A DNA stretch of 41,881 nt, taken from positions 1 to 41,881 of the forward strand of contig JBGUKW010000034.1 in assembly GCA_045114665.1 (NCBI GenBank), read 5' to 3'. The notes under the pieces were generated by a model that was not told the origin of the DNA, ran no database searches, and saw only the letters and a program-made list of their open reading frames with translations. Of the stretch, positions 1 through 41,881 are shown piece by piece. The stretch is from Candidatus Xenobia bacterium. Its GTDB lineage: Bacteria > Vulcanimicrobiota > CADAWZ01. The translations under genes were made by a program, and so were the position numbers. The stretch's first letter is position 1; each line of letters opens with the position of its first letter.

Positions 1-300
1 GCAGTTGTCGCTTCTATTTTAAAGAGAGCTTGTAAGAAATTGTCTGAAATGTCAAAAATTTTTACATCAATTCCACAGATTTTGATTAATGTAAAAGTTG
101 AAGATAAAGAAGCATGGAAGAAATCAAAAGAAGTTACTGATTTGATTGATCATTATTCAAAACAACTTGAAGGAAGAGGTAGGATATTGATTCGTCCTTC
201 AGGCACAGAACAACTTGTAAGAGTTATGGTTGAAGGCAATAAGGATGAGGAAACAAAAGAAATTGCCTACAAGATTGCAAGTAAGATCGAAGTGTTGTAA
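1..300 (+). CDS. glmM: Phosphoglucosamine mutase, C-terminal part (5' truncated by window edge)
   Basis: Frame open from base 1; phosphohexomutase C-terminal signature GRILIRPSGTEQLVRVMVEG and PQILINVKV. Confidence 0.9.
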   Translation, partial: AVVASILKRACKKLSEMSKIFTSIPQILINVKVEDKEAWKKSKEVTDLIDHYSKQLEGRGRILIRPSGTEQLVRVMVEGNKDEETKEIAYKIASKIEVL

Positions 301-620
301 ATAACTAAATGAAGAGATCAATTTTTTGTTAGTTTTCTGGTATGCAACTTTTTGTGTGTAATATACTCACTATTTCTCTTTTTTCCGCACATAGATTTTT
401 AATTGCAAAAACTACTATGGAAAAAAGACATATAGTTTCAGTATTTTTGGGGAATGTGAAAAAATAAAAAAATGTTCATTTAGAGTTTTTTAACACCTCA
501 CTTAATTGGATTTATACATATAAAACCTTTTGGAAAAATTTCAGCTTTTACCAACATTAAGAAGAAAAAGAGAAAAACAATTTCCTTTATTTTAGGGAAA
601 TAGGACAGAAGAGGGAAAAA

Positions 621-2639
621 ATGGTTCCATTTGCAAAAGAAAAAGATTTTTTTACAGAAATACATGGGATAAAGTTATCTGATCCATATAGATGGCTTCA
701 AGATAAAAATAATCCTGATGTAATGAAATATATTGATGACGAAAATGATTATGCAGAGGGTATTTTATCAAAAACAGGTGATTTGAGAGACAAGTTGTTT
801 GTTGAGATGAAAGATCGACATAATCCCAATGAGATAACTGCACCTAGAAAAGAGGGCAATTATTTGTATTATGCTAAATATTCAGATGCTTCTGCATATC
901 CTATTTTTATAAGAAAATCAGCTGAAAGTGGCAAAGAAGAAATTTTACTTGATCAAAATGAACTTGCAAAAGAAAAAGATTTTTGTTCCATCAGCCTAAT
1001 GAGAATTTCTCCTGATGAAAAAAAGATGTTATATGCTGTCGATTTTAAGGGCGATGAGTTATACGAATTACATATTGTTGATATAGATTCTAAAAAAGAG
1101 ATTGAAGCACCAATTCCAAATATTTTTGGAGATTTTGAATGGGCAGGGGACAGCAAGTCTTTTTTCTACACACTATCAGATGATGCACATAGACCTTGTG
1201 TTTTATTTTACCATGTTATAGGTGATTCTCTAAATAGAGATGTCAAAATTTGTGACCAAGAAAATGAAGAGTATGGGCTTTATATTTCTGTTTCTAACAG
1301 CAAAAAATATCTATTTATAAATATGGGAGCTATAGATTCTTCTTATGTTTATATTCTTCCATTAAATGATCCACTTGCTGATATTGTTGCACTTTCTCCT
1401 AATAAAAAGGGCGTTGAATATCATCCATATCATGTCAAAGATAGATTCTTTTTAAAAACAAATGAAAATGCACAGAATTTTAAAATATTGTCTGCTTCTG
1501 ATGTTGATTTTGCATCTTGGACAGAATTTATTCCAACAGATGATTCTATTTTTATAGATGATTTTGAGGCTTTTGATTCTTTTGTTGCTCTGAAAATTAG
1601 AAAAGAAGGTCGTTTTGAAGTTAAATTATTGTCAATATATTCTAAAAAAGAAGAATATATAGAGCTTCCAGAAAAATTTGGCACAGTTGAATTTGTAGGC
1701 AATAGAGAATCTTTCTCTGAATATTTGAGATTTTCTTTTGAATCTTTTGTTACACCTGTTTCTATTTTTGAATATCAATTTTCTTCAAAAAAATTGAATA
1801 AAATTTGGGAGAGAAAAATAGGAAATTACAACAAAGAAAATTATTCTATGGATAGAATTTTTGCAATTTCACATGATGGAGTTCAAGTACCTATAACTAT
1901 TTTCTACAAAAAAGACAGGTTTAAAAAGGGAGAATCACCTTGTTTCTTGATGGGATATGGTGCTTATGGTTATTCTTATGATCCATCTTTCTTTACAGAT
2001 TGGATTTCATTGGCTGACAGAGGTTTTCTCTGTGCAGTTGCCCACATAAGAGGTGGAGAAGAGTTGGGAAGAGCTTGGTATGACAATGGCAAACTTCTCA
2101 ACAAAAAGAATACATTTCTCGATTATATATCATGTGCTGAATTTTTGAAAGAATCAAAATTTACAGATAGAATAGTTGCTTACGGAAGAAGTGCTGGTGG
2201 ATTGCTTATGGGAGCCGTTTTGACAATGAAACCTGAAGTCTTTGACTTGGTCTCTGCAGAAGTTCCATTTGTTGATACTTTGAATACAATGTTAGATGAA
2301 ACATTGCCATTGACCATAGGTGAATATAATGAATGGGGAAATCCAAATGTTAAAAAATATTTTGACTATATAAAATCTTATTCACCTTATGATAATATAA
2401 CAAATAAGCAATATCCTCCAGTTTTTATGTATTCCGCATTGAATGATACTCGTGTGATGTATTGGGAGCCTCTTAAATTTATGGCTAAGTTTAGGAAAGT
2501 TGGAATAGATACAGAAAAATCCATTTTGCTTATAGATAAATCATGTGGACATGGTGGATATTCTGGAAGATATGGTAGAATAAAAGAAAAATCTGCACTT
2601 TATTCATTTATTTTGTTAAATTTAGGTTTGATAAAATAG
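621..2639 (+). CDS. ptrB: Oligopeptidase B / protease II (S9A prolyl oligopeptidase family)
   Basis: N-terminal HG..LSDPYRWL, HIRGGEELGRAWY, nucleophile GRSAGG, VPFVD, EYNEWGNP, NDTRV (Asp), GHGG (His); 672 aa. Confidence 0.93.
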   Translation: MVPFAKEKDFFTEIHGIKLSDPYRWLQDKNNPDVMKYIDDENDYAEGILSKTGDLRDKLFVEMKDRHNPNEITAPRKEGNYLYYAKYSDASAYPIFIRKSAESGKEEILLDQNELAKEKDFCSISLMRISPDEKKMLYAVDFKGDELYELHIVDIDSKKEIEAPIPNIFGDFEWAGDSKSFFYTLSDDAHRPCVLFYHVIGDSLNRDVKICDQENEEYGLYISVSNSKKYLFINMGAIDSSYVYILPLNDPLADIVALSPNKKGVEYHPYHVKDRFFLKTNENAQNFKILSASDVDFASWTEFIPTDDSIFIDDFEAFDSFVALKIRKEGRFEVKLLSIYSKKEEYIELPEKFGTVEFVGNRESFSEYLRFSFESFVTPVSIFEYQFSSKKLNKIWERKIGNYNKENYSMDRIFAISHDGVQVPITIFYKKDRFKKGESPCFLMGYGAYGYSYDPSFFTDWISLADRGFLCAVAHIRGGEELGRAWYDNGKLLNKKNTFLDYISCAEFLKESKFTDRIVAYGRSAGGLLMGAVLTMKPEVFDLVSAEVPFVDTLNTMLDETLPLTIGEYNEWGNPNVKKYFDYIKSYSPYDNITNKQYPPVFMYSALNDTRVMYWEPLKFMAKFRKVGIDTEKSILLIDKSCGHGGYSGRYGRIKEKSALYSFILLNLGLIK

Positions 2640-2726
2640 TTAAGTTTTTGTAATTTTGAAGGAAATATTGATATAAAAAACTAAAACAGAATTTAATTAG
2701 ATTTTGTTCGGGGGGAAAAAAAATTA

Positions 2727-3125
2727 ATGGCTAGACCAGTTAAAGCTCATAAAATAGTGCCATGTTTCTTTCACCAAGATAGAGAGGGAACTACTCGTTG
2801 TTTTACTTGCAACAAATCTCTTTGTTCCGAGTGTGCAAAGACTTATGATGGTGAAGTTTATTGTAGTCCTCAGTGTGCTGAGAATGCAAAAAAATTTGAT
2901 GCTAGAGCAGAAGATTTAAAGGAAATGGATGAAGTTTACAAGAGGCGTGAGCTTGTAAATAATTTTCAAGGTTTAATTATAAATATAATTATTTTTATTG
3001 TTATTTGTTTAGTGGCTTTTTTCCTGTGGAAAAGTGATCTTATTTTCTCTACTCCAGTAAAACAAAATATTGTTAATAACATGCCTGAATGGGCTGGCTT
3101 TTTAAAGGATATTTTGAAACCTTAG
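2727..3125 (+). CDS. B-box-type zinc finger protein with one C-terminal transmembrane helix
   Basis: CxxH-x7-CxxC-x4-CxxC...YCSxxC pattern followed by hydrophobic LIINIIIFIVICLVAFFLW. Confidence 0.75.
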   Translation: MARPVKAHKIVPCFFHQDREGTTRCFTCNKSLCSECAKTYDGEVYCSPQCAENAKKFDARAEDLKEMDEVYKRRELVNNFQGLIINIIIFIVICLVAFFLWKSDLIFSTPVKQNIVNNMPEWAGFLKDILKP

Positions 3126-3143
3126 TTTTAAGGAGGATTTATA

Positions 3144-5498
3144 ATGGATATAAGTTCTACAATAAGGTCCCAAAATTTATATAGAATTGCAGGAACTGTA
3201 AATAATATAAATTCAAACACAAAGGCCCTTCATGTTGATATGAAAAATATTAATGTAAGAGAAGACAGTGCTAATTTTGCCGACTCTTTTGTGTTTGATG
3301 GAAATGATTCTTTGCTTGGAGATGTTCCTGATCTTCGTTCTATTTTAAATACAGTAAAGAAAGACGGAGACTTTTCTTTCCCTTCAGATAAGAAAAGTCT
3401 TGAAAGTATGGCCTCCCTTTCAGGAAAACCTCTTTCTGCTGATGAACTTGCAGACGCCAAAAAACATCTCAAAGAAATTAAAGAAACAGTTGTTTCAGAA
3501 AATAATCCTAATCCTAATGAACCTAAACTTCAATGGATTAATTTGGCTGAAAGCAGTATCAAGGCTTCTGCACAAGATATAAAAGCAGAATCAAGAATTA
3601 TTGCTTGGGATAAGGTCAGGGCTTCATATAAAGGGGATATATCTCCTGTTTATGAAAAATATTTTAAAACATCTGGTATTTCACCAGCAGAAATGTTGAA
3701 AATTCTTGAAGTTTCAGATGATTTATCTTCAGATAATTCAAAAATGAAACTTGAAGGTAATAACATAGTTCCACTTATGAGAGGAAATATTTGGCGTACA
3801 AAAATGTCTTTACTTGATGAAGTTGCTAAAAATCCGATCGGTAAAGATGGCAAACCTGTTGAAGTAGATGCTGAATATTATGAACTTTCAAGTAGTGAAA
3901 TGATAGAAAAGTTGAGGAATGCTGCAAAAGCAGGAGCTACTGTCAAGGTAGTAATGGACCCAGGTCAACTTCAATATATGTCTTCTGGAGTGTTTGATGC
4001 TTCTGCGGTTGCTTCAAAACTTGGTTCTATGGAGGAATTAAAAAGAGGCTTACCAGCTGAAAATATGTCTGCAACATTTTATCCTATTCAGAAAAAACTT
4101 GGTGGTAGTGGTGAAATCATGCACCGCAAGATTTTTAGAGTAGGAGAAGATGTTGTATTTGGTGGTATGAATGCAAATAATAGATCTAATGAAAATGTTG
4201 ATTTTGCTATGAAAATCAATGGCTCAGCTGCAAGTAAGATTGGTTCTATGTTTGCTGAAGATGCTAAATTTTCTGCAGGAAAAAGCATTACGGAAGTATA
4301 TGGTTCTCGATTAGAGCCTCTTTTAAATAAACATAAGACTGTAATGATTTCAAGAGAGGGAATTGAATCTATTCTTTCAGCAAGTTTTGCAGAAAAAGCA
4401 GGGCTTGATGGGACAGAAACACATGATCAAAAAATAGATAAACTTATTGCTGCTGCTGATAAAGCAGGGATCGATCTTGGAAAAATTGCTTCTTTTCCAA
4501 ATAAGAAGACACAAGCACATGATGCAGGTAATAAGAGAGTTGCTGAATTTTTAAAAAGTAAAAATAAGGCAAAAATCAAACTCCATGATGATGGCAAAAG
4601 ATTGATGATGAAAGCAATAAAAGAAATTTTTGATTCAAATAATTCTTCTAAAAATGTCAAAAATTTAAAAAATTCAGTTCCTCCTGAGGGAAAGATTTCA
4701 GGTAAAAATTCTTCATCAGAAGTAGTTGCTGTTGCTGGAACAGGTGAAGAGAGGCAGGGAGTTCTTTTAAATGCTATTAATTCAGCAGAGAAATATATAA
4801 AAGTTTCCTGTTTTGTTATGACAAAAGATATTGCAGATGTTCTTGTTGAAAAGAAAAAAGCAATGGAAGAACAGGGTAAGCATATTGATATCGAAGTTGT
4901 AATGGATCCTGGAATTTATGCTTTTGGGGCTACTCCAAATGAAGAGGGATATAAAACACTTGAAGATGCAGGAATAAAAGTAAAATGGAATCTTTTGGAG
5001 AGATCTTCTAATCAGCATGACAGAAAAAATCACTCTAAATTGATGATAACCGATAAGATGTTACTTACGGGAAGTACAAATTTTTCTTCAAAAGGTCTTA
5101 GAGATAATTGGGAAGACAGTGATATTGTCTATTTCAATGAAAATAATGAAGAAAGTCTTGCAAATCAAAAACTTGTTACGGATGAATTTGACAAGATGTT
5201 CTCAAGACAAGCTGTTTCTGTTGACACAATTAGGCTTGCTAATGAGGAATTTAAGGATTATGATGGAGCTGATAAGGAAGTTTTAAAAGATAAGTATAGA
5301 AATACTGCAATAAGAAAAATGTGTGGTAAAATAGAAATTTATGAGCGTATGAGTGCCACATATATTGCAGGTCATCGCCCCGAAAATGTTCCTGATGAAT
5401 TTGGGGGTTATGATCTTCTCGATACCCTTGATGATGATTATATTGACAAGATGAGAGAAGACCTTCATGTTTGGAAAGATATAAAGGCTATGGCATAA
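3144..5498 (+). CDS. Phospholipase D superfamily protein with two HKD-type motifs
   Basis: HRKIFRVGED...GGMN and HSKLMITD...GSTN; RBS AAGGAGG upstream; 784 aa. Confidence 0.85.
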   Translation: MDISSTIRSQNLYRIAGTVNNINSNTKALHVDMKNINVREDSANFADSFVFDGNDSLLGDVPDLRSILNTVKKDGDFSFPSDKKSLESMASLSGKPLSADELADAKKHLKEIKETVVSENNPNPNEPKLQWINLAESSIKASAQDIKAESRIIAWDKVRASYKGDISPVYEKYFKTSGISPAEMLKILEVSDDLSSDNSKMKLEGNNIVPLMRGNIWRTKMSLLDEVAKNPIGKDGKPVEVDAEYYELSSSEMIEKLRNAAKAGATVKVVMDPGQLQYMSSGVFDASAVASKLGSMEELKRGLPAENMSATFYPIQKKLGGSGEIMHRKIFRVGEDVVFGGMNANNRSNENVDFAMKINGSAASKIGSMFAEDAKFSAGKSITEVYGSRLEPLLNKHKTVMISREGIESILSASFAEKAGLDGTETHDQKIDKLIAAADKAGIDLGKIASFPNKKTQAHDAGNKRVAEFLKSKNKAKIKLHDDGKRLMMKAIKEIFDSNNSSKNVKNLKNSVPPEGKISGKNSSSEVVAVAGTGEERQGVLLNAINSAEKYIKVSCFVMTKDIADVLVEKKKAMEEQGKHIDIEVVMDPGIYAFGATPNEEGYKTLEDAGIKVKWNLLERSSNQHDRKNHSKLMITDKMLLTGSTNFSSKGLRDNWEDSDIVYFNENNEESLANQKLVTDEFDKMFSRQAVSVDTIRLANEEFKDYDGADKEVLKDKYRNTAIRKMCGKIEIYERMSATYIAGHRPENVPDEFGGYDLLDTLDDDYIDKMREDLHVWKDIKAMA

Positions 5499-5523
5499 TT
5501 AAAGAATTTAGAGGTTTATTAAT

Positions 5524-7185
5524 ATGGAGTCTAAGTCTATTACTATAGGTATTTCTAATGGCTGGAAACTTTCTGTTCCAGAAGGCATCACTTTTGCTGA
5601 AATTGAAAAATCTTCTGGAATGGAATTTAAATATCCACCCCTTGCTGCAAGAGAAAACAATGAATTAAAAACATTGGCTGAACAAGCACATGATGGCTGT
5701 AATATTTCGTTCATAGATGGAAGATGTGAAGAGGGAAGAAGAATTTATCGTTATAGTATGGTCTTTATGATGTTAAAGGCTTTCTATAAACTATTCCCAA
5801 ATGCTTCTATAACTGTTGATCATTCTGTAACTGGTGGTGTTTGGTGTACTCCAAATATAGGCGAAACTTTTAGAAGTTCACATATGAATCAATTAAAACA
5901 AGAGATGATAGCTCTTTCTGAACAGAATATTCCTTTTAATTCATCTAAAGTAAAAGTTTCTGAGGCTATTGAAATATTTAAGAAACAGGGGAATCATTCA
6001 GATACATTGAGATTGTTTGAATGTTTTGACAATACAGATGAAATTATTGAATTATATGATTGTGGTGGATATGTTGACTATATGTTGACAAGAAGTGTTC
6101 CACATACAGGTTACTTAAAAGTATTTGATCTCTTATATTATCCGCCAGGTTTTATACTTCGTTTTCCAAGACCTAAAAATCCACTTGTTCTTTCTGAATT
6201 TACAATGGAAAGACAGATATTTAAAAAATATAGTGAATTTAAGCAGTTGGGAAAAGCAATCCAAGTTTCAGATGTAGCTGATTTAAATGCAAGTGTTGTC
6301 GCCAAAGAAACTCAGGATATTGTAAGAGTTTCGGAAGCTATTCAAGAAAAGAAACTTGCTGAAATAGCTGATATGATCTATAGGCAAAAAGACAATATCA
6401 AAGTTATTTTGATTGCAGGTCCATCTTCATCAGGTAAGACTACATTTGCAGGTAGATTGGGAATTCAACTTAGAATAAATGGAATGAAGCCTGTGGCGAT
6501 TTCTGTTGATGATTATTTTGTTGACAGAGAACATACTCCAAGAGATGAAAATGGAGAATATGATTTTGAAGTTCTCGAAGCACTTGATTTGAACTTGTTT
6601 AATGAGCATCTTGAAAAATTATTGGCTGGTGAAGAAATCGAATTGCCAAGATTTGATTTTGCTCAAGGTAAGAGATTTCCAAGTGGTAAAAAATTGAAAT
6701 TACAACCAAATCAGCCAGTCGTTATAGAAGGACTTCATGGATTGAACGATAGGCTTACAGAATCTGTTGCAAGAGAAAATAAATTCAAAATTTATATAAG
6801 TCCTCTTACCTCTCTAAATCTCGATAACCACAACAGAATTCATACGACAGACACTCGAATAATTCGTCGTATTGTGAGAGATAAATTGTACAGAGGAAGA
6901 GATGCACTTGGTACATTGAAAAAATGGGATTCAGTGAGAAGAGGGGAGAGATTGTATATCTTCCCATTCCAAGAAGAGGCTGATGTAATGTTCAATTCAT
7001 TCTTGGTATATGAAATATCTGTTTTGAGGAATTTTGTTGAAGAACCACTCAAAAATATTTCAAATGAACATCCTGAATATTCAGAAGCTCAGAGACTTTT
7101 GAAATTGTTACAGTTCTTTAGACCTATTGGAACAGAAGATATTCCACAAAATTCTATTATAAGAGAATTTATAGGAAAAGCATAA
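5524..7185 (+). CDS. Nucleoside kinase: ThrRS N-terminal-like domains fused to a uridine kinase/phosphoribulokinase domain
   Basis: Walker A IAGPSSSGKTTF, DDYFVDRE, IEGLHGLN, RRIVRD..RG, IFPFQEEAD; N-terminal TGS/ThrRS-like region. Confidence 0.88.
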   Translation: MESKSITIGISNGWKLSVPEGITFAEIEKSSGMEFKYPPLAARENNELKTLAEQAHDGCNISFIDGRCEEGRRIYRYSMVFMMLKAFYKLFPNASITVDHSVTGGVWCTPNIGETFRSSHMNQLKQEMIALSEQNIPFNSSKVKVSEAIEIFKKQGNHSDTLRLFECFDNTDEIIELYDCGGYVDYMLTRSVPHTGYLKVFDLLYYPPGFILRFPRPKNPLVLSEFTMERQIFKKYSEFKQLGKAIQVSDVADLNASVVAKETQDIVRVSEAIQEKKLAEIADMIYRQKDNIKVILIAGPSSSGKTTFAGRLGIQLRINGMKPVAISVDDYFVDREHTPRDENGEYDFEVLEALDLNLFNEHLEKLLAGEEIELPRFDFAQGKRFPSGKKLKLQPNQPVVIEGLHGLNDRLTESVARENKFKIYISPLTSLNLDNHNRIHTTDTRIIRRIVRDKLYRGRDALGTLKKWDSVRRGERLYIFPFQEEADVMFNSFLVYEISVLRNFVEEPLKNISNEHPEYSEAQRLLKLLQFFRPIGTEDIPQNSIIREFIGKA

Positions 7186-7191
7186 AATAGT

Positions 7192-7234
7192 AAAAAAAAC
7201 ATCGCTTGGATAATGAACCGAGCGATGTTTTTTT
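7192..7234. terminator. Bidirectional intrinsic terminator between convergent genes
   Basis: AAAAAAACATCGCTTGG-loop-CCGAGCGATGTTTTTTT immediately after the 7185 stop. Confidence 0.85.
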
Positions 7235-7266
7235 ATTGGAGGTTATTTTTATTGAATCGGCTGTTA

Positions 7267-7314
7267 AATAATTTTCAAAAATATTAACATTGTATCGTAT
7301 TTTTGAAAATTATT
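7267..7314. repeat. 17-bp perfect inverted repeat; arm recurs near 18411 and 19023
   Basis: AATAATTTTCAAAAATA (7267-7283) / TATTTTTGAAAATTATT (7298-7314). Confidence 0.65.
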
Positions 7315-7351
7315 ATGAGCTAATAAATTGATTTCCTTGCTAATAACCGAG

Positions 7352-7972
7352 TTAATAAAATTCTTTTGCAAATTTTTCGTTTAGTTCTTGTATTTCTTTG
7401 ATTTCATCTCTTTGTTGTAATTTTTCTGGTGTCGTATCTTCTGTTTTTATTCCAAATAATACAAGAGCATTGATAATTAAAATATTATTTTTTTGAATAA
7501 TACTTGTAACCATATATAAATCGTGTTTATGTACGAAAGGATTTATTATTGCACAAACTTTAGCACCATCAAATTTTTGACTTATACTTTCTGTGCAAAA
7601 GCTATTTCTAATTGTATCATCTTCAATGAAATCAATAAGAAAATTATGTTTAACATTATCTTTGTATCTATTATAACTTTTTATTGCATTTTCTTCATTG
7701 TCAAATTCCAAGAAATTTAAATCAATTACAAAATCTGATTTTCCATTTTTTGCACAAACATTTTCTTTCATTGCTTCCACATAAGAAATCATACCATTAT
7801 TTTTTAATTCTATTTTTTCATCTTCAGAGATTTCTTTTTCATTTAGTTTAAAATTATGTTTTTCTAAAATTTCTGTGAATTTTTCAGCAGTTAGATATTT
7901 AGCATAAGAATTAGGTGCAAATATAAATAGTGTTAATAAAGTTATTGCAAATAGTATAAATATTCTTTTCAT
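7352..7972 (-). CDS. Hypothetical exported protein
   Basis: 206-aa ORF with Sec-type signal peptide (MKRIFILFAITLLTLFIFAPNSYA); own promoter. Confidence 0.75.
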   Translation of the reverse strand: MKRIFILFAITLLTLFIFAPNSYAKYLTAEKFTEILEKHNFKLNEKEISEDEKIELKNNGMISYVEAMKENVCAKNGKSDFVIDLNFLEFDNEENAIKSYNRYKDNVKHNFLIDFIEDDTIRNSFCTESISQKFDGAKVCAIINPFVHKHDLYMVTSIIQKNNILIINALVLFGIKTEDTTPEKLQQRDEIKEIQELNEKFAKEFY

Positions 7973-8013
7973 TTTGTTATTATTTCTTGTGAATAATTCT
8001 ATTTATTTTTATA

Positions 8014-8042
8014 ATTATACAGTTTTGTTATTATAATTTCAA
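8014..8042 (-). promoter_or_regulatory. Sigma70-type promoter for 7972 gene
   Basis: Minus strand TTGAAA-N17-TATAAT about 40 nt upstream of the start codon. Confidence 0.6.
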
Positions 8043-8161
8043 GTGTAAAGCATATTTTCTCTATTATACCAACAAATCGAGTTCTTACTTTGGCGAACCT
8101 TTAGAAAGTAAAAAATAAATATTAAAAACAATAAAGAAAAAATAGGGGAAAAATAGGAGGT

Positions 8162-8204
8162 AAAAAAAACACTAGCTTGGAAAATTAACCAAGCTATTGT
8201 TTTT
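8162..8204 (-). terminator. Intrinsic terminator of the pspA-speE-LRR operon
   Basis: AAAAACACTAGCTTGG-loop-CCAAGCTATTGTTTTT just downstream of the 8222 stop. Confidence 0.8.
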
Positions 8205-8221
8205 AGTTTTTATTTGTTGGC

Positions 8222-9586
8222 TTAGAATATTTTTCTTTCTTTTGCATGCCAGTTTACATCATTATAATTATTACTTTGATATTTATTCTCTGTCCAAGAT
8301 GAATATGTTGCATTTCCATTGTAATAAATAATTGGAATATCCCAAAATGCAAATTTGCCTATTTCTGTAATACTTTCTGGAATTATCAATTTTAATGATG
8401 TGCAGTTATAGAAAGCATAGGAGTCAATTAATGTAACTGTGTCTGGAATTTCTATAATTGTAAGTGAGATACAATTGTAGAATGCACTTTCTCCAATACT
8501 TGTTAAACCATCAGGAATTGTTATATTTTTTAATTCTTTACAATCCCCAAAGCATTCTGCAGAAATAGATGTTATTTTTTTAGGAATTTCTATTTCTGCT
8601 AAATTTGAACAAGCATAAAAACATCTTGGTTCAATGTCAGCAATACTGTCAGGTAATTTTATTTCAGTCAAAGATGGACAGTTTTCAAAAGCACTTGTTC
8701 CTATTTTTGTTACTGTATCTGGAATTGTTACATCTTTTAAGATAGAACAATCTTTAAATACACAATTACCAATTTCAGTAACACTGTTAGGAATTTCTAT
8801 GCTTTTTAAACTCGAACAACCTGTAAAAATATTGCTTTCAAGAATCTTTATTGTATTTGGAATAGTTACATCTTTTAATACAGAACAGTTTTCAAAAGCA
8901 CCTTCTTTTATTTTAGTAACACTGTTAGGAATTTCTATTTCTTCTAATGTTGTACAACCTTTAAATGTATTGTTTCCAATTATTGTTACTGTATCAGGAA
9001 TATTTACATCTTTCAATAATTTACAATTTTCAAAAGCACTATCTGCAATTCCAATAACTTTATAATCTTTTCCTCTGTGTTTGTATACTGCTGGAATGTC
9101 AGCTTTTGTCATTTCATCTTTATCAACGCTATCTATTTTTTGAAGGAAAAAGAGTTGTCTGATATTTTCACTGTTTAATGTGACTTCTATGTATGTTATG
9201 TTTGGGTCTATTGTTGTACTGCTTTGTTTTGAATTTTTACTCTTTTTAGTTGTATTTTCTTCTTGGTCTTCTTCTTGTGATTCCTCTTGTTTTTCGTCAG
9301 ATGAATTAGTTTGTTGTATAAAAGAATTGATTATAAAATCTATCCAATCTGGAGACATTCCTTGTGATTCAAATTCATCTTTAAGCCTTGCAATTTTTAC
9401 ATTTTCTCTTTCATTTCCAAAGATTCTTTCTAAAATTTTGTCATCTAATGCTTTATTGATTATTTTTAGTTCTTTGGGATTGTCTGTACATAGATCTTTT
9501 AAATATGCTTTGAATTTAGTTGAATCTGTCAATAGACTATTATCTTTTTGGTCTATAATAAATTTTATTGCTTCTTTTATAGTCAT
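8222..9586 (-). CDS. BspA-type leucine-rich repeat (LRR_5) protein with N-terminal helical domain
   Basis: About ten 23-aa repeats of type IPxxVTxIGxxAFxxCxxLxxI; start moved from 9622 to ATG 9586 (RBS GAAGGA, no overlap with speE). Confidence 0.88.
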   Translation of the reverse strand: MTIKEAIKFIIDQKDNSLLTDSTKFKAYLKDLCTDNPKELKIINKALDDKILERIFGNERENVKIARLKDEFESQGMSPDWIDFIINSFIQQTNSSDEKQEESQEEDQEENTTKKSKNSKQSSTTIDPNITYIEVTLNSENIRQLFFLQKIDSVDKDEMTKADIPAVYKHRGKDYKVIGIADSAFENCKLLKDVNIPDTVTIIGNNTFKGCTTLEEIEIPNSVTKIKEGAFENCSVLKDVTIPNTIKILESNIFTGCSSLKSIEIPNSVTEIGNCVFKDCSILKDVTIPDTVTKIGTSAFENCPSLTEIKLPDSIADIEPRCFYACSNLAEIEIPKKITSISAECFGDCKELKNITIPDGLTSIGESAFYNCISLTIIEIPDTVTLIDSYAFYNCTSLKLIIPESITEIGKFAFWDIPIIYYNGNATYSSWTENKYQSNNYNDVNWHAKERKIF

Positions 9587-9606
9587 TTTCTTTTTCCTTC
9601 TATTAT

Positions 9607-11145
9607 TTACCAATATTTCCAACCGCTGAGGTAATATTCAGAAATAGTCGGTTTATCGAGTGTAGATGGTTTTATATTTTCTCTCATTAAATCTTTGCCA
9701 AACACAAACGATGATCTAAAAACATCGTCTGTCAAATATTTTGTATCTACAGTTATTTTGAATTTGTTCACATCATAATTTATATTTGAAGCCATTACAA
9801 ATCCCCAATCGCCAAAAGAAGGCACATAGCCGTGATATGGGTATGTATGTTCAAAGCCTGCACTTTTCATCGTTTCATTTATACACCAAAAAGCCTCTGG
9901 TGAAAAGAAAGGACTTGATGCTTGGGTTACAATTATACCTGTTTTTGAAAGATGATTTTTGACATTTTGATAAAATTCTTTGCTATACAATCTTGCAAGT
10001 GCTGTGTTATTTGGATCTGGCAAATCTATTATTATTACATCAAAATATTCATTGCATTCTTCAATATATTTATACGCATCATCATTTACAATGTGAACTT
10101 TGGGATTTGATAAACTTCCCTCATTTAATTTGCTTATATGTTTATCATTTTTTGAAAGTTCTGTCATTGCAGGATCGAGGTCAACCAATGTTATTTTTTT
10201 GACATCTTTGTATTTTAATATCTCCCTTGCAGCAAGACCATCTCCACCGCCCAATATAATGACATTTTCTCTGTTGGCAACTATTGAAAGTGGAATATGT
10301 GTCAATAGTTCGTGATAACGAAATTCATCTATAGAAGAAAATTGGACATTTCCATCAATATACAGTCTGAGATCGTCTTTCCTTTTCGTCATCACGAGTT
10401 GTTGATATTGTGTCTTTTTGGAATAAAAAACTCTGTCATTATATATTGATTTTTCCCAAAATTTTACGACATTGGAAGAATATATAAACATACATATAAG
10501 CCCGAGACAGACGAGAGCAGATGAAATATATAATTTCGTTTTCTGTCGTTTTAGAAGTCTATCTTGAAACCAATATATATTTATTCCACCAACAATTAGA
10601 TTTAACATTCCAGTTGCAACAGATGTGTTGAACAATCCCAAAAATGGAACCATTATAAATGGGAAAACAAGTGTTGCAGCAAAAGAACCTAAATAGTCAA
10701 GTGATAATACATTTGATATGTTGTGTTTTAGGTCGTAATAGGTCTCCATTATTCGAGTTAGAATAGGAATTTCAAGACCTATCAATGTTCCTATTGCCAA
10801 TATTGTCAAACACATTATTGGATAATACAGTGTGTCTGACATATATGCAAAATACAATATTGGAACTGAAAGCCCACCTATTATGGCAAGTAGTATTTCA
10901 ACTCCTGCAAATATGGATATTAGATGTTTTGTTATGAATCTTGAAATAAGAGTTCCTATTCCCATTGAAGTCATAGAAAGACCAATAACAATGGAAAATT
11001 GTTTTATGCTATCACCTAAAAAATAAGATGATACTGCACCAATTAATAATTCATAAATTATAGTACAAAAGCCGACAATACAGACAGATATTAAAAGTAT
11101 GCCGGCTTCTTTAGCTGTTAGTTGTTCAGATTTATTTTCCACCAC
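9607..11145 (-). CDS. speE: Membrane-anchored polyamine aminopropyltransferase (spermidine synthase with multi-TM N-terminus)
   Basis: IYELL, LIGLEIPIL, DYLGS TM region; LYIDGNVQFSSIDEFRYHE, IILGGGDG, VDLDP, IIIDLPDP, YVPSFGDWGF. Confidence 0.92.
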   Translation of the reverse strand: MVENKSEQLTAKEAGILLISVCIVGFCTIIYELLIGAVSSYFLGDSIKQFSIVIGLSMTSMGIGTLISRFITKHLISIFAGVEILLAIIGGLSVPILYFAYMSDTLYYPIMCLTILAIGTLIGLEIPILTRIMETYYDLKHNISNVLSLDYLGSFAATLVFPFIMVPFLGLFNTSVATGMLNLIVGGINIYWFQDRLLKRQKTKLYISSALVCLGLICMFIYSSNVVKFWEKSIYNDRVFYSKKTQYQQLVMTKRKDDLRLYIDGNVQFSSIDEFRYHELLTHIPLSIVANRENVIILGGGDGLAAREILKYKDVKKITLVDLDPAMTELSKNDKHISKLNEGSLSNPKVHIVNDDAYKYIEECNEYFDVIIIDLPDPNNTALARLYSKEFYQNVKNHLSKTGIIVTQASSPFFSPEAFWCINETMKSAGFEHTYPYHGYVPSFGDWGFVMASNINYDVNKFKITVDTKYLTDDVFRSSFVFGKDLMRENIKPSTLDKPTISEYYLSGWKYW

Positions 11146-11377
11146 TTATTCCTTTTTTAGAGAACCTTGAACCGCCAGTGCTTGTCTCTCTGTTACTTGC
11201 TGTTGAAGGTCTGTCATAATTTCCATAATAACCAAAATAATACATGTGGTAAGCTCTGTGGTTATGATAACCTTTATAACCAGGATATCCATAGCCATAA
11301 TCAGCTGTATTCCAACAAAATACAAATATACCAATTAGAAAGGCTATTAAAATTAAATATCCTATTGTATCTCTCAT
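11132..11377 (-). CDS. Small membrane-anchored Tyr/Gly-rich protein of the DUF4178-speE operon type
   Basis: RBS GGAGG; N-terminal TM helix; YGYGYPGY tract; ends GISGGK; overlaps speE start. Confidence 0.75.
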   Translation of the reverse strand: MRDTIGYLILIAFLIGIFVFCWNTADYGYGYPGYKGYHNHRAYHMYYFGYYGNYDRPSTASNRETSTGGSRFSKKGISGGK

Positions 11378-11439
11378 AAGTTCCTCCAGTCTTTTTTTCT
11401 TTTGTCTGTTTTCTCTTCTGGCTATTTGTTGTGGTAAAT

Positions 11440-11546
11440 TAACTTGTTGTGCTAGTTTTTTTGCCTATTTAGTAGTTAAAAACTCAAAAATAAAACATAA
11501 AGTCTCTTATTGCAAATATTGATATTTTAACCAGCACAACGAGTTA
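11440..11546. repeat. Intra-operonic palindromic element with 18-bp imperfect arms
   Basis: TAACTTGTTGTGCTAGTT (11440-11457) vs AACCAGCACAACGAGTTA (11529-11546), 16/18 complementary; related copy at 23666-23689. Confidence 0.7.
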
Positions 11547-11548
11547 TA

Positions 11549-12154
11549 TTAATCATCACTCATTTCTTCAAACATATTACATATACCTGAATTTACCCAA
11601 GTAGCATTAAAAATATAAAATACTAAAAGTGCAAGAATTAAGGCACCTATTCCTGCTTGGTTAAATCCAACATAACTTTTGACTTTGTTTTTGACTATTA
11701 TGTTTATAGAGTTATTTATGGAGTTGTCTGTTGTACCTTCTTTATTTAATTTAATTTTGTATTTGCCTTTGTCTTTAAATACCAAGTCAACAGACATATC
11801 TCTATTTGATTCACTCCAATATCCTTCATCATCTCTGCCGTCTTCAAACCACATGTCTTGTCCAAATTCATAAACAGTCTCATTATTTGAATCAAGGACT
11901 TCTCCAGTGATATAAGCATTTTGACCATTTATGTTTCCGCTGTAGTGTGCTTGTATTCTATAAACTTGTGCTTTGTCTTTTATTTCTATTGGAATTTCCA
12001 TTCCGTCTGTGAATTTACAGGTTCTTATTGGACTTCCAGAATTCATTAGGGCTATTGCTGTTATAAAATAAATGACAGAGAAAAAGGACAATATTAGACA
12101 GAGGTTATTTATAAAAAATACATTTTCTGTATCTTTGTATGGGTCTACTTTCAT
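11549..12154 (-). CDS. Hypothetical two-TM membrane protein with extracytoplasmic beta-rich domain
   Basis: RBS GGAG; TM helices near both termini; acidic/aromatic WFEDGRDDEGYWSE motif. Confidence 0.75.
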   Translation of the reverse strand: MKVDPYKDTENVFFINNLCLILSFFSVIYFITAIALMNSGSPIRTCKFTDGMEIPIEIKDKAQVYRIQAHYSGNINGQNAYITGEVLDSNNETVYEFGQDMWFEDGRDDEGYWSESNRDMSVDLVFKDKGKYKIKLNKEGTTDNSINNSINIIVKNKVKSYVGFNQAGIGALILALLVFYIFNATWVNSGICNMFEEMSDD

Positions 12155-12171
12155 AACATTTTCTCCATTTT

Positions 12172-12801
12172 TTAGTTTTCAGAAGAGTTTTTATAAACAG
12201 TTATTTGTTGTGTTTTCATCTGCTGAGAACAGAATACTTGATATTCATTATTTCCCCATTTTTCAACACTTAGAGAGTATGTAATACCCATGTCTGTTGA
12301 TTTGAAATCCCAGTAATAGAGTTTTTCTGCATTTGCTTTTTCACATCTTTTATAAAAAACTGCACTATCTGAATCTTGATAGAAGAATTTTCTGCTTCCA
12401 TAAGTGACAGAACCAGATTCATCGTCATCAATTTTAGTCAATTTCTGTGGTGTCAATTCTGGTACAGCTTCTAAGCCAAGTTTTTCTAAAACTATACTTA
12501 CTATTATTTCATCATCATCTTCAACTTCAGCCCAAATTTTTTCACCTGTTCCTTTATCACATTCGAGTTCAAACCAACTGAAATCTCCTGCTTTATACAA
12601 GTGTTTATCCAATACTGTCAATTCAAGAGTTTCTGATTCTGGACCAAATCCAGTAACTTTGAAGACCCCACCTTTTTCAAGATTTAATACACTTAGTTCA
12701 TCTTTATTTCTTTTCGATCTTTTGGGAATTTGTGAGTTTCTAATAAATATTACAACAATTAGGCATATTGCCATTGCTAAAAAGAATATAATCCAGCACA
12801 T
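12172..12801 (-). CDS. DUF4178-like protein with N-terminal membrane anchor
   Basis: GDFSWFELE, IWAEVEDDDE, LYYWDF, LSVEKWG motifs; context between pspA and speE; RBS AAGGAG. Confidence 0.72.
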   Translation of the reverse strand: MCWIIFFLAMAICLIVVIFIRNSQIPKRSKRNKDELSVLNLEKGGVFKVTGFGPESETLELTVLDKHLYKAGDFSWFELECDKGTGEKIWAEVEDDDEIIVSIVLEKLGLEAVPELTPQKLTKIDDDESGSVTYGSRKFFYQDSDSAVFYKRCEKANAEKLYYWDFKSTDMGITYSLSVEKWGNNEYQVFCSQQMKTQQITVYKNSSEN

Positions 12802-12816
12802 TTTTTTTCTCCTTTT

Positions 12817-13575
12817 TTAATTTTTTATATAATTTTGACTTTGTGGTATTGTTTCTTCTGTTGTACTTGCCCCTGAAGATAGTTGTTTTTTCATCATTTC
12901 AAGTTCAGAATTGATATTTGGATCATATAATAGGGAAGATGATGTATCTTCTTCGGCAAGTGGATCATCTAATCCAAGCATGTCATTATATGCTTCATTT
13001 GAAGCAGAAATTGCACTCTCATCTCTTGTAATTTCACTTTTTAGCTGTCTCAGCTTATTTCCTGTTGAGCCTCTTGATATGTCATTTAAACCATCTTGTA
13101 TTTCTTTAGTCGAATCAACAACTTGTTTTCTTGCTTTTAAATTTGCTATTGCTGATTCCTGAGATGAAATTTGATGTTTTATTGAGGAAATTGTTTCTTC
13201 TGCTTTTAATGCCTGTAGTTCATAATTTTTTATGAGTGAAGCAAAATGATTAGCTTCTTTTTGTGCTATACTTTTTTCTTTTAGAACTTTTGCTGCTTCT
13301 ATATCGGCTTGCTCTTGGGAAATTTTGCCATTTTGAGCTGATTTTAGTATTGACTCAGCTCTTTTGGTGAGATCTTTTATTTCTTGTTGTTTCTTTTCAA
13401 GTTCTCTTTTTGTGCTTATAGTCAAGGCTTTCATATTGCCTAAACTTTCATTTGATTTAGATTGTAGTTCTTTGAGTTCTTTGATTTTGTTTTCAGCTGT
13501 TTTTATAGGACTTCTAAAAAGATTTAAAAAAGCTTCCCAAAGTCCTTTTAATGCTTTTATTAAATTTTTAAACAT
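12817..13575 (-). CDS. pspA: PspA/IM30 family coiled-coil protein
   Basis: N-terminal amphipathic helix MFKNLIKALKGLWEAFL then P, long coiled coil, LKARK motif, C-terminal INSELEMMKKQL. Confidence 0.78.
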   Translation of the reverse strand: MFKNLIKALKGLWEAFLNLFRSPIKTAENKIKELKELQSKSNESLGNMKALTISTKRELEKKQQEIKDLTKRAESILKSAQNGKISQEQADIEAAKVLKEKSIAQKEANHFASLIKNYELQALKAEETISSIKHQISSQESAIANLKARKQVVDSTKEIQDGLNDISRGSTGNKLRQLKSEITRDESAISASNEAYNDMLGLDDPLAEEDTSSSLLYDPNINSELEMMKKQLSSGASTTEETIPQSQNYIKN

Positions 13576-13723
13576 AATACCTCATTTTAAAAAATATTAT
13601 TTTAATATAATATACTACAAAAATTAATATTATCTTTTTTTATATTCTCATTTTACAAAGGATATTTTTTTTTCTATGGAGAAAATTTTTTTGTTATTAT
13701 CTTTTTTTTTGCTGGGGTTTTAT

Positions 13724-15634
13724 ATGAATAATACAGAAGAATTTGTAAAATCCGAAAAACTTAGAACTTTCCTTATGGGATTTAGATTTATTACCCTTTT
13801 ATTTCCAATAGTTTTTAATTGGCTTATGTTGGATAGAGAGGGTGGATTTACTTCAATTGTACCTAATATTAATGGTAATATGAAAATTGCTATTATATTT
13901 CTTTTATTTGTTTATCATATAGTAGCATGTATTTGGATGATAAATTTTTATACTGATAAAAATAAAATAAAGTTTCTTATTATTTCAGATGTTGTGTTAG
14001 GAATGACTGCAATTGTCCTTTTGGGAACTCCTTATTTTTTTGTTGGAATAGCTTTGCCTGCTCTTGAATCAAAATGTTTTTTTGAAAATATTGGGGCTAA
14101 TAGTATATTGGGGCTTTGTGGAATTATATTTTTAGTCATTCTTTTAGGAGAATTGGGTAAAATAAATAACATAAATGTTGGTATTGATGAAACCCCAAAA
14201 AGTTTTACGGTTAAAGATATAACACTTAATATTTGGGGAACTGCACAATTTTTTTTGGTTTTTGTTGTTCCTATTATTTGGGCTTATGATGTAGCAGTAA
14301 AAATTGAAAATGAAAAAAATCAAATTATTTTGAAAGCACAAGATGCTAAAAAAATGATAATTGAAGATACTGCTAAAGATAAAATGACAATGCAACAACT
14401 TATGAATGCTTTGAGTGAAAAAGAAAATGCAATTGAAGAATATCAAAATCAAATATTTAAATTAAAAGAAGAAGCTGATCAAAATTATAGAAAATACAAT
14501 GAACAGAAAAATCAATTTGCCACACAAAATGAAAGTTTTAGAGCAAAAGAAAATGAACTTACTACAAGTTTTGACAATAAATTGAAAAAAGTACAACAAG
14601 ATAATGCTGAGCTTGCACTGAATTTGAAAAAAGCTGAAAATTTAATAAGTGTCACTGTTGATTTGAATAAAAGTCTTAATCTACAGGAAGCCTATGTCTC
14701 TGTTGTTGAACATTTGATTAAATTAGTTCCTGTACAAACTTGTATTTTATTTATGCTTGATACTGTTGACAAGAGAACTGAAATTTTTGCTGAGATGGTA
14801 TATAGTCCTTATTCCGAATATTTTAAGAATTTTAGTGTAAAAATTGGATATGGGATAGTTGGTATTTCAGCTGAAATGCAGAGAATTTTTAGAATAGATA
14901 ATTTAACTATTGATATTGATGGAAAAGAATATAGAGGACTTTTGGACGATGAGAGAAGTGCTTTGATTGTTCCTATTTCTTATGAAGAGGAGCTTTTAGG
15001 AATTTTCTATCTTGGAAAAGAAGAGGCATCTGCTTTTGATGAAGAAACTACAGAACTTGTAAAATCTTATGCAGATATTTCTGCTGTTACACTTCAAAAT
15101 GCACAGCTTTTCCAAAAAACTATATCTGGTGGTATGTTTGACGATTTGACAGGATTTTATAATGCCGTTTATTTCAATGAAAGATTTGGAGAAGAAATCA
15201 ACAGAAGTAAGAGATATAGAATTGAACTTGGAATTGTGCTTGTTGAGATCGATAACTTCGTACCATTGACAGATGAATTTGGCTCTAATTGGTCTGAAGA
15301 TGTTTTGAAAGAAGTTTCTGAGGTAATAAGAGAACAAGTCAGAGATACTGATATAACTGCTAGAATTCAAGCAGGTCAGTTTGTTATAATTTTATTACAG
15401 AGTGATAGAAGAAATTCTTATATAATTGCAGAGAAAATAAGAGCTTCATTTGAAAAGAAAAATATGACGAGAATGCGTCGTTCAAGAGCTTCAACGACAA
15501 TTTCTGTTGGTGTTTCTATGTTTCCACAAGATGCACAAGACAAAACATCACTTATTTCATCTGTTGAAGATGCTTTAAATATATCCAAGACACATGGTGG
15601 AAATAAGACATTTGTTACAGGTATGAGAGTATAA
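13724..15634 (+). CDS. Membrane protein with coiled coil, GAF domain and degenerate GGDEF domain
   Basis: Several TM helices, coiled coil, GAF (GYGIVG...SALIVPI...LGIFYLG), DDLTGFYN, TISVGVS; active site reads QAGQF; start may be 13676 or 13724. Confidence 0.85.
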   Translation: MNNTEEFVKSEKLRTFLMGFRFITLLFPIVFNWLMLDREGGFTSIVPNINGNMKIAIIFLLFVYHIVACIWMINFYTDKNKIKFLIISDVVLGMTAIVLLGTPYFFVGIALPALESKCFFENIGANSILGLCGIIFLVILLGELGKINNINVGIDETPKSFTVKDITLNIWGTAQFFLVFVVPIIWAYDVAVKIENEKNQIILKAQDAKKMIIEDTAKDKMTMQQLMNALSEKENAIEEYQNQIFKLKEEADQNYRKYNEQKNQFATQNESFRAKENELTTSFDNKLKKVQQDNAELALNLKKAENLISVTVDLNKSLNLQEAYVSVVEHLIKLVPVQTCILFMLDTVDKRTEIFAEMVYSPYSEYFKNFSVKIGYGIVGISAEMQRIFRIDNLTIDIDGKEYRGLLDDERSALIVPISYEEELLGIFYLGKEEASAFDEETTELVKSYADISAVTLQNAQLFQKTISGGMFDDLTGFYNAVYFNERFGEEINRSKRYRIELGIVLVEIDNFVPLTDEFGSNWSEDVLKEVSEVIREQVRDTDITARIQAGQFVIILLQSDRRNSYIIAEKIRASFEKKNMTRMRRSRASTTISVGVSMFPQDAQDKTSLISSVEDALNISKTHGGNKTFVTGMRV

Positions 15635-15652
15635 TAGTATTTTTAGGATTTT

Positions 15653-15687
15653 AAAAAAGTGTGAAACTTGATATTTCACACTTTTTT
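15653..15687 (+). terminator. Intrinsic terminator
   Basis: AAAAAAGTGTGAAA-loop-TTTCACACTTTTTT after the 15634 stop. Confidence 0.8.
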
Positions 15688-15710
15688 TATAGAATAGAGA
15701 GTGAGAGAAA

Positions 15711-16157
15711 ATGATTTGTCCTCAATGTGGATTTGAATTGAAATTTTATGAAGATAAATGTCCTTTATGTGAACATAAATTAGAACAAAAAGATTATGAC
15801 GAAAATAATAAACAAGTTAAAGCTGAATCTAAGGTAACATTATTAGACAATATAAAGGATATTATATTTGGAAAAGATGAAATTTCAATTTATAGAAAAA
15901 TATATTTTTTCTTATTTCTTCTTATTTTTATTATTGCAATATTATTTCTTATTGGAGCATTTGTTCCATCAATAGGGCATTTTATGGATTGTTTTTTTGA
16001 ATTATCTGGTAAATTATATGATTTTTTTTGGTCGTTATTTGGATTAAAACCACCTCAACAACCTATTAGACCTCATAATAAGGGTGATATAAGAATGGTT
16101 TTTACAGTTATTATTATCGGTTTAACTCTTAGATATTTAAGAGATAAATGCAAGTAA
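15711..16157 (+). CDS. Zinc-ribbon membrane protein
   Basis: N-terminal CPQC...CPLC, hydrophobic helices in the C-terminal half. Confidence 0.75.
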   Translation: MICPQCGFELKFYEDKCPLCEHKLEQKDYDENNKQVKAESKVTLLDNIKDIIFGKDEISIYRKIYFFLFLLIFIIAILFLIGAFVPSIGHFMDCFFELSGKLYDFFWSLFGLKPPQQPIRPHNKGDIRMVFTVIIIGLTLRYLRDKCK

Positions 16158-16173
16158 AATTAGGAGAGAGAAT

Positions 16174-17049
16174 ATGGCACGATATTTAAAATTTGTTTTT
16201 GTCTTATTGATTTCTTTTGTATTTTTGTTTGGAAATTCGAATGGAAATTCGAAATATTCACTTGTTTTAAAAGGTGAATTTACTCAGGGAAGTATTCTAT
16301 TTGCTGAAGTAAATGGAGTTTCACAAGAAGCAAAAGGAACTGTTACTTTTAACAATAATGAATATGATTTTGAAAACGATAAAAATACATTATTTACAAG
16401 TATTCCTGTTGGTCTTCCAACAAAACCTGGAGACTATAAAGTAGATGTTAATATAGAAGAAAATGGAAATAAATATTCGTTTTCAAGAACAATAAGTATT
16501 AAATCAAAATCCTATGGAACTCAACAACTTTGGATGTCAGAAGATCAACTTGCAAAATATGATAATCCACAGGCGGACAGAGATAATGACGCTATTTTAG
16601 AGGCATTGAAATCAGATGTTGAAGATATTGAATGGGAAAGTCAATTTATAAAGCCTGTTCAAGGTAGAACTTCTACAGGATATGGTCTTAGAAGATATTA
16701 TAATGATGATCCTGAGCCTGAATTTCATAAGGGAATCGATATAGCTTCTTGGAATGGTTATAATGTAGTTGCACCGCAAAATGCAATTGTTGTTATGGCA
16801 AAAGAGAATTTAATTCTTCATGGAACAGTCATTGTTTTAGACCACGGCAGAGGAGTTGGAAGTTTATATCTTCATTTGGGTTCTATTTCTGTTAAAGAGG
16901 GACAGTATGTAAAGCAGGGACAGGTAATTGGCACTATTGGCTCATCAGGTGCATCAACTGGACCACATCTTCACTGGGCAACATATAGTCACGGAGTACC
17001 TGTAAATCCTTGGCAATTATTTGCAGTTCCTTCATCTTGGATAAAATAA
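16174..17049 (+). CDS. M23 family metallopeptidase, exported
   Basis: Signal peptide; HKGID (HxxxD), DHG, SLYLHL, STGPHLHW (HxH). Confidence 0.92.
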   Translation: MARYLKFVFVLLISFVFLFGNSNGNSKYSLVLKGEFTQGSILFAEVNGVSQEAKGTVTFNNNEYDFENDKNTLFTSIPVGLPTKPGDYKVDVNIEENGNKYSFSRTISIKSKSYGTQQLWMSEDQLAKYDNPQADRDNDAILEALKSDVEDIEWESQFIKPVQGRTSTGYGLRRYYNDDPEPEFHKGIDIASWNGYNVVAPQNAIVVMAKENLILHGTVIVLDHGRGVGSLYLHLGSISVKEGQYVKQGQVIGTIGSSGASTGPHLHWATYSHGVPVNPWQLFAVPSSWIK

Positions 17050-17058
17050 TAAAGTGGG

Positions 17059-17979
17059 ATGGGGGAAAAAGTGAAAGAACTTATAGATTTTAAATCTTCT
17101 ATTGTTAAAAATATGCTTTCTGATTTGTTAAAAGATAAGACAACGAAAAAAAATATTATTTTTGCAACAAGTGATTATGATGATGAAAATTTGGGAATAA
17201 ATGAGAAATCAGAAGTAACTGTTGATATTCTTTCTCGTTCAGATTTTTCTCCTATTCAGCCAAGAGTTAGTAAAAGTCTTGAAGAGCAGACAGATAGAAC
17301 TAGGAAAAAAGCAGAAGTTTTTACTCCTTCGTGGATTTGTAACAAGATGAACAATCAATTTGATATTGAGTGGTTCGGTCGTGAGAGAGTTTTTAACAAA
17401 GAGGAAAATCAGAATTGGGAAGTAACATCTGAGCCTGTTTATTTTGAAGCTCCTAATGATTGGCAAAAATATATAAAAACAACTTGTTTAGAAATTGCTT
17501 GTGGCGAAGCTCCGTTTATTGTGTCGAGGTATGATGTTTCAAGTGGGGAGAAGATTCCTATTAATAGGCGAATAGGGATTTTGGATAGGAAACTTAGAGT
17601 TGTCAGTGAAAATACCGATAATGAGGTTGATTGGCTAAAGTGGGCTTTTTCTTCTTATAAAGCTGTTTATGGATACGAACTTCAAGGCGATAACCTACTT
17701 ATTGCTCGAATAAACCTACTTTTGACATTTGTTGAATATATGAAAGACAAATGGAATCGTGATCCAAAAAATGAAGAATTGAGAGAAATTGTGGATATTA
17801 TTACTTGGAATTTTTGGCAGATGGACGGAATAACTGAGACGATTCCTTTTAAAAAGCCTTGTGAAAATCAAGGTCAGTTGCTATTATTTGGAGTAGAAAA
17901 AAAAGATGATGAAGTAGATTGTGTGATATTTGATTGGGAAAATAACAAAGAGATAAAATATAGGGATTTGAAGAAGTAA
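17059..17979 (+). CDS. DNA amino-methyltransferase, N-terminal (SAM-binding) half of a restriction-modification system
   Basis: Motif X KAEVFTP, motif I-like LEIACGEAPF, VYGYELQGDNL, NFWQMDG; no (D/N)PPY motif. Confidence 0.82.
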   Translation: MGEKVKELIDFKSSIVKNMLSDLLKDKTTKKNIIFATSDYDDENLGINEKSEVTVDILSRSDFSPIQPRVSKSLEEQTDRTRKKAEVFTPSWICNKMNNQFDIEWFGRERVFNKEENQNWEVTSEPVYFEAPNDWQKYIKTTCLEIACGEAPFIVSRYDVSSGEKIPINRRIGILDRKLRVVSENTDNEVDWLKWAFSSYKAVYGYELQGDNLLIARINLLLTFVEYMKDKWNRDPKNEELREIVDIITWNFWQMDGITETIPFKKPCENQGQLLLFGVEKKDDEVDCVIFDWENNKEIKYRDLKK

Positions 17980-17983
17980 ACCG

Positions 17984-18058
17984 AAGGGGCTGTGAAAAAA
18001 GTAAATAGAATAGATGTCATTAATTATATAAAAAAATACTTTTTCACAGTCCCTTTTT
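17984..18058. repeat. Long hairpin / MITE-like palindrome followed by T tract (possible terminator)
   Basis: AAGGGGCTGTGAAAAAAGTA ... TACTTTTTCACAGTCCCTT; left arm recurs at 23480-23501 (21/22). Confidence 0.75.
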
Positions 18059-18060
18059 TA

Positions 18061-18089
18061 TTGTAATTTAGCACATATTGTGGTAAAAT
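18061..18089 (+). promoter_or_regulatory. Sigma70-type promoter with extended -10
   Basis: TTGTAA-N17-TAAAAT with TGn preceding the -10, about 40 nt upstream of ATG 18129. Confidence 0.6.
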
Positions 18090-18128
18090 AAATATTAGAG
18101 AGCAATAAATAAAAATGGGTTATGGGGT

Positions 18129-18398
18129 ATGAAAAAAAGTACAAAAAAGAAAAAGGGAAGAATGGAAATATCAAGTTTATTGAAAAAAACTGCGGATAAA
18201 TATATAAAACAGAACAAAGATAAATATATTGCTAAGGGCAAAGCCGAGGGCGAAAAGCTCGGAATGGCTAAATCATCGTTAAATAGTATAAAATCAATAA
18301 TTGAGACTATGAATATAACAGCTGAAAAAGCAATGAAGGCTTTAAAAATTCCACAGGAAGAACATGATTTTTATTTGGCACAGTTAAATACCCTCTAA
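18129..18398 (+). CDS. Small protein resembling the C-terminal domain of Rpn / PD-(D/E)XK nuclease-family transposases
   Basis: YIAKGKAEGEKLG repeat-like segment then SIKSIIETMNITAEKAMKALKIP...YL; no nuclease domain; alternative start 18162. Confidence 0.62.
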   Translation: MKKSTKKKKGRMEISSLLKKTADKYIKQNKDKYIAKGKAEGEKLGMAKSSLNSIKSIIETMNITAEKAMKALKIPQEEHDFYLAQLNTL

Positions 18399-18586
18399 AG
18401 GTGAAAGGAAAATTTTCAAAAATACTATTTTTTTATTTTTAGCCGAAAGTTACTTTGTTTGAAAAAGCTCACTCTAAACACTCGCAAGCTCATGATGTCG
18501 TTCGCTTTTTCTCACAAAATAACATTTATCTTATTTAGTGTTTTTTGCTAATATTTCTTTCTACTTGTGACGAAATTGCAAGTTTT

Positions 18587-18733
18587 AGTTTTGGGGTATA
18601 ATAAGACTCACTAAACAATTTTACCCCAAGGTTTATGTATAATTAAAAAAAATAACCATTCTTTTTCTAAGTGCATTTTTATAGAAACTACTATAGAAAA
18701 TTGAAATCGTTCCCTTTATTATACCCCAAAACT
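18587..18733. mobile_element. 147-bp MITE-like element with perfect 18-bp terminal inverted repeats
   Basis: AGTTTTGGGGTATAATAA (18587-18604) / TTATTATACCCCAAAACT (18716-18733); non-coding interior. Confidence 0.7.
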
Positions 18734-18796
18734 TTGTATTATTTGTTAAATAGTGCAGTTTTACAATCTACTCAAACAGTCTGTATTTAGGGGCGA

Positions 18797-18968
18797 TGTC
18801 ATTGCGAGGAAGCTGTGCGACCGTGGCAATCTCAACCACTTAATTTAAATTTAGTAATTTATTAAATAGACCAGGCAGAAATTGGATAAATAGAGGCGAT
18901 CGACTCAATTTTTAAGTAAATAATAATTTACAGGCTTAGATTGCCACGGCTAAAGCCTCGCAATGACA
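18797..18968. repeat. GC-rich palindromic element of the GTCATTGCGAG...GCAATC / GATTGC...CTCGCAATGAC type (RPE/REP-like)
   Basis: Left arm 18797-18832, right arm 18938-18968; arms are GC-rich relative to surroundings. Confidence 0.8.
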
Positions 18969-19020
18969 AAGTGGCAGTATACAGGCATATATTGGATAGT
19001 TTACAGCAAATTTTTATTTA
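18887..19020 (+). repeat. Direct repeat copy 1 (about 135 bp) upstream of the NPPY gene
   Basis: Aligns with 23517-23657 with few substitutions and small indels. Confidence 0.92.
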
Positions 19021-19121
19021 CTTATTTTTGAAAATTATTTAACTGCAAAATTAATAACAAAAATTGATTTCCGTAAGAGTAATTGGACAAAAAATAAAAG
19101 AAAAAAACGAAAGGAAAAAAT

Positions 19122-20135
19122 ATGAAATTTGATTTTGTTATTGGAAATCCGCCTTATCAAGGAGATCAACAGGGTAGTAGTCATTATACATTACCTGTTT
19201 ATGATAAGTTTTTAGAAGCAGGATTTGAATTAGCGGATAAAGTCTTAATGATTCACCCTGCAAGATGTTTATTTGAAGCTGGACAAACCCCTAAAGAATG
19301 GAACCAAAAAATGTTAAAAGATGAACATTTTAAAGTTCTTGATTACCAAGAGGATGCAAAAAAAGTTTTCCAAAACACAGATATTAAGGGTGGAGTTGTT
19401 ATTTCATATAGAGATAAAACAAAAAAATTTAAACCAATAAAACAATTTAATTTTATACTCTATCCAAAACTAAAAAGTATATATGAAAAAATAGAAAATG
19501 ATTTAACGAGCAAAGGGAATGTAGGTTATATTATAAATGTTTCTACTAAATTTAATTTAAATAATCTTATTTTAGATTATCCTCAATATGAAGGTAGAGA
19601 ACGAAGATTATCATCTAATGTTTTGTCATTTGATTGTTTTTCAGATGAACCTAAAAAAAATGATGATATTTGTATCTATGGAGTAATAAAAAATCGTAGA
19701 ACAAAAAAATATATTTTGAAAAAATATATAGATATATCATCTGAAAATATTTATAAATATAAAGTTATTCTTCCTAAAGCAGATGGCAATGGTCTATTTG
19801 GAGAAATTGTAACAAATCCTTTGGTTATAAATATTTCTACAGGTTATACTCATACTTTTTATGGTATAGGCTGTTTTGATAATAAATTTGAGGCTGAAAA
19901 TACTTTGAAATATACTAAAACAAAATTTGCAAGAACTTTTCTAAGTATACTAAAAGTAACTCAAAATGTAAATGCAGATACTTGGGCATTTGTCCCTCTA
20001 CAGGACTTCACCGACAAATCGGACATCGACTGGACGAAATCCATTAACGATATAGATAAACAGCTTTATAAGAAGTACAATCTTTCACAAGACGAGATCG
20101 ACTTTATAGAGACCAATGTAAAAGAAATGAACTGA
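19122..20135 (+). CDS. Eco57I-type methyltransferase catalytic half plus target recognition domain
   Basis: Begins MKFDFVIGNPPY (motif IV), IHPAR, VF.NTDIKGGV, C-terminal FVPLQDF...IDWTKSI..ID.QLYKKY.L; no motif I. Confidence 0.88.
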   Translation: MKFDFVIGNPPYQGDQQGSSHYTLPVYDKFLEAGFELADKVLMIHPARCLFEAGQTPKEWNQKMLKDEHFKVLDYQEDAKKVFQNTDIKGGVVISYRDKTKKFKPIKQFNFILYPKLKSIYEKIENDLTSKGNVGYIINVSTKFNLNNLILDYPQYEGRERRLSSNVLSFDCFSDEPKKNDDICIYGVIKNRRTKKYILKKYIDISSENIYKYKVILPKADGNGLFGEIVTNPLVINISTGYTHTFYGIGCFDNKFEAENTLKYTKTKFARTFLSILKVTQNVNADTWAFVPLQDFTDKSDIDWTKSINDIDKQLYKKYNLSQDEIDFIETNVKEMN

Positions 20136-23100
20136 TGGCAGTATTTCGAAAATTGATCCAAGAAAAAAAAGGAAATGATCTAAAGATGAACAGTGTCCCA
20201 AAAATTCAATCATCAATAAAAGTTATCCCTCAAATATATGCCTACACTACTTTGAATGTTTCTTATCAAAATGGTTACATAAAAATTGGATATACCGAAC
20301 AAGATGTCAATAAACGAATTTTACAGCAGACACAGACTGCAGGCATAAGGGCAAATCTTGAATGGCAGGGAAACGCAATTTTTGAAGAAAAAGGCGATAG
20401 ATTTACCGATCACGATTTCCATTCATATCTTCGCAAAAATGGCATACTACAGCCACAAGATTTGGGCAATAAAGATTTTCCTGAAAATGGCAGAAATGAA
20501 TGGTTTCACACAACTTCCCAAGAATCAAAAAAACTTTTTGATGAATTTAGGAAAAATCGTGGAATAACAAAGACAAAAGACAAAGCTATTCCTTATGTCT
20601 TGCGTTCAGAACAAAGAGAAGCCATTGCTATCACAAAAAGATATTATGACACTTCAGATAAAAAGAAAGAATTTTTGTGGAATGCAAAACCTCGTTTTGG
20701 AAAAACTCTTACAGTCTATGATTTTTGCAAACAGATAAAAGCTGAAAAAATTTTGATTGTAACAAATCGTCCTGCTATTGCAAATTCTTGGTTTTCAGAT
20801 TATGCAAAATTTTTGGGTTCTGAATCAGGATATTATTTTGTAAGTGAAGTTGATTCTTTAAAGGGAAAAAATGGTGTTCTATCTCGTGAAGATTATGCAA
20901 ATTTGGACGAAGTGGAAGCAAAATTTATTGAGTTTGTGAGCCTTCAAGATTTAAAGGGAAGTAAATATTTTGGCGGTCATTATGATAAATTGCGTGAAGT
21001 AAGAGACATTACTTGGGATATTCTTGTAATTGATGAAGCACATGAAGGTGTCGATACATATAAAACAGATGTTGCTTTTGATAATATACATCAAAAGTTT
21101 ACACTTCACCTGTCTGGCACACCTTTTAAGGCTTTGGCAAATGAAAAATTTGATTCAGACGCCATTTTTAATTATACTTACGCAGATGAACAGAAAAGAA
21201 AGCGTGATTGGGATTATTCTTTAGGCGAAAATCCTTATTTGCCACTTCCAAAATTAAATTTATATACCTATCAGATGTCAGAAATTATCCGTGACGAGAT
21301 CTCACAGGGAATAGAAATAGATGGAGAAACGGAAGAATATGCTTTTGATTTAAATGAGTTTTTCAGTGTAAATAAAAATGGAAAGTTTATTCATGAATCT
21401 TCTGTTGATAAATTTCTTGATTCCCTCACAGAGAAAAAGAAATTCCCATTTTCTACAGCTGAATTGAGAGACGAATTAAAACACACATTTTGGTTTCTTG
21501 ATAGAGTTGACAGTGCAAAGGCAATGGCTAAAAAACTAAAGGAACATAAGATTTTTAGAGATTATGAAATCGTTCTCGCTGCAGGTGATGGAAAAATTGA
21601 TGATGACGATGAAAATAAAAAGTCTTATGATAAAGTAGTTGAAGCAATAAAAAAATATGACAAGACAATAACCCTTTCTGTTGGTCAACTGACAACAGGG
21701 ATAACTATTCCTGAATGGACGGCTGTCTTGATGTTGTGTAATGTAAAATCTCCTGCACTGTATATGCAGGCTGCTTTTAGATGTCAAAATCCATGTTTGT
21801 TTAAGGTGGGGAATGAGTTTAAAAGAAAAGAAAATGGCTATGTTTTTGATTTCGATCCTGCTCGTACTTTGATTATTTTTGAAAAGTTTGCAAATGATCT
21901 TTCTGTAAAAACTGTTTCAGGTGGTGGAGATGTTGAAACAAGAAAGAAAAATGTTTGTGAACTGCTAAATTTCTTTCCTGTAATTGGAGAAGATGAAAAT
22001 GGCGAATTAATCGAACTCGATGCAGAAAAAGTCTTGACAATACCACGCAAAATTAAATCTGTTGAAGTCGTCAGACGAGGATTTATGAGCAATTTCTTAT
22101 TTCAAAATATACACAATATCTTTTCTGCTTCAAGTGATATTCTTGATATTATCAATCGTTTTGAGGCTGTGGAAGAACCTAAGAATTATTTGCAAGAAGG
22201 ACTTGGAGATGATCTTTCACTTGATGAAAATGGCGAAGTTCTACTTAGTGATGAATTTGTTTTGGGGCGTGAAAACGAAATTTTTGGAAACAAAGTTTAT
22301 GGGGCAAATCCAATAGACACCTTTGTTGATGTAGTTTATGATGAACCCATTGAAAAAAAAGTAGTTAATGAAGCTAAAAATATTCTTAAAAATGATATAA
22401 AATACATAATTGATACTGCACAAGAAAATTATGGCTCTGATATTAAGCCAAATGTAAAAAAACAACTTGAAAAGAAATTATTCAATGAAGCAGATAATAT
22501 GATTAATAAATCTTGGGATAATTATAATACCCAAATAACCTGCATTCAAAGTGATCGTGAAAAAGCTCTTATATCAAAGGAAGAAACTGGCAAAACAGAG
22601 GAAGAGATAAATTTTGAGTTTGACAATAAAATCGAGATTGCAGATAATGATTTCAAAAATGATTTGGAAAATAAAATAAATGATTTTATTTCAGATTCTA
22701 AACAAGATGTTATAAAAACAGTAGAGATAGATATTCAAGAAAGAGAAAAAGATAAAATAGAAGAAGGTATAAGAGACCATTTGAGAGGATTTTCTCGCAC
22801 TATTCCTTCATTTTTGATGGCTTATGGAAACGAAAATGTAACATTGGAAAATTTCGACAAAATCGTTCCAGACAATGTATTTGAGGAAGTAACAAGTATA
22901 ACACTTGATGAATTTAGATTGTTGAGAGATGGGGGAGTAGATAATGGAAAAGAATTTAAAGGGCAGATTTTTGATTCAATTGTTTTCAATGATTCTGTAA
23001 AAGAATTTTTGGCATTGAAAAAGAAATTGGCAAATTATTTTGATGAAAAAAGCACAGAAGATATTTTTGATTATATCCCACCACAAAAGACAAATCAGAT

Positions 23101-23479
23101 TTTTACTCCAAAAAAAGTTGTAAAAAAAATGGTTGATATGTTGGAAGAAGAAAATCCAAATTGTTTTGATGATCCAAACAAAACTTTTATTGATTTGTAC
23201 ATGAAATCAGGACTTTATATTGCAGAAATCGTAAAAAGACTTTACAAAAGCAAAAAGATGAGAGATATTTTTCCAGATAAAATGGAAAGATTGAAACATA
23301 TTTTTGAAAAGCAGGTTTTTGGGCTTGCTCCAACAGAAATTATATATAAAATAGCAACAAATTATATTTTAGGCTTTGATGAAAATTTAGATATAAAGAA
23401 ATACAATTTTAGACATCTAAACACTCTGCCTTTTGCAAAAAACGGAACACTTAACAACTATCTAGAATTTTTATTCTGA
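20135..23479 (+). CDS. Restriction subunit: GIY-YIG/T5orf172-like nuclease + SF2 helicase + C-terminal degenerate methyltransferase-like domain
   Basis: IYAY...IKIGYT...KRI...EWF; AKPRFGKT, DEAH, SGT, QAAFR; C-terminal NQIFTP...FIDLYMKSG...QVFG; alternative start 20186. Confidence 0.88.
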   Translation: MAVFRKLIQEKKGNDLKMNSVPKIQSSIKVIPQIYAYTTLNVSYQNGYIKIGYTEQDVNKRILQQTQTAGIRANLEWQGNAIFEEKGDRFTDHDFHSYLRKNGILQPQDLGNKDFPENGRNEWFHTTSQESKKLFDEFRKNRGITKTKDKAIPYVLRSEQREAIAITKRYYDTSDKKKEFLWNAKPRFGKTLTVYDFCKQIKAEKILIVTNRPAIANSWFSDYAKFLGSESGYYFVSEVDSLKGKNGVLSREDYANLDEVEAKFIEFVSLQDLKGSKYFGGHYDKLREVRDITWDILVIDEAHEGVDTYKTDVAFDNIHQKFTLHLSGTPFKALANEKFDSDAIFNYTYADEQKRKRDWDYSLGENPYLPLPKLNLYTYQMSEIIRDEISQGIEIDGETEEYAFDLNEFFSVNKNGKFIHESSVDKFLDSLTEKKKFPFSTAELRDELKHTFWFLDRVDSAKAMAKKLKEHKIFRDYEIVLAAGDGKIDDDDENKKSYDKVVEAIKKYDKTITLSVGQLTTGITIPEWTAVLMLCNVKSPALYMQAAFRCQNPCLFKVGNEFKRKENGYVFDFDPARTLIIFEKFANDLSVKTVSGGGDVETRKKNVCELLNFFPVIGEDENGELIELDAEKVLTIPRKIKSVEVVRRGFMSNFLFQNIHNIFSASSDILDIINRFEAVEEPKNYLQEGLGDDLSLDENGEVLLSDEFVLGRENEIFGNKVYGANPIDTFVDVVYDEPIEKKVVNEAKNILKNDIKYIIDTAQENYGSDIKPNVKKQLEKKLFNEADNMINKSWDNYNTQITCIQSDREKALISKEETGKTEEEINFEFDNKIEIADNDFKNDLENKINDFISDSKQDVIKTVEIDIQEREKDKIEEGIRDHLRGFSRTIPSFLMAYGNENVTLENFDKIVPDNVFEEVTSITLDEFRLLRDGGVDNGKEFKGQIFDSIVFNDSVKEFLALKKKLANYFDEKSTEDIFDYIPPQKTNQIFTPKKVVKKMVDMLEEENPNCFDDPNKTFIDLYMKSGLYIAEIVKRLYKSKKMRDIFPDKMERLKHIFEKQVFGLAPTEIIYKIATNYILGFDENLDIKKYNFRHLNTLPFAKNGTLNNYLEFLF

Positions 23480-23689
23480 GGCTGTGAAAAAATTAAATAG
23501 ATTGAGTACAGATTTCTAAATAGAGCCGATCGACTTAATTTTAAGTAAATAATAATTTACAGGCTTAGATTGCCACGGTAGCACAGCTCCCTCGCAATGA
23601 CAAAGTGGCAGTATACAGGCATATAATATTAGATAGTTTAGAGCAACTTTTTATTTATTTTTATTAACTATCACAACGAGTTAATTTAC
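23480..23689 (+). repeat. Composite repeat: arm of the 17988 hairpin, direct repeat copy 2 (23517-23657) containing an RPE-like arm, and arm of the 11440 element
   Basis: 23480-23501 matches 17988-18009; 23517-23657 matches 18887-19020; 23666-23689 matches reverse complement of 11434-11457 (22/24). Confidence 0.88.
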
Positions 23690-23710
23690 GAAGATTATAT
23701 AAAAGTTAAA

Positions 23711-23747
23711 AAAAAACAGGTTGATCAAATCGATCAGCCTGTTTTTT
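23711..23747. terminator. Bidirectional intrinsic terminator between convergent genes
   Basis: AAAAAACAGGTTGATC-loop-GATCAGCCTGTTTTTT. Confidence 0.85.
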
Positions 23748-23761
23748 ATCTTTTTTAAATC

Positions 23762-25231
23762 TTACTTCTGATGAGCTCCTGTGTCATTAATCTTTGGAGC
23801 GTTTTTGGCATATTCATCAAACATTTCTGAGAGTTCGAGAACTTCTTCTTTGATCCTCTTGTCATCAAGTGTTGTAAATTTGCCATTGTCAAGCAATACT
23901 TTTCCATTTGCTATGACATATTTTACTTCATTTCCATTTGAAGCCCAAATCAAGTTTTCTGCTACATTTGTTAATCTTGTTGGTGTCAAATTTGGATATG
24001 TTGTGTCAATGAATATAACATCAGCATCTTTGCCTTTTTCAAGAATACCAGTATTCATTCTGAGATGTTTTGCAGGTTCTGCTGTAATAAGTCTCAAAAG
24101 TTGTTCTACTGGGAGTAGTGAAGCATCTTGGTGTAGTGCCTTTTGATATTGGGCTGCAAGTCTTGCTGCACCAAGTATATTTTGGTTGTCTGCACTTCCT
24201 GAGCCGTCTGTAGAAATAACAACAGGGATTCCCATATCAATCATTTTTAAAATTGGTGGCATACCTGATCCCAAAATTGTATTTGCAAGTGGATTGTGGA
24301 CGACTACTGTCCCAGTTTTTTGCAATATCTCGAGATCGTGTTCTGTGCAGTTAACTTGGTGTGCTACTATTGTATTTTTATCCAAGAAACCTATGCTCTC
24401 GAAATACTCAACAGGTGTCATTCCATATTTTTCTCTAAACCAAGCAGTTGTTTTTGGTTCTTCAGATGAATGGATATGAATCAATGTTCCATTTTCATTT
24501 GCCCATTGTTTCAATTTTTTTAACTGTTCTGGACCGTTTGAGAAATCTTGGTCAGGACCAGGTATAATTCTTGTTCTCTCTACATTTCTGAATTCGCTTA
24601 TATATTTGTTCATTCTTTCATAAGCTATTTCAGGAGTATCGAGTATGCGTTTGTCATAATTTCTGTCTTGAGCTCCGACAGCAATTATCATTTTTGTTCC
24701 TGCATCTACATTTGCTTGGACTATATCGCCAACATGGTATTTACCGTGATTGCAATGGTGAACCATTGTCGATGTGATACCATAGAAAATATCATCGACT
24801 CTTGCTTTTATATATGTAACATAGTTTGGAGATTTTCCAAAATGTTTTGTAAGCTCGTCTCTCTTTGCATTCATAAATCCTGTGAATTGATTTACTGCAT
24901 TGTCAAGCCAAGCTGTTAGAGGCTGATCTTTTGCTATTCCAATAAGTGGAGATTCGTGATCATGTCCATGGGCTTTTACAAATCCTGGCATTATAACTCC
25001 TTCGAGTTTTGGAATATCTGCAGATGTTATCTCATCTTTTTGACATTCAAGACCTATGACTTGTAATTCATTTCCACATCTGTTTATGATGTTATTACCA
25101 ATTTCGTCTGTCCATTTTCCGACTTCATATATTTTAGTTCCATCTATTAAAACATATCCATCAGATATCCTTGGCATATCTTCTGTCATAGGAAGTAAGA
25201 ATTTGCCACGCATAAGCTTAAATTTTTTCAT
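23762..25231 (-). CDS. Amidohydrolase family deaminase (MtaD/guanine deaminase/TRZ-ATZ-like), substrate uncertain
   Basis: MPGFVKAHGH, IHIHSSE, VAHQV, VHNPLAN.ILGSG, STDG, GKDADV; start set at ATG 25231 with RBS AAGGAG. Confidence 0.88.
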   Translation of the reverse strand: MKKFKLMRGKFLLPMTEDMPRISDGYVLIDGTKIYEVGKWTDEIGNNIINRCGNELQVIGLECQKDEITSADIPKLEGVIMPGFVKAHGHDHESPLIGIAKDQPLTAWLDNAVNQFTGFMNAKRDELTKHFGKSPNYVTYIKARVDDIFYGITSTMVHHCNHGKYHVGDIVQANVDAGTKMIIAVGAQDRNYDKRILDTPEIAYERMNKYISEFRNVERTRIIPGPDQDFSNGPEQLKKLKQWANENGTLIHIHSSEEPKTTAWFREKYGMTPVEYFESIGFLDKNTIVAHQVNCTEHDLEILQKTGTVVVHNPLANTILGSGMPPILKMIDMGIPVVISTDGSGSADNQNILGAARLAAQYQKALHQDASLLPVEQLLRLITAEPAKHLRMNTGILEKGKDADVIFIDTTYPNLTPTRLTNVAENLIWASNGNEVKYVIANGKVLLDNGKFTTLDDKRIKEEVLELSEMFDEYAKNAPKINDTGAHQK

Positions 25232-25292
25232 TTTTTCTCCTTTAAAATCCACAAAAATCAATTTTCTAAAAATTCACTTATAGATTTAACAA

Positions 25293-25916
25293 TCAGTCTT
25301 CTGATTCGATATTATCATGATTTTCAAGTAAGAATTTAGGAATAGGTGGAAGGTCTAAATTCCCTTTCATTCTTTTAGCACCAGCTCTTTTTAATACTTT
25401 TGCAAGCCCTTGATTATTTTGTATCTCTGCAATGTCAAGAGGACTATTTCCATTATTTGTAAGTGCATTCACATCTGCATTTCTGTTTACAAGCATTTCA
25501 AGAATTTCTTGTCTGTCATTTGTTTCTTCACATCTTGCTACTTCATGAAGGGGGGTAAATCCCCATTCTGTTTTTGCTTCAACATTTGCTCTATAATATA
25601 AAAGAACTTTTGCAAGTCTTGCATTGTTTTTCCAAATTGCAATGTGTAACATAGAATATCCATGTTGTACAGTTGTATTTGCGAGTTTTTGAGAAAAATT
25701 GGGATCTTTAGATTGCTTAGCCCTTTCTAAAGCACTTTGTAATTCATCTTCATTATTGTTATTTACTGCATCAATAATATCTTGTGAAGTTGTCAATGTT
25801 TTTGCATGTATATGTCTTGTTGGAGGTGGGGGAATTTTCTTTTTTTCTTCAGTACAAGAAGAACAAAATATTATCGAAATAATCAGCAATGAAATTGTAA
25901 AAAACTGTTTAATCAT
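25293..25916 (-). CDS. Ankyrin-repeat protein, probable lipoprotein
   Basis: Signal peptide ending CSSC; GYSMLHIA, GFTPLHEVA, GNSPLDIA ankyrin motifs. Confidence 0.85.
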   Translation of the reverse strand: MIKQFFTISLLIISIIFCSSCTEEKKKIPPPPTRHIHAKTLTTSQDIIDAVNNNNEDELQSALERAKQSKDPNFSQKLANTTVQHGYSMLHIAIWKNNARLAKVLLYYRANVEAKTEWGFTPLHEVARCEETNDRQEILEMLVNRNADVNALTNNGNSPLDIAEIQNNQGLAKVLKRAGAKRMKGNLDLPPIPKFLLENHDNIESED

Positions 25917-25940
25917 GCTAAAAACTCGCTTTCTTTAATA

Positions 25941-26714
25941 TTAATATCCTGAAGGGCAGTCATAAATAAAGTTTTTATCTTCTGTATCGAGTGTTTCATC
26001 CCAATATCTTGTTTTTGAATCTGAACCACGAAAACTTCTCCATTCAATTTCAATTCTATATGTATGCCCTTTTATTGCATCTCTACAAAATAATTCTTTT
26101 ATAGCTGAATCAAACCCATCATCATGATGAGGTTTTGAATATGTTTCATTCCATTTACTATTTCCATTTTTATCTTCAACATTTATAGAATATACCCACC
26201 AAAGTTTACCATAATTGTGATAACCACCTGTTAGGTCTTTTGTTGGATATACTTTTATATTCATAGTTGTATATTCAGGTCTTTGAGATAATCTTGAATT
26301 AGTTCTTTTGTTCCTTTTTTGTTTGACACTGGAATTTATTTTTGATAAGTCTATAAGAACAGATCTTTTTTCATTTTCAGTTACAACCACATTTCCATGA
26401 GCTGGTTTGTATCCTTCTTTGAATATTTCTATCCCATAAACACCAGCTTCAAGATTGTTTATTTCATATTCTCCATTAAAATCTGTTATTGTATTAATTC
26501 CATTGCTCAATATTATTGAAGCATTTGACAATGGTTTCCCAGATGATACAACTTTTCCTTTGATGCTTCCTATTTTTTGTGTTAGTGGAGTGTCATATTG
26601 AGTTGGTTCTTCTGGTGTATATATTTGAAGCTCATCAAATTGAGCAAATGCTTTTGAAGACAATATTGAAACTAAGAGAATTGCAACTAACATAAATAAT
26701 AAAAATTTTCTCAT
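25941..26714 (-). CDS. Exported protein with carboxypeptidase-regulatory-like (transthyretin-like) domain
   Basis: Signal peptide ending AFA; GSIKGKV...GKPLSNASI...TDFNGEYEI..L.AG.Y...KEGY; start set at 26714 (RBS AAGGGGG). Confidence 0.8.
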   Translation of the reverse strand: MRKFLLFMLVAILLVSILSSKAFAQFDELQIYTPEEPTQYDTPLTQKIGSIKGKVVSSGKPLSNASIILSNGINTITDFNGEYEINNLEAGVYGIEIFKEGYKPAHGNVVVTENEKRSVLIDLSKINSSVKQKRNKRTNSRLSQRPEYTTMNIKVYPTKDLTGGYHNYGKLWWVYSINVEDKNGNSKWNETYSKPHHDDGFDSAIKELFCRDAIKGHTYRIEIEWRSFRGSDSKTRYWDETLDTEDKNFIYDCPSGY

Positions 26715-26786
26715 AATCCCCCCTTTTCGTCTTTTTACCATATATTTAAATTTTATCTTTATCTTTTTTATCCTTCACTGATTGGT

Positions 26787-26824
26787 AAAAAAAGCGGAAT
26801 TCATATTTTTTGAACACCGCTTTT
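26787..26824 (-). terminator. Probable intrinsic terminator after the TM2 cluster
   Basis: GCGG..TTCA / TGAA..CCGC imperfect stem flanked by A7 and T tracts. Confidence 0.55.
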
Positions 26825-27074
26825 AGTTGTTTGTGCTAATAAATTTTTTGTTGTATTTTTTATCCCATTTTTCATCAGTCATTGTTATATAAATAAATGC
26901 ATCTATAAATCCAATTATTGGAGAAATCCAAAAAAATAATATATATAATATTCCAATTAAAGGCTTTTTTAGATAAAATTGATGAAGTCCAACAATTCCA
27001 CCAAAAATTGCAAGAAATGTTGCAAAATATTTATTTTTTTTAGTTTTGTTAGTATTTTTTATTCCAGTCATCAT
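26823..27074 (-). CDS. Stand-alone TM2 (NINE) domain ORF, possibly frameshifted tail of the upstream gene
   Basis: KNKYFATFLAIFGGIVGLHQFYL...GILY TM2 motif; start lies inside the upstream gene with no clear RBS. Confidence 0.65.
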   Translation of the reverse strand: MMTGIKNTNKTKKNKYFATFLAIFGGIVGLHQFYLKKPLIGILYILFFWISPIIGFIDAFIYITMTDEKWDKKYNKKFISTNN

Positions 27075-27693
27075 CAGAAGTACATAAATACATTATTGAT
27101 TCTATTAGTGAAACACAATAAGGGATACCAGTCCAAAAAGTTAATAAATATAAAAGTCCCCAGCCTGGTTTTCCTAAATAAAATTTGTGAATACCAAATC
27201 CACCAAAAAAGAATGCCAATATTATAGCAAGAATTTTATTTTTACTCGATTTTTTCTGTTCATTATTTATATTTATATTTATTTGTTGATTTGGGATACC
27301 CATTGGCATTTGGTTTGGATATTGATTTGGGATACCCATTGGCATTTGGTTTGGATATTGATTTGGCATACCCATTGGCATTTGGTTAGGATATTGATTG
27401 GGCATACCCATTGGCATTTGATTAGGATATTGATTGGGCATACCCATTGGCATTTGGTTAGGATATTGATTGGGCATACCCATTGGCATTTGGTTAGGAT
27501 ATTGATTAGGCATATCCATATTTGGGATAAATTGAGCTTTATCGTTGTTTATATTTATATTAGGTAAATCCTTAGGAGATGGAGAATTTGACACTTTTTC
27601 AGATGATTCTGGAAGTTTGGGCAATTCACTACCACATATATTGCAAAATGTTGCACCTTTAAGTTGTTCAGTTCCACAATTTGGACAAAACAT
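27049..27693 (-). CDS. Zinc-ribbon + Q/N/M/P tandem repeat linker + TM2 domain protein
   Basis: MFCPNCG...FCNICG; six MPNQYPNQMPMG units; KNKILAIILAFFFGGFGIHKFYLG. Confidence 0.88.
   Translation of the reverse strand: MFCPNCGTEQLKGATFCNICGSELPKLPESSEKVSNSPSPKDLPNININNDKAQFIPNMDMPNQYPNQMPMGMPNQYPNQMPMGMPNQYPNQMPMGMPNQYPNQMPMGMPNQYPNQMPMGIPNQYPNQMPMGIPNQQINININNEQKKSSKNKILAIILAFFFGGFGIHKFYLGKPGWGLLYLLTFWTGIPYCVSLIESIMYLCTSDDDWNKKY
27287..27513. repeat. 36-bp intragenic tandem repeat, six units plus a partial unit
   Basis: Contiguous units of TGATTTGGGATACCCATTGGCATTTGGTTTGGATAT-like sequence, no spacers. Confidence 0.92.
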
Positions 27694-27713
27694 ATTAATT
27701 CAATCCCTTTATA

Positions 27714-28577
27714 TTAGTATTTTTTTTGGAAGTCTTCATTTGACATACATAAATACATTATGGATTCTGCAATAGAAATACAATAAGGTAGAAAACTTAG
27801 CATAAATATTGCTTCGGAATCTGTAGCTAATGCAAATATGAGTGAGAAAAATGGAAATAAAGCATATAAAACTCCCCACCCATATTTTCCCAAATAGAAT
27901 TTGTGAGCTCCTAAAGTTCCAAAACAGAATGCCAATGCCGCAGCAAGAAATTTATTTTTTTTCTTTTTTGTTGGTTTATCCATTATGTTTATATTTATTT
28001 GTTGTTGCATAGGCATGCCTGTATTTTGCATATTTGGCATTTGATTGGGATATTGCATAGGCATACCCATATTTTGCATAATTGGCATTTGATTATGGTT
28101 TGGTATCCCCATATTTTGCATATTGGGATTGACCATTTGGTTTGGATGTTGCATAGGCATGCCTGTATTTTGCATATTTGGCATTTGATTGGGATATTGT
28201 ATTGGCATACCCATATTTTGCATAACTGGCATTTGATTATGGTTTGGCATACCCATATTTTGCATATTGGAATTAACCATTTGATTCGGATACCGCACTT
28301 GTGGCATACCTATATTTGGCAATGTAGGTATGGATGGCATAGTAGGCATATTAGGTATTTGTTTTTGAATATTTCCATTAAAAGGATCGTTTGGAATTTT
28401 TCTTAAGTTTATGCCTTGTTGTTCATTTGTAAAATTGTTAGGTATAGAATTCTCTTCAATATTATTTAATGATTTTGGGGGAGGAGATACTACTTTTATA
28501 TTTGAAAGTTCTGCCCCACAATTACTGCAAAATGTTGTTCCTTGAAGTTGCTCTGTGCCACAGGTTGGACAAAACAT
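27714..28577 (-). CDS. Zinc-ribbon + Q/N/M/P-rich linker + TM2 domain protein (paralogue)
   Basis: MFCPTCGTEQL...FCSNCG; KNKFLAAALAFCFGTLGAHKFYLG; RBS AAGGAG. Confidence 0.88.
   Translation of the reverse strand: MFCPTCGTEQLQGTTFCSNCGAELSNIKVVSPPPKSLNNIEENSIPNNFTNEQQGINLRKIPNDPFNGNIQKQIPNMPTMPSIPTLPNIGMPQVRYPNQMVNSNMQNMGMPNHNQMPVMQNMGMPIQYPNQMPNMQNTGMPMQHPNQMVNPNMQNMGIPNHNQMPIMQNMGMPMQYPNQMPNMQNTGMPMQQQININIMDKPTKKKKNKFLAAALAFCFGTLGAHKFYLGKYGWGVLYALFPFFSLIFALATDSEAIFMLSFLPYCISIAESIMYLCMSNEDFQKKY
28003..28290. repeat. 144-bp (48-aa) intragenic tandem duplication, two copies
   Basis: TTGCATAGGCATGCCTGTATTTTGC at 28005 and 28149; protein unit PNQMVN...GMPMQ repeated. Confidence 0.88.
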
Positions 28578-28644
28578 ATTTTTATCTCCTTTTCTTATAT
28601 TTGATTATAAAGAGGTAGTAGTTATTTTTTTATTGCACTTTGAT

Positions 28645-29514
28645 TTAATAATTTACTGGAATAGCGGTATAGTTGATTTGTGTTGTGAATTTGGCAAGAG
28701 GATCTTTACTTACATCATCATAATATTCATCTGTATGTGTTTCAACCACTGAATCTTTTAATTCTCCGTCTTTATCGTAATCAATGGCTTGTATTGTTTT
28801 TATAAAAAAATCATCTTTTAACCCCAAAACATTATTTGCATTTTGAGGAGTAAATACTTTTAGTGAATATCTAACACCTTTTCCTTTAAATTTTGGAACA
28901 AATGCTATGACATTTTGAGCTAAAATTCTATCAAGATGTTTATGGGAATATTTGGTTTTTGTAAGTGTATCAAATTTTAAGCTGTTTGCTGTATAATCAT
29001 TTGCATCGTCATATTTTAAAAATTCTAAATCTTTGTAGGCGTCATCAATTGTATAATATCTTTTGACAAGTATTTTGTGAGGACATACTTTCGTTAAATT
29101 TAGTTCTTTACAGTATTTACACTCTGTTTCTGTTTTAGCTGTAAAGTATAATATTTTGAATGACCAGTTTAGTGTGCTGTCATTTTCTTCTACAATATAA
29201 TCTACATCATTTTCATTTATATTTGTCTTGCCACTTTTATATTCTGCTTTTGATGCACTATTTAAAGCTATCCAACCATTTCCATATTCTAAATTATTTA
29301 ATTGTATCTCATTTTTTAGGGTGTTTCTTATAGCATAATTTATATCTGTTGTTGCGAGATTTATACTTTTGTCAGCTTGTAACTTGACATCTGTTTCTTT
29401 CCAATATTTTAATCCCAATTTAAATACTAAAAAGAATACCATTGCAAGTATTGAAAATATTATTGTTGCCACTAATGTTTCGATAATTGTGAAACCTTTA
29501 TTTTTTTTAATCAT
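28645..29514 (-). CDS. Type IV minor pilin / pseudopilin, PilW/PulJ-like (cassette 2)
   Basis: Class III signal KKNKG|FTIIE plus hydrophobic helix; paralogue of 32450-33340. Confidence 0.82.
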   Translation of the reverse strand: MIKKNKGFTIIETLVATIIFSILAMVFFLVFKLGLKYWKETDVKLQADKSINLATTDINYAIRNTLKNEIQLNNLEYGNGWIALNSASKAEYKSGKTNINENDVDYIVEENDSTLNWSFKILYFTAKTETECKYCKELNLTKVCPHKILVKRYYTIDDAYKDLEFLKYDDANDYTANSLKFDTLTKTKYSHKHLDRILAQNVIAFVPKFKGKGVRYSLKVFTPQNANNVLGLKDDFFIKTIQAIDYDKDGELKDSVVETHTDEYYDDVSKDPLAKFTTQINYTAIPVNY

Positions 29515-30019
29515 TTGATAACATTATAAGCCTTTTAAATTTTATATATTTTAAGCCTGTTCTATCTGCATGTGTAAATTTTTCTTTATTATTTTGTAGA
29601 TATTTATCCATATCTTGACTATTTGTTACTACTATTGAATTTATCAATTCAGGAGTGTTTATATTCCAAAATACAAATACATTGAGTTCTATGATGTATT
29701 TCTTTTTAAAATAGTCATCTGTAAGTGTTTTTAATTCTGTTATGCAATAGTAAGGTTTGCCATTTATTATATCTTTTGTTTTATAAATTTTTATCTCTTT
29801 ATCTCCATTTTTTTGTTCTGCTTTGATTTCTGATAGTATTTTTTTATCTATTGTTCCAGCAACCCTTTCAGAAATAGATGTAGCTATTGTCATCTCTGTT
29901 CCTTTTGAGGATGATTTCATCATAGATATATACATTGCTATCATCGACAATATTGCTATTGATATTATTGCAATACTTATAACAACTTCTAAGATTGTAA
30001 AACCTTTACTATTTTTCAT
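29507..30019 (-). CDS. Type IV minor pilin, PilV/PulI-like (cassette 2)
   Basis: KNSKG|FTILE plus hydrophobic helix; late V.V.W motif; paralogue of 33333-33788. Confidence 0.82.
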   Translation of the reverse strand: MKNSKGFTILEVVISIAIISIAILSMIAMYISMMKSSSKGTEMTIATSISERVAGTIDKKILSEIKAEQKNGDKEIKIYKTKDIINGKPYYCITELKTLTDDYFKKKYIIELNVFVFWNINTPELINSIVVTNSQDMDKYLQNNKEKFTHADRTGLKYIKFKRLIMLSND

Positions 30020-30022
30020 GAT

Positions 30023-32443
30023 TTAAAATACCGATTGAAAAACTAAATTAGTGATTATTCCATAATTTTGGAAAAATGGTACATAATCTGGATCATATTT
30101 TAGTTCAGATGATGAAACATTATTTATATTTATATTTCCTTTGGATATCAAAGCTCCTAAAATATTAAAAGAGTGCTTTGAGCTATTTATATTTATATTT
30201 CCGTTTGAATATACTGTTCCCTTTACCTCTGTACTTGCTATTGCATTTTTTATATATGCTTCCAAATAATCTTCTAAATATGTATCTGTTACTTCAATAT
30301 CTATATCATCTTCATCATCTTGTAGATCACTTTTCCAAGCTGTTTTTTTCCCTGTTCCTTGCGTTGTAGCTATTTTTTTATCTATGAATTGTTTCTTTTT
30401 GTGATCATAGGTTGAAAATAACATGTTATTACCATCATATATCGTATTATTTGGATTATATTTATCTTTATATGAGTTAAAAGCTAGTCTATCAAGAATA
30501 CCCACTTTTTTATTATTGATTTTAACTTCATAATCTCCAATATGTATACCAGTTCGATGTATTTGTATTTTTGTATTGACTCCACTTTTATTATTATCTA
30601 TACTACCTGATAAAATGCCTTTTATTTTTCCGTGTGTGAATGTATATAAATAATTTTCATTTTTATATACATTTACTTTTGAATCTTTTAATTCTATTGT
30701 AATTTCACTAAGCTTTTTATTGTTATCTTCCATAAAGAATGAATATGAGTCTCCATGGGTTGTGTCAATGTCAACATCGTCAATCGTTTCATTTACTGTA
30801 TATGTGTTTTTACCTATTTGTATTTTACTGCCATCTGAAGTTGTTATGCCTTTTTTAAAAGCAGATTCATAAGCTTTGCTTAAAAGTTTATCTGTTACAC
30901 TGCTATCTGTGTCAGAACTTAAATTTTTGGCTTCTTTTATATTGACATCTCCATTTGCCCAAATTGCAACACCACTTTGAGGCTTTGTCTCCATTACAGA
31001 ACCTGAATTCATTGTCAAATTGCCATTTGACAAGATTTTTCCTGTCCCTGTAACTTCTCCCTTTATTGTCAAATCTCCATTTGTTTTTAATGTTCCATTG
31101 CCAATCGAAAAATCAACAGAAAGATTTGAATTTTTATATGTTGTTTTTGTTTGATTTGTATCTTTATCGACAACTGAATATTTGTCTGCAACCATAAATG
31201 TTACTGGACCATCTGAAGAAACATTATCTGTAATGCTTATTCTTCTTGTTGGCTCTTGAACTGTTACATGCTCCATTTTTGTTTTTCCACGGCGGTCTCT
31301 CTTCATTATAACTTTATCTACTTCTGAAGTGAACGAAATGCCTGTTTTATTTTTCACTTCTTCTGGATTATTAGTTTTTATAAAATTATCTATATCTTGA
31401 TTATCTATGTTTTGTGGAAAATATTGCCATTCACCTGTACCTGACTTTTTATCTCTAACAAATACATAAGTGCCAGATGATATTTTTGATTTGAATGAAC
31501 TGTCAGAGATTTTGGCATTTTTCATAGCATTTTCAATAGTATCTATAGTGCTTATCTCATCTTTATTTGGTGTGTTGTTGTCGAATATAATATTATTACT
31601 TTCTAATTCTTCTCTGTCTGATGTTTTTGTTCTCTTTCCAATTTGTGCTTCATTACTCGATATTATTGTAGGTTTTTTTGTGTATATAAGGTTGCCTATG
31701 TCATTTGTTACACCAGTTAAAGAAAAATCTCTTCCTGCTATAAGTTTGCCACTTTTTGCGGAGTTTTTATTTAATATTGATAGAGCTGGTTCATTTAAAA
31801 TTGAATTTTGTTTTGTTTGGTGTATTGATATATTTCCAAAGGCATTGCTTCCTTGATCTAAAACTGAAGGTCCATCTGATGTGAAAACTGTTTCAATATA
31901 TTTTACTCTCTTTCCACATTTCCCCTTAACTACAAGATAAAAAGCTTCGCCAGGAATATCTCTTCTAAATAGTATTTTTTCTCCATTAATATTTATGCCT
32001 GATTCTTTTGAAATTGAAGCTTTATTGTTTAAATTATTTATCGAGGCAAATCTACATCTATCTTCATGTTTATCGTCAAAAACGATGTCAAATCTTGAGT
32101 CATATTCTGTTTCAGATAAATTTGTCTCAGGATTTAGCTTTATATATCCTGTTAGATATTTATTATCTCTTTTTATAATTATGTCTTGACCATTTGACAA
32201 TTTTGAAGTTACGCTTGTATTTTCTCCCCAATGTTTGTTTTCATACAATTCTGCTTTTACTAATTCGACACCAGATAGAGCTGCTAAATATGCCTGTTCA
32301 CTATCTGAATAGCTTTTACCACCTGAAAGAGAGCTCATGCCATTTTGTACAATGATAAGAGTCATCATTGTCATAATTGCCATAAATAATAAAGTTGTTA
32401 TTAATATAATTCCAGACTTTTTATTTTTCTTCATGGCATTCAT
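30023..32443 (-). CDS. Giant PilX/PulK-like pilin (cassette 2)
   Basis: KKSG|IILIT (no Glu at +5), EQAYLAALSG, C-terminal GALI..G...YDP; true start may be 32434. Confidence 0.8.
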   Translation of the reverse strand: MNAMKKNKKSGIILITTLLFMAIMTMMTLIIVQNGMSSLSGGKSYSDSEQAYLAALSGVELVKAELYENKHWGENTSVTSKLSNGQDIIIKRDNKYLTGYIKLNPETNLSETEYDSRFDIVFDDKHEDRCRFASINNLNNKASISKESGININGEKILFRRDIPGEAFYLVVKGKCGKRVKYIETVFTSDGPSVLDQGSNAFGNISIHQTKQNSILNEPALSILNKNSAKSGKLIAGRDFSLTGVTNDIGNLIYTKKPTIISSNEAQIGKRTKTSDREELESNNIIFDNNTPNKDEISTIDTIENAMKNAKISDSSFKSKISSGTYVFVRDKKSGTGEWQYFPQNIDNQDIDNFIKTNNPEEVKNKTGISFTSEVDKVIMKRDRRGKTKMEHVTVQEPTRRISITDNVSSDGPVTFMVADKYSVVDKDTNQTKTTYKNSNLSVDFSIGNGTLKTNGDLTIKGEVTGTGKILSNGNLTMNSGSVMETKPQSGVAIWANGDVNIKEAKNLSSDTDSSVTDKLLSKAYESAFKKGITTSDGSKIQIGKNTYTVNETIDDVDIDTTHGDSYSFFMEDNNKKLSEITIELKDSKVNVYKNENYLYTFTHGKIKGILSGSIDNNKSGVNTKIQIHRTGIHIGDYEVKINNKKVGILDRLAFNSYKDKYNPNNTIYDGNNMLFSTYDHKKKQFIDKKIATTQGTGKKTAWKSDLQDDEDDIDIEVTDTYLEDYLEAYIKNAIASTEVKGTVYSNGNININSSKHSFNILGALISKGNININNVSSSELKYDPDYVPFFQNYGIITNLVFQSVF

Positions 32444-32449
32444 CCTCTT

Positions 32450-33340
32450 TTATTTATTTAATGGTTGTACGGTATAATTTATTTGTGTTGTGAATTTAGA
32501 TAGTTTGTCATTTACAGTTGTATTATTATTTCCTGTAACAGTTGTTTGAGAACCAGCAAGTTCCAATCCCATGTTTTTTTCAATATCTAATTCTGATGCT
32601 TTTATTGTTGTTTCTAAATCGCTCTCTTCTATTGAACTTCTTACTAAATTGTGTTCTTTTAATAATTTAAGTGTATATACTACCTCATTATTTTCGTTTA
32701 ACGCTGGAATAAAAACTATTACATTTTTAGCCAAAATTTTATCGTATTTCTTTTTATTATCTCCCTCATAGCTTTTGAAGAGATCATTTATACTTGTTTC
32801 TTCTGACCATTTTAAAAGGTTTGGATTTTGGTTATCTTTGTCAATTTCATCATTTAGAGCAAAATATCTTTTAACTAAATACTTATGTGGACAGATAGCA
32901 GAACTTAAACCCATATCAACACATTTTGGACAAGGTGATATCTTAGCCGTAAAATATGCTATTTTAAAATTCCAATTTACTTGGCTCGATGTTCCAGATA
33001 TATTAAAATCCAAGTCATTGTTTAATATATTCCCAGTTGTTGAATCATAAGTTGAAGCACTTGACATCAAAATATAATGTAAAACATCTTTGCTATTTGT
33101 TCCCTGTAAACCAGATGATATTTTGAGGCTTGCAAGAGAAGTATTTCTGATTGAAAAATTTATATCTTGAGTCGCTAAATTTATTCCTCGTTCATTTTCC
33201 AACCTTGAACTTGATTCTGCTAAATACCTATGACCATTATTGAAACAAGCAAATAATATCATTGATATAAATGCAAATATGGAACAAGCTATTACTGCTT
33301 CTGCTATTGTAAAACCTTTAAAATTTCTTTTTTTAATCAT
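32450..33340 (-). CDS. Type IV minor pilin / pseudopilin, PilW/PulJ-like (cassette 1)
   Basis: RNFKG|FTIAE plus hydrophobic helix. Confidence 0.82.
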   Translation of the reverse strand: MIKKRNFKGFTIAEAVIACSIFAFISMILFACFNNGHRYLAESSSRLENERGINLATQDINFSIRNTSLASLKISSGLQGTNSKDVLHYILMSSASTYDSTTGNILNNDLDFNISGTSSQVNWNFKIAYFTAKISPCPKCVDMGLSSAICPHKYLVKRYFALNDEIDKDNQNPNLLKWSEETSINDLFKSYEGDNKKKYDKILAKNVIVFIPALNENNEVVYTLKLLKEHNLVRSSIEESDLETTIKASELDIEKNMGLELAGSQTTVTGNNNTTVNDKLSKFTTQINYTVQPLNK

Positions 33341-33788
33341 TGTCTGTAATCATTATAAGCCTTGAAAATTTGACTGAATTTTTTTCATTTACTACATTTT
33401 TTAATGTAGTTTCACTTGTTGCTTCTACATCCCAACTGACTGTGCAGTCTATTTGTAATAGATTTGTATCTTTTAGATAATTGCCATTCACAGGATATAT
33501 TTCTGCATAGTAATAATATGGAACATCATTTACAAAATCTTTGCCAGATATTGTCTCTTTTATATTTGATTGATTGGCTTTCATTTTAATTTTGATATCT
33601 GATATCTTTTTATTTGCAATATCTTGCATTACTCTTGTTGCTAATGATGAAGCTATTGTTTTTCCAACACCTTTTGATTCTGCTTGTATTATTGATGTAT
33701 AAATAGCTATTATCATCAATATAGCAGTAGATATTATCATTATGCTTAGTGCCACTTCTATTATACTAAATCCACTGTTTTTTCTCAT
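33333..33788 (-). CDS. Type IV minor pilin, PilV/PulI-like (cassette 1)
   Basis: RKNSG|FSIIE plus hydrophobic helix; CTVSW motif. Confidence 0.82.
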   Translation of the reverse strand: MRKNSGFSIIEVALSIMIISTAILMIIAIYTSIIQAESKGVGKTIASSLATRVMQDIANKKISDIKIKMKANQSNIKETISGKDFVNDVPYYYYAEIYPVNGNYLKDTNLLQIDCTVSWDVEATSETTLKNVVNEKNSVKFSRLIMITDND

Positions 33789-33790
33789 GA

Positions 33791-36571
33791 TTAAAACACC
33801 GATTCAAATAGAGATCTTGTAAAAATGCCTTCATCATTAAAAAATGGAACATAGTCAGGATCATAAGTCAATGTCGCATGTGTAACACCATCTATATTTA
33901 AAGAACCCTTGGCTGTTATCAAAGCTCCTGTTATATTAAATTCTCCACCACTTCCATTTATATTTATATTGCCTTCTTTTGAATATATTGTTCCTTTTAC
34001 CTCAGTATTGGCTATTTGTTTTTTATAATAGTTGACAACATATTCTTCCATAGTTTTTGATTTTTGCTTTACTTTTTCATCCGCTTGTTTAGCTGTAGTA
34101 GCTACTGCTGTTGGGTTGGATATTTTAAAGTCTTTATATCTATTTTCATCATCTATTTTATTTAAATTCCAATAATTATTTGTTGAAAAGAATATGTTAT
34201 TATCTGCAGATGTCTTTTTTTCATTATCTTTATATTTCTGAGTGTATTTAGTTTTGTTTATATCAATTATTCCAATAGATTTACCATCTATAGATAAAAG
34301 CATATCCCCTAAATGATTATCACTACGATATTTATAGTTTTGATAACTATCATACTCTTCTAATTTTACTCCATTGCTTTCTATTTTTTTTATACTCAGG
34401 TTATTAAAGAGAAAATCATTTTGTTCATATTTATCAAGTAAATTTATGGTTTTGTAAGAACGATTACCATAATCCCAGTAGGTATAATCATACATACCCT
34501 TTTTTAGCTGTTCAGTTGTACTTCTAAATATAGGTTCCTTCTTATTATTCTTATATATATATATTGTATCACTTTTTATTTCAATTGTATAAGTTGCTTC
34601 TATATTATTATTTTTCTTTTGGTATTTATTAAATGTAATCGTTTGTACTGTATTATTTGTTTGTGTTGAATCATTTTCTGTTGAAATTATTTGTGTATTT
34701 TTACCATTTATATTGATATCTGAACCTTCAGAATTTAAACCAGAGTTTTTGGCTTCTTCTATACCATCTTCTATGATTGCATTTTGTAGTGATTCAGACT
34801 CAGATGTCAAATTTTTTGCTTCTTTTATGTCAACATTTCCCTTTGCCCAAACAGCTACACCACTATTTGCCTGGGTTTCAAGTGTGGAACCTGAATTCAT
34901 TGTCAGATTGCCATCACAATATATTTTACCACTTCCTGTAACTTCGCCTTCTATAAAAAGATTTGCATTTCCTGAATTTGCTTGTGTTTTTATTACACCT
35001 TTATCACTTATTGAAAAATCGACAGTATTTTCACTCGATTGTGTGTATTTGTAATTAGTTGTATCTTCTGCTGTATTATTTTCTGTTGCCCCACTATTAT
35101 TAGATGTATCATTTTCATTAGGTGTCTCATTATTGTCTTTATTTTTTTTATTTGGATTTTGTTTGTCAACAACAATAAAGCTCAAATTTCCTTTTGATTC
35201 TACTTTTCCTATTATATTTATTTTTCTTGTTTCTTGTCTTTTGCCTTCATTTTCTTTTGTAACAAACTTTATATTTGTATATTTATCTTTATCATCAATA
35301 TTTAGCTTTTCAAATTTTGTTGTGCTTATCTCTTGATTTTCTGTTTCAGCTGTTATTATATCATCTGTATATGCCCAATAGCTTTTTTCTGGTTTTTCAA
35401 TATCATTTATGAATACATAAGTTCCAGATTTTAATTCTGTATATTTGTTATCATCAGATGTTTCAGTAGATGTATTTTCTGTTGTATCTCCTGCTACTGT
35501 ATTAATATCTGAAAGAGAGTTTATCTTGTCACTTATTTTTGGATTAGGATCATATTTTATATGTGATGGTGTATCTTTAATATCTGTAGAATTTGTTGAA
35601 GATTGTTTAAAATTTCCGACTGTAATTCCCTTCGAAGATATTATTGTTTTGTTTTTAGCATTTAGCAAATAGGCAGGATCGTTTATTGTTCCATTTTTTC
35701 CTATTCCATCTATTTTTAGTGAATTTGCACTTGTTATTTTGCCATTTTTATCTGCACTTTTGTTGTTTATTGTTATAAATGGATTGTCAGAATTATAATC
35801 TTCTTCATAACTTATTATGTTGTTTTCTGAAGTAGTTGTATAGGAATTAATATTTACTTCACCATTTATCATACTTCCGCCGTCGAGAGATTTTGGACCA
35901 TTTGATACAAATATTGCTTCTGCATATCTAACAGTTTTTCCACAAGTACCTTTTACATATGCATAAAACGATTTTGCAGGTACATCTCTTTTGTTTTTAG
36001 TTGTATCTTCTGTCGTGTTTTGTGATGTTTGTTCTGATGAATCTTGATTATCTTCTGAATTAGGTATTTGAATATTTGATGATTCATCATTATTAGATGT
36101 ATCTTTCAAAATATTATTTTCATTGTCAATATTGTTTATACAAGCATATTCTTTATTTGTTGGGTTATTTTTAAAGAAAATTTCAAATTTTGAATCATAG
36201 TTATTTTCTGATACTTGACCTTTTGAGGAATCGAGTAATATATAGCCAGTAAGTCCGTTATTATCGGCATTTTCTTTTATTATGATAGTCTGTGATGTAT
36301 TGTCAGAAGATGTAGAAGAAGGTTGTATTTGTAATTGGTTATTTTTATATGTTCCCCAGGCTCTATCTCTGTACAGTTGACCTTTTATGAATTCCAATCC
36401 AGATACTGCAGCTAAATATGCCTGTTCACCATCTGCATATCTATTACCGCCCATCAAAGTCTCTTTACCATTTTTGGCAATGACAACGGCAAGCATGAAT
36501 GCTATTGCCATAAATAATAAAGTTGTTATTAATATAATTCCAGACTTTTTATTTTTTTTCATGGCATTCAC
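33791..36571 (-). CDS. Giant PilX/PulK-like pilin (cassette 1)
   Basis: KKSG|IILIT, EQAYLAAVSG, C-terminal GALIT..G...YDPDYVPFF; true start may be 36562. Confidence 0.8.
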   Translation of the reverse strand: MNAMKKNKKSGIILITTLLFMAIAFMLAVVIAKNGKETLMGGNRYADGEQAYLAAVSGLEFIKGQLYRDRAWGTYKNNQLQIQPSSTSSDNTSQTIIIKENADNNGLTGYILLDSSKGQVSENNYDSKFEIFFKNNPTNKEYACINNIDNENNILKDTSNNDESSNIQIPNSEDNQDSSEQTSQNTTEDTTKNKRDVPAKSFYAYVKGTCGKTVRYAEAIFVSNGPKSLDGGSMINGEVNINSYTTTSENNIISYEEDYNSDNPFITINNKSADKNGKITSANSLKIDGIGKNGTINDPAYLLNAKNKTIISSKGITVGNFKQSSTNSTDIKDTPSHIKYDPNPKISDKINSLSDINTVAGDTTENTSTETSDDNKYTELKSGTYVFINDIEKPEKSYWAYTDDIITAETENQEISTTKFEKLNIDDKDKYTNIKFVTKENEGKRQETRKINIIGKVESKGNLSFIVVDKQNPNKKNKDNNETPNENDTSNNSGATENNTAEDTTNYKYTQSSENTVDFSISDKGVIKTQANSGNANLFIEGEVTGSGKIYCDGNLTMNSGSTLETQANSGVAVWAKGNVDIKEAKNLTSESESLQNAIIEDGIEEAKNSGLNSEGSDININGKNTQIISTENDSTQTNNTVQTITFNKYQKKNNNIEATYTIEIKSDTIYIYKNNKKEPIFRSTTEQLKKGMYDYTYWDYGNRSYKTINLLDKYEQNDFLFNNLSIKKIESNGVKLEEYDSYQNYKYRSDNHLGDMLLSIDGKSIGIIDINKTKYTQKYKDNEKKTSADNNIFFSTNNYWNLNKIDDENRYKDFKISNPTAVATTAKQADEKVKQKSKTMEEYVVNYYKKQIANTEVKGTIYSKEGNININGSGGEFNITGALITAKGSLNIDGVTHATLTYDPDYVPFFNDEGIFTRSLFESVF

Positions 36572-36584
36572 CTTCTTTTATGCA

Positions 36585-37109
36585 TTAAAATTTTACTTCC
36601 CCAGGAGGCATTAATACGATTCTCCAACGATTGTCTTCTAATTTCATTGTAATTTTGTCAGATACAGTATCGTCTTTCGATTTTTCCATTTGTAATACTG
36701 CAGTATCACCTTCAATAGTAACTTTTTCGATTTTTCTTTCTGGTACAAGACTTTTTAAGAGATAATCTCTCAATTCAGTATGTTCAAGTTGAAAAACAAA
36801 AAAGTCTTTTGCAGTCATTTTTTCCATATCTTCAATAGTCATATTTGTATTTGGAAATTTTATCTGCTTTTTATCTTTTGGTATTTTTTTTAAATTATCG
36901 ACAAATGGTTTATAGATAAAATCGGTATATTGTTTTTGAGTTCCGTAAGCAAGCAGATTCCAAACTTCTTCGTAATTTCTATTTGAAACAGCTGATAAAA
37001 ATTCATTATATGACTTTTCAACTTTTTTTTCTTCAGATGTAAAAAAACTACAAGATGAAATTAATATTACACTTATTAATATTATAGCAGTAAAAATGTG
37101 TTTTTTCAA
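36585..37109 (-). CDS. Lipoprotein, possible NTF2-like fold
   Basis: Lipobox ISSC; EFLSAV..RNYEEVWNLL and VTIEGDTAV...MKLEDNRWRI pattern; TTG start with RBS AAGGA. Confidence 0.75.
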   Translation of the reverse strand: MKKHIFTAIILISVILISSCSFFTSEEKKVEKSYNEFLSAVSNRNYEEVWNLLAYGTQKQYTDFIYKPFVDNLKKIPKDKKQIKFPNTNMTIEDMEKMTAKDFFVFQLEHTELRDYLLKSLVPERKIEKVTIEGDTAVLQMEKSKDDTVSDKITMKLEDNRWRIVLMPPGEVKF

Positions 37110-37182
37110 TTTTTTATTTCCTTAAAATTAAAAATATTTAATATTATATAATTCATTTTATATTTGTAAAAACCTTTATTAT

Positions 37183-38562
37183 TTAATTTATAAACATTTT
37201 TATTAAAACGATTGGTTGAAGTATGATTGCTGGCAATATTCCTATTGCTATGATTACAAAATTCATTATTATCAGTCCTGTTTGTTCATATATGGTTATA
37301 GTTTGTAGGTCTATTTGATTTTTATCTTTTTGGAGTATTGGTTGTAATTTTTTGTATAGATATATTTCTGATGAAATAGGATATATCAATAAAAATAATA
37401 ATGTCAATGCTGAATTTTGTGTTGCTAATTCGAGCATGAATATATATGGTATAAAATTGGCTGTTCCTGGAATAAAAAGAGCTGATAGGCAATTAATAAT
37501 TAACATAGCTCTAAAAAATAAATTGTCTTTATTTATGAAAATATTTTCTGATTTTTGACTTTTTATGCTTATGAGTGTTGAACAGAATAGCAGTCCAGTC
37601 TGTGTTATTAATCCTGTGAAAATAGAAAATATGATACACATAAAAGTTAAATTAGATAGAGTATCTGTCGATATAATCATTATTGCTGAGTTTATTGCTA
37701 AGTAGTTGATACAAATTTTTTGAAAATTTTTCTCAGTCATTGATTGTATCGTTTTTATTGTTGCAAATATTATTCCAGATATTATTATGAATGGCAAATA
37801 AAAATTGATTGAGTTTAAACATATAATGATAGTATATTTAAAAAATATTAAAATTCCACATTTTCCAAAAATAGTTAATGTAAATATTTCATTTCCATTA
37901 TTTAATTGATGTTCTGTCAGCCATTTATCTGTATATGGAAAGCCTGAAAGAATTAATGAGGTTATAAATAATATTGGAAATATTATGAATATGTTTTGTA
38001 TTAATTTGAAATCTTCTAATAATAATATCACCAATGTTATTATTATTGATATCGAAGGAGTGATTATTTTATTTCTGTCTTTTTTCTTGAATAATATTAA
38101 ATAAAAATATAAACTTGCAGTGATTATAAAGAATGAAAATAAAAAAATATTGTCACTTATAATACAACCATAAATTCCAAATTTAAAGAATTGTGTATAT
38201 GCTGTTTGTTTTTTATTTATTATTTTATCTGGGAATAGGTCTGTACAAAATGATATAATTGAAATTGCTATAAGTATGATTACATTATAATTATTGATAT
38301 TTAAATAATTTTTTATATCAAATATTATGTGTTTTTGTGCTAATATTGGAATAATTGTTGAATGTATTATTTCATTTTCTACATTACTGCTTTGTATGCA
38401 ATAAAAGCAAAAAGAATAAATTGAGGTTATCAGAAATATTAATGAAGTAAATATTTTTATTTTTGTTATTTCATTTATATTTATTTTTTTTTCAAAAATT
38501 AATATAATAATTCCGATTAAAAGTGGAATTATCATAAATGTAGATATGATGAAAACATTCAT
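37183..38562 (-). CDS. Highly diverged NuoM/MrpD-like polytopic membrane protein
   Basis: Many TM helices; residual motifs SDNIFLF, GFPY..WL, GKCG, KNFQKI, LFIPGTANF. Confidence 0.68.
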   Translation of the reverse strand: MNVFIISTFMIIPLLIGIIILIFEKKININEITKIKIFTSLIFLITSIYSFCFYCIQSSNVENEIIHSTIIPILAQKHIIFDIKNYLNINNYNVIILIAISIISFCTDLFPDKIINKKQTAYTQFFKFGIYGCIISDNIFLFSFFIITASLYFYLILFKKKDRNKIITPSISIIITLVILLLEDFKLIQNIFIIFPILFITSLILSGFPYTDKWLTEHQLNNGNEIFTLTIFGKCGILIFFKYTIIICLNSINFYLPFIIISGIIFATIKTIQSMTEKNFQKICINYLAINSAIMIISTDTLSNLTFMCIIFSIFTGLITQTGLLFCSTLISIKSQKSENIFINKDNLFFRAMLIINCLSALFIPGTANFIPYIFMLELATQNSALTLLFLLIYPISSEIYLYKKLQPILQKDKNQIDLQTITIYEQTGLIIMNFVIIAIGILPAIILQPIVLIKMFIN

Positions 38563-38571
38563 AATTATTTT

Positions 38572-40167
38572 TTAATTTTTCCCTAAGATTTTATAAAAAT
38601 TTGAATTTTTAACTTTGTCTCTTATTAGGCTTACATATTTATTTTTGTAAAATATAGTATACAAAATAACAATTATCAATCCTAAAATAATTGGAAGCAA
38701 GCTATAATTTGATAATATTTTTTGATTATTTATTACATAAATTATATGATTTATTTCTGTCAAAAAAAATAATGCACTTAAAAAGAATATTCCAGCATCT
38801 TTTATGCTTATATTAAAAGGTGATTCAAATTTTCTATTTTCTCTTTGTTTGTTGGAATTTGATAAAATTGTAAATATTGGCTTTATTGAAGCTATATTTA
38901 TAAATAAAAATATTACTGTATATAAATATAGGTTATTAGACAAAAAATCTTTATTTACTAAGTCTTTTTCTATTCCTGTAAAAGGTGGAAAACCAGATAT
39001 TATTATTAAACAAATTATATATATAAATGTTATAGCAGGTTTTTCTCTCCATTGTATTTCTTTTATATCTTCTGTTTTAGATATTTTACAAAGATATGAT
39101 GAAGATATCAATATAAGTGCAGGTATTATAGATGAAGATATTATGCAGTATATGGAAAAAATATTATTTTGTAACATACCTGCAGTTACTATTGATGTAT
39201 TTGCTATACATAGACACCCTGTTATTTTCATTATATTTGATTGAAGTAATGAGTATATGCTTAAAATAAGGGCTGTTATATTCAATAATCCTATAAAAGT
39301 TATTATTATAATATTTGTAACATATTCTTTGTTTGGATTGAGAATATATATGAGCCAAAAAGCTATTATTGTGTTTCCTATTGATATTATTTTTAATGTT
39401 GTGTCGCTAAAAAAACTATTTTTTATGAAATAAATTAAACTAAAAGGAATCATTCCTGCTCTAAACATTGACCCCATTAACATCATACAAAATGCAATGC
39501 TTTTTATCTCTTTTGATTCTATTTGTATTGATATATTACTTATTATGTCTATTTGATTGTTATATGAATTAGAAAATATCATTGCACCAATAATTGTAAT
39601 ATAATCAAAAAATACGGTTGTTATTGCCATATTATTTATTTGATTACTTTCAGATGTGTCTTTAGAATTATTGAACATCAATATAAATTGTGCTATAGAA
39701 GAAAGTAATAAAAATGTTACAGTTTGAATATAGGAATGAGATATTATTGCCAATATAATAAGTGAATCATATATTGAAGAAAAAGATGTTATTTTTGATT
39801 GCTTTTCTTGTTCTTCAAGTAGGTTATTTGAAACATAATTTATGTGAGAAGTAAAAGCTATTATTGTAATTATTAAAATTAGAGTTGCATTAATTTGATT
39901 TATTCCAAATGAAATAGGTATATTTCCATAATATGTTTTGAACCATTGAAAAGACCAAATAAGCGGATCTCTTGATTTGCTAAGATATTCTATTACATGC
40001 TTTATTATTATTATTGATATTCCAAGATTTATTGCTTTTATAATGAGTAATATGACATTTGAAATTGTTTTTGATTTGGATGTAAAATTTAATGTCAATA
40101 TTGAACTTATAATTGAAAATATTGGAATTGATATTATGTATGTAAATATTAAGTTATTTTCAGACAT
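38572..40167 (-). CDS. Highly diverged NuoL/MrpA-like polytopic membrane protein
   Basis: Many TM helices; residual motifs WSFQWF, ISFGINQI, FRAGMIPF, QSNIMKI, TEDIKEI, ISGFPPFTG. Confidence 0.7.
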   Translation of the reverse strand: MSENNLIFTYIISIPIFSIISSILTLNFTSKSKTISNVILLIIKAINLGISIIIIKHVIEYLSKSRDPLIWSFQWFKTYYGNIPISFGINQINATLILIITIIAFTSHINYVSNNLLEEQEKQSKITSFSSIYDSLIILAIISHSYIQTVTFLLLSSIAQFILMFNNSKDTSESNQINNMAITTVFFDYITIIGAMIFSNSYNNQIDIISNISIQIESKEIKSIAFCMMLMGSMFRAGMIPFSLIYFIKNSFFSDTTLKIISIGNTIIAFWLIYILNPNKEYVTNIIIITFIGLLNITALILSIYSLLQSNIMKITGCLCIANTSIVTAGMLQNNIFSIYCIISSSIIPALILISSSYLCKISKTEDIKEIQWREKPAITFIYIICLIIISGFPPFTGIEKDLVNKDFLSNNLYLYTVIFLFINIASIKPIFTILSNSNKQRENRKFESPFNISIKDAGIFFLSALFFLTEINHIIYVINNQKILSNYSLLPIILGLIIVILYTIFYKNKYVSLIRDKVKNSNFYKILGKN

Positions 40168-40301
40168 ATCTAAGAAAATTTTTATTTTTATTATTTAATT
40201 TTTATTATAAAGTTATTATTCTTATATAAGTTTAAAAATTCCCTTTTGTTTAAATATTAAGAAATAGTCAAATTTTTATTTTTTTTGATTTTTTATAACT
40301 A

Positions 40302-40330
40302 TTGCATAAAAAAAAAATAAGTAGTATAAT
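40302..40330 (+). promoter_or_regulatory. Sigma70-type promoter of hfq-dapF
   Basis: TTGCAT-N17-TATAAT; spacer contains an A10 run. Confidence 0.6.
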
Positions 40331-40366
40331 AAATAAATTGTTAGAATTTATTTTATGGAGGTTTTT

Positions 40367-40654
40367 ATGGCTCGCAATCTTCAAGATGCTTTTTTCCAGA
40401 AAGCAAAAAATGACGGAATTCCAGTTTCTGTATATCTTTTGAGTGGTTTCAGAATTTCTGGCATAATCAAAGGATTTGATACTTTTACAGTATTGATTGA
40501 ACAGCAAGAAGGTGGAACACAACTTATTTTTAAGCATGCCATAAGCACAGTAAGTGGTGGAAAGAGCTTGACAACATCTGGAGTTTTTTCTTGTTTAGAC
40601 AGACCAAAACAGAAAGTAGAAGAAAAAGAAGCAAAAGAAGAAGTTAAAGAATAG
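40367..40654 (+). CDS. hfq: RNA chaperone Hfq
   Basis: NLQDAFF, PVSVYLLSG, G.IKGFD.F, QLIFKHAISTV; RBS GGAGG before ATG 40367. Confidence 0.93.
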   Translation: MARNLQDAFFQKAKNDGIPVSVYLLSGFRISGIIKGFDTFTVLIEQQEGGTQLIFKHAISTVSGGKSLTTSGVFSCLDRPKQKVEEKEAKEEVKE

Positions 40655-40665
40655 AGGTTCTTTTT

Positions 40666-41553
40666 ATGGCAAGTGTTACTAAAATGCATGGACTTGGCAA
40701 TGATTTTGTAATTGGCTATTTAAAAAATTTTAAATGGTGTATAACTCAGCTTTCAGATATAGCCGTTGAACTTTGTGATAGGCACAGAGGAATAGGTGCA
40801 GATGGTCTTATTCTCTATGATTTTGACGATGACAATAATCCAACGATGAGTATTTGGAATTCAGATGGTTCTAAAGCTGAAATGTGTGGAAATGGAATAC
40901 GGTGTCTTGCCTCTCATTTATATGATTTGAAACTTGTAAAGTCTGAAAGTTTTAAAATAAAAACTTTGGCTGGTTTTAAGGAAGTTTTTGTTGATAATAA
41001 AATAAGTGTCGAGAATCCTAAAAAGTTTGTAAAAGGTCGAACAGACTATGTTGGGGTAGTTATGGGCTATCCAGAATTTTTGGCTTCAAAGATTCCTGTA
41101 AAAACAGAAGAAGAATTTTTTATAGATAGAGAAATAAGTGTTTTAGATCACACTTTTAAAGTTTCTGCTGTAAGCATGGGAAATCCTCATGCGGTTATTT
41201 TCGTAAATAGTGATTTTTCTTCAGAAGATTTTTACAAATATGGTCCAGCTATAGAAAAGCATGAACTTTTTCCAAAATTTACAAATGTAGAGTTTGTAAA
41301 TTATAAGAATCCACATGAATTTTCTGTTAGAGTTTGGGAAAGAGGAGCAGGGGAGACTTTAGCTTGTGGCACTGGTGCATGTGCTGTTTATGCAGTGGCT
41401 TGCAAACTTGAGAAGGCATCACTCTATGCGGATATTCATTTACCAGGTGGCACACTTAGAATTTCAACAGGTAAAAATGGAGTAATTCAAATGACAGGTC
41501 CAGCAACAGAAGTTTTTAGTACAAAAATAGAACTTCCTTGCGAGGATTTATGA
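40666..41553 (+). CDS. dapF: Diaminopimelate epimerase
   Basis: KMHGLGNDF, GIGADG, NSDGS.AEMCGNG, SMGNPH, WERGAGETLACGTG. Confidence 0.97.
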   Translation: MASVTKMHGLGNDFVIGYLKNFKWCITQLSDIAVELCDRHRGIGADGLILYDFDDDNNPTMSIWNSDGSKAEMCGNGIRCLASHLYDLKLVKSESFKIKTLAGFKEVFVDNKISVENPKKFVKGRTDYVGVVMGYPEFLASKIPVKTEEEFFIDREISVLDHTFKVSAVSMGNPHAVIFVNSDFSSEDFYKYGPAIEKHELFPKFTNVEFVNYKNPHEFSVRVWERGAGETLACGTGACAVYAVACKLEKASLYADIHLPGGTLRISTGKNGVIQMTGPATEVFSTKIELPCEDL

Positions 41554-41881
41554 TGGAAATTCCTTATGAAGATACTGGAATAACTATTCTTGTCGGAGGG
41601 CTTGGATGTGGAAAAACGGAATTGTCGGCAAATTTAGCATTTTGCATGGCTAAAAAATATAATGAGTTAATTCACATCATAGATCTTGATAATATAAAGC
41701 CTTATTTTAAAATAAGAAACCTCGATGAAAAATATAGAATATCCAATGTAAATATTGTAGCTCCTGATATTCGATATTCTTTTGCCGATTTGCCAATAAT
41801 ATCACCTGAAGCTCGAACGATTGCTGAAATTTCTAAACATGTTATTGTAGATGTTGGAGGAGATGCTTCGGGAGCAAGAGT
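41550..41881 (+). CDS. P-loop ATP-binding protein (MinD/ParA-like nucleotide-binding family), 3' truncated by window edge
   Basis: Not in the ORF track; reads MMEIPY...VGGLGCGKTELSANLA...IIDLDNIKPYF...IVDVGGDASGAR; ATGA overlap with dapF stop. Confidence 0.82.
   Translation, partial: MMEIPYEDTGITILVGGLGCGKTELSANLAFCMAKKYNELIHIIDLDNIKPYFKIRNLDEKYRISNVNIVAPDIRYSFADLPIISPEARTIAEISKHVIVDVGGDASGAR

Follow-up and report, generated by a model that had tools for sequence, protein, structure and literature searches.

The closest known systems to the locus described here are the Type ISP enzymes LlaGI and LlaBIII, which are described as single polypeptides running from an Mrr nuclease through a helicase and a methylase to a TRD (PMC3553950, PMC2790903). 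For the DnmA-YeeB-YeeC cluster of Bacillus subtilis, the published description is of a helicase, YeeB, and a T5orf172 protein, YeeC, with changes in phage sensitivity reported for Vibrio homologues (PMC9973331). Our locus lies in the window, the whole 41,881-nucleotide stretch of Candidatus Xenobia bacterium DNA that was analysed, and comprises three genes, here called A, B and C. The features are as follows:

17059..17979, plus strand: gene A, an ORF of 306 aa, SAM-binding half of a gamma-class N6-adenine DNA methyltransferase (motifs X, I, II, III)
17646..17675, no strand: inverted-repeat arm 1, inside gene A (codons ~197-206), 30 nt, 87% complementary
17980..19121, no strand: A-B spacer, a dispersed-repeat mosaic that does not belong to the system
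17983..18057, plus strand: long, terminator-like hairpin with U-run just past the A stop, built of dispersed repeat units
18129..18398, plus strand: lysine-rich ORF of 89 aa, a passenger in the repeat mosaic, with a 78%-identical DNA copy on another contig
19122..20135, plus strand: gene B, an ORF of 337 aa, catalytic half (motifs IV-VIII), variable TRD and conserved C-terminal helix motif
20051..20080, no strand: inverted-repeat arm 2, inside gene B (codons ~311-320), pairing with arm 1
20135..23479, plus strand: gene C, an ORF of 1114 aa, T5orf172 nuclease, SF2 helicase, linker and second SAM-binding methylase half
20237..20545, plus strand: T5orf172 (GIY-YIG-like) nuclease domain of C (Pfam PF10544, residues 35-137)
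20597..21784, plus strand: SF2 helicase/translocase core of C (Pfam ResIII and weak Helicase_C)
23090..23476, plus strand: C tail, second SAM-binding half (NQIFTPK as motif X, FIDLYMKSG as motif I, QVFGLAPT, NFRHLNTL)
23517..23662, no strand: dispersed-repeat copy just 3' of C, a further copy of the genome's dispersed repeat

Like the Type ISP enzymes, the locus has an SF2 ATPase motor, located in C, and a TRD behind a gamma-class methylase (motifs in the order X, I, II, III, then IV after the break); relatives in which C and B are fused share the whole module order of nuclease, SF2 translocase, linker, gamma-class adenine methylase and TRD. Type ISP enzymes hemimethylate an asymmetric site and cut once translocating enzymes collide. 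Unlike them, the locus has a T5orf172/GIY-YIG-like nuclease in C where Type ISP has an Mrr (PD-(D/E)xK) one, a methylase whose chain breaks between strands 3 and 4, and three polypeptides in place of one. An extra SAM-binding half, A, is moreover always encoded in the family, and even the CB-fused relatives, which come nearer to the one-chain form, still need it. Against PDB chains, the window proteins gave no match at the sequence level. Compared by its description, the DnmA-YeeB-YeeC cluster also unites a methylase (MmeI-like), a helicase and a T5orf172 protein in one conserved cluster, but there the methylase is a complete single chain and helicase and T5orf172 protein are separate, whereas in the window these two are fused and the methylase is split. 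The methylase-TRD fold is shared with the Type IIL/IIG enzymes MmeI and DrdV and with the free methylases CamA, M.BseCI and M.TaqI, all of them single chains without a helicase. M.AquI and M.EcoHK31I are two-polypeptide cytosine methylases built, like A and B, from separately encoded pieces; however, they are C5 methylases with a single pairing, no alternative partner and no helicase-nuclease.

Reading the ORFs and their motifs confirmed what had been proposed for the three genes from sequence alone, namely that A carries motif X and a motif I-like loop without NPPY, that B opens at FDFVIGNPPY and carries the TRD without motif I, and that C joins a T5orf172-like nuclease and an SF2 helicase to a second SAM-binding half at its end, with Pfam matches to the nuclease and the helicase. 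The motifs of A are AEVFTPSW (X, residue 88), LEIACGEAPF (I), VYGYE (II) and WNFWQMDG (III-like), and a search of the protein for [NDS]PP[YFWH] found none, leaving it without the catalytic NPPY. Gene A matches the REBASE-derived PADLOC family PDLC03390 (MTase_II) over its full length (profile 12-323 of 327, E 2.9e-101), and its AF2 model (pLDDT 87.1, pTM 0.89) has the methylase domain of MmeI (residues 298-525) as top fold match (Z 11.1, rmsd 2.9, 149 aligned).

Gene B has NPPY at residue 9; an FTP motif was looked for and is missing, and neither motif X nor motif I is present. Pfam Eco57I (PF07669) covers residues 1-83 with just positions 73-171 of its 171 (E 1.6e-15, 58 bits, cut-off 25.3), and motif IV falls inside this match. 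The REBASE-derived PADLOC family PDLC03375 covers B in full (10-348 of 348, E 6.1e-32), while the PADLOC IIG model PDLC03626 is matched at positions 1011-1359 of 1359, its C-terminal part. In the family alignment both ends of B are conserved and the middle is variable. The SAM-binding motifs X and I thus sit on other chains than motif IV, both of them on A and both on the C tail, and all three are united on one chain solely in fused relatives.

The TGA stop of B overlaps the ATG of C, although C may instead start at Met18 (20186), since relatives align only from about residue 20. The nuclease domain scores E 8.5e-5 and 23.4 bits, above the gathering cut-off of 20, and 17 sequences share KIG, R61 and EWF without exception; the Pfam search of the C N-terminus returned T5orf172 and a weak MUG113, with no Mrr family among the matches. 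ResIII covers residues 155-331 (E 5.3e-13) with Walker A (PRFGKT) and DEAH present, and the same 17 sequences keep RFGK of Walker A, DE(AH), SGTP and QxxFRxQ invariant. The tail reads NQIFTPK ... FIDLYMKSGLY ... QVFGLAPTE ... NFRHLNTL and then stops where NPPY would be expected next. The sequence-only reading had called it degenerate, a label that is not supported: the tail has conserved motifs specific to the family and is itself highly conserved (mean column identity of 69% across 13 sequences). Descent as a degenerate copy of gene A was rejected, as profile-profile alignment joins only 19 columns around motif X at a probability of 3%. Judged by its motifs, the tail is the putative native SAM-binding half of the helicase enzyme.

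The 1.1 kb gap between A and B had been taken as a sign that the split is no simple frameshift. The gap is real here but is not a family trait: it is a mosaic of genome-wide repeats, the two parts of which have 52 and 56 matches elsewhere across the own genome, and in most relatives A and B are adjacent, mostly with 8-24 nt from A stop to B start (from tblastn ends). Searched against Rfam, the spacer reached no family at gathering score. The hairpin behind A folds at -24.5 kcal/mol (z -5.8, none of 200 shuffles equally good), and both of its arms recur elsewhere in the genome. The 89-aa ORF matched nothing in Pfam or PADLOC; its copy in a same-genus genome, G002, has 113 aa and a short internal peptide with extra repeats. 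The inverted repeat of A and B has an exact core of 20 nt, and in G002 the segment between its arms is inverted, the repeat being the recombination joint.

The trio belongs to a very common, uncharacterised family of helicase-driven restriction-modification systems spanning bacteria and methanogens. Of the protein clusters built at 90% identity, at least 7849 short-A and at least 4207 long ones match A, and members are annotated just as 'restriction endonuclease subunit M', 'Eco57I domain protein' or hypothetical; no published work on a split-methylase helicase restriction-modification family was found in the literature searched. Across phyla the trio is kept in all permutations (A-B-C, AB-C, A-CB, A-C-B and CB-A, hyphens separating genes), which supports A, B and C being one functional set and means that natural fusions tie B to A as well as to the C tail. 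The 80 genome loci seeded with A comprise 27 with three separate genes, 15 with an AB fusion and C, 25 with A and a CB fusion, nine cut by a contig end and four with A alone. Near-universal AB fusion, which the sequence-only reading had named as counting against its idea of a shared half, was therefore not found. Of the C-seeded metagenome loci, 52 had sufficient upstream DNA (A and B called at E 1e-5): 21 were A-B-C, 22 AB-C and one A-C-B, and eight lacked A or B upstream, among them five CB fusions that have either an ORF with just the N-half upstream or A downstream. In the A tree, AB fusions require at least four changes, on the starred branches.

That A and B make one methylase fold is supported by thousands of natural fusions and by structure models, for which the earlier reading had called. 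Of 4207 clusters of 537-2000 aa that match A, the best 120 are all 552-681 aa long and 118 of them contain PF07669. AF2 predicts one such fusion, L043, as a single canonical gamma-class methylase domain plus TRD (pLDDT 86.8, pTM 0.82), from an alignment with just 13 natural fusions and otherwise unpaired rows. Single-domain methylases cover both the A and the B part of this model: METTL5 (6h2u_A) aligns 185 of 202 residues to model residues 58-411 (Z 14.2, rmsd 3.2). CamA (Z 18.9), MmeI (Z 17.6) and the methylase-TRD parts of LlaGI (Z 16.6, rmsd 7.2, 383 aligned) and LlaBIII (Z 16.2, rmsd 7.3, 398 aligned) match as well. When the A, C tail and B of the window were modelled together, A reached an ipSAE of 0.62 against 0.00 for the best control (58 of 80 solved complexes pass the mark applied, as do 2 of 110 mismatched pairs), with the tool's warning that complex models may pass through likeness to solved one-chain methylases. 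Contact agreement between runs was at least 88% and partner pLDDT at least 80. Residues 4-8 of B contact residues 142-146 of A, placing strand 4 of B on strand 1 of A. All listed contacts of A are with B; the scoring covers A, not the contacts between B and the C tail. Since the score of A falls to 0.00 once B is replaced, A does not bind the C tail in this model.

The C tail, too, appears to find its natural continuation in B, a view supported by the fused sequences. At the A-seeded loci, 19 single CB ORFs of 1322-1561 aa carry motifs X and I immediately before NPPY, and Eco57I is matched over its whole profile, across the junction. Both clades contain CB fusions in a single ORF, and at one locus the genes run A, C, B. 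The window type of tail is itself fused to B at L126, L130, L134, L138 and L140, running straight into MKFD..GNPPY, and adjoins B at L111.

Comparison of protein distances at 65 loci supports the notion that B evolves independently of A and C, probably like an exchanged cassette: A, C tail and helicase intercorrelate at 0.56-0.69, and B correlates with them at just 0.17-0.25. In Type I systems HsdS is common to M2S and R2M2S, and in Type III systems Mod is shared with Res. Our locus resembles both in having one cassette-like, specificity-bearing component for modification and restriction, so that specificity would change in step; unlike HsdS or Mod, B also holds the catalytic methylase half and would join its partners by fold completion, not docking.

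Taken together, we see an even chance that A, B and C form one ATP-dependent restriction-modification cassette of Type ISP-like character in which one B is shared by an A:B methylase and a C:B restriction enzyme. B, with the NPPY catalytic half and the DNA-reading TRD, would be unable to bind SAM alone, and its fold, cut between strands 3 and 4, would be completed in trans by a separately supplied SAM-binding half. Paired with A it would act as a stand-alone methylase marking the host's DNA; with the C tail, the same specificity module would be joined to the helicase-nuclease, and C:B would recognise unmodified sites and cleave after translocation. Because both enzymes would use one B, a swap of B would alter modification and restriction together, as with HsdS in Type I. 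Of the shared half-enzyme that the sequence-only reading had proposed, the exchangeable B and its pairing with A (fusions, models) and with the C tail (CB fusions) stand; that both pairings coexist in one cell and divide modification and restriction between them, and all catalytic activity, is what we infer.

In its stricter form, one half-enzyme shared by two SAM-binding halves through fold complementation, with three genes giving an A:B methylase and a C:B restriction enzyme of one specificity and a second B in fused relatives made from an internal start, the idea is possible but would more readily prove wrong than right. In the fused forms (AB with C, A with CB) one SAM-binding half would be left without a free B if no internal start supplied it; for such a start there are only hints, and this orphan half is not explained by a simple shared-subunit model. 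Binding between the two halves of a Rossmann fold is, as a rule, close to irreversible; exchange after assembly is thus unlikely, and sharing would have to be fixed at synthesis.

It might also be that nothing is shared and that A, B and C form one heterotrimeric holoenzyme, which we regard as rather unlikely. B would be completed by one half, most likely A, and the C tail would be a pseudo-methylase docking or regulatory domain tying the helicase-nuclease to A:B; a single A-B-C complex would then carry out modification as well as restriction, comparable to Mod2Res of Type III. The SAM-binding residues fit such a role: A is canonical, with motif I, E207 after strand 2 and D256 invariant in 35 sequences, and in C-type halves Lys replaces the first Gly of motif I and the acidic residue after strand 2 is absent, so that they may be unable to bind SAM at all. 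The three-chain model puts B on A although the C tail was offered, the A-C tail correlation persists after removal of the helicase signal (partial r 0.42, against 0.04-0.05 for B with either), and all architectures have two N-halves per B. However, in CB fusions the tail runs on into B exactly as in one-chain methylases, with Eco57I spanning the junction, and the model has no contact between A and the C tail.

Two B molecules per A and C in all architectures, forming A:B and C-tail:B as a pseudo-dimer like Mod2, with free B made from fused genes by internal initiation at the retained Met, appear improbable. The B-start Met is kept in 113 of 116 AB fusions with the motif (120 examined), and it follows a Shine-Dalgarno-like stretch (AGGAGG matched at 5 or more of 6 positions) in 16 of 29 AB fusions, against 29 of 46 separate B genes and 29 of 993 other in-frame ATGs. 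Yet this retention may just reflect recent fusion, only 2 of 7 CB fusions keep the stretch, and several have no Met. That the window copy is a defunct system decaying through split and repeat insertion is very improbable, for although 1.1 kb of repeats and the terminator-like hairpin part A from B and C, A and B are broken by the inversion in G002 and only 2 of 40 relatives searched have the system, none of the three ORFs is shortened relative to its family and every conserved motif is kept, and A-B insertions, there carrying other defence genes, also occur in other intact loci.

If B serves both A and C, the family would represent a third solution to keeping methylase and nuclease on the same sequence, through a shared half of the catalytic domain, which would also account for B travelling from operon to operon in one piece. 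This coupling of modification and restriction specificity would be new and distinct from the docking of a folded S or Mod subunit, and fold complementation would then operate in thousands of gut and rumen microbes. In addition, A and B offer a natural split-methylase pair for engineering programmable methylation.

The plus strand of the window carries three intact open reading frames (ORFs), and the split methylase layout described by the sequence-only reading was borne out by the ORF analysis, the motifs and the Pfam and PADLOC profiles.

17059-17979, plus strand: A, SAM-binding methylase half, 306 aa, with motif X AEVFTPSW, a TaqI-like motif I LEIACGEAPF, VYGYE and WNFWQMDG
19122-20135, plus strand: B, catalytic half with the TRD, 337 aa, N-terminus MKFDFVIGNPPY
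20135-23479, plus strand: C, 1114 aa, with a T5orf172 domain, a ResIII helicase core (Walker A, DEAH), a long linker and a tail

A motif scan of the 306 residues of A revealed no NPPY-like motif, and B covers only the second part of the Pfam Eco57I profile (positions 73-171 of 171). The tail of C contains the motifs NQIFTPK, FIDLYMKSGLY, QVFGLAPTE and NFRHLNTL, and its stop falls at about the position expected for NPPY. With the REBASE-derived profiles of PADLOC, A and B matched full-length, each to a "Type II methyltransferase" family of its own; B in addition matched the last 350 positions of a Type IIG profile, and C had no match. None of the three proteins had a meaningful NCBIfam family, and Rfam gave none in the window at gathering score. 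At 20119-20168, contigs from three of four public runs (X2, X7, X8) lack 48 nt that take in the end of B and the opening codons of C. Since the alignments of relatives' C proteins also begin only at about residue 20, C may start at Met18 (20186), which suggests that the overlap of B and C is not conserved.

Sequence searches of the PDB with A, an A profile, B and an AB profile found nothing relevant, the sole hit being a calponin-homology chain for A alone (E 0.14). The fold of A alone is predicted with confidence (pLDDT 87.1, pTM 0.89); Foldseek returned no match for it at E 0.001 or better, and in the VIA wide search the top match of the model was the methylase domain of MmeI (Z 11.1 and rmsd 2.9 over 149 residues, with model 68-305 aligned to chain 298-525), followed by CamA, LlaBIII and DrdV with Z of about 7.4. 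A natural AB fusion of 650 aa (L043) was modelled as one body (pLDDT 86.8, pTM 0.82) and resembled whole methylase-TRD enzymes (CamA Z 18.9, MmeI 17.6, DrdV 16.7, LlaGI 16.6, BrxX 16.5). Small single-domain methylases align over the A/B junction of this model: METTL5 with 185 of 202 residues on model positions 58-411 (rmsd 3.2, Z 14.2) and PH1948 with 176 of 196 residues (Z 13.0). Because these alignments span the junction, the A part and the first approximately 100 residues of B are predicted to form one Rossmann-type methylase domain.

When A, the C tail and B of the window were predicted together as three chains, the pairing of B with A that had been proposed from the sequence was recovered: A reached an ipSAE of 0.62 (runs 0.58, 0.62 and 0.68) versus 0.00 in all three controls, a score that refers to the pairing of A with B. 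Of 80 solved complexes, 58 attain the ipSAE mark, as do 2 of 110 mismatched pairs. Contact agreement between runs was at least 88% and partner pLDDT at least 80; residues 1-12 of B lie against A 141-148 (strand 4 on strand 1) and against the motif X helix 87-104. The result may owe much to the likeness of the modelled pair to solved one-chain methylases.

The A family is very large and very conserved. A matched 7,849 of 7,999 scored candidates of 168-536 aa, and the matches listed were mostly 303-323 aa long with approximately 57-61% identity, from Lachnospiraceae, Butyrivibrio, Methanomicrobium and others. Longer candidates (537-2000 aa) matched in 4,207 of 6,119 cases; the best 120 of these 4,207 measure 552-681 aa and carry PF07669 in 118 cases, identifying them as natural AB fusions. 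We mapped the three genes in two sets of loci: 80 from genomes, with A as the seed, and 80 from metagenomes, for which the helicase part of C served as the seed; of the latter, the 52 with at least 2.2 kb upstream were counted. The split between A and B recurs among these homologues.

Architectures of the loci surveyed (A-seeded, of 80; C-seeded, of 52)
A, B and C separate: 27 of 80; 21 of 52
AB fused, then C: 15 of 80; 22 of 52
A, then C, then B: 25 of 80; 1 of 52 (L111, three separate genes)
Interrupted by contig ends: 9 of 80
A without B or C: 4 of 80
A or B not found upstream at E 1e-5: 8 of 52

Among the 25 A-seeded loci in which C and B come after A, 19 have a single CB ORF of 1322-1561 aa. 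One of the four A-only loci, L023, whose neighbours were scanned, adjoins a Type I system. On inspection, five of the eight C-seeded loci lacking A or B upstream turned out to be CB fusions of 1397-1444 aa; in L131 B lies 3´ of C with A not in view, and L146 and L150 are cut or truncated. Two of the five fusions (L130, L140) have A downstream, and the other three have upstream an ORF with the N-terminal methylase half only that does not belong to the A family (L126 3875-4618, Pfam MmeI_Mtase 22-119 of 259; L134 5127-5984, N6_Mtase 20-106 of 311; L138 with the same arrangement, the Pfam matches coming from L126 and L134 only). Judged by these matches, the role of an "orphan SAM-binding half" seems to have been taken on repeatedly. 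Both surveys thus show the three modules travelling together, whatever their order, and the number of SAM-binding halves per B is always two in the loci surveyed.

The tail of C had been regarded as a second, degenerate copy of the A-type half, a description that did not hold: hhalign aligned only 19 columns, at motif X, and the tail is highly conserved, with 69% mean column identity in 13 sequences whether A and B are fused or not. In C-type halves, Lys replaces the first Gly of motif I and the acidic residue after strand 2 is missing, whereas in A E207 and D256 are invariant (35 sequences). By its motifs, the C-type half is a putative SAM-binding half. Immediately before MKFD..GNPPY, the CB fusions of the clade that also has A possess a motif X of their own (LTP or ITP) and a motif I with the pattern [DE]-I/L-x-x-K-[ST]-G, and they cover the whole Pfam Eco57I profile. 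A first regex pattern had pointed to CB fusions without a SAM-binding half, which was ruled out by reading the sequences. The window-type tail (EDIFDYIPPQKTNQIFTPK ... F.DLY.KSG ... Q.[FY]G.AP[TS]) runs into B in L126, L130, L134, L138 and L140, and in L111 a separate B gene comes after it. Judging by these sequences, B is the natural end of C also.

B behaves as a cassette in sequence comparisons. In 65 loci with all segments, the pairwise distances of B core and B end correlated with those of A, C tail and helicase at only 0.17-0.25 (Spearman), compared to 0.56-0.69 for the latter three among themselves; with the helicase signal removed, A and C tail still correlated at 0.42 and B with either at 0.04-0.05. 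The middle of B is hypervariable in the alignment. Between the window and the same-genus genome G002, the A pieces are 88-98% identical and C 88%, but B only 48%.

The distance between A and B in relatives is usually 8-24 nt (tblastn ends), and the 1.1-kb gap is a local feature of the window. This spacer (17980-19121) opens with a hairpin (20-bp stem) followed by a U-run and is a patchwork of repeats, every part of which has dozens of matches elsewhere in the organism's own genome (2.73 Mb, 318 contigs). A sequence scan found 16 promoter-like sites in it versus 10.8 expected and one terminator-like site versus 0.9 expected. One ORF lies inside the mosaic and is itself part of a repeat.

18129-18398: lysine-rich ORF, 89 aa

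Its counterpart in G002 (locus L165, 6449-6790) encodes 113 aa with extra repeats of a short internal peptide, GKAEGEKLGIAK; the ORF had no family match. A further repeat copy is located 3´ of C (23517-23662). Together, 17980-19121 and 23517-23662 contain several short dispersed repeat families, some of them palindromic (GTCATTGCGAGG...CCGTGGCAAT), with dozens of matches over the 318 contigs; such repeats sit between genes and are a probable cause of the fragmented assembly. Direct repeats flanking B and C as cassette borders were ruled out, since the genome contains over 50 matches to the repeat. A region of paralogous segments holds tandem repeats of 36 nt (6 copies) and 48/96 nt, at 27250-27537 and 27998-28285. 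In relatives, larger gaps between A and B hold other defence genes, and the A-B junction seems to be a landing site within the operon.

L018, 8918-10906: GmrSD, inserted between A and B
L026, 6872-8452: HEPN and nucleotidyltransferase pair, inserted between A and B
L027, 8897-10638: stand-alone T5orf172 protein, inserted between A and B

A and B of the window also share an inverted repeat of 30 nt with an exact core of 20 nt.

17646-17675: arm in A
20051-20080: arm in B

In 123 other loci, exact inverted matches between A and B reach 13 nt at most, showing that the repeat is lineage-specific, and the A of the window departs from the family consensus exactly at the arm (RAFQSVYGY to SSYKAVYGY). 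In G002 (L165 4751-7269) the entire 2.4-kb segment flanked by the arms has the opposite orientation, and its joints are reciprocal and lie within the core, yielding a truncated A of 234 aa, an A remnant of 113 aa on the opposite strand and a B with its last 17 residues replaced. Contigs of four public runs (16800-20800) showed no strand change at the repeat arms in the 15 joints listed of 23; these contigs are broken up by repeats, and in two runs contigs end at or near the A arm, in one of them also near the B arm. The inversion may be a one-off disruption or an ON/OFF switch silencing methylation and targeting together.

A was present in only two of the 40 relatives searched, one of the same genus and one of another family, and its nearest homologues in a quick tree belong to unrelated phyla and include a methanogen, which fits horizontal transfer. 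Among known systems, Type ISP enzymes such as LlaGI and LlaBIII come closest, with the same module order and fold; here, the nuclease differs, the methylase is split and an extra A is present. DnmA-YeeB-YeeC of B. subtilis has similar parts otherwise arranged (PMC9973331), the H. pylori Type ISP cluster HP0667-0669 is split by frameshifts (PMC3936762), and MANTIS/Gao_RL is a different system of four proteins. Split enzymes are not treated in the available part of a preprint on MTase topology, and literature searches of the articles themselves found no published account of a split-methylase T5orf172-helicase family.

The chief rival to a B shared between A and the C tail is one joint holoenzyme of all three proteins: B would be completed by A alone, and the C tail would be a docking pseudo-half. 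We consider this holoenzyme less probable than the shared B. Model support is for A:B, and natural fusions (Rosetta-stone support) exist for both A:B and C:B. The shared B of the sequence-only reading stands on the fusions to A and to the C tail and on the A:B model, and the division of labour between the two partners is what we infer. B would be a half-enzyme: completion by A would yield a host-protecting methylase, and completion by the C tail would provide site recognition for the helicase-nuclease. In this sharpened form the proposal is our preferred reading, which we regard as evenly balanced between right and wrong. Its main difficulty is the stoichiometry of the fused forms, in which one SAM-binding half is left without a free B. 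A way out is hinted at by the Met of B, which is retained in 113 of the 116 AB fusions having the motif and is preceded by a Shine-Dalgarno-like stretch in 16 of 29 AB fusions versus 29 of 993 other in-frame ATGs; in CB fusions such a stretch was found in only 2 of 7. If B is common to A and the C tail, a single exchangeable gene would set the specificity of both modification and restriction.
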